Below, piece after piece: positions 1-64,000 of a DNA stretch of 64,000 bases. A program made the position numbers and the translations under genes. This DNA comes from Oceanispirochaeta sp. (lineage in GTDB: Bacteria; Spirochaetota; Spirochaetia; DSM-2461). The stretch spans positions 1,120,001 through 1,184,000 of the forward strand of contig CAXXXD010000002.1 in assembly GCA_963663385.2 (NCBI GenBank), read 5' to 3'. The notes under the pieces are model-generated. The model was not told the DNA's origin, searched no databases, and worked only from the letters and a program-made list of their open reading frames with translations. Position 1 is the first letter of the stretch, and each line of letters starts with the position of its first letter.

Positions 1-144
1 CATTCCCAGAACCATTCTGCTGAAAATGACAAACATGGGGTTGTACTCAGAGAATGCTATCTTCAGTGCTATAAAGGAGCTCCCCCATACAAACATGGCA
101 AGGATCAGGGCGGCATAGGCAGTTACTGTTCCGTTCTTTTTCAT
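1..144 (-). CDS. DMT/EamA family transporter, N-terminal part (runs off the window)
   Basis: Translated by hand from ATG at 144: MKKNGTVTAYAALILAMFVWGSSFIALKIAFSEYNPMFVIFSRM...; WGxSF and P..R pattern typical of EamA. Not in the ORF track. Confidence 0.85.
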   Translation of the reverse strand, partial: MKKNGTVTAYAALILAMFVWGSSFIALKIAFSEYNPMFVIFSRMVLGM

Positions 145-293
145 TGCTCTACTATGACAGAAAATAAGTCTGTCAGTAAGGGGGCAGGACTCTTTTTATA
201 ATTGTCTGTATTAATATTGTCAATCAGGAAGGGATGGGGGTATCCTGAGGACAGACCATCTTTGAAATGATTCAATGATTACGGGGGGGCATT

Positions 294-1631
294 TTGAATG
301 ATCCTGATTATGAAGCCATACTGGACAGTATCTCTGATGGAGTTTTTACTGTGGACCGGAACTGGAATATCAGTTCCTTCAACAGGGCTGCCGAGGAAAT
401 AACAGGGGTTTCCAGGGAGGAGGCCCTCGGGCGTCCCTGTTCGGAAGTCCTGCGTTCCAGCCTCTGTGGCAGTGAATGTGCTCTCAGAAAAACACTGGAC
501 GGCGGAAAACCGGTTATCAACAAACACTGTTACCTTATTGACGTGTATGGGGAGAAGGTTCCCATCTCTCTGTCAACTGCAGTTTTCCATAACAGGAACG
601 GGGAAGTTATAGGCGGGGCTGAAACATTCCGCGACCTGTCCGAACTGGAAGTTCTTAAAAAAGATCTGACAGGCCCCCGTTACAGTGCGGGGAATCTGAA
701 AAGCAGGAGTCCCTCCATGCAGCAGGTTCTTCATTTGACAGAGATGGTTTCGCCTACAGATTCAACAGTCCTGATATACGGAGAGACGGGTACGGGCAAA
801 GAGGTAACCGCCCGTTCTGTCCATGAACTGAGTCCCCGCAGGGATGAACCTTTTGTGGCCATCAATTGTGCAGCCCTGCCGGAGAACCTGCTGGAGTCCG
901 TTCTGTTCGGCCATAAAAAAGGTGCTTTTACAGGAGCCATGGAAGACCGGCCGGGTGTATTTGACCGTACGGGAAAGGGAACGCTCTTTCTGGATGAAAT
1001 AGGGGATATCTCTCCGGCTTTGCAGGTCCGTTTGCTGAGGGTTCTTCAGGAGCATGAATATGAGGCGGTCGGGAGTAACCGGACAAAAAAAACAGAAGCC
1101 CGGATTATTGCCGCTACCCACCGTAATCTGAAGGAGCGGATCGAGAAGGGGCTTTTCCGGGAAGATCTCTATTACCGTCTTAATGTTGTCTCCATTGAGC
1201 TGCCTCCCCTCCGGAAGAGGATTGAGGATCTCCCCGATCTGGCCGATCTGTTTATCCGCCGTTTTAATTCCCTTCATAACAAGGATGTTCTGGGCCTGAC
1301 ACCGGATGCCCTGGACCGTCTTCTCTCCTACTCCTGGCCGGGGAACATCAGGGAACTTGAAAACATGATGGAGAGAGCCTGTATCCTGTGTGCTGAAGAG
1401 TACATCGGTCTGTCCTGTCTGCCCCGGGATACGGGTGAAGAGAAAAAGACCGCTTCCCCTTCTGATGATCCGGGGGCTCTTCCCCTGGCGGGCTCACGGG
1501 AAGAGATGGAGATAAGAGAGATCCGGGGAGCTCTCGAAAAAACCCGTTACAATAAACAGGCTGCGGCGGATCTTCTGGGAATTCATAAAACAACTCTTTT
1601 CAGAAAGTTGAAAAAATACAACATACTGTAG
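294..1631 (+). CDS. PAS-domain sigma-54-dependent transcriptional activator (bEBP, Fis-type HTH)
   Basis: N-terminal PAS; Walker A GETGTGKE, GAFTGA, FLDEIG, WPGNIREL; C-terminal HTH AAADLLGIHKTTLFRKLK. Confidence 0.95.
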   Translation: MNDPDYEAILDSISDGVFTVDRNWNISSFNRAAEEITGVSREEALGRPCSEVLRSSLCGSECALRKTLDGGKPVINKHCYLIDVYGEKVPISLSTAVFHNRNGEVIGGAETFRDLSELEVLKKDLTGPRYSAGNLKSRSPSMQQVLHLTEMVSPTDSTVLIYGETGTGKEVTARSVHELSPRRDEPFVAINCAALPENLLESVLFGHKKGAFTGAMEDRPGVFDRTGKGTLFLDEIGDISPALQVRLLRVLQEHEYEAVGSNRTKKTEARIIAATHRNLKERIEKGLFREDLYYRLNVVSIELPPLRKRIEDLPDLADLFIRRFNSLHNKDVLGLTPDALDRLLSYSWPGNIRELENMMERACILCAEEYIGLSCLPRDTGEEKKTASPSDDPGALPLAGSREEMEIREIRGALEKTRYNKQAAADLLGIHKTTLFRKLKKYNIL

Positions 1632-1678
1632 CGGTATTGCTACTAATAGTAGCAACATAGTGTAGCGTTTCTGCTACT
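1627..1678. promoter_or_regulatory. Putative upstream activator sites for the bEBP
   Basis: Two copies of TGTAGC-N6-GCTACT (1627-1644, 1661-1678) plus the perfect palindrome TTGCTACT-aat-AGTAGCAA (1637-1655), about 50-100 bp upstream of the sigma-54 promoter. Confidence 0.65.
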
Positions 1679-1729
1679 ATTATTGCTCTGTATATACTTC
1701 TAAGTGCCTTATAAGGTTGTTTTATAACT

Positions 1730-1745
1730 TGGCACGGTACTTGTA
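1730..1745 (+). promoter_or_regulatory. Sigma-54 (-24/-12) promoter
   Basis: TGGCACG-gtac-TTGTA matches TGGCACG-N4-TTGCW except one base; upstream of AGGAGG RBS and ATG 1768, next to a bEBP gene. Confidence 0.8.
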
Positions 1746-1767
1746 GTATTATATTCAGGAGGCTGAT

Positions 1768-2175
1768 ATGAAAATCGCCCTACCAGTTTGGAATAATCGG
1801 ATTGCTCCCGTATTTGATGCGGCAGAGCGGTGGTTAACAGTTCTTGTCAGTGATGGAAAATGGGAAATCCGGGAGGAAAATACTTTTTCCGGAATCACCC
1901 CCGAAGCTAAAGCTCAGGAACTGTTGAACCATAATACGGAGTATCTGATATGCGGCGCCATTCCTTACAGGTTGGAAAGGTTTCTTGTTGAAGCCGGTTG
2001 CGGGGTCAGATCTTTTATTTCAGGAGAACCGGAGAGAATTCTCAGGGCCTGGGTAGATGATTCTTTGAATGATCCTTCTTATTGTATGCCCGGTTGTCAT
2101 GGTCGTGGTCAGGGGCCGAGAGGCCGCTTTGGAAACAGACATGGTCATGGTAACAGAGGGCGCGGACGAATATAA
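1768..2175 (+). CDS. NifB/NifX-family (Nitro_FeMo-Co) protein with Gly/Arg/His-rich tail
   Basis: MKIALPVWNNRIAPVFD...LICGAI...MPGC pattern; AGGAGG RBS. Confidence 0.85.
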   Translation: MKIALPVWNNRIAPVFDAAERWLTVLVSDGKWEIREENTFSGITPEAKAQELLNHNTEYLICGAIPYRLERFLVEAGCGVRSFISGEPERILRAWVDDSLNDPSYCMPGCHGRGQGPRGRFGNRHGHGNRGRGRI

Positions 2176-2190
2176 CAGGAGTGTAATAAT

Positions 2191-2523
2191 ATGCCTAATA
2201 GAAATGGAATGGGACCGGAAGGAAAAGGTCCAATGACAGGATGGGGTATGGGAAACTGCAATAGCAATGCTGCTAACAATGCCAATACTAATACTAATAC
2301 AAATACTGCACAGGGAAATACTGCGGCACCTGTACAGGGACCGCTCCCCGTACAGGGACAGGTCCCCTTTATGGGACGCGGGATGGGCTATGGCCGCGGG
2401 CCCGGTATGGGCCGCGGATTCGGAATGGGACGCGGAGCTGCCATGGGCCGAGGGTTCGGAAGAGGACGCGGAATGGGCATGGGCCGCGGGGGAAATGGTT
2501 TTGGCGGACGCGGAAACTGGTAA
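2191..2523 (+). CDS. DUF5320-family Gly/Arg-rich protein
   Basis: MPxxxGxGPxGxGPMTGxGxGxC N-terminus followed by GRGxG repeats; usual neighbour of NifX-like genes. Confidence 0.8.
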   Translation: MPNRNGMGPEGKGPMTGWGMGNCNSNAANNANTNTNTNTAQGNTAAPVQGPLPVQGQVPFMGRGMGYGRGPGMGRGFGMGRGAAMGRGFGRGRGMGMGRGGNGFGGRGNW

Positions 2524-2544
2524 AACCGGAGCCTGAGTAAGACT

Positions 2545-2596
2545 AAAAGGGGCTGTCTCATAGTGATTGATCACTTTTACAACAGCCTCTTTTTTT
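2545..2596 (+). terminator. Hairpin with T-tract between DUF5320 and MBL genes
   Basis: AAAAGGGGCTGT(2545-2556)...ACAGCCTCTTTT(2582-2593) with inner AGTGAT/ATCACT stem. Confidence 0.5.
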
Positions 2597-2608
2597 AAAG
2601 GAAGGTTT

Positions 2609-3442
2609 ATGACAGATAAATTGACAGTTCTGGTAGACAACATAGCAGAGGAACCTTTTGAATCAGAACATGGGTTTTCTCTCTTGATTGAGTGGAAGGG
2701 GAAAAGGATCCTGTTTGATACGGCTCAGCACGATTCTCTTTTTCATAATGCTGCCGAGTTGGGGGTCTCTCTGGAAAATCTGGACGCCCTGATTCTCAGT
2801 CACGGGCATTATGACCATGGAGGGAATCTGGCCGGTATTCTGGAACGGAATCCCCGGATGCCTTTCTATGCCCATCCGCAATGCCTGCAGGACCGCTACT
2901 CCCGGCATGGGAAAGATGATGTCCGCCGGGTTTCCCTCTCGGAAAAGGACAGGGCTGCTGTTCTTGCTCTGCCGGGAGATCTATACATTCCCTGCTCCGG
3001 AGCAACTGAGGTTTTCCCCGGTTTATGGATAAGCGGTAGCATCCCCCGGATTTATGATGATGAAGATACGGGCGGGGCTTTTTACCTCGAGAAGGAAGCG
3101 GTGCATCCGGACCTGATTCCCGACGATATGTCGATCTGGGTGGATCATGGGGAGGATCTCTCCCTAATCTGCGGCTGTTGTCATTCCGGACTGCGGAATA
3201 CGGTTGACTATATCCGGCAGTTGAGCGGCGGGAAGGCTGTGCGAATGATCCTGGGAGGTTATCATCTCAAACATGCCGGAGAAAACCGTATCAGCCGTAC
3301 AATCGAATTTATTAACAGAAACCGGATACAGAAGATTGTACCCGCACACTGCACGGGAAAGACTGCCATGGAACGTTTTGCCAATGAGCTGGACGGGGAT
3401 GTAACTCTCAGCCGGGTTGGGCTGAAAGTCGCTTTATCATAA
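2609..3442 (+). CDS. MBL-fold metallo-hydrolase
   Basis: EHGFS, LFDT, SHGHYDHGG, GCCHSG, GGYHL, PAHCTG motifs; start placed at ATG 2609 after GGAAGG. Confidence 0.9.
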   Translation: MTDKLTVLVDNIAEEPFESEHGFSLLIEWKGKRILFDTAQHDSLFHNAAELGVSLENLDALILSHGHYDHGGNLAGILERNPRMPFYAHPQCLQDRYSRHGKDDVRRVSLSEKDRAAVLALPGDLYIPCSGATEVFPGLWISGSIPRIYDDEDTGGAFYLEKEAVHPDLIPDDMSIWVDHGEDLSLICGCCHSGLRNTVDYIRQLSGGKAVRMILGGYHLKHAGENRISRTIEFINRNRIQKIVPAHCTGKTAMERFANELDGDVTLSRVGLKVALS

Positions 3443-3473
3443 GGAGAAACCGGTTTCCCGGTCTGGATGGAAG

Positions 3474-5162
3474 TTAACCCTCCCTGATTACCGGGAGGGC
3501 TCTTCCTGCTTTCAGAAGAGTGAGTAATTCCTGTTCTGTGAGGGGAGGGGAAAAGTAGTATCCCTGAAATTTGTGGCACCCCTCCTTTTTCAGAACAGCC
3601 AGCTGCTCTTCTGTCTCAACCCCTTCTGCAATCAGTTCCTTATTCAGGTTTTCTGCCAGATGGATTATCAGTTTCAGAAAATTCCGGCTCTCCTGGCTAT
3701 GAACGATCTCATCGATAAAGGATTTATCCAGTTTCAGGGTGCTGGCCGGCAGGTCCTTCAGGTAGCTTAACGAAGAGTATCCAGTTCCGAAATCATCCAG
3801 GAAAATTTCAAAACCCGCTTCCGACAGGCTCTTCATTTTTTCTATTATCAAATCGGGGTGGAGCATCTCCATGGATTCCGTACATTCCAGGCGGATCCTG
3901 TCGGGATTTTCCAGTTCTGCCTGCTTAAGAGCCGCCTGGAGGATACTCAGGAGATGATTATCTTCGAACTCCCTGGATGTCAGGTTGAGGGAGGTATAAA
4001 TACTGTATTCCTCACTCCAGGATTTCAGGGAGCGCAGGGTTTTGAAGATTACCCACTTCCCGATAGAGACGATCAGTCCGTTTCTTTCCGCCAGGGGAAT
4101 AAATTCCGAGGGCGGGATCCTTCCCTTCTGGGGATGATCCCATCTGATAAGGGTTTCGCAGCCTTCAATCTTCCCGTTTATATCCACAATCGGCTGATAG
4201 TTCAGTTGAAATTCTCCCTTTTCAAAGGCACGCACCATATCGCTTTCCATTTTAAGACGGCTGACAGCCTGATTATGGATCTTCCGGTCGTACATCAGGT
4301 AGGGTCTGTTTTCACTCATTGACCGTCTGAGAGCTTCTGCTGCGCTGTTTATAAAGTTCTGGGGCGAATCTCCGTCCTTGGGGAAAAGGGATATTCCTAT
4401 ATGGCAGGTCAGGCAGATATCGTGTGATCCGCTTCTGTAGGGAATGGTAACAATATCATGGATCTTCCGGGCAACCACCGCCGGACCGTACTCCTGATTA
4501 AGGCAGGTCAGCAGGACAACCAGTTCATTTCCTTCGTAGCGGAATATGTAATCGCTGTTCCGCAATAGTTCCCTGATACGGATCCCCGTATTCTCCAGCA
4601 GCATATTCCCCAGGGCGTGGCCATGGCTGAGATTGATCTCCTGCAGGTTTGTAATGGATATAAAAAGGAGAGACAGGAGTTCCTCTTTTTGGGAACGGTT
4701 GGCCTTTTCCAGCTCCATCTCCAGAATAATATCAAGGGACCTTCCATTGAAAAGACCGGTCATGGGATCCCTGAATTCATAGTTAATCAGTTTTGCTTCT
4801 ATTTCTCCCAGTCGCGTAATATCGTGAGAGAATACAAGGGCGTGTGTGATCTCCCCGTTTTCCTGATAGGGATAATAGGATATGTGCATGTATCTCCAGC
4901 TGGGACCAAACTCGAAACGATCGACATAATGAACTTCCTCTCCTGCCAGACAGCGGTCCAGATGAGGCTTTATGGTTTTGAAAAATACATCCTTTCCCCA
5001 TACCTCCTCTACCCGGTGACCAAGAATCTCCTCTCTGGGTTTTTCAATGTTGCGTATGTAGGATTCGTTCACTACATCATAGCGGTATTCCCTGTTTACC
5101 AGTGTAATGAAGTCGGAGGAGGTGTTGACAATGTATTCAAAACGCTTTTCCAGTTCTACCAT
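3474..5162 (-). CDS. PAS / degenerate GGDEF / EAL c-di-GMP phosphodiesterase
   Basis: DPMTGLFN, RYEGNEL in place of GGDEF, ETLIRW, LDDFGTGYSS, IAEGVET. Confidence 0.9.
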   Translation of the reverse strand: MVELEKRFEYIVNTSSDFITLVNREYRYDVVNESYIRNIEKPREEILGHRVEEVWGKDVFFKTIKPHLDRCLAGEEVHYVDRFEFGPSWRYMHISYYPYQENGEITHALVFSHDITRLGEIEAKLINYEFRDPMTGLFNGRSLDIILEMELEKANRSQKEELLSLLFISITNLQEINLSHGHALGNMLLENTGIRIRELLRNSDYIFRYEGNELVVLLTCLNQEYGPAVVARKIHDIVTIPYRSGSHDICLTCHIGISLFPKDGDSPQNFINSAAEALRRSMSENRPYLMYDRKIHNQAVSRLKMESDMVRAFEKGEFQLNYQPIVDINGKIEGCETLIRWDHPQKGRIPPSEFIPLAERNGLIVSIGKWVIFKTLRSLKSWSEEYSIYTSLNLTSREFEDNHLLSILQAALKQAELENPDRIRLECTESMEMLHPDLIIEKMKSLSEAGFEIFLDDFGTGYSSLSYLKDLPASTLKLDKSFIDEIVHSQESRNFLKLIIHLAENLNKELIAEGVETEEQLAVLKKEGCHKFQGYYFSPPLTEQELLTLLKAGRALPVIREG

Positions 5163-5280
5163 TGCTATATTATAATATACTTCAAGTTTATTTTTAATTG
5201 AGGCAAATTCCTTTTTTTCCCCTTTTTTTCTAAATTTTCTCTTATTCCCTTGCGTTTCTCTTTCAGGAAGGATATCTTAA

Positions 5281-5298
5281 AACATACCTAAGGTAGGT
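5281..5298. promoter_or_regulatory. Putative TetR operator 1
   Basis: AACATACCT-aa-GGTAGGT just upstream of the tetR ATG; repeated at 5933-5950. Confidence 0.7.
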
Positions 5299-5303
5299 TT
5301 TTT

Positions 5304-5915
5304 ATGAAGGTAACAAAAGAACAGATTATTCAAAAGGCATTATCCTTTTTTGCCGGTAATGATTATGACAGGGCATCTCTCAATGAAATAGCCAAAGCCC
5401 TGGGAATTACAAAAGGCGGTATCTACCACTACTTCGGGAGCAAGGATGAGCTCTTTCATGAATCTGTGCTGTATATGCTGGAAGCGATGGGGCGTCAGAT
5501 GGACGAATCCATGGATATTTCCATTCCCCTCAAGGATATTTTACAACCCTTTTATCAGATTGATGATGTAGCAGCTTTTTATTCCCAGGCCATAGGAGTG
5601 GATCTGCAGGGATCTTACGCCAATCTGGTCTACCTTTTATTCAGTGCGCTGAAAAAATTTTCCGATACCAAGGGAAAGATGGAGTCTATTTATTCCCGGT
5701 ATCTGATCGGGATGGAGATGCTGTTCCGGAACGCCCAGAAAAAGGGCGAAATCCGTCAGGAACTGGATCCGGAAGGGCTGGCATTTGAAATAACGGCATT
5801 TGTGGAAGGAGGAATGCTGATCAGTTCCGTGAGCGAAAATCTTGATGCCAATCGGATCGGAAATCTTGTATTCAGTAATTTCTGGCAGCGTGTTGCTGTG
5901 AATCCTGATCTGTAG
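5304..5915 (+). CDS. TetR/AcrR family regulator
   Basis: N-terminal HTH SLNEIAKALGITKGGIYHYFGSKDEL. Confidence 0.95.
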   Translation: MKVTKEQIIQKALSFFAGNDYDRASLNEIAKALGITKGGIYHYFGSKDELFHESVLYMLEAMGRQMDESMDISIPLKDILQPFYQIDDVAAFYSQAIGVDLQGSYANLVYLLFSALKKFSDTKGKMESIYSRYLIGMEMLFRNAQKKGEIRQELDPEGLAFEITAFVEGGMLISSVSENLDANRIGNLVFSNFWQRVAVNPDL

Positions 5916-5932
5916 GGATTTTTTTAGACAAG

Positions 5933-5954
5933 AACATACCTTCGGTAGGTATGT
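5933..5954. promoter_or_regulatory. Putative TetR operator 2
   Basis: Perfect palindrome ACATACCT-N5-AGGTATGT directly before the RBS of the MMPL gene. Confidence 0.75.
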
Positions 5955-5968
5955 GTTAAGGAGTTTTT

Positions 5969-8722
5969 ATGAATCGGTTTAAAGAAAGGATGCTGGTCCG
6001 ATGGGCTGAGTGGTCTGTTGTCCATTATCGTAAATCCCTGATGATCATTCTATTGATAACCTTTTTTTTCGGTACAGGTTTTCCCCTGCTCCAGACAGAG
6101 ATGACTTTCTACTCCATCCTGCCCAAGCATTCCCCTCAGGTGCAGGATCTGAAGCGGATAACAGACGACTTTCCCTCGGCTTCCCAGATCATACTTGCCG
6201 TGGACGCCAGGCATATGGAGGATGCGGACAAAGCGGAGAAGATGGTCAGGGCCACCATTGATGCCCTGATTGCAGAGTTCAACGCTCCTGACTGGGATAA
6301 GTTTCTGGAGGGCGCGACTACCGGGGTGGATACGGATTTTATCCGGGAGCACGGGATGATTCTTTATAAGCCGGAAGATCAGGAGAGGATGGTCCGGATA
6401 TATGAAAACCCCGATCTTCTGCCTTTCATTACCCGTCTCAATGATGATTATGAGAGAGAGTATTCAGGAAACGAGGATAATCTGGAGGATGACGAACAGA
6501 TGGCTATTGCGCAGATTCGCGGTCTTGGCGGCATCCTGTCCCTGATGGACCGCCATCTGCAGGGGGAAGAAATAAGTGAGGGTGAAATAGGGAAGGCTCT
6601 GGACCGTTATTTTTTCGGAGACTCCCATATCCTCAGCAGAGACAACCGCATGGGGATACTGCTCCTCCGGCCTACTTTTACAATGAATGATTTTTTCCAT
6701 CTTGCAGTTATCGATACCATGAAGGAGCGGGCTGCGGAAATTGCCGAAGAATATAATACCCGGGTAGGGCTGACCGGGATGATTGTTGTGGGTAAAGATG
6801 AAATGGCTACATCCGAACAGGGGCTGGGCGTTTCCATGCTGGCGGCCTTTATTCTGATTATTCTGCTCCTGGTTCTGGTGTTCCGTATGAAATCGGTTCC
6901 TTTTATAGCCGGCCTTCCCCTTATCCTGGGGATTCTATGGGCCACAGGGCTTACAGGGCTGGTTATACACCGCCTCAATATTGTAACCGCCATGTATATG
7001 GTTGCCCTGATCGGGCTGGGTATCGATTTTGCCATCCATATTCTGGCCGCGTATATACAGTTCCGGGATGACGGGATGGATTTTCATCCTGCCCTGATTC
7101 ACGCCTACCGGATAAGCGGTTCCGGGATTATTACGGGCGGGTTAACAACAGCCGCAGCCTTTCTGGCTCTCAGCTTTTCAAAAACCGAGATGGTAAGCGA
7201 ACTGGGAATTGTAGCCGGTATGGGAATCCTCTGTGAAATGAGCGCCATGCTTCTGGCTATACCTCCCTTACTGGCAGTTCGGCATAACAGGCTGCTTTCA
7301 AAGGGGAAGGTCGATACCATACACCGGAAGAAAGTTTTTATTTCCTCTTCCCTTACAGGGGGGCTGGGTCATTTGGTCAGTTGCAATTCCGGTAAAGTAG
7401 CTGTCATTCTGTTCATCATAGGGCTGCTTCTGGCAACGCAGGCGGGAAAAGTACGGATTGAAGATAACCTGATGAATATGGAGGCCAAGGGGCTGGAATC
7501 CATAGAACTTCAGGATGTGCTTGTGGATGAATTCGGTATGGCTCCGGACGGTATGTATGTCATACTGGATGATCCGGAAGAGGTGAGCGCTCTGGTGGAT
7601 GCTCTGGACGATCTGGACTCTGTGAAATCAGCAGAGGGAATTTCCTGGTATCTGCCCAGTAAGCAGGAATACACGGAAAGACGCCCCCTTGTGGAAAAGT
7701 TCCGCCGATCTCTGGATGATCTGCCCTCTTCCGGAGCTGTCGATCCGGACTATCTGACAGAAGAGCTGTATCGTCTGGAAATGAATCTGATTGAGCTGGC
7801 GGAAATGGCCTTCCTTTGTAATCTGAACCGTATGAATAATGAGCTGAGCAAGTTGACAGGGTTGGATAAGGACGGGATAAAAAGCTCCGAAAGTGTTATT
7901 GACCGCCTGGTATCCGCCCTTGAATCCTGTCCGGAAGAAGAACTGATTGCCTTTCAGAACCTGATGCGCCCCCAGCTGCAGGAAAGGCTGAAACGTATGG
8001 CTAATCCGGAACGGATTGAAATCCCGATGCTGCCGGAGGTTGTACATGATTCCTATATTTCCCGGGACGGGAAGTCCTATCTGATTTTTATCAATCCCAG
8101 ACAGAATCCATGGGAGGGGGATTTCAGGAATATCCTGACCTCTCAGGTGGCAACGGTTACGGACAGGGGAACCGGGATGATCCTGGCATCGGATCAGATG
8201 AATGAAATGGCCAGAACCGACGGGCTCTTTGCAACCATTATTTCTTTTATCGTTGTATTCCTGCTGCTCCTGTGGGATTTCCGCAATCTGAAACTGACTC
8301 TGTTCTCTTTTATACCCCTGTTTCTGAGTTTTACCAGTCTCTTCGGCATTATGGCTCTGTTCGATATCAAGTTTGATTTTGTAAATATCATTTCCATTCC
8401 CCTGCTGATAGGTATAGGAATAGATGATGCCGTCCATATCAATCACCGTTACCTGAAAGAAGGCCGGGGGAAAATGGAAAGGGTTATTACAGCTACCGGA
8501 ACAGCTGTCCTGTTAACAACACTTACTACAATAATCGGATTCGGTTCCTTTATTCCCAGTATTATGCGGGCCATGAGAAGTACCGGGATAGTCCTGGTGA
8601 TCGCCATGACCCTGGCCTTTATCTACTCGGTTATTCTGCACCCGGCGCTGTTGATTTTAGTCAGAGAGAAACTGGGGTGGTCTATAGATGCCTGGCGTAC
8701 GGGCAAGGAGAAAAAACAATGA
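5969..8722 (+). CDS. MMPL/RND-superfamily exporter
   Basis: Two TM repeats with GLGIDFAIH and GIGIDDAVH motifs and large periplasmic loops. Confidence 0.92.
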   Translation: MNRFKERMLVRWAEWSVVHYRKSLMIILLITFFFGTGFPLLQTEMTFYSILPKHSPQVQDLKRITDDFPSASQIILAVDARHMEDADKAEKMVRATIDALIAEFNAPDWDKFLEGATTGVDTDFIREHGMILYKPEDQERMVRIYENPDLLPFITRLNDDYEREYSGNEDNLEDDEQMAIAQIRGLGGILSLMDRHLQGEEISEGEIGKALDRYFFGDSHILSRDNRMGILLLRPTFTMNDFFHLAVIDTMKERAAEIAEEYNTRVGLTGMIVVGKDEMATSEQGLGVSMLAAFILIILLLVLVFRMKSVPFIAGLPLILGILWATGLTGLVIHRLNIVTAMYMVALIGLGIDFAIHILAAYIQFRDDGMDFHPALIHAYRISGSGIITGGLTTAAAFLALSFSKTEMVSELGIVAGMGILCEMSAMLLAIPPLLAVRHNRLLSKGKVDTIHRKKVFISSSLTGGLGHLVSCNSGKVAVILFIIGLLLATQAGKVRIEDNLMNMEAKGLESIELQDVLVDEFGMAPDGMYVILDDPEEVSALVDALDDLDSVKSAEGISWYLPSKQEYTERRPLVEKFRRSLDDLPSSGAVDPDYLTEELYRLEMNLIELAEMAFLCNLNRMNNELSKLTGLDKDGIKSSESVIDRLVSALESCPEEELIAFQNLMRPQLQERLKRMANPERIEIPMLPEVVHDSYISRDGKSYLIFINPRQNPWEGDFRNILTSQVATVTDRGTGMILASDQMNEMARTDGLFATIISFIVVFLLLLWDFRNLKLTLFSFIPLFLSFTSLFGIMALFDIKFDFVNIISIPLLIGIGIDDAVHINHRYLKEGRGKMERVITATGTAVLLTTLTTIIGFGSFIPSIMRAMRSTGIVLVIAMTLAFIYSVILHPALLILVREKLGWSIDAWRTGKEKKQ

Positions 8723-9486
8723 AAGATATATTAAGGAAATTAACCATGATTATTCTGGTTGCAGGTTCGTGTTTTCCGGTTCCGGCAGAATCGGCACAGG
8801 ACATCGTGGAAAAAGCGGACGCCATTTTCAAACACAACCGTATGTATCAGAAAAGCGCTATGACCATTGTCCGGAACGGCAGAGAGCAGCCGGTTCAGCA
8901 GATGGAGTCCTACTATCTGGAGGAAGACGGCATTGACCACACCCTGACACTGTTTCTTGCTCCCCGGAGGGTAAAGGGAACCGCCTATCTCTCTATAGGG
9001 GATGATCTGTGGGTCAGGTTTGCCTCAACCGGGCGTATCCGCAAAATGAGCTCCTCCGCCAAAAAAAACTCAGCCGGAGGGAGCGATTTCTCCTACAGTG
9101 ATATGGGCGAAGGGAATTCCGGTTTCGCCGAAAAGTATAATGTATCCCTGAGCGGGCAGGAGAAGGTTCAGGGAGTCGACTGCTACAGGATTATCCTGAC
9201 CCCCGGCTCCAATGCGGAAGACCTCTATGAGAAAGCAGTCGCCTATATTGCTGTCAGTGACTTCAGTTACAGGCTGATTGAACTATATGAGGACGGAGCC
9301 CATATCAAGACCATGACATTTGATGATTTCAAACCTGTTAACGGGACTCCCTATCCCTATACCGTAAAAATGGAGAGCCTTGCCAGGAATTCCTTCTCGA
9401 TCATAGAAACCCTTGAGCTGGAAGCGGACAGTTTAAAAGTGGAAAACCGGTTTTTCTCCCATTCCTACCTGGAGGCCATCAGATGA
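8719..9486 (+). CDS. LolA-like outer-membrane lipoprotein-sorting protein
   Basis: Signal peptide; F..P.RVKGTAYL...DLW, GSDFSYSD motifs; ATGA overlap with MMPL stop. Confidence 0.85.
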   Translation: MKDILRKLTMIILVAGSCFPVPAESAQDIVEKADAIFKHNRMYQKSAMTIVRNGREQPVQQMESYYLEEDGIDHTLTLFLAPRRVKGTAYLSIGDDLWVRFASTGRIRKMSSSAKKNSAGGSDFSYSDMGEGNSGFAEKYNVSLSGQEKVQGVDCYRIILTPGSNAEDLYEKAVAYIAVSDFSYRLIELYEDGAHIKTMTFDDFKPVNGTPYPYTVKMESLARNSFSIIETLELEADSLKVENRFFSHSYLEAIR

Positions 9487-10715
9487 GAATCTGCCGTGTC
9501 TTTTTTATTGCCCTGACCATTCTGATCAGCCTGCTTTCCATCTCGCTTCTGCCGGCAGCAACCCTGTACGGAGATGCGGAGAGTTCTGTAAGCTTCAATA
9601 TCCCAGACAGCCGCGAAGACGACCGTTATGAGAGCCTGATTAATCCCGGGAATATTATGGGGTTGGGTGATGTTATGTACAGTCTGGATTCCACTTTTAA
9701 AGTGGAAGACAACAGAGAAGGGGGAAGCTTTACCTTCTGGGTTTCCCTGGAGGATGTTTCCGGTACCGCCGGCACCGGAAACTCTCTGTTTGCCCTGGAT
9801 ATCATGCGGCTGATCTATAACTGGGATATCAGCGACTCCCTCAGGCTAAACCTGGGGCGTCAGGGGTTTCTGACAGGATACGGTTACGGCTGGAATCCTA
9901 TGGATCTGGTCAATCCCGTGAAAGATCCCTCCGACCCCGATCGGGAATTAAAGGGAGTGGATTCCCTGTCTCTTCTCTTTGACCGGGGAGGAGCGTTTCA
10001 GATGGGACTCTTTGCCGCCGTTTCGGGAGAAGGATTGACCCGGGTGGAGTACAATGACCTGCAGGGAGGAGTGAATATGACTTTTCTCATGCCCTTTGCA
10101 GAACTGAAATTCTCCGGTATCACGGGAGAGGAATACGGTATAAGCGGCGGCTTTCTGGCCGATCTTTTCGGAGCCGGTATTTATGGTGAGGCGGCTCTGC
10201 GGGAGACGAGCCGGGCTGCAGTCCCCGTGGCGGCCCCCGGATTCCTGCTGGAAGAGGGAAAGGACCCTGTTTTCTCGGGCCTGGTCGGTGTGGAGTATGT
10301 TTTTCCATCGGAGCTGAGTGTTGTTGCAGAGTATTTTTACAATGGGGAAGGGTATGATAGGAAGGAAAGGAAGAACTATAAAGAGGCTCTGACCTATTTC
10401 AACGACAGTAACGGAGCCGCTGAAGCCGAGTGGTACGCCCTTTTCCGCCCCGGGTATTTTGGGAAGCACTATATGCTCCTGAATCTGTTCTATCCTGTTT
10501 ACAATCTGTGGTCTGAAGCATACCTCACCTGTATTGTCTCTCCCGATTCCGGGACCCTGGCTATTCAGCCGGAATGGACTATCCTTCCAACCGGGAGTCT
10601 GGAAATATCCCTCGCCTGGAGCGGGATTTACAGTTATGATGATGATCTGTACGGCGAGGCCTGGTTTTCTCCTCTCCAGAATACAGCTGTCCTGAAAGGG
10701 GTCTACCATTTCTGA
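9483..10715 (+). CDS. Putative outer-membrane beta-barrel (DUF1302-like)
   Basis: Signal peptide, LGRQ..WNPMD..NP motif, alternating beta-strands, C-terminal YHF; ATGA overlap. Confidence 0.7.
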   Translation: MRICRVFFIALTILISLLSISLLPAATLYGDAESSVSFNIPDSREDDRYESLINPGNIMGLGDVMYSLDSTFKVEDNREGGSFTFWVSLEDVSGTAGTGNSLFALDIMRLIYNWDISDSLRLNLGRQGFLTGYGYGWNPMDLVNPVKDPSDPDRELKGVDSLSLLFDRGGAFQMGLFAAVSGEGLTRVEYNDLQGGVNMTFLMPFAELKFSGITGEEYGISGGFLADLFGAGIYGEAALRETSRAAVPVAAPGFLLEEGKDPVFSGLVGVEYVFPSELSVVAEYFYNGEGYDRKERKNYKEALTYFNDSNGAAEAEWYALFRPGYFGKHYMLLNLFYPVYNLWSEAYLTCIVSPDSGTLAIQPEWTILPTGSLEISLAWSGIYSYDDDLYGEAWFSPLQNTAVLKGVYHF

Positions 10716-10768
10716 AAAAACACTCTGTTTAATTGCGATTTCACCTATAACTGTACTAGAATTGGTAT

Positions 10769-13453
10769 ATGCATTTGTTAACAGGTGATTATAGATGGTG
10801 TAATCAGGGGTCGGGAAAATCTCTCAGGCAGGAAGGATCTCTAAATACCCTTGGGGTGTTTTATTGCTCCCCTTGGAATATCTCCTGTTTCTTTCTGACA
10901 ATTTTACTTTTATCAGCTTGTTTAACCGCAGGAGCGCAGTCGTTGAATCCCGAACCCGGGCTGATCGATCTGAGATTTCATGATTTTAAAACGGATCCTG
11001 TTCTGGGATTGAATGGACAGTGGCTGTTTTATCCGGGCTTTGACAGTGATAAGTCCCGAAAAATTGAAGTACCCGGTTCCTGGAGAAAATCCGGTCTGCC
11101 CGAGCAGGGCTGCGGGACCTATAGACTGCGGGTTCTGCTTCCTGAAGAAAAACCTGACTTTGCTTTGAAGTTCGGTAGTCTCTATACTTCTGCTGTTATC
11201 CGGATTAACGGAAGGGAAGAGATACGGATAGGGCAGCCCGGGAGTTCTGAAGGGGAATCCAGTCCTCACTGGGTTCCAACCCTGCTTGAGCTTTCCGGTG
11301 AACAGCCCGGTGAACTCCTGCTGGAAATTGATATGGCTAACTACACCCATGTACGGGGCGGGATCATTACCCCTGTTCTTCTGGGGAATGCCCGGAATAT
11401 GAAAGCCGGCTGGGAAATCAGCCGTATGCTGGAAATGATCTTTATGGGAATTATCCTGTGGATGGGGATCTATCATTTCAGTATTTTCCTTCTTCGCAGC
11501 AAGAGTTCTCTTGAATCTCTCTTTTTTGCCGTTGCCTGTCTGCTTTTCGGTTTACGACTCCTTTTTATAGGGGATTTCCAGATCTCTTCTTTCTATACGG
11601 TTGGAGTGTGGGCTCTCTTTTTAAGGATTGAATATCTCCTATATGTATGGTCTGTCTATTTCTTTATAAAATTCCTTTCATTGATGTATCCGGAAGAGTT
11701 CTTCAAGCCTATAGTGACGCTGTTCCTTATTATAACCATTTCCTATGCAGGGATCATCCTTCTGTCGCCCTCTGCCTTCTACACATCCCTTCTGCCGGGG
11801 CATCAGCTGACAGTGGTCATTTCCATGCTTATGAGTATTTTCTTTCTTGCCAAAGCGGCCATTCACAGAAGAAGCGGAGCAGGGCTTATTCTGTCCGGGA
11901 TGGTGTTCCTTATTCTGACAACAGTAAACGATGTGCTGCATTATAATGTGCAGATTATTCAATATAATACTTCGATAATAGGCACAGTTGTGTTTATGAT
12001 TATAGACTCCTATGTTCTGGCCCAGCTTTTTTCACGGAAATTTGCCGAAGTGGAAGAACTGTCCAGTAATCTGAGAGAAACCAATGCGGAGCTGGCCCAG
12101 TCCCGCTATGAAATAGAGAAGAAAAACAGTGAACTCCGTCTGTTGGCCAGCTCGGATCATTTAACCGGACTTCCCAATCGTATGGCCCTGTTTGAGCTGG
12201 TGGACAGGGAACTGGCAAGAGCTGTCAGAAATGGAAGTCAAGTGGGTGTTATTCTGGTGGATCTGGATAATTTCAAGCAGATTAATGATAACTACGGTCA
12301 CGACAGGGGGGATATGCTCCTTTGTGAATTCTCCCGTCAAATGAGGAGGGTTCTCAGAAAAAGTGATACCATATTCCGTCTGGGAGGAGATGAGTTTACA
12401 GTAATCGTTCCGGATCTGACCGAATCGGAGAACCTTATTCTGGTGGCTAAAAAGATAATGGATGTGCTGAAAGACCCGATTGAACTGGATTCCCTTCGCT
12501 GTTCTGTCAGTACCAGTCAGGGGATCAGCCGTTTTCCGGATGACGGGGATTCTGTTCACACCCTGCTCAAGAATGCGGATATAGCCCTGTATGAAGCCAA
12601 AAGACTGGGACGCAGCCGGTTTGTCTGTTTTGACAAACATATGCAGAAAATGGCAGAAGATCGTTTTACTCTGATCAGCCGGATGCCCGACGCCCTGGAA
12701 AACGGTGAGTTTGAACTGTATTTTCAGCCGCAGATGGATATGAAGGATTACACTCTCTACGGGCTGGAAGTCCTTATCCGCTGGAATGAGCCGGAGCTGG
12801 GATTTATCCCGCCTCCCGTATTTATCCCGTTAATGGAGGAGTCCGGTTTTATCAATGTTCTGGGTGAGTGGATCCTTGAACAGGCTCTGATAAAAACGCT
12901 CCCATGGGTCGAAAAGAATAAGGATCTACTTATCAGTGTGAATCTCTCATCCGTTCAATTCAACTCTCCGGATTTTCTGGATATCCTTGATTTTATTCTT
13001 GTAAAAACAGGGTTCCCTCAGGCGAGGCTTGTCCTGGAGCTGACCGAGAGTGTGATAATGCATGACAGTGAGAAAACCCTGTTTCAGCTTCAGGGAATAA
13101 GAGACCGGGGCGTGCAGATTTCTGTGGATGATTTCGGAACAGGGTACTCGTCACTGAGTTATCTGAAACGGTTTCCTCTGGATCACCTTAAGATCGATAA
13201 GTCTTTTATCAGCGACCTCTTCTCGACTCAATTCGATAAGGATATTGTCAGTACGATTATTGATCTGGCTGGTATTCTGGGGCTTGAGGTTATTGCCGAA
13301 GGAATCGAGACAGCAGAGCAGCAGGCTTTTCTTGAATCCCGGGGGTGTTTTATCATGCAGGGCTATCTTATGGGACGACCCGCTCCGGAACAGGACATCG
13401 AAAAACTTGTTAAAGACAGGGATGGTGTTAAGGAGTTCCTGCAGATGCTTTAG
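10769..13453 (+). CDS. 7TM-DISM receptor GGDEF/EAL protein
   Basis: Extracellular LNGQWLFYP..VPGSW..GCGTYRL domain, 7 TM helices, coiled coil, intact GGDEF, EVLIRW, DDFGTGYSS; exact start uncertain. Confidence 0.9.
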   Translation: MHLLTGDYRWCNQGSGKSLRQEGSLNTLGVFYCSPWNISCFFLTILLLSACLTAGAQSLNPEPGLIDLRFHDFKTDPVLGLNGQWLFYPGFDSDKSRKIEVPGSWRKSGLPEQGCGTYRLRVLLPEEKPDFALKFGSLYTSAVIRINGREEIRIGQPGSSEGESSPHWVPTLLELSGEQPGELLLEIDMANYTHVRGGIITPVLLGNARNMKAGWEISRMLEMIFMGIILWMGIYHFSIFLLRSKSSLESLFFAVACLLFGLRLLFIGDFQISSFYTVGVWALFLRIEYLLYVWSVYFFIKFLSLMYPEEFFKPIVTLFLIITISYAGIILLSPSAFYTSLLPGHQLTVVISMLMSIFFLAKAAIHRRSGAGLILSGMVFLILTTVNDVLHYNVQIIQYNTSIIGTVVFMIIDSYVLAQLFSRKFAEVEELSSNLRETNAELAQSRYEIEKKNSELRLLASSDHLTGLPNRMALFELVDRELARAVRNGSQVGVILVDLDNFKQINDNYGHDRGDMLLCEFSRQMRRVLRKSDTIFRLGGDEFTVIVPDLTESENLILVAKKIMDVLKDPIELDSLRCSVSTSQGISRFPDDGDSVHTLLKNADIALYEAKRLGRSRFVCFDKHMQKMAEDRFTLISRMPDALENGEFELYFQPQMDMKDYTLYGLEVLIRWNEPELGFIPPPVFIPLMEESGFINVLGEWILEQALIKTLPWVEKNKDLLISVNLSSVQFNSPDFLDILDFILVKTGFPQARLVLELTESVIMHDSEKTLFQLQGIRDRGVQISVDDFGTGYSSLSYLKRFPLDHLKIDKSFISDLFSTQFDKDIVSTIIDLAGILGLEVIAEGIETAEQQAFLESRGCFIMQGYLMGRPAPEQDIEKLVKDRDGVKEFLQML

Positions 13454-13461
13454 TTCCCCGT

Positions 13462-15030
13462 TTATTTTATATCGGGGTAACGCCGCTGAACTTCTCTGAG
13501 GGCATCTTTGTTTTCAAGTACCAGATCTATCAGATCAGGATCAAAGGATTCTCCCTTTTCCTCTTCCAGGTAGGTGAAGATACTCTCATCGGACCAGGCT
13601 TCCTTATAGTACCTTTTATTGGCCAGAGCATCATACACATCGGCTATGGCGGTTACCCTGGCAGTCCAGGGGATTTCATCTCCCTTTAAACCGGCGGGAT
13701 ACCCCTTCCCGTTCCATTTCTCATGATGCCCGAGTGCAATCTCGGCTGCCATTCCTATGGTCGGAATGGAAGACGTATTGAGTATTTCATGTCCGATTCT
13801 GGTATGATCCTTGATTTTCTCAAATTCCTGATCCGTCAGTTTTCCCGGTTTCTGCAGGATACTGTCGGGTATGGCAATCTTTCCTATATCATGAACAATA
13901 CTGGCTATACTGATTTCATCACAAAATGCGTTATCCCTGCCGGATTTTTCTGCAATAAGCCTGACGGTTTCGGATACCCTTCTAACATGAAAACCTGTTT
14001 CTCCGTCCCTGTACTCAATTGTTTCACCCAGCATCATAATAATATGCTGCATGGCATCCATCATGTTCCGGTTCATAAACAGACGATCAAAGGCAAATGT
14101 GAAATTCGTCAGAAATACACGGATCAGGTCTTCACTCAGTTCGTTCAGCCGGCCTTCCAGGTAGATCAGATTACGGGACCCATGGAACCCCTTGTAATAC
14201 CCTATGAAAAAATCTTCATAGCGGCGGTAGAAAAATGTTCTGTTCTCAACCTGCTCCATTACCTGGGAGAAAGGGATCCGATGTTCAACTTCCTGCAGGA
14301 ACTTATTTTCACAGGATTCGTACTTGCCCGTGGCGGAAAGGATTCTAAACTCATCCTCCTTGCTGTAGGCGATGAATCCGCTCTCCTGATTGATCGGGTC
14401 GGCACTGGCCATAAAAGAGTCATTTTGAAAATTTCTGATGCTGTTCAGCTGCTTCAACAGGCCAGAAAAAAAACTGGAAAGATTATCATGGTTATATAAA
14501 TCGGAAGAAGATTCAATAACTTTCTCCAGACCTCTTTTATGATCTTCCAGTTTTTTGAGATCCCGGTAATTTCTGAGTGCTGTATATAAGGTGGTGATGA
14601 ATTTCTGTGCCGTCAGTTCCGATTTGGATCTGTAATCATTGATATCGTATTCGACAATAACCCTTTCTTCAGGAGCAATTCCGGGCTGACCGGTTTTCAG
14701 GATGATGCGGGTCATGCTGTTCTGAAGAGTTTCCCGCGTATATTCTACAACCTGAAGACCCGAGGTATCCTGTTCCATCACCACATCCAGGATAACTACG
14801 GCAATGTCCTTCTCTTCCTTCAGAAGCCTCATGGTTTCTTCGCCGCTGTAGGTATCAAAAAACTCTATTCCCGCGCCTTCCAGCCGGAAATCTCCCAGAA
14901 CCATCTTGGTAACGGTATGAACATCCCTGTCATCGTCGGCAATAATAACTTTGTATTTGTATCCGGATTCGGTCATGACTTTTTTCTTTTTAGACGCAAA
15001 TCTGATCGGCCGGGATGTCTCGGTACTCAT
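13462..15030 (-). CDS. Response regulator with DUF3369 and HD-GYP domains
   Basis: REC (IADDD, LDVVME), HDIGK, HHEKWNGKGYP, IADVYDAL. Confidence 0.92.
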   Translation of the reverse strand: MSTETSRPIRFASKKKKVMTESGYKYKVIIADDDRDVHTVTKMVLGDFRLEGAGIEFFDTYSGEETMRLLKEEKDIAVVILDVVMEQDTSGLQVVEYTRETLQNSMTRIILKTGQPGIAPEERVIVEYDINDYRSKSELTAQKFITTLYTALRNYRDLKKLEDHKRGLEKVIESSSDLYNHDNLSSFFSGLLKQLNSIRNFQNDSFMASADPINQESGFIAYSKEDEFRILSATGKYESCENKFLQEVEHRIPFSQVMEQVENRTFFYRRYEDFFIGYYKGFHGSRNLIYLEGRLNELSEDLIRVFLTNFTFAFDRLFMNRNMMDAMQHIIMMLGETIEYRDGETGFHVRRVSETVRLIAEKSGRDNAFCDEISIASIVHDIGKIAIPDSILQKPGKLTDQEFEKIKDHTRIGHEILNTSSIPTIGMAAEIALGHHEKWNGKGYPAGLKGDEIPWTARVTAIADVYDALANKRYYKEAWSDESIFTYLEEEKGESFDPDLIDLVLENKDALREVQRRYPDIK

Positions 15031-15083
15031 GAACCCTCCAAGATCTTAATATAACATATTCCAGGGGGCAATTCCAATGAATC

Positions 15084-15965
15084 TCATGTATATATTCTTT
15101 TCCCGGTATTATACCCGTTCAGATAAAGAGCAAGGAAAATTATCCCGACTCCGCCTATTGTACGCAATTTAAACTGATCCAGAAGAATAATATCCATGAG
15201 GGTTCCAATAAGAATCTGTCCGATAAAGAGCAGTATGGCGCTTTTAAGTACTGAGACTTTTTTCAGGTTGCTGTTCATGCCGAATACCAGAAGCGCTCCC
15301 AGCAGACCTCCCGTACAGGCGGGAATCGGGATTTTAGTTCCTGCCGGAGACAGGGGGATTGAAGGGGCCAGGATCCTGAATATACCCAACAGGATCAAAC
15401 CTGTCATCAAACCCATCAGGAAGTTCATCATAGTTCCTTTTTTCAGGCCGATCCGGGAACTCAACTCTGCATTGAGGATCAGGTTCGCCTGGTTTACAAT
15501 CCCCGAAAATGCAGCCATTACCACAGGAATAAGCTGCAGATGGAAGTCGTCGGTCATTGCTATGATTCCTCCGAAGGCAACAATGACCGCTGCCAGACGG
15601 GGGAGTGTAAGGGGCTGTTTCTTCCAGCTGAAAAGGCCGATGGAATCTACGATCAGTGCTGCCAGGAGCTGGCCGCTTATCATAAGGGAGACAGTCATGG
15701 AGGCGCCCAGTCTCTGTATGCAGTAAGCCCCCGAGAAAGTCATGAATATTCCGAACGCACCCGCCAGGTATAGGTAGAAGGGGGCATCTTTTTTGTCTGC
15801 AGGGGGGGTCCTGTCGATCAGCCAGGCGGCTGCAGTCGGTACAAGACCGATGGTATGGATTATCAGGATGGCCGGGAGCTGTCCTGCCGCCGAGGCCAGC
15901 ATGGTGTTGGCTGTCAGCATGGCTGTGGTTAATCCGCCCAGCAATAGAATAATAATTGTATCCAA
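15084..15965 (-). CDS. DMT family transporter (two YdcZ-like repeats)
   Basis: About 10 hydrophobic segments; repeated GQL..L.D motif; TTG start with AAGGAAGG RBS. Confidence 0.8.
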   Translation of the reverse strand: MDTIIILLLGGLTTAMLTANTMLASAAGQLPAILIIHTIGLVPTAAAWLIDRTPPADKKDAPFYLYLAGAFGIFMTFSGAYCIQRLGASMTVSLMISGQLLAALIVDSIGLFSWKKQPLTLPRLAAVIVAFGGIIAMTDDFHLQLIPVVMAAFSGIVNQANLILNAELSSRIGLKKGTMMNFLMGLMTGLILLGIFRILAPSIPLSPAGTKIPIPACTGGLLGALLVFGMNSNLKKVSVLKSAILLFIGQILIGTLMDIILLDQFKLRTIGGVGIIFLALYLNGYNTGKRIYT

Positions 15966-16020
15966 GGATTACCTTCCTTTTTTAATAGCCTCATCATGGA
16001 GGATGGATTATATTTACTGT

Positions 16021-16034
16021 AGGACATATGTCCT
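16021..16034. promoter_or_regulatory. Putative Crp-family operator
   Basis: Perfect 14-bp palindrome AGGACATATGTCCT between the divergent DMT and Crp genes. Confidence 0.65.
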
Positions 16035-16047
16035 GTTCGAGGTGTTT

Positions 16048-16704
16048 ATGGAAAAATATTTTCCCGCAGGCCCTGTGGTCCCGGATGAATTGAAGGGGAT
16101 TGTTAAGGAAATCCACTATGCACCCGGTTCCATCCTGTTCCGTCCGGAGGATCCTGCAGAAAAATTCTACTATATCCTTAGCGGGCGGCTCCAGATTTTC
16201 TATCTTATGCAGAACAGCTGGGTTCATACCATCCGGTTCTATAAAAGCGGTGATATGATGGGGGATCTGGAACTTTTTTACCCGGATCTTCATGACTGTT
16301 TCAGCCGTACTATCACAAAGTCTGTGTGCCTGGAGATTCCCATGGAAAAACTCCGGACCTACCTGAACAGCCATCCTGAGCTGTTGTGGGAAATGGGGCG
16401 GTCCATAGCGGAAAAACTGAGAAAAAACGGAATGATTCAGGCCGCCTGGATGCGTTATCCCCTGAGGAATCGGCTGGCTTCCTATTTTCTGATGATGGAC
16501 CAGCTGCAGGAACAGGATAAGGTTTATCAGGAGCTTCATACCGATTCCTATAACGAACTGGCGGCTCTATTGGGATGCAGTTACCGGCATTTAAGCCGGA
16601 CCATGGGAGATATGGAGAAGGACGGGCTTATCAGGAAGGGCAGAAAAAAACTCGACCTTACCGACCGGTCCCGTTTGAGAGAGCTCGCAGGAGAGATGGA
16701 GTGA
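16048..16704 (+). CDS. Crp/Fnr family regulator (YeiL-like)
   Basis: cNMP-binding fold (GDMMGDLELF) and HTH LAALLGCSYRHLSR; start placed at ATG 16048 after GAGG. Confidence 0.88.
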   Translation: MEKYFPAGPVVPDELKGIVKEIHYAPGSILFRPEDPAEKFYYILSGRLQIFYLMQNSWVHTIRFYKSGDMMGDLELFYPDLHDCFSRTITKSVCLEIPMEKLRTYLNSHPELLWEMGRSIAEKLRKNGMIQAAWMRYPLRNRLASYFLMMDQLQEQDKVYQELHTDSYNELAALLGCSYRHLSRTMGDMEKDGLIRKGRKKLDLTDRSRLRELAGEME

Positions 16705-17942
16705 ATGCCGCAGATACTGATTTGAAGGGGAAGCAGGATATTGTCTGGAACAGTTCCTGGCTAACTACCCTGCCTTCCGTTCTCCTTCAGGGAATCTCGT
16801 GTATGCAGTTTTTTCTGATTCGTTCCACTATTATAAAAAGCAGCCACTTCGCCTGGCAGTTTCCCATTTTTCTGGGTATTTCGCTGATGGTATCCCTCTA
16901 TATGGGCGTTTTCCGGCGGGCTGTCCCTCTGGCTCTGGTTATCCGGCTGTTCATCATTTTTCTGATCGGTTACCCCCTGGGAAAGCACATATGGCTGGAG
17001 GTTACACTTCTTCTGTCGCTGCTGCTGGAGGCCGGTCTTTTTCTGCGGCTGCCCTGGAACCTGCCTGTCATGATTGGTTCAAGCGTAGCTGTGATCCTGT
17101 TTCAGAAGCCTGTAAGCGCATTTCATACCCGGTTCCCCGGACCCGAAATTCAGGATATCCTTTTTCTTTCTGTGATATCCCTGACGGTTACACTGCTGGT
17201 TTTCTCCATTTCCCTGCATCGTGAGGGACGGAGGAAGGAGCATAAAATTATAGACCGTCTGGACCATGCCATCTCCCAGCTGGGTAAAGCCAACCTGGGT
17301 TTTCAGGATCTGACTACCAGTATGGAGCTGGAGACTCTTAAAAAGGAGAGAAAGAGGGTCTCCAGGGAAATCCATGATACTGTAGGCTATTCCCTAACGA
17401 ATATACGGATTATGCTGGAAGCCGCTTCATTTATGATAGACAGTGATAAAACGCAAATACGGGAGCTCCTTGAAAAATCCATGAATGAAGCCGGACTGTG
17501 CCTGGAAGAGACTCGTAATGCCATGCGGCAGCTTCGTTCCAAAGAAGTCAGGCAGGCCAGGGGGATGAAATCGTTTTTTCAGCTGGTAAATGTTTTTGGA
17601 AACGCTACAGGTATTAAGGTTAACCTTGAATTCGGAAATACTCCCGACAGTTTTGGCGATCGAATAGATAAAGCGGTTTTCCGTTTTATACAGGAGGGGC
17701 TGACCAATTCATTCCGCCATGGAAGGGCTACGGTGATCAGTATCTACTTCTGGATTCAGGACGGTATGCTCCGTGTCAGCCTCCGGGACAACGGGACCGG
17801 AGCGGATTCCATAAGCGAAGGGATCGGCCTGGCCGGTATGAAAGAACGCCTGGCGGAACTGAATGGCATCATGTCTTATCAGAATGTAAGCGACGGCTTT
17901 GAGATTATTATTGAAATACCCCTGAACCGGGAGGATGTATGA
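16701..17942 (+). CDS. Membrane sensor histidine kinase (NarX/HisKA_3 type)
   Basis: ERKRVSREIHDTVG H-box, QEGLTNSFRHG, DNGTG, GIGLAGMKER; GTG start overlapping the crp stop. Confidence 0.9.
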   Translation: MNAADTDLKGKQDIVWNSSWLTTLPSVLLQGISCMQFFLIRSTIIKSSHFAWQFPIFLGISLMVSLYMGVFRRAVPLALVIRLFIIFLIGYPLGKHIWLEVTLLLSLLLEAGLFLRLPWNLPVMIGSSVAVILFQKPVSAFHTRFPGPEIQDILFLSVISLTVTLLVFSISLHREGRRKEHKIIDRLDHAISQLGKANLGFQDLTTSMELETLKKERKRVSREIHDTVGYSLTNIRIMLEAASFMIDSDKTQIRELLEKSMNEAGLCLEETRNAMRQLRSKEVRQARGMKSFFQLVNVFGNATGIKVNLEFGNTPDSFGDRIDKAVFRFIQEGLTNSFRHGRATVISIYFWIQDGMLRVSLRDNGTGADSISEGIGLAGMKERLAELNGIMSYQNVSDGFEIIIEIPLNREDV

Positions 17943-18634
17943 TTCGGGTGCTGATGGTGGATGATCAGGTCCTGTTTGTGGAAACCCTGAAAACAGTTAT
18001 TGAAATGAGGGCGGATGATATGGAAGTTGTCGGCCTGGCCTTTAACGGAAAGGAAGCGATAGAAAAGGCCCGGCTTCATAAACCGGATATTATACTGATG
18101 GATGTGAGGATGCCCGAACTGGACGGGGTTCAGGCTGCCATACAGATACATAAGGAATTCCCGGATATCCGCATCATGATGCTCACCACTTTTGATGATG
18201 ATGCCTATGTTCACGATGCCCTGGCCGGAGGAGCCGTCGGTTACCTTTTAAAGAATATGCCTTCGGCGGATCTGATGAATTCCATCCGGGCCGTAAACAA
18301 CGGTACCCTTCAGATCTCTCCTACTGTCGCCGCCCAGTTGGTCCGGGGAAAAGACGGTCCGGCCGGAGGGGACTGTCAGGCGGAAGAAACAGAAGAGGAT
18401 CTGTACTATGATATTGCTGTCCTGAGCCGGAGGGAACGGGAAATCCTCTATCTTATGTCCAGAGGTTATGATAATACAGCCATCGGTGATAAACTGTTTA
18501 TTGCCGATCAGACAGTAAAAAATCATATCAGCCGCATCTATAATAAACTGGATATTCATGACCGCATGGCTGCCATGAAAGCCGCCCGTCATTCCGATCT
18601 GAAGGAGTATTGCCGTTATCTTTTGGATAGGTAA
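17939..18634 (+). CDS. NarL/LuxR-type response regulator
   Basis: VDDQ, LMDVRMP, LSRREREIL...TVKNHISRIY. Confidence 0.95.
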   Translation: MIRVLMVDDQVLFVETLKTVIEMRADDMEVVGLAFNGKEAIEKARLHKPDIILMDVRMPELDGVQAAIQIHKEFPDIRIMMLTTFDDDAYVHDALAGGAVGYLLKNMPSADLMNSIRAVNNGTLQISPTVAAQLVRGKDGPAGGDCQAEETEEDLYYDIAVLSRREREILYLMSRGYDNTAIGDKLFIADQTVKNHISRIYNKLDIHDRMAAMKAARHSDLKEYCRYLLDR

Positions 18635-18663
18635 ATCTTTTTTGCAGGAATGGTTAGTATTGT

Positions 18664-18686
18664 ATTGGTACCGAATAGGTACCAAT
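18664..18686. promoter_or_regulatory. Inverted repeat, putative response-regulator site
   Basis: ATTGGTACC-gaata-GGTACCAAT upstream of the ABC operon. Confidence 0.55.
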
Positions 18687-18750
18687 CTGTTATCCTCCTG
18701 TACAACGACCTGTTTTATAATGGTCAATAATAAACCCAAAGGAGATGACG

Positions 18751-20127
18751 ATGAAAAAAGTTTTAACAGTTCTGTTAATTTTCCTGACAGGGATGTTCCT
18801 GTTTGCCGGCGGTCAGCAGGAAACTGCCGCATCAGCTGTTCAGGAAGGCCCTGTCGAAATCGATTACTGGACATCCCATACCCAGTCTGATAGACAGGCT
18901 ACGATACAGGTTCTTATTGATACCTTTGAAATAATGAACCCCGATATAAAAATTAATCTGATCGCTGTTGACGAGAATGACCTTCCCACAAACCTGAACA
19001 CGGCTGCGGCAGCAGGTACAATGCCGGCCATAATAGAATGTGCCGCAGAAAATGCCGTGGCATTCGGTTCTGAAGCTTTACTGGATTCGGCTGCTGCCAC
19101 CGATGTGATTGGCATGATAGGCAGGGATGAGTTCTATGCGGGAACCCTTAAGCTTGTGGAATCCGAAGAAAAGGGTGTATACAATGCCGTCCCCTTTCAC
19201 GGGTGGGTTCAGGGAATCTGGTACAGGGCGGACTGGTTTGAAGAGGCCGGTCTGGAACCTCCGACAACCTGGGAGAATATTAAAAAAGCTGCCGAGTATT
19301 TTTATCAGCCCGATAAAAACCAGTACGGAATCCTTGTGGGTACCAAAGTGGAAACCTATGCCGAACAGTGTTTTACCCAGTTTGCCATGTCTAATGGCGC
19401 CGGTCTGTTCGATAAAGAGGGGAACCTTGTTTTTAATTCTCCCGCTATGAAGGAAGCTCTGGAATTCTATGCGGAACTGGCAAAATACAATCCTCCCGGA
19501 CCACAGACATGGAGAGCACGGGATTACTATATTCAGGGTAAAATGGCCATGTTCTTTTATTCCACCTATATTATGGATGATCTGGCCCTGGCGGAAGTGG
19601 CGGCCGGTTCGTTGACAAGTGAGAACTTTGAAGATCTGGCCGGAACCAGTTTTGATCCCGAACTGGTAGAGAACACCCGTATGGTTTCCACCATTTCAAA
19701 CAAAGAGGATGCCGGCTATGGTGTGGTTATGTCAATTGCCATGCCTGCTCATGGGGACAGCGCAAAAACAGAAGCGGCCAAGAAGTTCCTGAGATACCTG
19801 TATACTCCCAATGCCTATATCACCTATATGCATATGCAGCCCGGCGGGATTAATCCCGTATTAAAGGATATTGCAACCAACGAACGTTTTCAGAACGACC
19901 CCAACGGTATCTTTAAAAACTACGGCAAGGAGAAAATGGCCGAAATCATTGCCGGTCTGGACAATATAGAAACCTTCAGCATTGTGGAGGGAAACAGAAT
20001 CCCCGCAGCCAGCACGATTTATTCCAAAATGATTATACCGGAAATGATATATAAGATTACCCAGGAAAAGATGGATATAGACAGCGCCATGGCCTGGGCC
20101 GAACAGGAAATGATCAAACTGAAATAG
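18751..20127 (+). CDS. Carbohydrate ABC transporter substrate-binding protein (YcjN-like)
   Basis: MKKVL..LFAGGQQE signal; PPTTWE, GKMAM family-1 SBP motifs. Confidence 0.9.
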   Translation: MKKVLTVLLIFLTGMFLFAGGQQETAASAVQEGPVEIDYWTSHTQSDRQATIQVLIDTFEIMNPDIKINLIAVDENDLPTNLNTAAAAGTMPAIIECAAENAVAFGSEALLDSAAATDVIGMIGRDEFYAGTLKLVESEEKGVYNAVPFHGWVQGIWYRADWFEEAGLEPPTTWENIKKAAEYFYQPDKNQYGILVGTKVETYAEQCFTQFAMSNGAGLFDKEGNLVFNSPAMKEALEFYAELAKYNPPGPQTWRARDYYIQGKMAMFFYSTYIMDDLALAEVAAGSLTSENFEDLAGTSFDPELVENTRMVSTISNKEDAGYGVVMSIAMPAHGDSAKTEAAKKFLRYLYTPNAYITYMHMQPGGINPVLKDIATNERFQNDPNGIFKNYGKEKMAEIIAGLDNIETFSIVEGNRIPAASTIYSKMIIPEMIYKITQEKMDIDSAMAWAEQEMIKLK

Positions 20128-20201
20128 GAATCCAATATTAACAGGGGAGCGTTATTGAGAGTTTTCTCCGGAAGACGCTCTCCTTTTTCCGGAGTTTATC
20201 T

Positions 20202-21092
20202 ATGAAATCAATGCTTCAGTCTTCGGGGCTGGATTACAATAAAAGGGAAGTGTATCTGGGATGGGGACTGGTATTCCCTTCCGTCTTTATAATCCTCTCA
20301 CTTATCCTTTATCCCATTGTGTACAATATCTATCTCAGTTTTTTTGATGTCAGTCCGGGGGGACCCAATACCTTTACCGGTCTTGAAAACCATCGGTCTG
20401 TGGTGATGGATGTTTTTTTCTGGAAGTCAGTGGGGACGACCGTCCTCTATGTATTTTTTACTACCGCCGGCACAACGCTGATGGGACTGATAGTAGCGCT
20501 TGTTATGAATCAGGAGTTCCCCCTGAGGGGGCTTGTCAGGAGCCTGGTGCTTTTTCCCTATGTGGCCCCGGTCATCTCAGTGGTTTTCTCCTGGCAGTTT
20601 ATATTTGATCCGGTAAACGGAATTGTCATGGATGTGCTGGTGGAGAGGCTGGGCTGGATGTCCGACAGGGTCAATCTGATCGGAACCCCTTCTTCTGCCG
20701 TCTGGGTCGCCATTCTGTTCAGTATCTGGAAGAATTTCCCCTTTACCTATCTGATGATCCTTTCCCGTCTTCAGGGAATCGATAAAAACCTTTACGAAGC
20801 GGCGGAAGTGGACGGGGCTTCGGGATGGGAGAAGTTCAGATATATCACTCTGCCGGAGATCTACTTTATTACTGGGTCCATTATCCTCCTGAGAGTTATA
20901 TGGAACTTCAATAAGTTTGACGAAGTCTATCTGCTGACCGGAACGAATGTGAAGGTCCTGTCCGTATATACCTACTTCAAGGCTTTTGTGGGAACAATGG
21001 AAATGGGGCAGGGGTCTGCCCTGGCGCTCATTCAGTTCATACTGCTGATCGGGTTTATTATGTTTTATGTCAGGAAGGTGCTGAAATGGTAG
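20202..21092 (+). CDS. Carbohydrate ABC permease (YcjO-like)
   Basis: EAA loop LYEAAEVDGAS; 6 TM. Confidence 0.92.
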   Translation: MKSMLQSSGLDYNKREVYLGWGLVFPSVFIILSLILYPIVYNIYLSFFDVSPGGPNTFTGLENHRSVVMDVFFWKSVGTTVLYVFFTTAGTTLMGLIVALVMNQEFPLRGLVRSLVLFPYVAPVISVVFSWQFIFDPVNGIVMDVLVERLGWMSDRVNLIGTPSSAVWVAILFSIWKNFPFTYLMILSRLQGIDKNLYEAAEVDGASGWEKFRYITLPEIYFITGSIILLRVIWNFNKFDEVYLLTGTNVKVLSVYTYFKAFVGTMEMGQGSALALIQFILLIGFIMFYVRKVLKW

Positions 21093-22048
21093 TTAGAAGA
21101 AGTCTTCCGGGAAAAATCGGGTTTGCTCTCCTGGTCATATTTATTGTTCTGTTCTGTATTTTCCCATTTTTTCAGATGCTTTCCATGTCTCTGAAATACC
21201 AGTGGGATTGGGGAAATCCTTCGCTGATTCCCACTCAGCTGAACTTTGAAGCCTATAAGGAGCTGCTCAATATAGGGCAGGAACTGAAGAATGTTCCCGA
21301 ATCCATAATTCATCTCCTGGAAGAGAATCCTGATCTTACAAAGGCACAGCGATCGGCGATACTCGGGAAATACCAGGCCAGCGGCGATGTGTTTCCTTTT
21401 CCGCGGTATTTCGGGAACTCCCTGACTCTGGCGGGACTGGCGGCGCTGTTCTCTGTTTTTATAGCCATACTGGGAGCCTATTCGTTCAGCCGGTTGAATT
21501 TCCCGGGACGGGCCTCCATACAGAGGGGGGTGCTTTTTGTCTATATGTTCGGGGGAATCCTTCTGCTGATCCCTCTGTATAAAGTTTTTGTCTCCCTGGG
21601 GTTTCTGGCTACCCCTGCGGGAACATTCATCTCCCTTCTTGTTATCTATCTGGTCCAAACCCTTCCTGTTTCCCTCTATATGCTGGGTAACTTTTTTAGA
21701 ACCATTCCCTACTCGATAGAGGAGGCAGCCATGATCGAAGGCGCTTCGAGGGTCGGGATTATCTTTCGGATTATAATCCCCCTTTCCCTGTCTGCCATTG
21801 TGACGGTCTATATTTACGGTTTTATGATTGCCTGGAATGAGTATATGTTCGCTTCGGTTTTTCTGAAAGGGTACAAGGATCTGTATACGCTCCCGATGGG
21901 ATTGAATTCCCTTTTCGTATCAAAAAATGCGGTGTGGGACAGGATTATGTCTGCTTCGGTGCTGACGGCGACTCCCGTGATTGCCCTTTTTATGCTTATA
22001 CAGAAAAACCTGGTTGGCGGGATGTCCGAAGGAGGCGTAAAAGAGTAG
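21086..22048 (+). CDS. Carbohydrate ABC permease (YcjP-like)
   Basis: IEEAAMIEGAS, AWNEY, C-terminal GGVKE. Confidence 0.92.
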   Translation: MVVRRSLPGKIGFALLVIFIVLFCIFPFFQMLSMSLKYQWDWGNPSLIPTQLNFEAYKELLNIGQELKNVPESIIHLLEENPDLTKAQRSAILGKYQASGDVFPFPRYFGNSLTLAGLAALFSVFIAILGAYSFSRLNFPGRASIQRGVLFVYMFGGILLLIPLYKVFVSLGFLATPAGTFISLLVIYLVQTLPVSLYMLGNFFRTIPYSIEEAAMIEGASRVGIIFRIIIPLSLSAIVTVYIYGFMIAWNEYMFASVFLKGYKDLYTLPMGLNSLFVSKNAVWDRIMSASVLTATPVIALFMLIQKNLVGGMSEGGVKE

Positions 22049-22094
22049 CCGTTACTCTATTTTCCCGGGAAAAATCAGCTTATCCCTCTATTCC

Positions 22095-22121
22095 GACCGG
22101 GACAAAGTCCCGGTCTTTTTT
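22095..22121 (+). terminator. Rho-independent terminator
   Basis: GACCGGGAC-aaa-GTCCCGGTC-TTTTTT. Confidence 0.8.
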
Positions 22122-22153
22122 ATATACTGAAAAAATTACATGATATTCAAGGA

Positions 22154-23557
22154 ATGAAGATGAATACATTTAAAATAGCTATTGTCTGCGGCAAACTGGG
22201 AGATGTGGACGGTGTCTCCCTGGAAGTTGATAAATGGATAGAAATCCTGTCCGGTCTGGGACATGAAATATATACTGTCGCCGGTTCCTATGCATCTGAT
22301 CTGGAATCGGTTTCGAAAGAGAAGCAGCTTGTGGTTCCCGAACTCCGGTTTGACTCGGATTTTCAAAAGGAAATCGAGCTGGCCATGTTTCCCCATGTTA
22401 TGCCCGGGAAGCGGAACCGGATTAATAAAAAAAAGCAGGATAAGCTTCTGGAAGAGCTGGATATAGCCGGGAATATTGCGGCGGAACATATTCATGACTT
22501 TATTATGGAGCACAAAATCGATGCCCTGATTGCCCAGAATACCAATGCCATGCCCATGACCCTGATTGGGGCTTCTGCGGTCTATAAACTGGCAATGGAA
22601 TACAAAATGGCCGTCATATTTCACCATCATGACTTCTGGTGGGAAAGGAGCCGTTTCAGCGGCAACCTCATGGAGAATCTTCTTCAGCAGATTATGCCCC
22701 CCGGCGATCCCTCTCTGGAACATGTTGTTATCTCCTCCTATGCGGCGCATAATCTCAGAACCATCAAGCGTGTTAACCCTCATATCGTTCCCAACTGTGA
22801 AGATTTTGATAATCCCCCTGTTCCGGATGATTACAACAGGGATTTCAGGGAGGAACTGGGATATGGAAAGGATGATATCCTTTTTGTCCAGCCCACCAGA
22901 ATAGTACCCCGCAAAAGGATTGAGGACTCCATTCTTCTGGTCTCCCGCTTCTGCCAGCTCTACCCCGAAACAAGGGAGCGGGTCCGGTTTATCATCTCCC
23001 TCTATCAGGGGGATGAGCTTGACGACAGCTATGTGGAAAATATCAGGGCCCTGGCAGAACGGGAGGGTGTTACCCTCGATCTGATTGCCGAAAGAGTGGC
23101 CTCCCTGCGGGGAACGGATAAAGAGGGCAGAAAGCTGTATACCAACCGTGATGTTCTGGTTAATGCGGACTTTGTTACCTACCTCCCTATCTGGGAGGGA
23201 TTCGGCAATGCTCTGCTGGAGACCGTGGCCGCACGGGTTCCCCTGGCTGTGGTTACGTATCTGGTGTATAAAACGGATATTATGAACCGCGGCCTGGAGT
23301 GCGTTGAGATCCGGGATGAATATGATGATGAGGGGAATCTGGTTATAACCGATAACTGTCTGAAGCAGATTCATCAAATCCTCTTTGAACCGGGCATCCG
23401 GGAAGTCATGACCGAAAACAGCTTCAAGGCTATGAAAAATGCCTTCGGTATGGATGAGCTTAAAAGACGTTTAATCGGAATCATGGATAGTTACGAAGAC
23501 GAAATCCGGGCATCCAGAAAGAGACTGAGTAAGAAAAACCGTCATTTCGCCGTTTAG
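22154..23557 (+). CDS. GT4 glycosyltransferase (mannosylglucosylglycerate synthase-like)
   Basis: DGVSLEVDKW, HHHDFWWERSRF, QPTRIVPRKRIE, WEGFGNALLE motifs. Confidence 0.8.
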   Translation: MKMNTFKIAIVCGKLGDVDGVSLEVDKWIEILSGLGHEIYTVAGSYASDLESVSKEKQLVVPELRFDSDFQKEIELAMFPHVMPGKRNRINKKKQDKLLEELDIAGNIAAEHIHDFIMEHKIDALIAQNTNAMPMTLIGASAVYKLAMEYKMAVIFHHHDFWWERSRFSGNLMENLLQQIMPPGDPSLEHVVISSYAAHNLRTIKRVNPHIVPNCEDFDNPPVPDDYNRDFREELGYGKDDILFVQPTRIVPRKRIEDSILLVSRFCQLYPETRERVRFIISLYQGDELDDSYVENIRALAEREGVTLDLIAERVASLRGTDKEGRKLYTNRDVLVNADFVTYLPIWEGFGNALLETVAARVPLAVVTYLVYKTDIMNRGLECVEIRDEYDDEGNLVITDNCLKQIHQILFEPGIREVMTENSFKAMKNAFGMDELKRRLIGIMDSYEDEIRASRKRLSKKNRHFAV

Positions 23558-23581
23558 ATCAAATCAATTAAGGATGGAATA

Positions 23582-24412
23582 TTGGCAATCCCCATTAAAC
23601 TTGTCGCCTGTGATATGGATGGAACCCTTCTGGATGATAACAAGGAGATTCCTGCCGGGAATATTACAGCCGTACAGAATCTGAAAGAGAAGAATGTTCA
23701 CTTCGTCATTGCCACAGGGCGCCATGACTCCATGATTAAAAGCTATCTGGATGAACTTGGTATTGATATGCCTGTTATCTCCTGCAACGGGGCCATGATC
23801 CGGGAACCCCGGTCGGGAAGGATGTACTCTTCCGTTCCCCTGGAAACGGAACAGATTCTGAAAGTTATCCGTATCTGCAAGGAGTTAGGAGCAGACTACC
23901 ATATCTATGGACGGGATGTCATTTACGGAGAGGCCCTGTCCGGGAAAATGTACTACTATGACCTGCGGAACAGATCCCTTTCTCCTGAAAACAGGATTAA
24001 TCTGTTTGTATCGGAGGATTATGAAAAATTCGTTCGGGAGCAGGAAGGAGCCCTCTATAAGGTTCTGATTCTTCCGGCCCGGGAAGAAGACTTTGCTACG
24101 GTGGAGAAAGCGGTTTTAAGGGAAACAGGGCTGCAGCCTTCTCAATCGGATAAAACCCTGCTTGACGTTATGCAGAAAGGTATAACCAAAGCCTCTGCCA
24201 TCGATAATCTCTGCCGGGAACTGGGAATCCGGCAGCATGAAACCGCTGCTATCGGAGATCACCTGAACGATCTGGATATGATCGAATACGCCGGTACGGG
24301 AGTCGCCATGCAGAATGCAGTGGCATCTGTCAAAGAGGCCGCCCAGCTGGTAACGGAAAACTGCAACAACAATGGCGGAGTGGCAGAGGCGCTGGAAAAG
24401 CTGATCCAATGA
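23582..24412 (+). CDS. Cof-type HAD-IIB phosphatase
   Basis: DMDGTLL, ATGR, GDHLNDLDM motifs. Confidence 0.92.
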   Translation: MAIPIKLVACDMDGTLLDDNKEIPAGNITAVQNLKEKNVHFVIATGRHDSMIKSYLDELGIDMPVISCNGAMIREPRSGRMYSSVPLETEQILKVIRICKELGADYHIYGRDVIYGEALSGKMYYYDLRNRSLSPENRINLFVSEDYEKFVREQEGALYKVLILPAREEDFATVEKAVLRETGLQPSQSDKTLLDVMQKGITKASAIDNLCRELGIRQHETAAIGDHLNDLDMIEYAGTGVAMQNAVASVKEAAQLVTENCNNNGGVAEALEKLIQ

Positions 24413-24489
24413 AAACAGACCTCTTTACAGGTTTCTTTAGAATACCTATAATGTAAATTCCGACAAAAATTTAGGGGAAGGAATATTTC

Positions 24490-24696
24490 ATGCCTATAGA
24501 CAGAAGTTTAATTATCCCTCTGGGAGATCTGGTAAATAACGAAGGCAATATGTATGAGCTGACTAATGCAGCCATCCACAGGGCTGCCCAGATCAGTGTT
24601 GCCGGAAGCGAAGACCTTGAAAAAAACAAGGGGAAAATCGTTTCCACTGCTCTTCAGGAAATTATCTCTAAAACAGTTGAATACGAATATCACTGA
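24490..24696 (+). CDS. rpoZ: RNA polymerase omega subunit (short form)
   Basis: GNMYELTNAAIHRA...KIVSTALQEI pattern; upstream of miaA. Confidence 0.7.
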   Translation: MPIDRSLIIPLGDLVNNEGNMYELTNAAIHRAAQISVAGSEDLEKNKGKIVSTALQEIISKTVEYEYH

Positions 24697-25618
24697 TCAG
24701 GCCCTGCCTGTAATCTGCCTTTTCGGACCTACAGCGGTCGGGAAAACCGACTTGCTGGAGGAGCTGTTCATTCACACGGGAGAGATTATCAGTGCCGATT
24801 CCATGCAGGTATACCGCCGTATGGATATCGGCACGGCAAAACCCGATAAATCCATTCTGGAAAGACTCCCCCATCATCTGATTGACATCCTGGAATATAC
24901 AACTCAATTTAATGCCGGGGATTTTGTTAAACTGGCGGATCAGGCTGTCAGGGATATTCACGCCCGGGGGCTTGTTCCTGTTATTTCGGGAGGGACAGCT
25001 TTCTATTTCAGGAATTTCCTTTTCGGACTGCCCCGGATTCCAGCGGTTTCGCCGGATATACGGACGGATTTGAACAAAAGGATGGCCCGGGAGGGATTGC
25101 CGGCTCTCCGCAGAGAGCTTGAAGCATGTGATCCCCATACGGCAGACAGGCTTGAACCGGGAGACAGCGCCAGGACGGTCCGGGCGCTGGAAGTTTTTCT
25201 GGGAACAGGGAAACCTCTTTCCGACTTTCCCGTTCCCCGGACACCCCGTTCCGGTTTCCGCTGCCTGATGCTGGGACTTACCAGGGACAGAGCAGAGCTT
25301 TATGACCGGATTAATCGGCGTGTGGATATTATGTTCGGTCAGGGTCTGGCTGATGAAGTCCGATCCCTGATCAGGGAAGGGGCTTCTTTTGATGACCCGG
25401 GTATGAAGGGGATCGGCTATAGCGAATTTGCCTCCCTGTACCGTGACGGCTGCCGGACAATGGAAGATGTGAAGAATCAGATCAAACAGGATTCCAGAAG
25501 GTATGCTAAAAGGCAGATGACTTTTTTCCGGTCCCTGCCGGGGATTGAGTGGTACAACCCTGAGGAAAAAAGAAAAATCAGAGAGCGTATAGCTTTATTT
25601 AACCCGATTACTACTTGA
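24677..25618 (+). CDS. miaA: tRNA dimethylallyltransferase
   Basis: GPTAVGKT, ISADSMQVYRRMDIGTAKP, YAKRQMTFF; TTG start at 24677 assumed. Confidence 0.95.
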   Translation: MNTNITDQALPVICLFGPTAVGKTDLLEELFIHTGEIISADSMQVYRRMDIGTAKPDKSILERLPHHLIDILEYTTQFNAGDFVKLADQAVRDIHARGLVPVISGGTAFYFRNFLFGLPRIPAVSPDIRTDLNKRMAREGLPALRRELEACDPHTADRLEPGDSARTVRALEVFLGTGKPLSDFPVPRTPRSGFRCLMLGLTRDRAELYDRINRRVDIMFGQGLADEVRSLIREGASFDDPGMKGIGYSEFASLYRDGCRTMEDVKNQIKQDSRRYAKRQMTFFRSLPGIEWYNPEEKRKIRERIALFNPITT

Positions 25619-25643
25619 CCATTCATCGGCATGTAGGCATAAT
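25615..25643 (+). promoter_or_regulatory. Sigma-70-like promoter for the small basic ORF
   Basis: TTGACC-N17-CATAAT. Confidence 0.55.
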
Positions 25644-25725
25644 GTTTTGAGCTCTGATTGCCGGAGATAGTAAATTAAGACCTGGAATCTGTTTTTCAGG
25701 ATTATTCGATAAGGAGATTACGCAA

Positions 25726-25815
25726 GTGCCCTGTGGTAGAAAACGTAAAAGAAAAAAAATTGCGACTCACAAAAGAAAGAAGAAACTGAGAAAGAACAGA
25801 CATAAGCATAAATAG
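25726..25815 (+). CDS. 29-aa basic protein, bS22/AURKAIP1-COX24-like ribosomal protein
   Basis: AAGGAG RBS, GTG start, MPCGRKRKRKKIATHKRKKKLRKNRHKHK*; missed by the ORF track. Confidence 0.85.
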   Translation: MPCGRKRKRKKIATHKRKKKLRKNRHKHK

Positions 25816-25855
25816 GTCTACTATTTCATCAGAATTTTAGTGAGAAAAGCAGCAG

Positions 25856-25884
25856 GGCGGTATTGAATAATACCGCCTTTTTTT
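25856..25884 (+). terminator. Rho-independent terminator
   Basis: GGCGGTATT-gaat-AATACCGCC-TTTTTTT. Confidence 0.85.
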
Positions 25885-25909
25885 GGCTTTCCCCCGATAG
25901 AGGTAAAGT

Positions 25910-27865
25910 GTGAAAGATTATCCCCTCCTGTCTTCAATTGATCATCCAGATTGTCTCAATAGTTTAAGCAATGAAGAATTGACAGTTCTGTCCGAAGAAA
26001 TTCGCCGCTACATTATTCAGACTGTCAGCCGGAACGGCGGTCACCTGGCATCCAATCTGGGTGTGGTTGAGCTGACAATTGCCATGCATAAGGTATTTTC
26101 CTCCCCGCGTGACAAGTTTATATGGGACGTGGGCCATCAGTGTTATACCCATAAACTCCTGACAGGCCGTACGGCCGAGTTTAACTCGCTCCGGCAGAAA
26201 GACGGGATGAGCGGTTTTCCCAAAAGGGAGGAGAGTGCGCATGATCAGTTTAATACCGGACACTCTTCCACTTCCATATCGGCCGGATTAGGCCTCCTGG
26301 CCGGTGAAAGGCTTCTGGAGAAGCAGGGGAAGGTCCTCTGTGTGATCGGTGACGGAGCATTGACGGGAGGTCAGGCTCTGGAGGCTTTAAACTACGGAGG
26401 ACATTTTAAAAAGGATCTTATTGTCATCCTCAATGACAATGAAATGTCAATCAGCCCCAATGTTGGGGCCATCTCCTCTTATTTAAGCCGTCTGGCTTCT
26501 ACCGGCCGGTACCGCCGGATCAGACGCATGATAGACCGGACCATTCTGTTTATCCCGTTTCTCGGAAAAATTCTCCTTCGCTGGGTATACAGACTGAAGA
26601 GGGGCGTGAAGGGAACATTCTACAGAGAGAACCTCTTTACCGACATGGGGTATAAATATGTCGGTCCCATCGATGGTCATAATATCAGGAAGCTGACTGA
26701 AGTTCTGGAGAATGTCAAAACCATAGATGATCAGCCTGTTGTCGTTCATGTACTGACCACAAAAGGAAAGGGTTACTCCCATGCCGAAGGAGATCCTTCA
26801 TCCTATCATGGAGTGGGACCGTTTACGGTGGAGACGGGTAAAGTTGATCCCTCACTGAAGGCCCACCCTGAGTGTCTGACTATGACTCAGGCATTCAGTA
26901 AGTCTGTGCTCAGCCTGGCCGACCGGGATCCGGGGATAACAGCTGTTACAGCGGCCATGTCCTCCGGGACGGGACTTAATCCCTTCCGGGAGAAGTATCC
27001 CGACCGTTTCTTTGATGTGGGGATTGCCGAACAGCATGCCGTAACATTTTCAGCCGGTTTGGCCGCATCCGGAATGAAGCCCGTATGCGCTATCTATTCG
27101 ACATTCATGCAGCGTTCGGTCGATCAGGTCATTCATGATGTTGCCCTTCCCGGACTTCCGGTTGTTATCTGTATGGATCGCAGCGGGCTTGTCGGCGACG
27201 ACGGTGAGACACATCAGGGCATTTTTGACATTTCCATTTTCAAAAGCGTTCCCAATCTGGATTTTCTGGCTCCCGTCAGTGAAAGGGAGATGGATTTGCT
27301 TTTGAACTGGGCCATAGAAAGGAAACGGCCTGTAATGCTGCGTTATTCCAAGGATTACTGCGTTCCTGACGAAATGCTTCCGGATGAGCCTGTAAAAACC
27401 GGACGGGGTGTTATGGTGCGAAAACAGGAAGGAGCAACCGTTCTTTTCCTCTCTCTGGGGGGCCTGCTGAAAGAGGTGGCAGAAGCCGCGGATATTATTT
27501 CTGAAAAAGGACTGAAAGCGGATATCCACTACCTCCGTTTTATCCGTCCTCTGGATTACGACTTTCTGATCGCCCTGATGGAATCCTATGAAATTGTGGT
27601 CTTTGCAGAAGAGGGAATCCAATCCGGCGGCCTTGGAGAAGAACTGTCCGCCGTCCTGAAGGACAGAAAATCAGATACCCTGTACAGCCATTACGGGGTT
27701 CCATCGGAGTTCCTGTCTCAGGCTACCCGCTCCGAATTGATTAAAATCTGCGGACTTGATGCCCAGTCACTGGCCGGCAAGGTTGATCTTATACAGCAGG
27801 ATCTGCGCTTCAGCAGAGTTGTGGATATGGTTAAGAATGATAAATGGAAGGCCCATAATATTTAA
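25910..27865 (+). CDS. dxs: 1-deoxy-D-xylulose-5-phosphate synthase
   Basis: GGHLASNLG, WDVGHQCY, GDGALTGG, DVGIAEQHA, GDDGETHQG. Confidence 0.97.
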   Translation: MKDYPLLSSIDHPDCLNSLSNEELTVLSEEIRRYIIQTVSRNGGHLASNLGVVELTIAMHKVFSSPRDKFIWDVGHQCYTHKLLTGRTAEFNSLRQKDGMSGFPKREESAHDQFNTGHSSTSISAGLGLLAGERLLEKQGKVLCVIGDGALTGGQALEALNYGGHFKKDLIVILNDNEMSISPNVGAISSYLSRLASTGRYRRIRRMIDRTILFIPFLGKILLRWVYRLKRGVKGTFYRENLFTDMGYKYVGPIDGHNIRKLTEVLENVKTIDDQPVVVHVLTTKGKGYSHAEGDPSSYHGVGPFTVETGKVDPSLKAHPECLTMTQAFSKSVLSLADRDPGITAVTAAMSSGTGLNPFREKYPDRFFDVGIAEQHAVTFSAGLAASGMKPVCAIYSTFMQRSVDQVIHDVALPGLPVVICMDRSGLVGDDGETHQGIFDISIFKSVPNLDFLAPVSEREMDLLLNWAIERKRPVMLRYSKDYCVPDEMLPDEPVKTGRGVMVRKQEGATVLFLSLGGLLKEVAEAADIISEKGLKADIHYLRFIRPLDYDFLIALMESYEIVVFAEEGIQSGGLGEELSAVLKDRKSDTLYSHYGVPSEFLSQATRSELIKICGLDAQSLAGKVDLIQQDLRFSRVVDMVKNDKWKAHNI

Positions 27866-27877
27866 TACCGTTCCGGA

Positions 27878-29545
27878 TCACTTCCTGCGAAAAACGGCAG
27901 CATAAACCTGCCGGTCACGGGTATTTCCCATATCAAAGTCGTCAAAGTCTTTAATCAGTGCAGAAAGAATCTGATCCGCATCTGCAGAATCGTGATTATT
28001 CAGGACCCTGATAAGCGACTCTTTTCCGTAGATCTCTCCGTTTAACTCCTGTTCCCTTGCAATCAGGCTGCGGGATGTAACAATAAGAGAGTCCCCTTTT
28101 TCCACTTTTATCCGGAATGGCATGCCAGTTTCTCTGCTGTAGGGACGGAATCCCAAACCCTGCTGATAGGTGGCCGGGACATCCTCTGAAGAGACGGGCA
28201 CAATAGCCCCACCCGGTTTTCTGTACCAGATTATGGCATTCCCGGCTGTTGCACAGAGAGCTTCCTCTCCTGTCAGATGGATCAGGGCGGCAGACAGCGG
28301 AAAATCCGGTTTTTCATTCAACCGGCTCAGGCTGTTATTAAGCTCCTTGAATAGAGAAACAGGGGAAACCCTGTTTGCAATAAGCAGCTTCATCTGCATC
28401 AGTGCCATCTGCATGGGCAGGTAGGCATAGCGATCCTCATCGGAGCCCTCTACCATCAGCAGGGTATCGCTTTCTCCGCTTCCCGGGGAGGTTTGAAAAG
28501 ACCAGGCTGCCAGACTGGGCAGGGAGGAGCTGCTTATACTGATACAATGAGCCCCATCCCATGTTTCGGGAACTTTCAACTCATTCAGCGGGTCAACAAG
28601 GAGAGCTCTTTCTGCCGCCTTCTGGTTGAAGGAGGGAATGACAAGAGCCCTGTCCAGATTATCCTGCAGATCTTCAAGTTCCCGGACCCTCTCCTGCAAA
28701 ACCTTTTCCTGCTCTTCCGCTGCCTGCACCATCTGTTCAATCTTTTCCTGTCTCTTTCTGCTGACAGCCTGAATCATTACCAGAGTCAGCAGGGTCTGAA
28801 CCGGCAGGAGAATGGCCGGCAGGAGAAATGCCATATTGTCCAGGGTACGGAACAGGGAGGCTTCAGACCCTCTTGTCAGAAGGAGCCAAACCCCTCCTGA
28901 AATAAATGCGGCGCTGAAAAAAAGCCCTCCCCAGCCGGAGCGGTCATTTTTCCGCCGCAGGGACAGGACGCTGCACAGGGTGGAATCGACAAAAACAAAA
29001 CCGGCTGTACAGGGAACAATCCAGGGGGCGGCAGTCAGGCCGGGACGGAACCAGCCCAGGAGGGGCAGCAGGTAGGCAAGGGTAAAAACTGAAATTCTGG
29101 TATATCGGGTCCAGGGTTTTTTTCTGTGATGAAAAATACTGATGCTCCATCCTCTCAGGATCAGGTAACAGGATACAAGCAGGATTGTGTGAATTATCAG
29201 GATCAGTTGATTTCTGCCCGGAAGTCCCTTCAGAAGGTTGAGCAGGGGCGTCAGATAGACGGCTGCAGCAGCGAGTCCTGAAAATCCCAGAAAAACGGTG
29301 AATCTCTCTCTCCGGTTGGAAAGAAACAGTATAAGAGCGAGTAGGAACAGGATCATGCCGGATAGAGCGGAGAAGTGGTAAAGATAAGCCGTGGTTGAGG
29401 TTAAAACTCCAACAGAAGAGGTAGCACTTCCGCCTGTCAGGAGCTGCTGAAAATCGAGGGAATATTCTTCGGCATTCTGAATCTGGCAGCCCGAAAGGAG
29501 CGGAGTTATTATGGCTAATAGTAAATTACTTGTTTTCTTCATCAT
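27878..29545 (-). CDS. Multi-TM membrane protein with degenerate SpoIIE/PP2C-like domain
   Basis: About 7 TM helices, coiled coil, then P..L...LNN.L, ATAGN, GEIYGKESL, ADQILSAL motifs of SpoIIE fold without the metal-binding Asp motifs. Confidence 0.65.
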   Translation of the reverse strand: MMKKTSNLLLAIITPLLSGCQIQNAEEYSLDFQQLLTGGSATSSVGVLTSTTAYLYHFSALSGMILFLLALILFLSNRRERFTVFLGFSGLAAAAVYLTPLLNLLKGLPGRNQLILIIHTILLVSCYLILRGWSISIFHHRKKPWTRYTRISVFTLAYLLPLLGWFRPGLTAAPWIVPCTAGFVFVDSTLCSVLSLRRKNDRSGWGGLFFSAAFISGGVWLLLTRGSEASLFRTLDNMAFLLPAILLPVQTLLTLVMIQAVSRKRQEKIEQMVQAAEEQEKVLQERVRELEDLQDNLDRALVIPSFNQKAAERALLVDPLNELKVPETWDGAHCISISSSSLPSLAAWSFQTSPGSGESDTLLMVEGSDEDRYAYLPMQMALMQMKLLIANRVSPVSLFKELNNSLSRLNEKPDFPLSAALIHLTGEEALCATAGNAIIWYRKPGGAIVPVSSEDVPATYQQGLGFRPYSRETGMPFRIKVEKGDSLIVTSRSLIAREQELNGEIYGKESLIRVLNNHDSADADQILSALIKDFDDFDMGNTRDRQVYAAVFRRK

Positions 29546-29820
29546 TTTATTGATATTGCTTCCTGGGATCTTTATTGTTTATATCGACATTTATATATAA
29601 AAAATATATACTAAAAAGAACGTGTGTCCTGAAAATCGGAAATATAGTGGATACATTTACTCAGAGGGAAACAAAGATCATTCCCCGCGGTTTGCGATAA
29701 TATTAGAATATACTGGTATATCCTGACAATAATTACTATTTTGGATATTACTGAGTGAATTGATTGATAATCCTTACCGGACAAATAACTATATAACAGA
29801 AATGTGAGAAAAATACTGAA

Positions 29821-31626
29821 ATGAAGTTTACTGATTTTGAATTTAATGAAGATATCCTGAAGGGTATCAATGAGGCAGGTTTTGTAGACTGTATGCCCGT
29901 ACAGGCGGAAACCTTCCAGACAATGAAACAAAACCGGGATGTATTTGCCCAGTCTCAGACTGGTACCGGAAAAACAGCGGCTTTTCTTATTTCCATCTAT
30001 CAGCTGCTGACGGATGATAAACACTTTAAAGGGAAAAAAGCCCTTATCATTGTTCCCACAAGGGAACTGGCCGTACAAATTGAAGCTGAAGCCAATATCC
30101 TGGGAAAATACCTTGATTTCCGTGTGGGTAGTTTTTATGGTGGTGTTGGATATAATCAGCAGGAAGATCTCCTGGAACAGGGAGTTGATATTCTGATCGG
30201 AACCCCCGGCAGACTGATTGACTTCAGCAAATCCGGTAAAATCCGGTTTAATGAAATGGGCATCCTTGTAATCGACGAAGCGGACCGTCTCTTCGATATG
30301 GGATTCCTTCCCGATTTGAGAATTATGCTGAAGCAGATGGTTCCTGCAGACGAACGGAGAACCATGCTGTTCAGTGCAACCCTGAATGCCAAAGTCGGTA
30401 ATATGGCCTGGGAGTATATGAATAACCCGGGAGAAATTGTTATCGAGCCCGAACAGGTTACGGTAGAAGCCATAAAACAGGAGCTGTTCCATGTCGGAGC
30501 TGATGAAAAGATGAAAGTCCTTCTGGGCCTTCTGGAAAGGGAAAAACCTGAAACTGCCATCATTTTTGCCAATACCAAACACACTTCCTATGAAGTGGCT
30601 AAACGGCTGGAGCATAACGGTTATCCCGCCCGCTGTCTGATGGGCGATCTTCCCCAGAAAAAGCGGCTCAAGATTGTGGAGGACACAAAAGAAGGGAAAA
30701 TCCGATTCCTTGTCGCCACTGATGTAGCGGCCAGAGGTCTCCATATCAACGACCTCTCCATGGTCGTAAACTATGATGTGCCGTCAGATGCGGAAAGCTA
30801 TGTCCACCGGATCGGACGGACCGCAAGGGCGGGAAAGAGCGGCAAGGCTTATACTCTGGCTTGTGAGAAATTTGTATACGGCCTGCCCTCCATAGAGAAA
30901 CTGATCGGTCAGAAGATTCCCGTATCCTGGGTGGATGAGGACCTTATGGTGGAAGACAAGAGTGCCGGGATCCGCTTCCATTTTGATAAGCGGGCCGGAT
31001 CGCCCCGGGATGGTTCTACCGGCCGCGGTTCTTCCCGGACCAGACAGAACAGCCGGAAATACAACGGGAACAAACGGCCTCTGGATGCCAGAGCGGCCAG
31101 AGTCCAGTCGGAAATTATGGCCGTATCCGGTTCGATTGACACTATCGATTCCGATTTTCAGAAACCCGGGAACAGTTCCGGCAGCAAGAGCAGAAAACGG
31201 AAGAATTACAGGAATCAGCGGTCTACGGATAACAGGTCCCGAAACAGAAGCGACTATAAAGCTCCCGCCAGCCAGCCCATGGAGAGGGTCAGCAGCCAGA
31301 ATTCCATGGAAGACCGCCTGGCCTACTACAAGGCAAAATACGGAGAAGATTTCACAGCCGACGGTCTCTCCTCAAAAGGTTCCGGTTCAAGAGGGAATAA
31401 ATCCGGAGGAAAGGGATCCGGGAACAGAAACGCCGGCAGGAACGGTAAAAGGCCGGCTCAGAAGAGCGGCAATCGTTCCCGGGGTGGCAAACAGGGTACA
31501 CCCGGAAGGTCTCAGAACAATAAAAACGGGCAGAATGCCGCAGCCAAAGCAGCACCGGTCAGGAAGCCTGCTGAACAGACGGTCAAGAAGAAAGGATTGT
31601 TTGCCCGCCTGTTCGGTAAGAAATAA
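29821..31626 (+). CDS. DEAD-box RNA helicase (RhlB-like core, long basic tail)
   Basis: SQTGTGKT, PTRELA, DEAD, SAT, ARGLH, HRIGRTAR. Confidence 0.97.
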   Translation: MKFTDFEFNEDILKGINEAGFVDCMPVQAETFQTMKQNRDVFAQSQTGTGKTAAFLISIYQLLTDDKHFKGKKALIIVPTRELAVQIEAEANILGKYLDFRVGSFYGGVGYNQQEDLLEQGVDILIGTPGRLIDFSKSGKIRFNEMGILVIDEADRLFDMGFLPDLRIMLKQMVPADERRTMLFSATLNAKVGNMAWEYMNNPGEIVIEPEQVTVEAIKQELFHVGADEKMKVLLGLLEREKPETAIIFANTKHTSYEVAKRLEHNGYPARCLMGDLPQKKRLKIVEDTKEGKIRFLVATDVAARGLHINDLSMVVNYDVPSDAESYVHRIGRTARAGKSGKAYTLACEKFVYGLPSIEKLIGQKIPVSWVDEDLMVEDKSAGIRFHFDKRAGSPRDGSTGRGSSRTRQNSRKYNGNKRPLDARAARVQSEIMAVSGSIDTIDSDFQKPGNSSGSKSRKRKNYRNQRSTDNRSRNRSDYKAPASQPMERVSSQNSMEDRLAYYKAKYGEDFTADGLSSKGSGSRGNKSGGKGSGNRNAGRNGKRPAQKSGNRSRGGKQGTPGRSQNNKNGQNAAAKAAPVRKPAEQTVKKKGLFARLFGKK

Positions 31627-31733
31627 CTGCAGGATCACCATCTATCGGATTATAGCGGATTGGTGTGGAGGCCGGTTTTAACCGGTCTGTACTGCAAGCC
31701 CGTACTATTATGCGGTATGGATGAAATGTATTT

Positions 31734-31763
31734 AAAAGATCGGCTTTATGCCGGTCTTTTTTT
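31734..31763. terminator. Bidirectional terminator
   Basis: AAAAGATCGGC-tttat-GCCGGTCTTTTTTT between convergent genes. Confidence 0.75.
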
Positions 31764-31764
31764 G

Positions 31765-32556
31765 TCAGGGAAGTCTTGCGAAGGTACCCATGCGGCCGGT
31801 TTCCGGGCCGTCTCCCCGCCAGGAGAAAAAATCCGGGTGACAGCAGGTACACAGCCCTGCTTTTTCCACATGCTCTGCCTTGACACCGGCCTGAATCAGC
31901 TGTCCCTCTACGGCATCTTCCAGGCTGAAGCGCCAGTGATCGGTGCCGTCGGGTTCGAATGCTTTTTCTGTTTCGGGCCAGGACTCGGTTATCCCCCTGA
32001 AAACAGGAGTATCGATCTGGTAGCAGCAGGCCCCGATGGCCGGGCCGCACAATCCCAGTATGTTTTCGGTTTTACAATCCAGTTCGTGTATCATCCGGGA
32101 AAGGGTGGCCGGGACAATCCCGCCCGCACAGCCCCTCCAGCCGGCGTGTATTACCGCGGCCGCCTTTTTTTGAGTGTCGTATAAAACGACGGGCAGACAG
32201 TCTGCCGTGAAGATGACAGGAACCAGGGATGATTCCCTCGTTATCAGGGCATCGGTTCCGGGAAAACACTCTTTCTGTTCAAATGCTCCCCGGCCCCTGT
32301 CCTTTTCCAGTACAATCCTGCTCCCGATTCCATGGATCTGCTCTCCGGCGGTAAAAGCGTCTGCCTCCCTTTCCAGGGCTTCCATCAGATATTTGCGGTT
32401 TCCGAGAACCGTATCACTCTCTCCAGGTGTATGGAGGGCCAGATTGAAAGGTCTGCCGGCCCTATTCGACCGACAGGTCGTCCCCGCGGTAATCCCGTAT
32501 TTTTCAGCCAGTTCCCAGGTATACCAGGTCAGGCCGTTTTTCTCTTTTTTAATCAT
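31765..32556 (-). CDS. pgeF: PgeF/YfiH laccase-domain protein
   Basis: QIHG, TADCLPV, HAGWRG, GPAIG.CCY, LCTCC. Confidence 0.9.
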   Translation of the reverse strand: MIKKEKNGLTWYTWELAEKYGITAGTTCRSNRAGRPFNLALHTPGESDTVLGNRKYLMEALEREADAFTAGEQIHGIGSRIVLEKDRGRGAFEQKECFPGTDALITRESSLVPVIFTADCLPVVLYDTQKKAAAVIHAGWRGCAGGIVPATLSRMIHELDCKTENILGLCGPAIGACCYQIDTPVFRGITESWPETEKAFEPDGTDHWRFSLEDAVEGQLIQAGVKAEHVEKAGLCTCCHPDFFSWRGDGPETGRMGTFARLP

Positions 32557-32650
32557 ATCCCGATCTTAGTGCAGCCGGGCAGGGAGTTCAAGGGGAAATC
32601 CCACCGGGATTCCTGTTGAAAGGGGGAGAGAAAAGGTATAGGCTGGGACA

Positions 32651-34366
32651 ATGCTGAAGCGATTTACGGCCTATTACAAGCCACATATGAAACTCTTTAT
32701 TCTGGATATGGTCATAGCGGTTCTCTCATCCGCCCTTTCCATATTTTTCCCCATGATTACTCACCGTTTACTGAGTATCTACCTGCCTGATTCAAACGGC
32801 AGGGCGGTACTGTTTTCCCTGATTCTTATTTTTCTTATTTACATTGTTATTTCCGTATTCAATTATATCAGGATCAAATGGGGGCATATCCTCGGGGTAA
32901 GGATGGAGTATGATATGCGGAGTGATCTATTCAGACACCTGCAGAAACTCTCTTTCTCCTGGTATGACAATACTAAAACAGGGCATATCATGTCCAGAAT
33001 CACGGGAGACCTGGAGAATATCGCCGAGATCGGTCACCATGCTCCCGAAGACCTTCTGATCTCTCTTTGTGTGATCCTGGGTGCCTACGGGTTTATGTTT
33101 ATCCTGAACCCTCTACTGGCTCTGATTTCACTTGTTCCGCTTCCCCTTATGCTGTTGTGGGGTATCCGTCAGGGCAGCCATTTGAAGAATCAGTTCCGGA
33201 AGGTCCGTTCCCGTATTGCGGATATCAATGCGACAGTGGAAAACACTGTTCAGGGAATCCGGGAAGTAAAATCCTATGCCAATGAATCCTGGGAAATCCG
33301 TAAGTTCAAAGAAACAAACGACCATTTCCGTACAGCCAAGGAAAACGCCTATGCGAAGATGGGGAAATTTTATTCCATAGTCAACTACCTCCGCGAGATG
33401 TACTATTTTGTTGTCGTTGCAGGGGGAGTATACCTTATAGGGGCGGAAAAGCTGGCAATTGCCGATCTGGTAGCGTTTCTGCTCTATGTCGGAATTATCC
33501 TGCCTCCCATAGACCGACTGATCAATTTTGTAGAGCAGTACTCTCAGGGTGCCGCAGCCTTTGAACGTTTTACGGATATTATGGATATCGAACCGGATAT
33601 TCAGGACCGGAGGGACGCGGTATACCCTTCCGCCCCGAAAGGAAGAGTGGAAATACAGAATGTGTATTTTAAATATGAATCCTCATCGGCGGATGTTCTC
33701 AAAGGGGTTACCCTGACTATAGAAGCCGGTGAAATGGCGGCTCTTGTGGGCGAGTCGGGAGCCGGTAAATCTTCCCTTGTTTCACTCCTTCCCCGGTTCT
33801 ATGAACCCCGGTCGGGGAAAATCCTGATTGACGGGTACGATGTTTCTGATGTCAGACAGAAGTGGCTGCGGGAGAATATCGGTCTTGTGCAGCAGAATGT
33901 CTTTCTTTTTGACACCACCATCCGGGAGAATATCAGCTACGGGAGACCGGATGCTGATGACAGAATGATCAGGCAGGCTGCTGAAGCCGCCTATATCTGG
34001 GACTTTATCTGTACCCTGCCTGACGGGCTGGATACACTGGTGGGAGAGCGCGGGGTCAAGCTGTCGGGCGGACAGAAGCAGAGGATTGCCATTGCCAGGG
34101 TATTTCTTAAAAATCCTCCGATTCTTATTTTTGATGAAGCCACGTCCTCCCTGGATAGTGAATCCGAAGCGTACATACAGCAGTCCATGAAGGAGCTCTG
34201 TAAAGGGCGGACTTCCATTGTCATTGCCCACCGCCTTTCCACCGTTAATGAGGCGCATAAACTTTTTGTTATGAAAGACGGTGCTGTCATTGAAGAGGGT
34301 GATCATGCCGCTCTTCTCGCGAAAGACGGGTATTATGCCTCCCTCTATAAAAGGACGCTGATTTAG
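32651..34366 (+). CDS. ABC exporter, fused permease/ATPase
   Basis: 6-TM domain; GESGAGKS, LSGGQKQR, FDEATS. Confidence 0.95.
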   Translation: MLKRFTAYYKPHMKLFILDMVIAVLSSALSIFFPMITHRLLSIYLPDSNGRAVLFSLILIFLIYIVISVFNYIRIKWGHILGVRMEYDMRSDLFRHLQKLSFSWYDNTKTGHIMSRITGDLENIAEIGHHAPEDLLISLCVILGAYGFMFILNPLLALISLVPLPLMLLWGIRQGSHLKNQFRKVRSRIADINATVENTVQGIREVKSYANESWEIRKFKETNDHFRTAKENAYAKMGKFYSIVNYLREMYYFVVVAGGVYLIGAEKLAIADLVAFLLYVGIILPPIDRLINFVEQYSQGAAAFERFTDIMDIEPDIQDRRDAVYPSAPKGRVEIQNVYFKYESSSADVLKGVTLTIEAGEMAALVGESGAGKSSLVSLLPRFYEPRSGKILIDGYDVSDVRQKWLRENIGLVQQNVFLFDTTIRENISYGRPDADDRMIRQAAEAAYIWDFICTLPDGLDTLVGERGVKLSGGQKQRIAIARVFLKNPPILIFDEATSSLDSESEAYIQQSMKELCKGRTSIVIAHRLSTVNEAHKLFVMKDGAVIEEGDHAALLAKDGYYASLYKRTLI

Positions 34367-35080
34367 CTATTCCGTATAGTACCAGTAGGACTTTCCCGCT
34401 TCCGGTTTCACTCGGGAGACGGGGTATTCCGCTGTTTTATGAAAAAGGGATTTTCCCTTCAGTACACTATTCATTATTTCCTTTTTTTCTTTTCCACGGA
34501 TAAGGTAGATAAGGTTGGAACAGCGGTTAAGGGCGGGACAGGTCATGGTAATCCTTCGAATCTGCGGATCCAGAGGCGCGGGAGATTCCGTCGCCAGAAC
34601 ACATTTCCTCTTCTCATTCAGTTCGGGGTATCCCGGAAACAGGGAAGCCGTATGCCCGTCGGGTCCCATCCCCAGAAGGACCAGGTCAAACCAGCGGTTT
34701 GTTTCCAGATAATTCCTGACTCTCCTGTTGTAAAGTTCGGCGCCCTCCCCGGGAGAAAGGCTCTGGTCTATTGTATAGATCTGTTCCGGTCTGTGAGGGA
34801 TACGTGAGAGAAAACTCTCCTTTACCATCCTGAAATTACTGTCCCTGTGGTCTTCGGGAACACAACGGTCATCTCCCAGGAAATAATCTATATTTTCCCA
34901 ATGGAAATCCCTGTATTTATCTGCCAGGTAGGCATATACTCCGGATGGCGTACTGCCTCCGCTCAGAACAAGAGATGAACGCTTCTTATGAAGAAGCGAG
35001 GCTTTCAGTATGGTATGAATATGTTCACCTGCCTGGCGGCAGAAATCATCATAATTATCAAAAATCAGGGCACCGGCCAT
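34367..35080 (-). CDS. pgl: 6-phosphogluconolactonase
   Basis: LSGGSTP, DDRCVP..SN, LGMGPDGHTASLFP. Confidence 0.93.
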   Translation of the reverse strand: MAGALIFDNYDDFCRQAGEHIHTILKASLLHKKRSSLVLSGGSTPSGVYAYLADKYRDFHWENIDYFLGDDRCVPEDHRDSNFRMVKESFLSRIPHRPEQIYTIDQSLSPGEGAELYNRRVRNYLETNRWFDLVLLGMGPDGHTASLFPGYPELNEKRKCVLATESPAPLDPQIRRITMTCPALNRCSNLIYLIRGKEKKEIMNSVLKGKSLFHKTAEYPVSRVKPEAGKSYWYYTE

Positions 35081-35134
35081 GGGGAGCCTCCTTTTCGGGG
35101 TATTTACGGATAGAAGCTGCTGTTATTATTATTT

Positions 35135-35719
35135 CTACAGCGGGTTCTCCAGAACATCTTTCTTTTCGTTTTCCCTTATCAGATCCTTTTTCTGAATCAG
35201 GCTTTCGAGAATTCGAGCGCTTCTGGACCAGTAGACAGGGAGCATTGGCTGTTCCTCCTGTGAAAAAGGGGCCAGAACCCATCGTGAGACATCTCCGTGG
35301 GGCGGCCGAGATATACCGAGGCGAAGGCGGTAGAAATCTCCTGTTCCCAGTTGCTGTCTGATCGAACGCAGGCCATTGTGCCCTCCCAGACCTCCGCCTT
35401 TTCTGAATTGAACGGTCCCGAAGGGGAGTTCCAGTTCGTCATGGATCACCAGAATTTCATGTGTTTCAACTTTGAAAAACGAAACAGCCCTGACAACAGA
35501 GTCCCCGCTCCTGTTCATAAATGTCCCCGGTTTCAGAAGCCGGACGACCTGTCCCGGCAGGCCGTAATCACACCATTTTCCGTTGAATTTTTCCTTCCAC
35601 TGGACAAGTTCTATACCCGGCAGGGCTTTCAGGCAGAGCCAGGAGGCATTGTGTCTGGTTTGTTCGTATTTATTTCCCGGATTTCCCAGGAATACGATCA
35701 GTTTGAAATTATTCTTCAC
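35135..35719 (-). CDS. pth: Peptidyl-tRNA hydrolase
   Basis: LGNPG..Y..TRHN, KP.TFMN.SG, HDELELP, GGHNGLRSI. Confidence 0.92.
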   Translation of the reverse strand: MKNNFKLIVFLGNPGNKYEQTRHNASWLCLKALPGIELVQWKEKFNGKWCDYGLPGQVVRLLKPGTFMNRSGDSVVRAVSFFKVETHEILVIHDELELPFGTVQFRKGGGLGGHNGLRSIRQQLGTGDFYRLRLGISRPPHGDVSRWVLAPFSQEEQPMLPVYWSRSARILESLIQKKDLIRENEKKDVLENPL

Positions 35720-37589
35720 TTTTTATATACTCCCTGTCATCCATGGGGATCCCGAAAAAATCAAACACAATTCTGTTTATTTCAGGCTTGATATCCTGCC
35801 GGTTTTCTCCCGATTTTACAAGACTTCGAATCTCTCTTCTCTGTATTTCATCCCATTCGGGAAGAGGCAGAGTTTCAAGATGATTCCTTAATAGCTTGAG
35901 CGCGCGATACTGCTTGCGCCAGAGAAACCGGAAAAGATCCGAATTGTACCATAGCGCCAGCTCTTCCAGGTCTGAAATCTCCGGCGGAATAAGGCAGTTG
36001 GCCGAGTTAAGTGTCATGATTCCCCTGCGATCAATGGCAAAGGCCGGTTTGGTTCCGATAAAGGTATAAACCAGTTTTTCTGATTTATAATCATCAGGGG
36101 AACGGCTCTGCTGCCATTGGCCCGCATCTGTTCTTATAAAGAGTCGGGGAGGCAGGGCGGCAAAGGGCCGGATTTCTCTTCCGGTCAGCACAGGCAGACG
36201 GGATTTTTTCATTTTCCCGCTCAGAAAATGGCGGTTGTCTCCTGTAACTGTTCCCAGTACCCATTTGCAGTCTGAGGACAGTTTTCTGACTTTTCCTTCG
36301 TATATCCTTTCAAGAATCCCATCATCCCTGTGAGAACAGTGTATATTGAAGATTGAATCCGGGTTGGCTTTGTATCTTTTCAGAGAATGTTTTTCCTGTC
36401 TGGAAAAATCGCCTTTTCGGTTAATCCGTACAGCCGTTTTCCGCTGCTTCCCTCCTTTTTGTATATCCATCTGTACAACAGTAGTATAAACCCCGCGGAA
36501 CATCCTCCCGTGGTGAAGAATTTTCAGAGGAGGCGCCGTTTTCAGGAGGTGGCGGCGGATATCCCTATGGGTTTTCACATACAGGAGGGATTCGGGAAGG
36601 AGAAAAGATGCCCGGCTCTCCTCCGGCAGTTCCTCAATTGCTTTCGCCATGAAGAGAGATGATGATTCTCCCGACTGTATGAGGGGGTATTTTTTTTTCA
36701 GCAGATCTTTTTCACTCTGTGAAAAATGGGCTCCCCAGGGCGGATTTGTGGCAATCAGAGAAGGGGTCTCTATCTGCCAGCTCTCAGTCAGAAGGGCATC
36801 GGACTGTCGGATGTGGTCCAGGGATTCTACCCCGGGAAAACGAAGAAAAAGGTTCACCTTCGCCAGGAATACCGCAATCGGATCTTTGTCGACTCCCCCT
36901 GCCTGTTCAGGGCGGCCGGACATCTGTGCAAATGTGCAAAGAAACATACCCGATCCGCAGCAGGGGTCCAGGAATGAAGTATATCCTGAAATCTTCCGGT
37001 AAGGGGAAAGCATCTTCCTGATAATCGGAAGGGGAGTGTAGTAAGCCCCCTGCCGGATCTTGTTTCCCTCCTGTCTGAGGGCCTGATAGACCATCCCGGG
37101 CAGATCGGCTTCCTTTATCAGAGACGCTGAAATAAGATTTCTGTTGTAAAAAAGCTCCCGGATTCTATCATCCACTGCTATCTCATCAAGTTCTTTGTAA
37201 AATTCGCTTATTGTTTTATATAGAACGGAACCCTTTTCTGCTCCCTCCATGATCCGGTCAAGGCTGATATCCCCCTTTTCGGGGCAGAGGATAAATCCCC
37301 TCTTCCTGAGAAGAAGGAGTACAAAAAGAAAAACGGTCTGTATAATGCTCAGGTCTGTCTGTACAAGGCTCTGTATCAGTACGGAAAAGGGGAGCCTGTT
37401 CCTTTTGTACAGAAAAAGCTCTGAGGGAATGATCTGCCGGGTTGAGTCTTTCTTGTTTGCCCGGGATGTCAGCTTTTTTCTGTTAGGATCTGTTTTAAAG
37501 GTCTCCAGGTTTTGATTTTCCCTTTTTAACCAGTTTTTGAGAGTATGGGGGGAGATATTCAGCTCTTCTGCAGTTTTTCTAATGGACAT
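35709..37589 (-). CDS. Gamma-class N6-adenine DNA methyltransferase (TaqI-like TRD) with N-terminal HTH
   Basis: GAYYTP, FLDPCCGSG (motif I), TNPPWG (motif IV); N-terminal TAEELNISPHTLKNW. Confidence 0.85.
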   Translation of the reverse strand: MSIRKTAEELNISPHTLKNWLKRENQNLETFKTDPNRKKLTSRANKKDSTRQIIPSELFLYKRNRLPFSVLIQSLVQTDLSIIQTVFLFVLLLLRKRGFILCPEKGDISLDRIMEGAEKGSVLYKTISEFYKELDEIAVDDRIRELFYNRNLISASLIKEADLPGMVYQALRQEGNKIRQGAYYTPLPIIRKMLSPYRKISGYTSFLDPCCGSGMFLCTFAQMSGRPEQAGGVDKDPIAVFLAKVNLFLRFPGVESLDHIRQSDALLTESWQIETPSLIATNPPWGAHFSQSEKDLLKKKYPLIQSGESSSLFMAKAIEELPEESRASFLLPESLLYVKTHRDIRRHLLKTAPPLKILHHGRMFRGVYTTVVQMDIQKGGKQRKTAVRINRKGDFSRQEKHSLKRYKANPDSIFNIHCSHRDDGILERIYEGKVRKLSSDCKWVLGTVTGDNRHFLSGKMKKSRLPVLTGREIRPFAALPPRLFIRTDAGQWQQSRSPDDYKSEKLVYTFIGTKPAFAIDRRGIMTLNSANCLIPPEISDLEELALWYNSDLFRFLWRKQYRALKLLRNHLETLPLPEWDEIQRREIRSLVKSGENRQDIKPEINRIVFDFFGIPMDDREYIKSEE

Positions 37590-37673
37590 TTGTTCTCTAT
37601 TACCCGGCTTTAGCTATTCAGATTCACAGGAATATGGTATTATATCCTTCACTGTATATAAAAGGCAATTACG

Positions 37674-38888
37674 ATGACAAATATCGATTCATATAGAATC
37701 CTGGAACAGGTGGTTTCGTCAGAAAAAAGCAAGTATCTGACCTGCAAGGCAGAAAAAAACGGGACCCCCCCCGATTCCGGTTCTTTTACCCTTTTCCCTT
37801 CCGGAAAAGGTGTCCAGCTGAAAAAAAAGTTACCCCTGGAGGACAGCCCCTTTTTCCGATTGGAGTTGAAAGGACTGTCTGCATCGGACATCAGGAAGGG
37901 AGCCTTTCTTGTTCCCTCCTCCTATGGCGCCGTGGAAGGAAAAAAAGCTCTGGTTGTCTGGAAAGGTACTCCGCCGGACAGCAGGGGGTATGATCTGAAG
38001 ATCCGGGATCTTCCTTCCTATACTATTAACAGCCGTGTAAGTTCCAGTAAAAAAGAGCGGGTCAGCCAGATCAGCGGAAGAGAACCCTTCCTGCAGCTGC
38101 CCGGGCGCATCTACCGGTTGGAACTGGAGGGGCAGGGCAGTGAATGTGTTCTTCTCATGGCGGAACCGTTCACCCCCGATCAGGCGAAACAGATGATAAA
38201 GAGGGTAAACAAATTCGGGAATTTCCCCGGTTCCGGCAGTATCTATTCCATGAACCTCAGAGTGAGGGGGTATGTCTATATCCCGGAGGAAGAAAAGGAT
38301 CTCTCCTTTGACGGGGCTTTCCGGAAGGGAAACTGGTATATCATGTCCCGTCTCTGTGATAAATGGACCGGTACCATTGAAAAAAGGGCCCGCAGCGAAG
38401 CCGGGATAAAGGAGTCCGGGTTAGGTGAACTTCTGGACTGCCCGGTTCCTCTGGTTCAGGTCATTGTTGACGGGCTTATTGAAAAAGGGCGGATTTTCCG
38501 TAACCGGGGGTACCTGATAAATGCTTCAGATTCATCAGAACAGTTTTTGTCACCCATGACAAGAGCATTCTGGGAGGACTTGAAACTGGCAGGAACAGAA
38601 GGAATAGGCAGCAGGGAAATCGCAGCGTCAGGCCGGAGTGATCTGCCGGAAATCCTGCAGAGGAGGGGACTGGCCAGGATGCTGGATACCCTGCTTCTCA
38701 GTGAGGTGGCTTATGGTTCTCTGGTTGATCAGATTCTGTCTCTTCTGCCGAAAGACCGGTCCTTTGACCTGTCAGACCTGACAACGGTCAGTGATCTGAG
38801 CCGCAGCCGTCTGATTCAGATTCTGGATGAAATGGAGAAGGACGGTGTGATTCGTCCCTGCGGGGATAACAGGAGGGAGTTGGTATGA
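37674..38888 (+). CDS. SelB-like protein lacking the GTPase domain
   Basis: EF-Tu domain II-like segment (LFPSGKGV..LELKGL...IRKGAFL) and C-terminal winged-helix-like repeats; no P-loop. Confidence 0.5.
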   Translation: MTNIDSYRILEQVVSSEKSKYLTCKAEKNGTPPDSGSFTLFPSGKGVQLKKKLPLEDSPFFRLELKGLSASDIRKGAFLVPSSYGAVEGKKALVVWKGTPPDSRGYDLKIRDLPSYTINSRVSSSKKERVSQISGREPFLQLPGRIYRLELEGQGSECVLLMAEPFTPDQAKQMIKRVNKFGNFPGSGSIYSMNLRVRGYVYIPEEEKDLSFDGAFRKGNWYIMSRLCDKWTGTIEKRARSEAGIKESGLGELLDCPVPLVQVIVDGLIEKGRIFRNRGYLINASDSSEQFLSPMTRAFWEDLKLAGTEGIGSREIAASGRSDLPEILQRRGLARMLDTLLLSEVAYGSLVDQILSLLPKDRSFDLSDLTTVSDLSRSRLIQILDEMEKDGVIRPCGDNRRELV

Positions 38889-39556
38889 AAAAAGGCTTCC
38901 TCTGTCCATTCCTGCTGATCCCGCTGCTCTACGCCTGCTCCGGCAGCCCCCCCGGAATTGTCAATACCGACTGGATGGTGGTTTATACCCAGGATCGGGT
39001 TCTGGATACGGTTTATCAGGAGCTGAATTTCTTTGTTCAGATTCAGGATAATGACGGCTTTAATGATATAACCGAGATCTATCTGATTCGGGATGATCTG
39101 AACTGGTCCTGGAAAATCGACTCCTCCAACTGGATAAGTTACGAACAGGACGGGGAATGCTGGATCGGTGCAAACGGTCTGACCCTGGGACGGGGAGAGG
39201 ATCTGCCCGAGGGGAACTATCGTCTTCTTGTAATAGACAGGAGCGGTCAGCGGGATGAACTGGGAGTGAGTATCCGTCAGCCCGACCCGAATTCCGTAGC
39301 CCTGGATTTTGCCGGAATCTCACAGGATAACAGCTTTATTACAATCGACTCTCAGCTGCCTTCTCTTGTTCTGTGGTTTTATGACAGCCAGGCTAATCTG
39401 GTAAACGAAAAATATACCAAACCGGGAACCTATCATGTTTCCGAGTTTCTTAATACGAAGGAGCGTGATCAGGTTACCTGGTTTTATGCCTATTATCAGA
39501 ATGAGGAAAACGGGTATGGCTTAAAATCCGGTCCATATTTATTTGAAGGGCCGTGA
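38885..39556 (+). CDS. Hypothetical lipoprotein
   Basis: MKK..LLIPLLYAC lipobox-like signal; ATGA overlap with upstream stop. Confidence 0.7.
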   Translation: MKKGFLCPFLLIPLLYACSGSPPGIVNTDWMVVYTQDRVLDTVYQELNFFVQIQDNDGFNDITEIYLIRDDLNWSWKIDSSNWISYEQDGECWIGANGLTLGRGEDLPEGNYRLLVIDRSGQRDELGVSIRQPDPNSVALDFAGISQDNSFITIDSQLPSLVLWFYDSQANLVNEKYTKPGTYHVSEFLNTKERDQVTWFYAYYQNEENGYGLKSGPYLFEGP

Positions 39557-39590
39557 GGCCGCAATCGCCGCGTTTATCCGTTCATCCCCG

Positions 39591-40835
39591 TTAACGGGGG
39601 TCTTTTCTATCGTTTTTTGATGTGGTGTTTTCTTCCTGATCAAACCAGGATTCATTGCCGTAGAGTTCTTCGTAGCACTTGGGACAGAGGCTGTGGGACA
39701 GGGAGGCTTCAGTGTGCGCTTCCAGGTACTCTTCTATCTGGTTCCAGTAGCCCTTATCATCCCGGATATTCTTGCAGTGGGAACAGATAGGCAGCAGGCC
39801 CGAAAGGGATTTTAAATTTTCCAGGGCTTCCTTGAGTTCTTCTTCTGTTTTTTTACGGGTTTCAATCTCCCTTGCCAGGCGACGGTTCCATCGGAGGATT
39901 ATGGTGATAATAAGGGAGGCAATAAGCGTCAGAATAAGAATAACCCGGAGAACATCCCAAGTTTTAACACCATGTTCGTAGCGGATGGAGAGCCACTGGT
40001 TCCGGATGGCGGAATGCTGTGCCGGGGTTATGGCGCCCAGAGTTTTATTGATAATCGAGACCAGTTCCGGCCAGTCGCTGCGAACGGCAATGTAAAGGTC
40101 GTAATTATTATACTCTGTGGGAGCCGCTACCTTGAGATTGGATAGACCCTGTTCCCGGATCTGGTAGCTGCAGGATGCCAGGTTTCCGATATAGGCATCG
40201 GCTGAACCGACAGAGACAGTTTCCAATGCATCCAGGGGGCTGCTGCACTGAACGGGAATAATCTCTATATTGTCCCTTTTCAGCCAGTCGGATACAACCG
40301 TTTTTGTTACTACAGCAACTTTTTCATTAGTCAGATCTTCCAGTCCGCCGATAAAGGGATAGTCATCCCGGGTGACAATAACCATGGGGAAGGAGAGGTG
40401 GGGATCTGTAAATAACAGATACTCTTCCCTCTCGGGGCTTTTGGCAGAACAGGCAAGCACATCCAGTTTCTTATTCCGGATTTTATCCAGTACATCCGGC
40501 CAGAGAAGACCGGAGACTATTTCAACTTCAATTCCCAGATTTTCAAACAGGATCTTTATATAATCGGAGGCTATCCCCTGTGGGGTGCCGTCTTCAGTAT
40601 AAGAGTGAAAAGGAGGAAAGCTTTTGGGACCGCTTACGCGGATTGTTCTGTGCTCTTCTATCCACCGGATTTCTTCGCCGGACAGGCCTGGAGTCAGTTG
40701 GTAGAAGGAGGTCGACTCGGGTATATCATCAGCCTGTCTCGAGACAGACCATGCCGGTAAAATTATAAGGAAAAAGTAAATAAGGAAAACTGCTTTACCA
40801 ATAACCGTACCGGGTTTTCTGTTCATACCAAACAA
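39591..40835 (-). CDS. Periplasmic PBP2-type sensor with C-terminal CxxC..HxxCxxC domain
   Basis: BvgS-like LSGEEIRWIEEH..PPF PBP domain, TM, coiled coil, LPICSHCKNIRDDKGYW..SHSLCPKC; true start may be ATG 40826. Confidence 0.8.
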   Translation of the reverse strand: MFGMNRKPGTVIGKAVFLIYFFLIILPAWSVSRQADDIPESTSFYQLTPGLSGEEIRWIEEHRTIRVSGPKSFPPFHSYTEDGTPQGIASDYIKILFENLGIEVEIVSGLLWPDVLDKIRNKKLDVLACSAKSPEREEYLLFTDPHLSFPMVIVTRDDYPFIGGLEDLTNEKVAVVTKTVVSDWLKRDNIEIIPVQCSSPLDALETVSVGSADAYIGNLASCSYQIREQGLSNLKVAAPTEYNNYDLYIAVRSDWPELVSIINKTLGAITPAQHSAIRNQWLSIRYEHGVKTWDVLRVILILTLIASLIITIILRWNRRLAREIETRKKTEEELKEALENLKSLSGLLPICSHCKNIRDDKGYWNQIEEYLEAHTEASLSHSLCPKCYEELYGNESWFDQEENTTSKNDRKDPR

Positions 40836-40912
40836 CCGTATATAAATGAATTATAAGCCGGGTACAATTGAAACGCAATATTTTTAAAAGGTGCTGGATC
40901 CCTTTAACAGGG

Positions 40913-41845
40913 CTATTCCTTTCTGGTTTTACCGGTGCTGTTCAGTTTCTCTTTTATCCATTTCCGGGGATTTTCCAGAAAACTGGTGCCGTGTTTGCGG
41001 GAAAAAGCAGCCGCAGCGGCTTCCATGGGATACTCCTGACCGTATTTGTCCTTTAACTCGTGCCAGTGTTTTACAATCCAGATATACAGGTCCGCCTCTG
41101 TTCTTCCGGGAAAACGGGAAAGCAGATTCGCTGTCCGGATAGTTTTAACAATGGGCTGATAGAGGTTGTCCTTCCAGGACCGGGCGGCCATCGCCAGAGG
41201 AATCTCTTCTTCCTGATCCATATTGATAAAGTACTTATGTCCCAGGATATGACGGAGCATCTCTTCATAACGGCCGGGAGCTGTAAATTCAATTCCTGCT
41301 TCCTCTATCAGGGAAGCCAGTTCCGGCTGAGATACAATAATCCTCTCTTTTTCATAGCTGATAACAGCCGCTACCAGTTCAAGACGGGTCATCTGGGGCG
41401 TTATTTGTATTGAAGTTGTCAGCTCTGTCACTTCTGCGTCAATGGAGTAAACTCCCTGGGCTTTAGCAACGGAGACCCTATGGTTTCCATCCCGAACAAA
41501 ATAGACCTGGCCGATTTTGTAGAGTTTTATGGGCGGGAGGATCACATCTGTTCTATAAGCTTTATCGACGCTTTCCCACCGTTTTCTCAAATGTTCCTTT
41601 TTCGGCAGAAAGGCTTTATTGAAATCGTTATACCGCCCTTCGCTTCCCGCAATATCGTCAATTTTAACTACCTGCATACCCTTATAGCTTTCAGAGCGGG
41701 TTTTGATCAGGGATTTGACATCATAGAAGGAAAGAAGTTCTCTTTTTTCCGGTCTGAGAATATTTATGATTGTATTGAACAGGGCTCTGCTTTTGGCTTT
41801 GTTAAAATCTGAGCTGGCTGTCGAATCCATTGAACTTTTATCCAT
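40913..41845 (-). CDS. ParB/Srx-fold protein with DUF4032-like C-terminus
   Basis: IAGSEGRY.DF...FLP, PPIKLYK...YFVRDGNHRVSVA. Confidence 0.75.
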   Translation of the reverse strand: MDKSSMDSTASSDFNKAKSRALFNTIINILRPEKRELLSFYDVKSLIKTRSESYKGMQVVKIDDIAGSEGRYNDFNKAFLPKKEHLRKRWESVDKAYRTDVILPPIKLYKIGQVYFVRDGNHRVSVAKAQGVYSIDAEVTELTTSIQITPQMTRLELVAAVISYEKERIIVSQPELASLIEEAGIEFTAPGRYEEMLRHILGHKYFINMDQEEEIPLAMAARSWKDNLYQPIVKTIRTANLLSRFPGRTEADLYIWIVKHWHELKDKYGQEYPMEAAAAAFSRKHGTSFLENPRKWIKEKLNSTGKTRKE

Positions 41846-41854
41846 TACAGTTCC

Positions 41855-42526
41855 TTAAATTTCAATTACGTAGTGGTCATAAGCATTAATGACCGTTGTC
41901 TCTTTGTACTGTGTTACCCTTTTTTCATTAAGAGAATACAGATGAATATGCCCATGCAGCAGGTATTTCGGTTTAAACTTGTCCATAAACCATAAAAAGG
42001 ATTTGAATCCTATATGGCATGGATCCTCCCTGTCATGTATTCCCCTGGGGGATGCATGGGTCAGCAGTATATCCAGATATCTGCCATAAAAAACCTTATT
42101 CCACAAGAGGGACGGGACCATTTTTAAAATCCTTATAAACATCCCCAGTTCGGAATACTGATTATCACCTTTATTATAACGCATACTCCCGCCTAAACCA
42201 GCAATAATAAGATTTTTAGATTTCAACCGGACAGATTTTCCATTCAAATAAATGGCTCCGAAGCTTTTGTTGTACATGTCGTCTATAGCTGAACTGGCGC
42301 TTCCGAAGGCGGGCATTCCTCCCCTTTTAAACAGGTGGTAACGCTTCAGGTTATGATTTCCGAATACAAAATAGAGGGGCTTGTTCAGACTGCTGACGAT
42401 AAAACCGTAATACTCCATAGGGAGATCTCCGGCCCCCAGAACCAGATCTATATCTTTAAAACGTTTCTTTATGTTGGGAGAATAAACCAGCGGGTCTTTA
42501 TGGTCGGCAACCGTCAGTATTTTCAT
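41855..42526 (-). CDS. Metallophosphoesterase
   Basis: ADH, AGDL, GNHN, LTHA, HGHIH motifs. Confidence 0.92.
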   Translation of the reverse strand: MKILTVADHKDPLVYSPNIKKRFKDIDLVLGAGDLPMEYYGFIVSSLNKPLYFVFGNHNLKRYHLFKRGGMPAFGSASSAIDDMYNKSFGAIYLNGKSVRLKSKNLIIAGLGGSMRYNKGDNQYSELGMFIRILKMVPSLLWNKVFYGRYLDILLTHASPRGIHDREDPCHIGFKSFLWFMDKFKPKYLLHGHIHLYSLNEKRVTQYKETTVINAYDHYVIEI

Positions 42527-43899
42527 TTGCCCTGTTTTGCCTGATCCGCTTTTTTCAGCAGCTTCTGCAGTTTATCCTTACCCAGCAGTTCCACTGGCCG
42601 GGATTCAACAAAATCAATAGCTGAGCGTGTAAACATGGAACTGGATATCATCATTCCCCTTGACGCCTTGATTCTCTGCATCTCTTCGTGAAACTCTCTT
42701 ACCTGATTCTGATCCATATTTTCCGTAATCCTGTAAAAATGGATCAGCCGAGGCTGTTTTTTCGTATTTCTCCACTGACCTGTCGACTTTTCCACAGCTA
42801 TCACCTGACAGCCCATTTTCATCATGTTCTGATCGGATATACTCAGGTTCATAACATCAACAAGGTCCTGACAGATTTTCAGGAATGTTTCATTGGATGA
42901 TGTGAGGAAATCCTTCATCCTGTCATCCTCTCTCAATTCCTGAAACTGACTGAGTTTTTCAGCTACATCTTTAAAGGACTGTTTTTTGGCATAGATCAGT
43001 TCCCACTGCTCAATAGCTTTATCGATGTTCCGTTTCTTTTCATGGCATAGGGCCAGGTAGTAACGGGAGAAAAGGGTCGAATCATCAGGTTTTTCAGAAG
43101 TCAGTTTAATAGCCCTTTCCAGTTCGGAAATCGCCTTATCGTAATTTTTCATGGCAATATAGCAGATTCCCCTTTCGATAAGGGCTTTTATTTTGAATTC
43201 GCTGTCTTTCTGGGCCTGTTCGAAGGATTGGATGGCTGCCGGAAAATTCTGGGATTCCTTATTCATCTTTCCAAGATAGTAATGGGCTTTGTAATTGTCC
43301 GGTCTGAGTTTCAATGCCTTCTGGAGGATCAGTTTTGAATCGTTAAAACGTTTTCCCTTATATAAAAGGGTTCCCAGGCTGAAGTGGGCCTCCGAGTTAC
43401 GCGGATCCATATCGATGGCCTTCTTGTAGTATTGAGCGGCCTGAGGACCTTTCCCCCTCAGTTCAAACAACTCTCCGGCTTTGAAATAGTAATCCGGATT
43501 ATAGGGTTCCATTTTTATCAGAAGAAGGTATTCCTTCAGAGCCTCCTCGGGGAAGTTGAACTGCTGATAGAGTTCCGCTATGGATTTGCGGAATTCCGGT
43601 TCCTTGCAGTGCCCGTGGAAGTCATTCAGATTATTGACGGTTTTCATCTCCATCAGAGCCAGTTCCGGCTTCCCGTCTATCTTGTAAGCCCTGGCCAGAA
43701 GGTAGTGGGCTTCACTGTTGCGGGGTTCCTTCTGAAGGATCTGCTTGGCCATACGAATGGCTTGTGCGCTTTTCCCGGCTCCCACCAGATCCGACAGATT
43801 CGCCACCCTTTTAGGCAATACAAAGGATCTGATAATAAAAAAGAGAAAAACTGCCAGGGCTGTGCCGAAAATTATTATAAGAATAACGATTATACTCAT
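42523..43899 (-). CDS. Membrane-anchored TPR protein with C-terminal Mrr-like domain
   Basis: N-terminal TM, multiple TPRs, VREF...RGMMISSSMFTRSAIDF...VELLG; start placed at ATG 43899. Confidence 0.8.
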   Translation of the reverse strand: MSIIVILIIIFGTALAVFLFFIIRSFVLPKRVANLSDLVGAGKSAQAIRMAKQILQKEPRNSEAHYLLARAYKIDGKPELALMEMKTVNNLNDFHGHCKEPEFRKSIAELYQQFNFPEEALKEYLLLIKMEPYNPDYYFKAGELFELRGKGPQAAQYYKKAIDMDPRNSEAHFSLGTLLYKGKRFNDSKLILQKALKLRPDNYKAHYYLGKMNKESQNFPAAIQSFEQAQKDSEFKIKALIERGICYIAMKNYDKAISELERAIKLTSEKPDDSTLFSRYYLALCHEKKRNIDKAIEQWELIYAKKQSFKDVAEKLSQFQELREDDRMKDFLTSSNETFLKICQDLVDVMNLSISDQNMMKMGCQVIAVEKSTGQWRNTKKQPRLIHFYRITENMDQNQVREFHEEMQRIKASRGMMISSSMFTRSAIDFVESRPVELLGKDKLQKLLKKADQAKQGK

Positions 43900-44037
43900 G
43901 GTTGCTCCGAAAAAAACCACCTTTCCAGGGTATACTATAATAGGAAATTCTATGGAAAGTGATACTTTTTTCCTGTATGGTAATAGACTAAACAGTTTCA
44001 CCGAATCTGTCAAACCTCAGAGGAGGCCCTTTTATAT

Positions 44038-44838
44038 ATGCAAATGAAACAAATAGGGACCCTGTTTATACTCCTTATATCCCTCTGTTCAATTTTCCCG
44101 GATTCCTACGAAGATGGACTGGATGCCTATCGGGAGGGGCGGAACGGCGAAGCCCGTATTTTTCTTGAAAAAGCTATGGAGGAGAATCCGGCAAATGACG
44201 GCGTCTACCTATATCTGGGAATCCTCTATCAGAAGGAAGGTCTGCTGGAACAGGCTGAAAAGGCCATGACGGCGGGAAGTCAGCTGGATGGGGTCAACCA
44301 TTTTGAAATAACCTTCAATCTGGCCAATCTCTACCATAACGAACAGCGGTTCGAAGAGGCTGAGGAAAAATATACCTACATTGCCGAATCTCTTAACCCG
44401 TTCCGCACCAGAGCCCTCCTTAACAGGGCAAATATGGCTGTCAGCAGCAAGGCGTATCAAAATGCCATCAATGACTACCTTAACTACCTGATGGAAGAAC
44501 CCGGGACTGTTCAGAAGGAGAATATCGAAAAGATGGTGGCCCTCCTGCGGCAGCAGCTTCAGGACGAGGAGGCGCAGCGTCTGGCGGAAGAAGAACGGAT
44601 CCGTCTGGAAGAGGAGCAGCGGCGTCTGGCAGAACAGGCTGAAGCGGAGAGGCTTGCGGAAGAGCAGCGTCAGCTTGAACTGGCGGAAAAGAGGCGGCTT
44701 GAGGAAGAAACCAGGCAGCGTGCCCTGATGGAAGAAATTCTGAATTCCCTGAGTACAGCCGGGGATGATACGAAAAATTTTACAGCGGACAGTGAAGAAG
44801 TTGAGGACGTTTTTGAAGAATCCGATCTTGAAGACTAG
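44038..44838 (+). CDS. Exported TPR protein with charged coiled coil
   Basis: Signal peptide, TPR repeats, E/R/Q-rich helix, acidic tail. Confidence 0.8.
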   Translation: MQMKQIGTLFILLISLCSIFPDSYEDGLDAYREGRNGEARIFLEKAMEENPANDGVYLYLGILYQKEGLLEQAEKAMTAGSQLDGVNHFEITFNLANLYHNEQRFEEAEEKYTYIAESLNPFRTRALLNRANMAVSSKAYQNAINDYLNYLMEEPGTVQKENIEKMVALLRQQLQDEEAQRLAEEERIRLEEEQRRLAEQAEAERLAEEQRQLELAEKRRLEEETRQRALMEEILNSLSTAGDDTKNFTADSEEVEDVFEESDLED

Positions 44839-44901
44839 GAAAAAGACTGATATAAAACTGAACGAAAACTTAATAAATGGATTTAAATCCTTGGAGAATA
44901 C

Positions 44902-46968
44902 ATGGACAGAAAAAAAATACTGATTATCGCCTGTTCCCTTGCAGGGGCTGCCCTGATAGGAATAATTATATGGATGTTTCTCAGATCCCCGGGAGAATCA
45001 GGAGAGTCCGGTCCTTCCAGGAGAGACAATATAATCACCCTGGCCCGGGAATATATGGAGCAGGACGAGTATCAGCGGGCATTGGATCTTCTGGATGGTT
45101 TACTCATAGAAGATGCTGCGGATCAGGAGGCACGGGAGCTCAAGAATACGGTTATCGATCTGAAAAAGAAATATGATGAACAGAAACGTCTTGAGGACCT
45201 GAAGAGTCTGGAAGATCAGCAGGATCAGCTGCGGGACAGTCTGGATCAGCTGGGAGAGTCCCTGCAGAATCAGGGGGGAAGCGACAATACCGCCGAAATC
45301 CTGGCCCGTCAGGAGGAACTCCGGCTTCAGAGGGAGATGGAAGAGGCCCGCAAAGCGGAGGAGAGACAGAAGCAGCAGGAAGAACTCCGAAAGATCGAAT
45401 CTCTGATTCAGCAGGGGGAGGACGCCCTGAGCCGTAAGGATTACGGAGGAGCTGTTGACCTGGCCCGTCAGGCTCTGCTGCTGGATCCCTCTTCCTATAA
45501 AGCTTCCAATCTGAAAAGCCGGGCGGAAAAAGCCCGGGAAGATGCGGAATCCGAAGCGGAGAAGAAGGCCCGTGAAGAGAAGGAAGCGGCCATCCAGTCC
45601 CTTTATGATCAGGGTTTGAACGCCATGGAGAAGGAAGCCTATACAGAAGCCCTTCAGAGGGGGAAGGATATTATTGCCCTGGACAGGGATGATCCGAGGG
45701 GGCACTCTCTGGCCGGACAGGCTCAGTTTCTTGCTGATTCCTCCTCCCGGTCATCCCGGGATGATGCCAGGGCTCACCTGGAAAAAGCTGTCAGCCTGGA
45801 TCCCTCCAACTGGCGGAACTATGCCTGCCTGAGTGAAATCGCCTCTGCAGACGGGGATACAAAAAAGGCTATAGAGTATCTGAAGAAAGCTGCCGGACTG
45901 AATCCCCGGGATGCGGCACTGGCCTATGAACTGGGTAAACTTCAGTACCGGGCCCGTATGTATTCCGATGCTCTGGGTTCTTTTAAAAAGTGCGAAGCCC
46001 TGGAGCCCGGTTTAACGGGGAACTACTTTGCCATGGGATTAACCTACCTTAAACTGGGGCGGGATGCGGATGCTCTGGCTACCATGAAACTCAGTATCCA
46101 GTACAGACCGGATCATGCGGCTTCCTACTGGGAAGCGGGAAAACTGGCTCTGAACAGCGGTGTGACATCCATGGCCGTAACCTATTTTAAAAAGGCTGCG
46201 GATCTGGACCCTCAGCAGGGGAAATACTGGCGGAGTCTCGGATCCGCCTACTATACCCAGGGCAGTTATGATCAGGCCATCGGCGCCTATCAGAAAGCGG
46301 CCTCCCTGGAACCGTCCCGGGGAGATATCCATCATAATATCGCCCTTATCTACCTGGCCAAGGGAGAAAGTTCCACCGCCCTGAATTCCGCTGTCCAGGC
46401 GGTCCGGATCGAACCGGACAATGCTAAGTATATCTATACCATGGGGGAAATCAACGAGAACCTGGGGATGACCGACGGGGCCGTCGCCTCCTATAAAAAA
46501 GCGATTGAAGCAGACCCCTCCTATGTTAAACCCCGGATCAATCTGGGTGTGCTTTACGATCAGGCCGGTGATTTCACCCAGGCCCTGAAGTACCTAGAGG
46601 AGGCGGAAAAACTGGAATCCGGATCGGCTGTCATCTGGAACAATCTGGGAAATGTTCATCTGCACAAACAGGATTATGCCAATGCTGTCAAGTATTATCA
46701 GAAAGCCGTAGGGGCAAGTCCCTCAGACGATGTTATCCTTTTCAACCTGGCAAGAGCCTATATGGATAACCAGCAGAATGTGGAAGCCGAGGCCGTTCTT
46801 GGCAAAGTAATTAAACTGAACGATAAAAACTGGGAAGCCCGGGATAAACTGGCGCATGTGCAGTTTTCATTGGGTAAGAAAGATGAGGCTAAAGCTACCG
46901 TGGAGGCTCTGCTGAAAAAGAACCCGGATTATGCGGGGAAGGCAGAACTTCAGCAGCTGATCCAGTAG
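44902..46968 (+). CDS. Membrane-anchored long TPR protein
   Basis: N-terminal TM, coiled coil, many TPRs. Confidence 0.88.
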   Translation: MDRKKILIIACSLAGAALIGIIIWMFLRSPGESGESGPSRRDNIITLAREYMEQDEYQRALDLLDGLLIEDAADQEARELKNTVIDLKKKYDEQKRLEDLKSLEDQQDQLRDSLDQLGESLQNQGGSDNTAEILARQEELRLQREMEEARKAEERQKQQEELRKIESLIQQGEDALSRKDYGGAVDLARQALLLDPSSYKASNLKSRAEKAREDAESEAEKKAREEKEAAIQSLYDQGLNAMEKEAYTEALQRGKDIIALDRDDPRGHSLAGQAQFLADSSSRSSRDDARAHLEKAVSLDPSNWRNYACLSEIASADGDTKKAIEYLKKAAGLNPRDAALAYELGKLQYRARMYSDALGSFKKCEALEPGLTGNYFAMGLTYLKLGRDADALATMKLSIQYRPDHAASYWEAGKLALNSGVTSMAVTYFKKAADLDPQQGKYWRSLGSAYYTQGSYDQAIGAYQKAASLEPSRGDIHHNIALIYLAKGESSTALNSAVQAVRIEPDNAKYIYTMGEINENLGMTDGAVASYKKAIEADPSYVKPRINLGVLYDQAGDFTQALKYLEEAEKLESGSAVIWNNLGNVHLHKQDYANAVKYYQKAVGASPSDDVILFNLARAYMDNQQNVEAEAVLGKVIKLNDKNWEARDKLAHVQFSLGKKDEAKATVEALLKKNPDYAGKAELQQLIQ

Positions 46969-47129
46969 CATTTGCGGTCTTTTGTCCAACTGCGGCGTTA
47001 GTCATAATAAAAATTGTGCTCGAGTACAGGGAGTACACTCCGCAATTTTTATTATTTCTGCCTTGCTTTTGAACAAAATCCCTGCAAATGGGTTATTGCA
47101 TGCATTAGTCCAACTGCGGCGTTAGTCAT
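46969..47129. repeat. Nested palindromic intergenic element plus truncated second copy
   Basis: CATTTGCGG/CTGCAAATG, TTTTGTCCAA/TTGAACAAAA and ATAATAAAAATTGTG/CGCAATTTTTATTAT stems; 22-bp direct repeat GTCCAACTGCGGCGTTAGTCAT at 46984 and 47108. Confidence 0.75.
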
Positions 47130-47137
47130 GAAATTGA

Positions 47138-49066
47138 TTATACAATCCTGCCGACCAGGGAGTACAACTCATCCCTGGTCAGCCTGAACCACAGGAGCCT
47201 CCCATGGGGGCAGCGGGGATTTTCCAGCGCCAGAGCCCCCTTCAGAAGTTCAATAGCCGCACCGGGATCTATGTGATCCCCTTCCTTGATGGCGTTCCGG
47301 CAGGACATGGTGGCATAGAGTTCCTTCTGCAGTTCCGCCGGTGAACCTTTCCGGCATTTGAGAAACTCGATAATCCGGTTTTCCAGGGAGAGGGCCGCCC
47401 GGGGAAGGGCGCTTAACTCGTACAGATCCTCTTCCCTTTTTCTGAAACGGATGCCCAGCTTTTCAAAAACTCCCTTCTGGGCTTCCATAAAACGGGCTTC
47501 TTCCGGGCTGACTTCAAACTCCAGGGGTATGAGGAGTTCCTGCACGCCGGGATCATTATTTTTGTAACGCTCGTAGAGGATCTTCTCATGAGCGGCATGC
47601 TGATCGACTATGTACAGATCCGTGCCGACTTCCGCCAGGAGAAACACTCCCATAATCTGCCCCATATAGCGGATGGTTTCTCCCGATGGGGAGGCTGCGG
47701 CAGGCATCGCTGATCCGGAGTCGGGGGACGGGCCGGACTGTCCTGTCCGGGGCGGATGGAGTTCCTGCCTGAGGGGCGGGGTTTCCCTGACCAGCTGGGT
47801 GAACCTTTCTGTCTGGGCTGCCGGAGTAGCGGGATATGCCCGGCCTGTAAAGCTGCTGTGTACCCCGTTACTCCCTTTCCCTGCGCTGTAACTTCTCTTT
47901 TCCGTATTAACGGGGGCGGGCCAGGAAGGAGTGCTTTTATATACCGGCGTGACAGCCCCTTCCCGACGGGGGAATGAGGGCGGCTGAAGAGGGCCGGTAC
48001 TGCTGCCTGAATCCGGTATGTTCTTTAGATCCATATCCATCTGTCTGACCTCCGGAGACGCCTGCCGGGGACGGAGGGGATTAAACTCCCTCAGGAAATC
48101 CTTGATCAGGGATACCAGTTCATGGTGAATCTGCGGACCTGTCCGGAACCGGGCTTCCCGTTTGGCCGGGTGGATATTGAAATCCACAAGCGCCGGATCC
48201 ACATTCAGAAAAACGAAGCAGACCGGGAACACCCCTCCCGGCAGAATCTCGTCGTAGCCGTACTGTACCGCCTGCATAAAGGCGTACTCGTCTATCCGTC
48301 TGTTATTGGCGAAGATCTGTATATACCGGCGGTCGTTCCTGTTCAATTCGGGTCGTCCCGCCACGATGGTAATATCGAAGCCGTCCAGCACGGCCTGTCT
48401 CTCAACCAGCATTCCCCCGGGGATGGCGCTGCCGTAAGCGGCGGCCACTCTGTCCTTTAATGAGGAAGGGGGAAGAGAGAGTTTCACTTTCCCGTCCATG
48501 GTGAGCTGAAAGTGAACATCCGGGAAGGGCAGGGCCTTTTCCAGAAAGGTCTTGCGGCAGAGGGTCCCCTCCGACTGGGGGCGTTTGAGAAACTTTTTCC
48601 GGGCCGGGATGGAGTAGAAAATATCGGAGGCTTCTATGATAGTTCCCTTTTCTCCCCGCCAGGGAACGGGATCTGTCAGTCTGCCGTCCCGGATAGTCAG
48701 CCGGTGTGTCTCCCCGTTCCGGGTACTGATAATGTCCAGGCGGGAGCTGGCGGCTATGCTTGAAAGGGCCTCTCCCCTGAATCCCAGGCTTCGGATATGC
48801 ATCAGGTCATTTTCCGATTCAATCTTGCTGGTGGCATGGGGGAGGCAGCAGAGGGTCATGTCCTCCCGGGTCATACCGATCCCGTTGTCTACCAGACGTA
48901 TTCTGGAAATGCCGCCGTTTTCCAGATTGAGATCCAGACGGGAGGCTCCCGCATCAATGGCGTTATCCATCAATTCCCGCACAATGGAATTGGGGCGGTC
49001 TATAACTTCTCCGGCGGCAATCTTCCGGGCTACTGATTCTTTCAGGACTCTGACGGCTTTTTCCAT
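47138..49066 (-). CDS. mutL: DNA mismatch repair endonuclease MutL
   Basis: IAAGEVIDRP, GFRGEAL, DQHAAHE, CPHGR. Confidence 0.97.
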   Translation of the reverse strand: MEKAVRVLKESVARKIAAGEVIDRPNSIVRELMDNAIDAGASRLDLNLENGGISRIRLVDNGIGMTREDMTLCCLPHATSKIESENDLMHIRSLGFRGEALSSIAASSRLDIISTRNGETHRLTIRDGRLTDPVPWRGEKGTIIEASDIFYSIPARKKFLKRPQSEGTLCRKTFLEKALPFPDVHFQLTMDGKVKLSLPPSSLKDRVAAAYGSAIPGGMLVERQAVLDGFDITIVAGRPELNRNDRRYIQIFANNRRIDEYAFMQAVQYGYDEILPGGVFPVCFVFLNVDPALVDFNIHPAKREARFRTGPQIHHELVSLIKDFLREFNPLRPRQASPEVRQMDMDLKNIPDSGSSTGPLQPPSFPRREGAVTPVYKSTPSWPAPVNTEKRSYSAGKGSNGVHSSFTGRAYPATPAAQTERFTQLVRETPPLRQELHPPRTGQSGPSPDSGSAMPAAASPSGETIRYMGQIMGVFLLAEVGTDLYIVDQHAAHEKILYERYKNNDPGVQELLIPLEFEVSPEEARFMEAQKGVFEKLGIRFRKREEDLYELSALPRAALSLENRIIEFLKCRKGSPAELQKELYATMSCRNAIKEGDHIDPGAAIELLKGALALENPRCPHGRLLWFRLTRDELYSLVGRIV

Positions 49067-49078
49067 GTCATTAAGCTA

Positions 49079-52000
49079 TCAGAAAGTGATCTCCAGCTCT
49101 ACCCCCAGCTCATAGGCGTTCCTGAAAACTTCATGTTTTCCGCCCAGTCCCAGAGACATCCATCCCTTAAGGGAACCGAGATCGTCCACAACCAGTCTGG
49201 ACTCGTGGGTCAGTATGGTATCGTAGGTTGTATTGTCCTGATCTTCTCCGTCAAAATACCCTGTAAAAACAAGTTTCTCCCGGTGTTCCATGTGGTTCGA
49301 TTTTACAATCAGATGGTCAAAGAGGGGGATATTGATCCAGGCGTTCTCCGGTTCCCTCCAGCTGAATATAAGCTGCAGATCATCCTGTTTCAGTTCATCT
49401 TCAAAGTCGACTGTAAAGCTGTTGTCCAGAGCGATATCCCACATTTCCTCTCCCATCAGGCTGATATAATTCTGGTAGGTGAGTTCTTCCGGTTCGGGGG
49501 CCCAGCTTTTACGGCCGGACATAACATACTGGATGGAACTGGTCCATTCATCGGTTTTATAGAAGCGGAAGAGGGGAGTGCTGCCCCAGTCTCCGAAGAT
49601 ATTCAGGGCCGACTGAATCAGCTGGAACTCCCAGTGGTTTTCCCGGTACAGGGTGTCCTGATCCTTTATATACTCCCTGTCCATGGATATATCCATGGAA
49701 GAGGGCAGAAAAAGATCGCTCAGGTACGAACCCGGCATCCGGGAGAGGGAAAGAAATACTGTCGGGGTATAGCTGCTCTCATCAGTCAGGGTCAGGGTTT
49801 CTTCAAAGGCATTCATGGAATCGTCGCTGAATATCTCATGAAATGGAACGAAGTTCCAGAGGGGGAACTGGGATTCGATTCCCCTGAAGAGGGTATCCAT
49901 ATCGTCCCTGAAATCCCTGTGATCCCCCGGATAGAGGGTATTTTCCAGTTCACGGGAGTAACCGGGTTTCAGGGTCCATTCCCCCCGGGAGGATTGGAAG
50001 GTCAGGGGGAAGCTGAGCTCCGATTCCCAGCGGTTTTCCTGTACCCACTCATACTCTTCCTCCGCCCTGTATTCCAGGGCCGGTTCCCAGTTGATACCGA
50101 AGACTTCCCCTGTCAGGGTGAAGGTGCCTCTGCCGAATCCTTCCCGGCTTTCGATATCCTCCTGCAGAGGTCTGACATATTTAAAATCCGCCGCCCAGTC
50201 ACTGAAGTAATCACTGGAATCGCTCTCCCAGGCCGCTGTCTGATAAAGGTCCAGGGACAGACGGATACTTCCCGCATCAAATGGTTTGAGAGTGATCCAT
50301 CCCCCCCATTTCTGCAGAATCTGTTCGTCCGATCCGTCGCTTCCTGTGCTCCCCTGCAGGGTCAGGAGTGAGAAGGGGGTCAGGTAGAGGATGTTTTCCC
50401 TCTCCATCACATCATCACCTGGATGAAAAGAGCGGCTGTACCGGTCGGAAACCCATCCGAAAGAGGAGGACGAGGGGAGCCGGACCAGATGCCCCCCGGA
50501 GTAGAACGTATCGGTTTCATTCCGGAGAAGGTCAAAATCTCCTTCCAGACGGACATTCATAAAGTCTATGCCGCTGCTGAGCTGACTCTCAACCTGATTG
50601 GAGCGATCCGAAAAGAGCGAGTCCCTCTCTTCTGTAAAGTAATTCACCCTGTTGTAGACATTGAAGTTTTTCAGAATGGGAAAGCCCCCCGCTGTAAGCA
50701 GAATATCCCCCGGTCTGGCGTACTCCACGGTATATTCCGCAGTGGCCGCTGTGGAAAAGACGGGATCTGAAAAGTGAAGTTCGTCCAGCAGGAGGGTTCC
50801 CGAGGCCAGATCGGACATTCCAATCTCAAAACGGGTCAGTTCCGCCGCATCCTTATCAATCCCCAGGTTTGATACACTGGACGATCCGGAAAAGGAGGCG
50901 GTCCCCTCCCGCAGGTTCACTTTCAACTGTTCCCAGTCGGTTCCGCCGGGTTCATAGGACAGTCTGATCCCCTTGCCGTCGTTATCTGTCAGGCTGATAT
51001 AACCGGTTCCTCCGGTCCGGCCGTGCCGGATGTACAGGGACAGGATCCCGTAGTTCGAGGGATCGACTCCCTCCATCCAGGCTGTGCCGCTCCAGCTCTC
51101 ATCAGCCGCCAGGGCTGTCCCGTCCCTGCTGTCGTCTCCCCAGGATACTTTAAGGATTTTCTGGGTTTCATCTTCCGGGTGGAATAGGGAGGATACATCG
51201 GGAAAGGCCGTTTCCAGGGTAGAGTCCTCCACTTCAACCGCATCCAGGTTTTTCCCTTCCTGCTCATTCCCCTCCGCATCCAGTACTTTCATCAGGAGAG
51301 GAGAACCCTCTCCGCTGAACCCGGCGGCCAGAAGTTCCCCGCTGGACTCCCCGGATACGCTGTTTGTATTTTCCAGGAGAAAACGGTAGGACCGGACCCG
51401 GCTCAGTTTCTGCCTTTCACTGCTGGTAAGAGGCAGGGTAACCTTTTCCCAGCGGTTCTCCGTCCGAGGGAGGGTAATTAACCGTTCTATAAGGTAACTG
51501 CTGTTTCCCCTGTCCACGCTGCCGCTGTCATCGTTATCTTCGTTCTCTCCGTTTTCCCCCAGGAGAAGGGTTACTTTCAGGTCGTCTTCGCCCAGGTTCT
51601 GCCTGCGCAGATAGAAGCTGAGCTCCGAATAGCCGGACAGATCGATCAGCTCGCCGGTCACCGGGAGATAATCCCCCGCCGCCCAGTCATCCCCCTCCAG
51701 ATTGTAGGTCATAACCATAACCCGGGAAGAGAAGGGATCATCCGAGACCGCTGCAGCCAGCGAGGGGCCCTGTTCATCCTCATCAACAGGAGCGTCCCAG
51801 GTGTAGCTGTTCAGGTAGGTCTGTCCCAGGTTTGTGGTGGTGACAAAATCCCGGTAGATCAGATCAACCCTGTCTGCGGGGTCACAGCTGCTGTTGGCGG
51901 GCGTAAGGTTGTACTCCGGGGGAACCAGCTGGTCCATGGATATGGCAAAGCTGTATCCGCTCTCTTCCATCCCCATAATCCGGAAATTCCCCGCCGTATC

Positions 52001-53719
52001 CGCTGTGGTCAGGTTCAGTCCGGCACCGATCTTCATATTCAGGTTCTCCCTGTCGTAGAACCAGGTGGCCGCCAGGTCAACGATACCGGGGCTCTCTCCC
52101 TCTTCCTCGGTCATCCGGGATTCGGGGATGGTCCATCTGAGGGATTCCGCCAGTTCCAGCTTCATTCCGGGGGTCAGGTTCAGCCTGTTTCCCTGGGCCA
52201 TAAAGAGGTCGCCCCCGCTTAAACCGGCAGACTCTGTCCGGTAGGCTACCTCTATCCGGTCATCCGGGAAGATATAGCGGTTGAACTGCAGTTCTCCCGT
52301 GTCATAGTCTACCGTAACAGTCTGATCTTCCAGACCGTTCACTTTGACTTTTACGGACCCTTTTATCAGCCCCGAACCAAGAAAGTAATCCCCCGCATTC
52401 TCCTTTACGGAGAGTACAATCTTCCGGGACAGCTTGGATTCGTCTGTCGTTTTGCCGGGGCCGTAAATTTCCGGGTTCGCCTTAAAAAAGGGGACTCTGT
52501 TAATACTCTCCCTCTCGTCTTCTCCTGTGACCAGAACCGTCAGGACGTAATCGTCGGGGAGAAAGGTATACTCCGCATCCTCATCCGTTTCAGCGCCCTT
52601 ATCCAGCAGGGCAATGTCGGTTTTCCAGGATTCGTCGGGCAGGCTGCTGTTATAGGTATAGCGGTTATAACTCTGAAAAGGGGAGTATGTATGGGGCCTG
52701 TGAACCAGCAGGGTCTCATTCCCGTCAATTGAAACAAGTGATGTTTCCCGGAATGTCAGACTGTCCGGGTTATAGGGATCTGTTTCATCCCAGCTGAAGG
52801 GAAGGAGGGGCAGAGAAGGATCCGGGCGGCCTTTCCTGTCCGTATCCATGATAAAATCTTCCGCCAGGGCGGAATCTCCCACTTCTGATCCTCCCGACCG
52901 GTAGAAAAGGGCCACCCTTTTTTCAGATGCCGTCTCAAGGGTCAGGATGCCCTCTTTCAGATCAATCCTGAAGCCCGTGTCCAGTTCAGTATAGCGCCGG
53001 CCGTCGGATCCGGAATATTCGCCTTGCTCCGTCTCCTGATACACTGTCAGAGTGCTGATTTCCCTATTGGGGAGGATGAAGTACCGTCCTTCCTGATAGT
53101 CTGTAATCTGTATGATCTCTTCGGTAACTTCATACCCGCCCAGAAAGCTTTTGCTCTGTTCTTCTGTCGGATCGTAGCGGATCATAAACTCATGCTCGGA
53201 CTGTTCTGTCTGAAAGTGACCGCTGACACCGGGTGTATTGTATTCGGGTGAGGATACATCGATCCCTTCGTACTCACCGATACCGATACCGGCATTACCG
53301 ATGCGGACCTCTTTTACGGGGCTGTACTCATCCCCCTTATACCCCATAACATAGGTGTTTTTATCGTATCCTTCGGTAAAGGATGTTTCCAGAAAATAGT
53401 GGTCCAGCAGAAGAACGGAGAGAAAGAAATCCGGTTCCTGTGAGAACTCAAGGCCGTACTGCATATCAGGGAAGGCGGCGGGGAAGACAAAACCGTCCGA
53501 TCCGTTCTCCCATCCCGTACCGTAGGCTACTCTGTAGCGCCAGTACCCCTGCCAGAATACGTCGGTTCCCACATCACCCAGCTTCATATCCAGGATATGA
53601 TCCGGAGCTTCTGTAAAATCTTCAGCAGTTACGATCTCCTCTGCGCAGAGTAACGATGCGGAGGGTGAGAAGATGAGGAAAAATCCCATTATAAGAAAAA
53701 TGAATGTAATATTTTTCAC
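49079..53719 (-). CDS. Very large exported/outer-membrane protein (SprA-like features)
   Basis: Signal peptide, 1546 aa, beta-rich, GSVKVKVNG..TVDYDTGEL segment, C-terminal ELEITF. Confidence 0.6.
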   Translation of the reverse strand: MKNITFIFLIMGFFLIFSPSASLLCAEEIVTAEDFTEAPDHILDMKLGDVGTDVFWQGYWRYRVAYGTGWENGSDGFVFPAAFPDMQYGLEFSQEPDFFLSVLLLDHYFLETSFTEGYDKNTYVMGYKGDEYSPVKEVRIGNAGIGIGEYEGIDVSSPEYNTPGVSGHFQTEQSEHEFMIRYDPTEEQSKSFLGGYEVTEEIIQITDYQEGRYFILPNREISTLTVYQETEQGEYSGSDGRRYTELDTGFRIDLKEGILTLETASEKRVALFYRSGGSEVGDSALAEDFIMDTDRKGRPDPSLPLLPFSWDETDPYNPDSLTFRETSLVSIDGNETLLVHRPHTYSPFQSYNRYTYNSSLPDESWKTDIALLDKGAETDEDAEYTFLPDDYVLTVLVTGEDERESINRVPFFKANPEIYGPGKTTDESKLSRKIVLSVKENAGDYFLGSGLIKGSVKVKVNGLEDQTVTVDYDTGELQFNRYIFPDDRIEVAYRTESAGLSGGDLFMAQGNRLNLTPGMKLELAESLRWTIPESRMTEEEGESPGIVDLAATWFYDRENLNMKIGAGLNLTTADTAGNFRIMGMEESGYSFAISMDQLVPPEYNLTPANSSCDPADRVDLIYRDFVTTTNLGQTYLNSYTWDAPVDEDEQGPSLAAAVSDDPFSSRVMVMTYNLEGDDWAAGDYLPVTGELIDLSGYSELSFYLRRQNLGEDDLKVTLLLGENGENEDNDDSGSVDRGNSSYLIERLITLPRTENRWEKVTLPLTSSERQKLSRVRSYRFLLENTNSVSGESSGELLAAGFSGEGSPLLMKVLDAEGNEQEGKNLDAVEVEDSTLETAFPDVSSLFHPEDETQKILKVSWGDDSRDGTALAADESWSGTAWMEGVDPSNYGILSLYIRHGRTGGTGYISLTDNDGKGIRLSYEPGGTDWEQLKVNLREGTASFSGSSSVSNLGIDKDAAELTRFEIGMSDLASGTLLLDELHFSDPVFSTAATAEYTVEYARPGDILLTAGGFPILKNFNVYNRVNYFTEERDSLFSDRSNQVESQLSSGIDFMNVRLEGDFDLLRNETDTFYSGGHLVRLPSSSSFGWVSDRYSRSFHPGDDVMERENILYLTPFSLLTLQGSTGSDGSDEQILQKWGGWITLKPFDAGSIRLSLDLYQTAAWESDSSDYFSDWAADFKYVRPLQEDIESREGFGRGTFTLTGEVFGINWEPALEYRAEEEYEWVQENRWESELSFPLTFQSSRGEWTLKPGYSRELENTLYPGDHRDFRDDMDTLFRGIESQFPLWNFVPFHEIFSDDSMNAFEETLTLTDESSYTPTVFLSLSRMPGSYLSDLFLPSSMDISMDREYIKDQDTLYRENHWEFQLIQSALNIFGDWGSTPLFRFYKTDEWTSSIQYVMSGRKSWAPEPEELTYQNYISLMGEEMWDIALDNSFTVDFEDELKQDDLQLIFSWREPENAWINIPLFDHLIVKSNHMEHREKLVFTGYFDGEDQDNTTYDTILTHESRLVVDDLGSLKGWMSLGLGGKHEVFRNAYELGVELEITF

Positions 53720-53779
53720 TTTGTATTATTATTAACGTGGAAACAAAGATTAAGCAAACCCTTTATTGGTAGGAATATT

Positions 53780-54697
53780 ATGGAAAACGACAAGGCCAAA
53801 GCTCAGCAATTTCTGAGCCGGCTTATGCAGAATCCTACAATGAATGGATTTTCCGCCCTTCAGCGGGAAGATCAGCTGATGCAGTTTTTTTCCATCAATG
53901 GAGAGAAACTGAAGCCGACCTTATCTTCTCCCGCCTATTTCAGCGGTTGGTCCTGGCAGGATATCAATAAGATTATGATGGACACCCTCTTTGATATGAC
54001 AAACAGGGAGATCCTTCCACAGATTCAATCGGAGATTTTTGACAGGACAAGTTACTCCTATATCTCCTTTATGAAGCTTCCGGCTCCTACAGAAAGTATG
54101 AAGCGGCAGTTAATGAATGTGGTCAAAAAGGTGCTGGAGCATCCACAGGGCCGTCAGGAAATGACCGGTCCCCTTATCGCCCTGCGTACCGGAATTCTTA
54201 AAAAGTACATTATGCTGATTTTCGACAGGCAGAAATATGTACACTTTGAACTTACCCGGGCTCAGAGGCTGAGGATGTCTCAGGAGGAGGTGTACAATCT
54301 TATTAAAACATCCCTGATTCTGAAACCCCTCACGGTGCTCTTTATGCCGGGTGGACCTTCTCAGGGCTCCGTCCAGAACCTCTCTCATGCCTATGCCGAG
54401 AAAGTCACACAGCAGCTGACCAAACTGATTCCGGGACTGCCCGATCCCATTATCCGCAGCGGCGTAAACAGCAGCATGTCCTTTCAGGAGTTTAACGGTC
54501 TGGAGGCTACGGCCCGGCTTACGGCAGTTTTTTCAAGCCGCTGTGCGGGCATGAAACAGGGTATGAAGATAGACCGCGGTGCGGCGGCTTCGGATCAGAG
54601 CTGGTTTAATGTGGCCAGGCGCAACTACAAATACTATGGATATGATTTTGATCTGCTGACAGAGCTGTACAACATATCCGCAGAGAACGGATGGTAA
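53780..54697 (+). CDS. Conserved-looking hypothetical cytoplasmic protein
   Basis: 305-aa ORF with AGGA RBS, 4 bp from next gene. Confidence 0.75.
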   Translation: MENDKAKAQQFLSRLMQNPTMNGFSALQREDQLMQFFSINGEKLKPTLSSPAYFSGWSWQDINKIMMDTLFDMTNREILPQIQSEIFDRTSYSYISFMKLPAPTESMKRQLMNVVKKVLEHPQGRQEMTGPLIALRTGILKKYIMLIFDRQKYVHFELTRAQRLRMSQEEVYNLIKTSLILKPLTVLFMPGGPSQGSVQNLSHAYAEKVTQQLTKLIPGLPDPIIRSGVNSSMSFQEFNGLEATARLTAVFSSRCAGMKQGMKIDRGAAASDQSWFNVARRNYKYYGYDFDLLTELYNISAENGW

Positions 54698-54701
54698 GCT
54701 C

Positions 54702-55820
54702 ATGAAAGAAAAGGTTTCCGGTGCTATAGAAAATTTTATCCTTTTTGTGATCTTTATGGTTCTTGTCCAGACCTTTCTGGAAGATCTGGCCGTTATCCTC
54801 TCCTGGTCCTGGAGTGTCCGGAAAACCCTGATTATCACAGGGTTCGGGTTTGACCTCTTTTTTACCCTGGAATTCCTTATCCGGTATTTTACGGCCCTGA
54901 AAAGGGGAAAAGGGATCCGGTATTTTGTTTATCAGAGGGGATGGATCGATCTGATTGCGTCCCTCCCTCTGCTGCTCCTGAGTTCCGGACCGGCGGTAAT
55001 CTCCCTGATGGACGGAGGCGCTTTTGTGGCCGGAGCGGGAATGCTGAATATGCTGAAGGTTGTCAAAACCGTACGGATCGCCCGGATTCTCCGGCTCCTT
55101 CGTCTTCTGAAGGTGTTCAAAAAAATCAAATTCGTCCACTCTTCCATGGCCCAGAGGCACCTGACCAGGATAATCACTACGGTGATTTCCTCGCTGGTCC
55201 TCGCCCTGACTGGGGTTTCTTTTCTTCTGGCCCAGGTTAATGCCGCGGATGCGGAACACGACTTTGTCCGGAAGCATGAATCTCTGATTGAAACAGCCCT
55301 GGACCTTGAGCAGAAAGATCTTCTGACTTTTTTCGGCGAATCTCTCTTCGGAACCCAGGATTCCGTTCTGATTGTCCGTACCGATAAAGGCACTGTCTAT
55401 TCCCGGTTTAACAACAGCTATTACAGGAAGTGGTTCGGCCCCTCGGACTACGGGTATGTCCGGCAGGGGGATATGGAGGTTTTCTACAGCATGAAGCCCC
55501 TTTATGTAGGTGAGTCCAGGAACAATCTTCTGATCTTTATTTCCATCCTGGTTATGCTGGCGGTTCTGATGCTTTTCTACAGCCCCCATTTCGCCATTAC
55601 CGTGACAGATCCTGTCAATATTATGGCAAAAGGGTTCCGGGATTCCTCCTACAACCTGGAGGTCCTGATTCCCGAGGATCTGAAAGAGGACGATATCTTT
55701 CAGCTGGCCAGACTATACAACGAGGAGTATCTGCCTCTGAAAGCCCGTAATAATACCAGGGAGAGCGGGGCCAGCCTGGCCCTGAAGCTGGAGGACTTTG
55801 ACGATCTTTTGAAAGGATAG
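54702..55820 (+). CDS. Voltage-sensor-domain membrane protein with HAMP-like C-terminus
   Basis: S2 FFTLEFLIR, S3 GWIDLIASLP, S4 KVVKTVRIARILRLLRLLKVFK; two more TMs; TDPVNIM...DDIFQLARLYN. Confidence 0.8.
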   Translation: MKEKVSGAIENFILFVIFMVLVQTFLEDLAVILSWSWSVRKTLIITGFGFDLFFTLEFLIRYFTALKRGKGIRYFVYQRGWIDLIASLPLLLLSSGPAVISLMDGGAFVAGAGMLNMLKVVKTVRIARILRLLRLLKVFKKIKFVHSSMAQRHLTRIITTVISSLVLALTGVSFLLAQVNAADAEHDFVRKHESLIETALDLEQKDLLTFFGESLFGTQDSVLIVRTDKGTVYSRFNNSYYRKWFGPSDYGYVRQGDMEVFYSMKPLYVGESRNNLLIFISILVMLAVLMLFYSPHFAITVTDPVNIMAKGFRDSSYNLEVLIPEDLKEDDIFQLARLYNEEYLPLKARNNTRESGASLALKLEDFDDLLKG

Positions 55821-55821
55821 G

Positions 55822-55967
55822 ACCTCCCCCGGCCCCTCCTCGAGGAGGGGTGCAATCTGCTGGTCATGCTTCCTCCTTCAAAACAAGTGTGTAATTTATA
55901 TTACTTCTCCCCTTGAGGGGAGACTGAGAGGGGTTCGGGAGGAAGTCGCTTCTCCCACAGGGAGAAG
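55822..55967. repeat. Cluster of REP-like CCCCTC/GAGGGG palindromes
   Basis: CCCCTCCT-cg-AGGAGGGG (55833-55850), CTCCCC-ttga-GGGGAG (55907-55922), CTTCTCCC-aca-GGGAGAAG (55949-55967). Confidence 0.7.
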
Positions 55968-55985
55968 GTATGACATAATAGTGAT

Positions 55986-57239
55986 TTATCTTAAGGAAAT
56001 CTCGGGAAAAACCTTTGCCGTTTCTTCGGGAACAATGATCCTGATATAGCGCAGGGCGTCGGTAAATCCCTGAACAACGGGTTCGCTGAAAACCGATCCG
56101 GAATGAATAAAGGGGATATCCCTATCATTGACGAGAATGGGCAGGTCCACTTCGAAAGAGATCTTTGACGGGATATCGATAATCAGGTGATTTTCCGGGA
56201 GCAGGGATTTGTCCTTTTTGCAGATGCTTTCTGCCAGCTGCTCCTCATAGTTGAAGCGGAACTCCAGGTCTGCCAGTTTCCGGTGCAGTTCGTCCCCGTC
56301 ATCAAAGGGAATCTGGTTGACAATCCGGTAGCGTTTGGGGGTCTCCGCCTCCCGTATCAGAGAGGCCAGTTCCTCGGGGAGATCGGTCATACGCTTATAG
56401 AAGTGATCATCATCCATTCCATACAGATCTTCCCCCTTTATCAGTCCCCGGGAGAGACTGAGAAAGACAGCTTTTTTTACCATGGCCGTCGAAATCCGGA
56501 CATCCGTATGCCAGTAGACAGTTTTGTACATAAGGTATTTGGAGAAAAGGATATTCTCTATCGCTGTAACCCCCTTGGAGGTCAGGCCGATACCGGATGA
56601 AGTCGGTCTGATCTGGGATATAACAAAATCGATATCCTGTATCCCGTAGGGAACGCCGCAGAAATAGGCATCCCTGTTCAGGTAGTCCAGTTTATCCGGG
56701 TCCAGGACTCCCGACAGAATGTTTCTGAAAAATATCAGTTCGTCATTCCCCCTGTCGGGGATGGAACTGTCTATTATGGCGGCGGTCAGGTCCGGATCGC
56801 TGCCTATCTTTTCTTTGATTATGCTTCTGAGGCCTGATTCCCGGATCAGCTCCCCGGACAGGACTTCATGGTCCTTGAGAGGGAGTTCCTTAAATGAGTG
56901 GGCATGGGGAAAGTGTCCGATATCATGAAGCATGGAAGCGGTCAGGAAAGCCCTGGCACCCTCCAGTGAAATAAAGGGGCAATCCGCTGAATAAAGCAGG
57001 GTTTTCAGAATCCGCCGGGCCAGAAAGAATACGCCCAGGCTGTGGTTGAGCCTTGTATGGGTGGCCCCGGGGTATACCAGGGCCGCCGGACCAAGCTGTC
57101 TGATCCGGCCCAGTTTCTGAAACTCGGGATCATTCATCAGTTCCCTCAAACCCGGTGTAAGGTAGATATGCTTCCACAGTGGATCCCTGACAGGAACAGT
57201 ATAATCTTCGTTGATATGACGGATAATTGTCTGCTTCAT
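55986..57239 (-). CDS. HD-domain phosphohydrolase (SAMHD1/YwfO-like dNTPase family)
   Basis: RDP, IRQLG, HTRLNHSLG, LHDIGH, DPDKLDYL.RD. Confidence 0.88.
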   Translation of the reverse strand: MKQTIIRHINEDYTVPVRDPLWKHIYLTPGLRELMNDPEFQKLGRIRQLGPAALVYPGATHTRLNHSLGVFFLARRILKTLLYSADCPFISLEGARAFLTASMLHDIGHFPHAHSFKELPLKDHEVLSGELIRESGLRSIIKEKIGSDPDLTAAIIDSSIPDRGNDELIFFRNILSGVLDPDKLDYLNRDAYFCGVPYGIQDIDFVISQIRPTSSGIGLTSKGVTAIENILFSKYLMYKTVYWHTDVRISTAMVKKAVFLSLSRGLIKGEDLYGMDDDHFYKRMTDLPEELASLIREAETPKRYRIVNQIPFDDGDELHRKLADLEFRFNYEEQLAESICKKDKSLLPENHLIIDIPSKISFEVDLPILVNDRDIPFIHSGSVFSEPVVQGFTDALRYIRIIVPEETAKVFPEISLR

Positions 57240-57302
57240 AAGTTTATTATACAGGAAAATGCTTTGACGGTACCCGGGATTTCTGATAAAAGAGTATTAA
57301 TC

Positions 57303-58016
57303 ATGTATAAATACTCCACAGGCTTTTCAGTTCTCATTTTCCTCCTGCTAATCAGTTTCGGCTGCCAGAAAAAGGGAGAGGGGATTCAGAGCGGTGAATC
57401 AGAGGGCTCCACGGAGGAGTCCCGTCCTGCTCTTGATAAAATCACTATGAACCGGAGCGGTGAAGCAGAGAATACCGAGAAAGAAGAGGAGCCTGTGAAG
57501 AAAGAAAAAGAGAGTATTGAAACGTTTTCCGGCCCTCTTTTCCTGCAGCAGATTCTTCCCCGCAGCCGGGTTCTGCCCGACGGAGATTACTGCGGTCCCT
57601 TTATGGATTTTATGTCTACGGATACTGATGAAAACAGGGCCGGGACTGTTCTCCGGAACTTCTTCCATACCTACAGGGCCGGTGTAATAGATTTCCGTTA
57701 CCTCTACGAAGATATGAATGTTTTTTTCCGGGAAGAACTGGAAATGTTTAAACCCCGCTGCGGCGAAATTGTCGGCTACCTGGCCGGCTCCTTTAAAACC
57801 TCCGCCAACCGGGGGAGTGTGCGGATTCGTCTGTACTCCGAAACAGGGTCCATTACGGGAATCCTCTACCTGATTTACCTGGATGAGAACTGGTATGTGG
57901 AGGACTGGGAGCTGCCCATATCCCTCTGGCCGGGGAGCCTCCCCCTTACACCCTCCGAGGGAGAGGGTCTAGAAATGAAAAACGCCCCTCTCGACTCCGC
58001 TCGTGGGGCTGAGTAG
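57303..58016 (+). CDS. Hypothetical lipoprotein
   Basis: ATG 57303, LLLISFGC lipobox-like signal, acidic linker. Confidence 0.7.
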   Translation: MYKYSTGFSVLIFLLLISFGCQKKGEGIQSGESEGSTEESRPALDKITMNRSGEAENTEKEEEPVKKEKESIETFSGPLFLQQILPRSRVLPDGDYCGPFMDFMSTDTDENRAGTVLRNFFHTYRAGVIDFRYLYEDMNVFFREELEMFKPRCGEIVGYLAGSFKTSANRGSVRIRLYSETGSITGILYLIYLDENWYVEDWELPISLWPGSLPLTPSEGEGLEMKNAPLDSARGAE

Positions 58017-58058
58017 AAGGAATATCATGATTATGATTTCTCGGCTTCGCTCGAAATC
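57938..58058. repeat. REP-like palindromes overlapping the 3' end of the lipoprotein gene
   Basis: CCCTC..GAGGG (57951-57967), GCCCC-tctCGACTCCGCTCGt-GGGGC (57984-58009), GATTTC-TCGGCTTCGCTC-GAAATC (58035-58058). Confidence 0.6.
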
Positions 58059-58080
58059 TGGTTTTCTTCTTATAAATATG

Positions 58081-58107
58081 AAAACTCCGGCGGATACCGG
58101 AGTTTTT
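58081..58107. terminator. Bidirectional terminator
   Basis: AAAACTCCGG-cggata-CCGGAGTTTTT. Confidence 0.8.
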
Positions 58108-58127
58108 CAATTTTCTGTTGTATTTTT

Positions 58128-58670
58128 CTAGCTTATAGGGATGCCCGCGTCTTTTCTGCGGAATGTTTTACCTACGGCTACGCAGTTGGCTTTTTGCGTA
58201 AAGACAACTCCCTCGTTCCAGTATTCCAGGGCGGCGAACATGGCATTTCCCCCGTCGTTATCATCACTCTCTTCTGTTCGGAAGGAAACAAAATCAGCCA
58301 GCTTTTCATAGTCTTCATGGTTCAGACAGTCGTTTCTCTGAACATTGAAACTGTTCCAGTCATCAATGGATTTGAATCCTTCCCCCTCATCTTCGATAAT
58401 GATACGGGCCTCATCTTCGGAAAAGGAGTACCAGACCTTCACAATCTTGTCTTTGTCGCTTTTATTGCCGTGTTTTACGGCATTTTTGATCAGTTCGCTT
58501 ACCTGCTGTTCCAGAAGGTTGATCTCCCGTATTTCGGGGGGGGCTTTTTGAACAATCAGAAGGGTGAAATAGCGGATCTGCCTGAAATCACTGGGAAACT
58601 CCTTATAAAACAGCCCCTCCTTATCCATTAACCTGTGATTATCATCCTGTAGAATTTTTTTCATGCTCAT
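58128..58670 (-). CDS. RsbW/SpoIIAB-like HATPase (anti-sigma kinase)
   Basis: SELIKNAVKHGN, IEDEGEGF; G2 box divergent (DGGNAM). Confidence 0.82.
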   Translation of the reverse strand: MSMKKILQDDNHRLMDKEGLFYKEFPSDFRQIRYFTLLIVQKAPPEIREINLLEQQVSELIKNAVKHGNKSDKDKIVKVWYSFSEDEARIIIEDEGEGFKSIDDWNSFNVQRNDCLNHEDYEKLADFVSFRTEESDDNDGGNAMFAALEYWNEGVVFTQKANCVAVGKTFRRKDAGIPIS

Positions 58671-58674
58671 TGTT

Positions 58675-59016
58675 CTAACCTTTCTGAAGTTTTAGTATAC
58701 CGTCTCTGAGAGTCTCTTCCATGGGGAAGTATCCTGTGAGCTTTGTCAATTCGATAACTTTTTTTACCGAACCGTGCACATTGGTTATGATCAGGCTGGC
58801 ATTTTTCTTTTTCAGGGCTGAACTGACAAAAATCAGGGCGCCGATTCCGCTGGAATCTATGTATTCAACCTTTTCCATGTTGATAATATAGAGGGATATA
58901 TTCTTTTCGAGCATTTTGCTGATCAGTTCCTTCAGCTTAAAAGCATTGTAAAGATCCATTTCTCCTTCGATATCTACAATGTATATATTTCCGCTTTTTC
59001 TAACTTTAAGTTCCAA
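58675..59016 (-). CDS. STAS anti-anti-sigma factor (RsbV/SpoIIAA-like)
   Basis: GEMDLYNA..LK, YIDSSGIGAL with phosphoacceptor Ser; TTG start 59016 after AGGAG. Confidence 0.9.
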   Translation of the reverse strand: MELKVRKSGNIYIVDIEGEMDLYNAFKLKELISKMLEKNISLYIINMEKVEYIDSSGIGALIFVSSALKKKNASLIITNVHGSVKKVIELTKLTGYFPMEETLRDGILKLQKG

Positions 59017-59155
59017 ACAAAAGCTCCTTGAGATCATTATGTTTCAGAAATGAAAATGTAAGTAAGTTCAAAGAAAATACCATTCACTAATCATTTATCA
59101 GAATCATAAATATTGTAACGGCCCTGCCGACGATTCGTCAAGAAAGAAACCAGCT

Positions 59156-59479
59156 TCATGAAGAAAACTGATCCTGAATGTCTTTGTAGATCTGTTTTCC
59201 CTCAGCCGAATCAAATCCGATGATTCTGATGCCGCAAACCTGAAAGCCTTCGTCATCGGTTTTCTGCCAGCGGACCTCTCCCTCCAGCCGGAAGCTTTTG
59301 ACAGAACCGTCCCGGGGGATAACCGTAATCTGTTCCACTGTGCCGGTCGGGGCTGAAACGGGCAGTATGGTTACATATTTAAACCCGTCGCTGCTTATAT
59401 CGCGCATATAACCGGGGATACCATTCATCAGTACTTTGGCATAACTGCTGTACCGGTCGTTCACTCTTTCATGGCTCAT
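59156..59479 (-). CDS. Stand-alone PilZ-domain protein
   Basis: RVNDR (RxxxR) and DISSDG (DxSxxG) motifs, GEVRW, GIRI. Confidence 0.8.
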   Translation of the reverse strand: MSHERVNDRYSSYAKVLMNGIPGYMRDISSDGFKYVTILPVSAPTGTVEQITVIPRDGSVKSFRLEGEVRWQKTDDEGFQVCGIRIIGFDSAEGKQIYKDIQDQFSS

Positions 59480-59996
59480 TACTGTAATTGCTCCTCATGG
59501 TTATAATTGTCCCTACGGTTTTCTCTTTATCCCAGGGAATATCGTTCTCTTCCTTATCATGGAAAGAGATGTGAAAATAATCAAAAGTTCTTTTTGTTAC
59601 CAGAAGTCCCATCCCGAACCGATTATAATTGTGTTTTTCCCTGTAATCCTGAAAGGATGAATCGTTTAAATCGATATCGGACACATCCCTGTTGATGTCA
59701 TAGGGAAGGCGGCCGATGTCAAAACCTCCTCCGGAATCCCGGATGATAATTTCAAGGTATTTATCATAAACGCTGAACCGGATAGTTATGGGAGCGTTGG
59801 TTTTCTGCTCCTTATGAGCTCTGATGGAGTTGTTTACCAGCTCCAGTATGGCATAGCGGATATGTTCAAGCTTGCTGTCCAGATCTGTAAAATACATATT
59901 ATGGAATTCTTTCAATAAAGCATTAAAATCCGAGCTTTTGGTGATATCAATTCTGACCGTTTTATATTTTTTTTCTTTATATTTAATATATCCCAT
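59469..59996 (-). CDS. Second RsbW-like HATPase
   Basis: LELVNNSIRAH, IRDSGGGF, GMGL. Confidence 0.8.
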   Translation of the reverse strand: MGYIKYKEKKYKTVRIDITKSSDFNALLKEFHNMYFTDLDSKLEHIRYAILELVNNSIRAHKEQKTNAPITIRFSVYDKYLEIIIRDSGGGFDIGRLPYDINRDVSDIDLNDSSFQDYREKHNYNRFGMGLLVTKRTFDYFHISFHDKEENDIPWDKEKTVGTIITMRSNYSNEP

Positions 59997-60043
59997 AGTT
60001 TATTATATAATGTAAGCACTAATTAATTGCCAGCAGGTTACAT

Positions 60044-63007
60044 ATGTTTTACATCTATTTCGAACTGGATAATAAAAAACAGCTTCTGAGCCTTTACAAT
60101 GACCGGATACAGGGGATTCTGAATAAGGTTGAATCCCTTCTGAATGAAGCCGGAGGCTCCCGTTACGGCGAAGAGGAAGATATTTTCCGCTTTGCCGCTC
60201 TCTATAAGGAAACCGCCCTCAATATTCTGGACTGTGCCGAAAAAATGAAGGCTTTTCTTGACAGTAATGAGGAGCATCTCTACGGTTATACGATCATCCT
60301 TTCGGCCGATCATGACGGAGAAGACCTGAGCATTCACTTTCATAACCTGTCGCTGCTGGCAGAGACGGAAAACGGGATCTGGCTGGAGCAGTCGGCTTTA
60401 AGCCGTTACAGCGCATTTATCGAGCCGGTGGATGATGAGGAGAATGTTCTTCTTCCGATAAAACTGAAAACGGAGAAGATGCTGTTTCTGGAAGATCTGT
60501 ACAGGAACTTCCTTCTGCGTCCCGATCAGACCTACCGTATAAAAAAAGAGATGAACGAGTGGCTCTATCGGGATAATGAACCGAGCGGGCTCTTTCTTCA
60601 AACCAGCGATCCTGATGAAACCCTCATGATTTTAAAGGATGTTTTTGAGGACGACCGGGCCCTGATAGAACAGTATCTGCTGATTGAACCGGCCAGGGAC
60701 TACTGGGATGCTCCCGAACCTCTGATTGTTTTTCTGAATCAGGGATTTCTGGATCAGGCCGGACAGTATCTGTCTCCCGACGAACAGTCCAGATGGAAGA
60801 AGGACGGTCCCTTTTTAAAGAAAATATGCCAGTCCGACTGGTACCTGCAGTGCTGCGATCAATTTAAAACGGATCTGATTAATGCTCTAACCCTCTACTG
60901 GTCCGCCTGCCTGAGGAAGCTGGATACCTATCCGACTCCTCCGGTTCTGATTATCCGGGAACCCGGCCTCTTTACAGCCCAGTCCATGGCGCTCCTTTAT
61001 GAGTTACTGGAAAATCTGATAATACAGCAGCCGGGGCAGAAATTCATTCTCCTTTCCAGGGAAGAGGATCTGCCTGAGATTTTTGAAAAAGATGTTTTGA
61101 GGACTCTGGATATTCCCCGGTCCAGAAGTGACGCCGCCATTAAAAAGGTCAATGATTCCTTTCCGGATACCACAGTTTCCATTGATGATATTATGAAAAC
61201 CTATACCCGGCTGGATCACTCCCTTTCTTCCCTTTTTTTTCACTTCTGGAATCTGAATGAGGATCACTTCAGCAACAGAACGGAACGTCCGGAATGGATT
61301 TTCCTTCAGAATCAGGACATTGTACTGCTTGAAATCCTCTATGTCTGCCTGTACAGCCGTTATTTTATTACCAGGGATCTGCTTATCTCCTTTTTTGAAA
61401 AAAGGAAGATTCCCGCTCCGGAAGTGGAGGAAAGGCTGAAGAGGCTGGAAAACCTTTCCTTTATCCGTTTCAATTCGGGAAGCTGCGGTGTCAGGGGAAG
61501 GCTGGATGCCGTCGAGTTTCTTGATAAGCACCCTGTTCTAAAACGGGCATCCCTGAATCAGGAGTTTTCCCGTTTTCTGGAAAAACAGTACAATAACAAG
61601 AACATCCGCACTTTGAGCGGCCTTTTTTCCTATCTGAACCTGGCGGGGGATATTGATTTCGGTTTGAAGATTCTGAACAGGATTCTGAATCACCTGCTGG
61701 ATCTGCGTCAGATCTCCCTGGCGGAGGATCTTCTTCATTCCCCTCTTTTCCCCAAGCGGGAGCTGGCCAACTTTCAGCAGGAGGGGCTGCATAATATTCT
61801 CTACGCAGGCAGGCTGAGATGCGCTCTGCTGAAACGGGACAGGAAGGATCTGGTTAAGAAAATGAATTCCGGTTATCTCTCCCTTATGCAGGCCCAGGGG
61901 GAGTATTCAGAGGAATTCCAGCTTCAGCAGGCTCACTACCATGCTGTCAACGGTGATTCCGATGCGGCTCTTATTGCGGTAAAAAAGAGCCTTTTCGCTT
62001 TTCAGAAAAACAGTGACCACTCCGGGGAGACCCGGGCGAATATTGCCCTGGCCCTGACCCTCCTTTCCCAGAGAAAGATGCAGGCCGCGGTGGATTACTT
62101 CGAGATTGCCATGAGGATTGGGGAGCAGCTGGAGGATAAAATCTCCAGTTTGTTCAGCAGCCGTTTTATGGTTCTGGCTGCCTACCTGTACGGGAATATC
62201 TCCATGGCTCTCCGTCTGCTGGAAAGCCAGATTGATAATGTTGCAAATGAGAGGAACCGGGAAACCCAGATTTTTCTGCTTTTTCTGAAGGGGCGAATCT
62301 TTTTTGAACTGGGCCGCTACTCCGAGTCTTTTAAAATCCTCAAAGAGGCTCTGCGCCTGGGCAAGCGTTACAATATGAAGTCCCAGATCCGTGTTATTTC
62401 GGCATGGATGGGACGTTCCCTCTGTTTCGGCCATAGTGAAAAGATTGCTCTGGATCTGCTGGAGAAGCAGCCTGTTTCGCTGGAGACGGCTTTTTTCAAG
62501 GCGGAGGCTCTCTATCTGGCGGGCAGCACGGGAAGGGCCCTGGAGATCCTTCAGGGGGCTATGAAGAAGTATGATAAAAGGAAGGAGTTTATCCACGAGC
62601 TGAACTGCTGGGAAGACGGTTACCGCCTGATTGAGGGGCATCTTTCGGATAACAGTTTTTATGAGGATGTTCTGTATGATCAGGTTCTGGGGTTCTACTA
62701 CTATCTGTTGGGAAAGAGCGGCCGTAAGCAGGAGGCTCTTGAGGGGCTGAAACCTCTGTGCCGGATGGATGCGGCGTATAATCAGCAGCCCTTCGGGTAC
62801 TACTTTTTCTTTTATGCCCATGATCTGATGCAGGATGATGACGATCTGAAGGGCGAGAACAATATGATTCTTCTTTCCCATGCGTTCAAGCTGCTTCAGA
62901 CCAGGGCGGGGCGCTTTGATAATCAGCAGATGAAGCATAGCTACTTCAGGAAGAATTACTGGAATAACGAGGTGGTTAAGAAGGCTCAGGAGATGAATTT
63001 TATTTAA
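60044..63007 (+). CDS. Large protein with C-terminal TPR-like repeats
   Basis: 987-aa ORF; helical repeats in C-terminal half. Confidence 0.75.
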   Translation: MFYIYFELDNKKQLLSLYNDRIQGILNKVESLLNEAGGSRYGEEEDIFRFAALYKETALNILDCAEKMKAFLDSNEEHLYGYTIILSADHDGEDLSIHFHNLSLLAETENGIWLEQSALSRYSAFIEPVDDEENVLLPIKLKTEKMLFLEDLYRNFLLRPDQTYRIKKEMNEWLYRDNEPSGLFLQTSDPDETLMILKDVFEDDRALIEQYLLIEPARDYWDAPEPLIVFLNQGFLDQAGQYLSPDEQSRWKKDGPFLKKICQSDWYLQCCDQFKTDLINALTLYWSACLRKLDTYPTPPVLIIREPGLFTAQSMALLYELLENLIIQQPGQKFILLSREEDLPEIFEKDVLRTLDIPRSRSDAAIKKVNDSFPDTTVSIDDIMKTYTRLDHSLSSLFFHFWNLNEDHFSNRTERPEWIFLQNQDIVLLEILYVCLYSRYFITRDLLISFFEKRKIPAPEVEERLKRLENLSFIRFNSGSCGVRGRLDAVEFLDKHPVLKRASLNQEFSRFLEKQYNNKNIRTLSGLFSYLNLAGDIDFGLKILNRILNHLLDLRQISLAEDLLHSPLFPKRELANFQQEGLHNILYAGRLRCALLKRDRKDLVKKMNSGYLSLMQAQGEYSEEFQLQQAHYHAVNGDSDAALIAVKKSLFAFQKNSDHSGETRANIALALTLLSQRKMQAAVDYFEIAMRIGEQLEDKISSLFSSRFMVLAAYLYGNISMALRLLESQIDNVANERNRETQIFLLFLKGRIFFELGRYSESFKILKEALRLGKRYNMKSQIRVISAWMGRSLCFGHSEKIALDLLEKQPVSLETAFFKAEALYLAGSTGRALEILQGAMKKYDKRKEFIHELNCWEDGYRLIEGHLSDNSFYEDVLYDQVLGFYYYLLGKSGRKQEALEGLKPLCRMDAAYNQQPFGYYFFFYAHDLMQDDDDLKGENNMILLSHAFKLLQTRAGRFDNQQMKHSYFRKNYWNNEVVKKAQEMNFI

Positions 63008-63183
63008 AACTCACTCTTTTTCTCATATACTGCGTTTGAAAAACGCTCATTTAGCATACTAAACTTCGCCTTTTTCAGCCTTGTCTATGATAAAAATAGT
63101 TGAGTTTTGGTTGCCGGTAGTGCTTGTTGATTAGTATTGGGAAAGCATGGTTTCAGGAAATAAAACTTTTTTTCGGAACCCTG

Positions 63184-63213
63184 TTGACAACTTTTCGGGG
63201 TTTAAGGTATATT
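63184..63213 (+). promoter_or_regulatory. Sigma-70 promoter of the tRNA
   Basis: TTGACA-N18-TATATT. Confidence 0.65.
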
Positions 63214-63229
63214 ACGCAAGCAATCGCAT

Positions 63230-63302
63230 GGTGGCGTAACTCAGTTGGTAGAGTAACCGGCTCATATCCGGTCTGTCAGGGGTTCAAGTCCCTTCGCCAC
63301 TA
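63230..63302 (+). tRNA. tRNA-Met(CAT), probably elongator; CCA not encoded
   Basis: Cloverleaf: GGTGGCG/CGCCACT, ACTC/GAGT, ACCGG-CTCATAT-CCGGT, AGGGG-TTCAAGT-CCCTT, discriminator A. Confidence 0.93.
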
Positions 63303-63305
63303 AAT

Positions 63306-63334
63306 AAAAAGCAGTCCTTTCGGGCTGCTTTTTT
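63306..63334 (+). terminator. Rho-independent terminator after the tRNA
   Basis: AAAAAGCAGTCC-tttc-GGGCTGCTTTTTT. Confidence 0.85.
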
Positions 63335-63354
63335 GTTTATAACCGGTAAAATGT

Positions 63355-63371
63355 CGAAGGGACTTGAACCC
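63355..63371 (-). repeat. Inverted copy of the tRNA T-arm
   Basis: CGAAGGGACTTGAACCC is the exact reverse complement of 63280-63296. Confidence 0.85.
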
Positions 63372-63432
63372 TTCTACAGTTATGTGTCTGAAGCTGATTA
63401 TTGGTTTTCTATGAGGGATAAGTTTCTTTATG

Positions 63433-63560
63433 AGCCCTCTTCCCTGACCCCCCGGTCACGCCCTGAGGTTGTTGCTCTGGCATGCATCCGGCTCTGGTCA
63501 CTCCGCTGCGCTGCGTTGCTCGAGTATGCATCCGGCTTCTCACAGGGGGAGACGGGGAAG
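63433..63560. repeat. GC-rich REP-like element
   Basis: CCCTCTTCCC...GGGGGAGACGGGG ends; ATGCATCCGGCT twice (63482, 63526). Confidence 0.45.
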
Positions 63561-63736
63561 TCTTGTTTTATTATTTTCTAACATTATATCTTGTTGAACT
63601 AATATGTCATTTCTATTATTTGAGTCCCTGTATCAGGGAGAGGTCTGTTCAACAGAGTAATGTTGTATAAGTTTCCTAAAATGGGAATGTTAATATTGAT
63701 TTATGGTAATTTATGACAAATAATTATTATATTGAT

Positions 63737-64000
63737 ATGAAGAGAATAAAACCAATAAAAAACGAAGAAGATTATGAATGGGCTCTGGAAGAAATCGAAG
63801 CGTACTTTGATGCTTCAGCGGGGAGTGATGAAGCTGATTATCGTGATGTTCTTGCCATTCTGGTAGAAAAATATGAAGAGGAAAATTATCCTGTTGATCT
63901 TCCTTCGCCAATAGACGCTATCAGGTTCCGTATGGATCAGCTGGGTTTAAATCAGAAAGATATGATTCCTTATTTGGGAAGCTTATCAAAGGTCTCTGAA
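63737..64000 (+). CDS. higA: HigA-like HTH antitoxin/regulator, partial (runs off the window)
   Basis: Hand translation MKRIKPIKNEEDYEWAL...LVEKYEEENYP...PIDAIRFRMDQLGLNQKDM..YLGSLSKVSE. Confidence 0.85.
   Translation, partial: MKRIKPIKNEEDYEWALEEIEAYFDASAGSDEADYRDVLAILVEKYEEENYPVDLPSPIDAIRFRMDQLGLNQKDMIPYLGSLSKVSE

Follow-up and report, generated by a model that had tools for sequence, protein, structure and literature searches.

An S1-S4 voltage sensor joined to a divergent HAMP domain in Oceanispirochaeta sp.: a candidate membrane-potential receptor encoded next to a soluble protein

Outside ion channels, very few proteins are, to our knowledge, known to carry a voltage sensor, and these are eukaryotic. 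In Hv1, a sensor devoid of a pore is followed by a helical module at the C terminus, and the selectivity residue is an aspartate in S1. HAMP domains form two-subunit bundles, and free-living spirochetes were reported long ago to use membrane potential in chemosensory signalling. SLC9C1 is described as the sole transporter known to be under the control of a voltage sensor (PMC10620092). No description of a bacterial voltage-sensor-HAMP protein was found in the literature searched, nor in the passages of a 2025 review that match a term search (PMC13661669).

This work concerns a 64,000-nucleotide stretch of DNA from Oceanispirochaeta sp. (hereafter the window), in which a gene present as a single copy in its own genome encodes a protein composed, from the N to the C terminus, of S1-S4, a conserved linker, TM5, a periplasmic alpha/beta domain, TM6, a divergent HAMP domain and an acidic tail. 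The open reading frame and every sequence element listed in a preliminary description of this DNA were all recovered in the 372-aa translation. The features of the locus are the following:

53780..54697, forward strand: up305, coding for a soluble 305-aa protein of an uncharacterised Spirochaetota family, candidate signalling partner (open reading frame, operon position)
54702..55820, forward strand: complete sensor gene, 372 aa and the stop codon (open reading frame)
54705..55118, forward strand: S1-S4 voltage-sensor domain, aa 2-139 (Pfam Ion_trans, Ci-VSP fold match, conserved charges)
55119..55235, forward strand: S4-TM5 linker with an S-x-M-A-Q-R-H motif, and TM5 (conservation; S5-like helix 148-178 in the AF2 model)
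55236..55493, forward strand: periplasmic alpha/beta domain, aa 179-264, at the place of a pore loop (AF2 model)
55494..55583, forward strand: TM6, aa 265-294 (AF2 single helix 265-313, running unbroken into the first HAMP helix)
55584..55763, forward strand: divergent HAMP domain, aa 295-354 (profile-profile match; AF2)
55764..55817, forward strand: acidic C-terminal tail with an amphipathic end of the L-x-L-K-x-D-D-x-x-D-L type (consensus, invariant L361)

On balance, the product of this gene is probably a voltage receptor that does not conduct ions, its S4 sensor, linked to a TM/periplasmic/TM/HAMP module, signalling via the tail to up305. Judging from the sequence and the models, such a protein would sense voltage without conducting ions, act as a dimer and bind its partner.

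The voltage-sensor domain is complete (S1 2-32, S2 37-67, S3 80-104, S4 113-139). Pfam Ion_trans matched the protein above its cut-off (E 1.4e-8), residues 10-169 corresponding to profile positions 5-141 of 241, that is, to the sensor half only. The best match of the AF2 model (pLDDT 79.2, pTM 0.71) was the crystal structure of the Ci-VSP voltage sensor (Z 13.1, rmsd 2.8, 124 residues aligned), a second structural comparison with this sensor giving Z 12.9, and the Nav and Cav sensors came next in the ranking (Z 10-11.7); in these searches with the full model, the rows were taken up by model residues 1-165, the sensor domain. When the PDB was searched directly by sequence, only channel sensors were matched, with nothing for the C-terminal half, and pairwise BLAST against the Kv channel of the same genome was not significant (best E 2.3). 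The motifs of S2 (F54..E57) and S3 (W81-x-D83) aligned with those of Kv1.2, and S4 carries K or R at every third position (119, 122, 125, 128, 131, 134 and 137, then K140). Conservation was evaluated on 88 representatives at 23-64% identity, in which the seven S4 positions were K or R in 85, 90, 91, 93, 99, 100 and 99%, respectively. The charge-transfer residues were also conserved, namely F54 (87/88), an acidic D or E at position 57 (88/88) and D83 (87/88), as were D51 (88/88) and R61 (87-88 of 88). The S1-S4-like domain with S2 F..E, S3 W-x-D and a basic S4, initially recognised from the sequence, is thus confirmed by profile, fold and charge conservation, at a level well above that expected by chance. 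As for its reading as a voltage or pmf sensor, the sensor-domain architecture stood, S1-S4 being complete, while the term pmf proved too broad, since S4 sensors respond to the electrical component alone.

Between TM5 and TM6 lies a loop of about 85-95 aa, and the sensor protein contains neither a TxGYG nor a TLESW filter motif. This region lies outside the Ion_trans match, which ends at profile position 141, and was modelled as a helix-helix-hairpin-helix-hairpin arrangement with four strands and without a pore helix or filter (H184-204, H208-217, E222-227, E230-234, H238-244, E250-255, E258-263; block pLDDT 85-90). The succession of one membrane helix, a soluble loop devoid of filter and a second membrane helix, as proposed in the preliminary description, is in agreement with the model (H148-178, alpha/beta insert, H265-313), which, between a pore helix and a periplasmic domain followed by HAMP, points to the latter.

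The segment following TM6, containing TDPVNIM... and ...DDIFQLARLYN, was modelled as a first helix up to 313, a connector (314-330) and a second helix (331-354). Family positions 290-360, compared by hhalign with 29 genuine HAMP domains of the same genome, gave a probability of 87% (P 4.1e-6, 47 columns) with pairing of the HAMP proline and of the D-E-I-G..L...F-N block, as compared with 3.1% for the periplasmic part, 0.1% for the sensor part and at most 1.1% for 20 column shuffles. The cut-off of Pfam HAMP (PF00672) was reached by no family member: the window protein had no match at E<=1, 4/88 relatives had one at this level (best 0.015), P0155 gave E 0.0027 (18.5 bits vs a cut-off of 25), and a genome-wide Pfam HAMP scan returned 67 sites, the segment of the sensor protein not being among them. 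With the whole model as query, Foldseek ranked first the histidine kinase WalK (9a5d_A; E 0.015, probability 1.0, 256 columns), matched over its TM, extracellular domain, TM and HAMP, and an atlas feature search with aa 146-372 retrieved, after the family's own clusters, HAMP and sensor-kinase clusters (0.86-0.89), which are leads only. The HAMP-like segment first noticed at TDPVNIM... is therefore related to genuine HAMP domains. Taken together, the alpha/beta insert, the WalK match and the HAMP profile match argue for a receptor rather than an ion channel, as had been suggested from the sequence.

The window protein ends 18 aa past the second HAMP helix, and this short acidic tail was as initially described. 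No Pfam match to a kinase, MCP signal, cyclase or GGDEF-like output was found after the HAMP domain in the window protein or its longer relatives, no extra Pfam domain in the longer relatives P0069, P0155, P0139, P0128 and P0060, and no PTEN-like phosphatase domain after S4 of the sensor protein. Relatives at E<=1e-3 numbered 478, and among the 120 listed, all were about 366-400 aa long with full-length coverage. At the same threshold, 190 representatives matched aa 165-372, nearly all of 355-400 aa with a match at ~210-370, and none of them carries a fused output enzyme, which bears out the lack of an enzyme domain on the chain; a dedicated search for longer fused homologues found none, which is weak evidence. 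Two 226-aa frames in the genome G176, matching only aa 149-371, were considered as a sensor-less architecture and rejected as truncated genes, because both abut contig ends and their first ATG is the conserved M149. The members of 200-270 aa among the 190 representatives may be fragments of the same kind.

Signalling through a separate partner, as previously proposed, now has a concrete candidate on the grounds of gene order and modelling. The stop codon of up305 is located 4 nt before the ATG of the sensor gene, and in 80/80 related loci the gene immediately preceding the sensor gene, with the same orientation, is a homologue of up305. A promoter and terminator scan of 53600-56100 gave counts near shuffled expectation and nothing usable. 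The sensor family is confined to Spirochaetota, with 183 matches among 185,579 species genomes; out of 201 sampled Spirochaetota genomes, 58 had the sensor, 43 the up305 family and 40 both, the two genes being adjacent in 39 of these 40. This adjacency could be partly plain synteny, since the surrounding gene order is conserved overall, with a large divergent gene in 73/80 loci and an HD gene in 60/80. The operon neighbourhood showed no connection with chemotaxis genes.

The up305 protein itself had no Pfam or NCBIfam match, its best match in a PDB sequence search was symplekin (E 1.6), and the atlas search gave no usable match. Its AF2 model is all-helical (pLDDT 91.3), and its top structural rows were almost all HD-fold enzymes (DvhD Z 8.6, YhaM 8.4, Bd1817 8.0, PA4781 7.7, PgpH 7.0). 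The superposition on the HD-GYP domain of DvhD (rmsd 4.5, 157 aligned) falls in a Z range common for helical proteins, and the best Foldseek match was weak (E = 0.75). No HD-type Pfam match was found in 55 family members at E<=5, and the H...HD...D metal site was not recovered, no HD pair being present among columns conserved at >=80%, where only H155 (82%) was found. A complex of two copies of aa 140-372 with up305 was predicted with a score of 0.57 (runs 0.49, 0.57 and 0.65; best of three controls 0.02), in a band more often wrong than right unless the pairing is likely beforehand. At least 87% of contacts agreed among runs, and the pLDDT of the partner was at least 81. In the calibration, the mark was reached by 116/157 solved complexes and 2/215 mismatched pairs, scores <=0.60 including 18 of the 157 solved complexes and both passing mismatches; the present run differs from the calibration set in its own alignments and three chains, only the partner chain being scored. 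This prediction lends weak support to a binding of up305 to the cytoplasmic/TM half of the sensor.

The family includes a paralogous subtype without the acidic tail, and this subtype is also without the up305 neighbour. Tails of up305-linked copies had a median length of 26 aa and a net charge of -5 (70 of 72 scored), while those of the subtype without up305 had 11 aa and a net charge of +4 (7 of 8 scored). A strict tail motif matched 24/70 tails only and was therefore dropped, the length and net charge of the tail being used in its place. Among the 18 sensor-only genomes, 8 were examined, and 7 of these had the short, basic-ended paralogue with no up305 neighbour. The eighth, G014, has the acidic tail, together with a divergent up305 that the genome search had missed (hmmsearch E 1.1e-11). 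The tail-less paralogue is flanked upstream by a Peptidase_C14 protein (E 2e-24), with an N-terminus that appears signal-like by eye, and downstream by a membrane-anchored polysaccharide deacetylase (E 7e-20).

This location between two envelope-type genes is in line with a different role for the sensor protein, that of a receptor mainly for periplasmic or envelope signals. The alpha/beta domain would then bind either a ligand or a protein of the envelope, while the four helices of the sensor would act as a membrane anchor or only tune the response. The periplasmic domain is indeed confidently folded in the model and is conserved at some positions, G246 being invariant in 37 sequences and D249 being D or E in 80% of 88, and a 1546-aa protein with a signal-like N-terminus adjoins the sensor locus in 73/80 loci. 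However, a mere anchor would need neither seven gating charges nor a full charge-transfer centre, both kept at 85-100% in the 88 representatives, and conservation is poor in the N-terminal half of the periplasmic domain. We consider this role unlikely as the main one; it does not contradict voltage sensing and could coexist with it as one of two inputs.

A divergent voltage-gated channel is somewhat less plausible still in our opinion. Its pore, devoid of a canonical P-loop, would be lined by TM5 and TM6 of several subunits; the periplasmic domain would serve as outer vestibule or gate, and the C-terminal helices would form a bundle for assembly, like those of bacterial sodium channels. Relatives are annotated as "ion transporter" in the sources, and the S4-TM5 linker motif is conserved (M149, Q151 and H153 invariant in 37 sequences; H153 in 82/88). 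The family profile of aa 117-177, covering S4, linker and TM5, aligned to NavAb residues 107-170 (E ~0.09). Moreover, the Ion_trans profile spans TM5-TM6 up to positions 221-229 of 241 in four relatives (P0241, P0249, P0224 and one type-B copy), so that TM5 and TM6 may descend from S5 and S6 and might form a non-canonical pore. By contrast, the insert is well modelled without a filter motif or pore helix, the membrane part of TM6 is variable among relatives while its junction with HAMP is invariant (Y293, F297, A298, D303 and P304 in 37 sequences), and the C-terminus is related to HAMP, known as a two-subunit bundle. The genome also already has two canonical Ion_trans proteins with ordinary K+ filters of the GYGD type, one Kv-type and one cyclic-nucleotide-type (profile 2-238 and 3-236; TVGYGD and TIGYGD). 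Should the sensor protein prove to be a channel, it would be one without a P-loop, which would be unusual as well. Finally, an Hv1-like conductor, in which the sensor domain itself would pass protons or ions and the remainder would be a dimerising and regulatory module, shares the pore-less sensor and C-terminal helical module and fits the stand-alone sensors found as best structural matches, but is very improbable, since S4 has seven charges instead of three, the conserved residues in mid-S1 are Q23 and T24 with no acidic residue there, and neither the HAMP relation nor the strict pairing with soluble up305 would be accounted for.

For the voltage receptor that we favour, the following mechanism can be proposed. 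A change in membrane potential would move S4, and the short linker would pass this movement to TM5, which would shift against TM6. Through the conserved TM6-HAMP junction, this shift would reach the HAMP bundle of what is presumed to be a dimer, and the state of HAMP would determine if the acidic amphipathic tail is available for holding up305. As up305 has a possibly HD-like fold lacking the catalytic histidine-aspartate pair, it would constitute a binding or adaptor output, not a hydrolase. The periplasmic domain may add a second input, either chemical or from the envelope.

New here are the pairing with up305, the tail-less subtype with no up305 neighbour, the weak support from complex prediction and the two ordinary K+ channels alongside. 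The family unites the best-understood voltage-sensing module with HAMP, the best-understood bacterial transmembrane signalling module, and would thus offer a simple system for studying how S4 can drive outputs other than gates and how bacteria read their own electrical state. Its small size, its conservation and its pairing with a single soluble protein make the hypothesis directly testable. It is also a candidate for the old idea of electrical signals in the behaviour of long, thin spirochetes, and the Kv-type and cyclic-nucleotide-type K+ channels of this genome could be the source of such membrane-potential signals. That this operon is the first dedicated bacterial membrane-potential receptor, a two-protein pathway in which S4 drives a HAMP switch, and the missing reader for spirochete chemosensory signalling, is an unlikely proposal.

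Compared with known systems, up305 may resemble HD and HD-GYP phosphohydrolases, its top structural rows being almost all of HD fold (weak, Z <=8.6), and differs from them by the absence of both an HD pair and a Pfam HD-type match. The C-terminal half of the sensor protein has the order and topology (TM, periplasmic domain, TM, HAMP) of WalK-type sensor kinases and chemoreceptors; unlike these, it has no output domain after HAMP, and its first receptor helix comes after a voltage sensor of four helices. With voltage-gated cation channels (Kv, HCN, NavAb), it shares the S1-S4 gating charges, the Phe/Glu/Asp charge-transfer centre and an S4-to-S5-like connection, but an alpha/beta domain of about 85 aa takes the place of the pore helix and filter and HAMP follows TM6, whereas the true channels of its own genome keep their TVGYGD and TIGYGD filters. 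Ci-VSP, the sensor of which was the best structural match, SLC9C1 and Hv1 likewise couple a voltage sensor to an output other than a tetrameric pore. These are eukaryotic proteins, whereas the present one is bacterial and carries no enzyme or transporter effector on the same chain, its proposed coupling running instead through two more membrane helices and HAMP to a separate protein.

The S1-S4 voltage sensor announced in the preliminary description, with its S2 F..E, S3 W-x-D and basic S4, was confirmed in every detail by a Pfam match, a fold match, motif alignment to Kv1.2 and residue conservation. Pfam Ion_trans matched aa 10-169 of the window protein (E 1.4e-8), over profile positions 5-141 of 241 only, that is, from S1 to the beginning of S5; NCBIfam had no model for it, and PDB sequence searches yielded nothing beyond the sensor regions of Kv1.2, Kv3.1, HCN and NavAb. 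In the AlphaFold2 model (37 homologues in the alignment; pLDDT 79.2, pTM 0.71), the first 140 residues matched the Ci-VSP voltage-sensor crystal structure with Z 13.1 and rmsd 2.8 over 124/136 residues, and Nav and Cav sensors with Z 10-11.7. The residues of sensor function are indeed strongly constrained across 88 representatives (23-64% identity to the window protein): the seven S4 positions taken every third residue from 119 to 137 carry K/R in 85, 90, 91, 93, 99, 100 and 99% of them, F54 and D83 are each conserved in 87, and D51, D/E at position 57 and K/R at position 61 occur in all 88. Aligned to Kv1.2, F54, E57 and D83 coincide with the S2 and S3 motif residues of the channel, which form the charge-transfer centre in Kv1.2 numbering.

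Beyond S4, both model and sequence of the window protein lack a pore helix and a filter motif, in line with the earlier claim that no TxGYG or TLESW filter follows. As to a pore helix versus a periplasmic domain, AlphaFold2 placed a helix/strand domain without a pore helix (block pLDDT 85-90) between TM5 and TM6:
aa 140-147, loop
aa 148-178, TM5 helix
aa 184-204 and 208-217, helices; 222-227 and 230-234, strands; 238-244, helix; 250-255 and 258-263, strands
aa 265-313, TM6, a single long helix running into the cytoplasm
aa 314-330, connector
aa 331-354, second helix
after aa 354, C-terminal end, modelled with low confidence

Two ordinary Ion_trans proteins of the same genome, both canonical K+ channels, cover the full profile (positions 2-238 and 3-236):
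L124:1441-2256, plus strand, Kv-type, 271 aa, TVGYGD filter, arginine-rich S4
L125:886-2223, minus strand, 445 aa, TIGYGD filter, C-terminus with the look of a cyclic-nucleotide-binding domain by eye

Set against these filter-bearing channels, the lack of a pore characterises the family rather than the channels of the organism. The periplasmic domain may serve as a second input. A periplasmic receptor with voltage as modulator only would be compatible with such a dual input and is rather unlikely, set beside the constraint on the S1-S4 residues. Across 37 sequences, M149, Q151 and H153 of the S4-TM5 linker and Y293, F297, A298, D303 and P304 of the TM6-cytoplasm junction are invariant, and the membrane part of TM6 is variable, a sequence pattern that would be expected of a signal-transmitting helix and not of a pore lining. 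A P-loop-less channel, supported mainly by Ion_trans alignments that extend to S6 positions in four relatives, appears quite improbable, and an Hv1-like conductor more improbable still. A voltage receptor is the best-supported reading.

The segment at aa 290-360 was read as a divergent HAMP domain, which fails the Pfam threshold but passes in profile-profile comparison, position and helix pattern, as the HAMP-like helix pair noted earlier had suggested. Pfam HAMP reached its cut-off in no member and did not match the window protein; at E<=1 it was found in 4/88 relatives (best 0.015), and E values of 0.0027 and 0.0057 were obtained for the representatives P0155 and P0126. A scan of the 5.3-Mb own genome gave 67 HAMP sites at E<=0.01, the sensor gene's segment not being among them. 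These 67 matches amount, in their own right, to a very large transmembrane signalling repertoire. Because Pfam HAMP stays below its cut-off, a profile was built from 29 distinct HAMP domains of this genome, taken from the 30 best loci of the scan. Against it, hhalign gave the family columns a probability of 87% (P 4.1e-6, 47 columns), with P304 on the HAMP proline and D-D-I-F-Q-L-A-R-L-Y-N on the D-E-I-G..L...F-N block, versus 3.1% for the periplasmic part, 0.1% for the sensor part and at most 1.1% for 20 column-shuffled copies. In agreement with this, Foldseek on the complete model placed WalK, a histidine kinase, first (model 9a5d_A; E 0.015, probability 1.0, 256 columns), and a feature search with aa 146-372 ranked HAMP and sensor-kinase clusters (0.86-0.89, leads only) after the family's own three clusters.

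A word-indexed search yielded 478 relatives of the sensor protein at E<=1e-3; the 120 listed measure 224-525 aa (most 366-400), cover 89-100% of the query save for a few shorter entries, are named 'ion transporter' or 'hypothetical', and belong to Spirochaetales, Oceanispirochaeta and Salinispira. Searching the full set by HMMER with aa 165-372 brought up 190 representatives at E<=1e-3, of which 126 also pass E<=1e-10; almost all of the 190 measure 355-400 aa and match at about 210-370. The only very long HMMER match came from a repetitive protein with no relation to the family. No output domain, whether kinase, cyclase, methyl-accepting or of another kind, was found in any relative, either by a search for longer homologues or by Pfam on the longer relatives. 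Among 185,579 species, one genome each, 183 stretches encode a sensor relative; of the 80 kept, 78 bear Spirochaet* titles. Only one of them, from a Myxococcota-labelled MAG (L007), carries the label of a phylum other than the spirochetes, and L053 is titled only 'uncultured bacterium'. Since L007 matches the spirochete loci in operon and downstream gene order, misbinning seems a likelier explanation than transfer. Within 201 evenly drawn Spirochaetota genomes, the sensor gene occurs in 58 (42/105 genera); some families have it in each member sampled (17/17, 7/7), and others lack it altogether in the sample (0/16, 0/23, 0/24).

The genomic surroundings of the sensor gene are as follows:
49079-53719, minus strand, 1546-aa ORF, divergent from the operon, hydrophobic signal-like N-terminus by eye
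53780-54697, plus strand, 305-aa neighbour, ending 4 nt before the sensor's ATG
54702-55820, plus strand, sensor gene, 372 aa
55986-57239, minus strand, HD + HD_assoc_2 protein (E 3e-8 and 3e-16), its gene converging on that of the sensor
58128-59996, minus strand, four small ORFs (180, 120, 107 and 175 aa) resembling, by eye only, anti-sigma-factor kinase / antagonist (STAS) partner switching; present in just 4-6 of 80 related loci

A homologue of the 305-aa neighbour lies immediately upstream, on the same strand, in 80/80 related loci. The 1546-aa gene, which has neither Pfam nor NCBIfam match, has a homologue at the same place in 73/80, and an HD / HD_assoc_2 gene lies downstream in 60/80, usually 1.6-3.6 kb further away, behind DUF503, ComFB-like, unnamed 150-aa and PP-loop genes that the window's own clade lacks; DUF503 directly follows the sensor in 58 of the 80, not in that clade. 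With the wider gene order conserved, adjacency alone could be synteny, and we argue for a functional pair because of the phyletic pattern, type B as a natural control, and complex prediction. Of the 201 genomes sampled, 43 contain the neighbour family, 58 the sensor and 40 both, the two genes being adjacent in 39 of these (exception G044); the matches in the three neighbour-only genomes are weak or partial (E 1e-13 to 2e-20). Two small genomes of the same class (G124 and G190, 1.2-1.5 Mb) hold weak neighbour homologues (E 9e-16 and 1e-13) in frames 287-293 aa long, and the window-protein query found no sensor there.

Type B is a paralogous subtype without acidic tail and 305-aa neighbour. Of the 18 genomes with the sensor only, eight were examined, and seven of these hold such a paralogue (351-376 aa, 29-33% identical), ending shortly beyond a conserved L-P-x-K motif; the eighth, G014, has an acidic tail and a divergent neighbour (E 1.1e-11) that the genome search had missed. 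G120, which also has a paired copy, carries a further type-B copy. Among 72 neighbour-linked proteins, 70 of them scored, the median tail measures 26 aa with a net charge of -5 (range -11 to -1); type-B tails (7/8 scored) measure 11 aa with +4. At the type-B loci of these other Spirochaetota genomes (L112-L117, L121, L122), a Peptidase_C14 (caspase-like) protein with, by appearance, a signal-like N-terminus lies upstream in 5/8 by eye (E 2e-24 in the one tested), and a 412-436-aa ORF downstream in 5/8, the one tested being a membrane-anchored polysaccharide deacetylase (E 7e-20). In type B, the same sensor may serve a second purpose linked to the envelope.

Complex prediction with two copies of sensor aa 140-372 plus the neighbour gave 'weak support', with a score of 0.57 (runs 0.49, 0.57, 0.65), where the highest of three controls scored 0.02, and no interface reported; contacts common to the runs reached at least 87%, and partner pLDDT at least 81. 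In the calibration, which used a different kind of job, the mark was reached by 116/157 solved complexes and 2/215 mismatches, scores up to 0.60 comprising just 18 of the 157 plus both passing mismatches. For the previously suggested signalling through a partner, the 305-aa neighbour is the predicted candidate, by its constant position and this score.

As for this neighbour, no Pfam match at E<=5 was found in any of 55 members, nor any NCBIfam match, PDB sequence relative or atlas match; all of its 371 relatives lack a precomputed Pfam domain, and those with a name are called 'hypothetical protein'. Its model is all-helical (pLDDT 91.3, pTM 0.89), and the structural rows are mostly HD-fold phosphohydrolases, at Z values in a range common by the tool's own scale: DvhD HD-GYP (Z 8.6, rmsd 4.5, 157 aligned), YhaM (8.4), Bd1817 (8.0), PA4781 (7.7), V-cGAP3 (7.5) and PgpH (7.0), then PDEs, exopolyphosphatase C-terminal domains and SpoT/Mesh1; the best Foldseek E was 0.75. 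The resemblance to the HD fold is weak, and the HD pair is missing, the only conserved histidine being H155 (82%); the invariant positions include several Arg, Lys, Asp and Trp residues. The neighbour may be an HD-like scaffold without a metal site.

For the sensor protein as a voltage receptor, its architecture and conservation, the HAMP relation, the lack of pore and enzyme and the gene pairing come from the analyses, and we infer movement, dimerisation and output as follows. S4 movement would be passed by the short conserved linker to TM5, from TM5 through the TM6 junction to the HAMP switch, and from the switch, by way of the acidic tail, to the soluble neighbour. Those in-silico tests that were possible support the original interpretation as a membrane-potential receptor. 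In Spirochaeta aurantia, judging by the titles of papers from 1981 and 1983, membrane potential reportedly takes part in chemosensory signalling and voltage clamp is said to inhibit chemotaxis. The family's hosts are free-living Spirochaetaceae-type genomes, and it is an obvious candidate for the reader of such a signal; the present analysis gave no tie between the family and chemotaxis genes. With a concrete partner candidate in hand, the hypothesis is directly testable.

Literature searches, of incomplete coverage, brought up no mention of a bacterial sensor-HAMP protein, nor did the passages seen of a review from 2025 on sensor diversity (PMC13661669). The architecture described here is real, and it is conserved. 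It differs from ion channels in having no pore, from kinases and chemoreceptors in having no output domain, and from VSPs in having no phosphatase. Its second half is like that of bacterial HAMP receptors, among which the whole protein does not belong, and it shares the working principle of eukaryotic non-channel sensor proteins without being one of them; its novelty is that two known kinds of module stand in a new combination.
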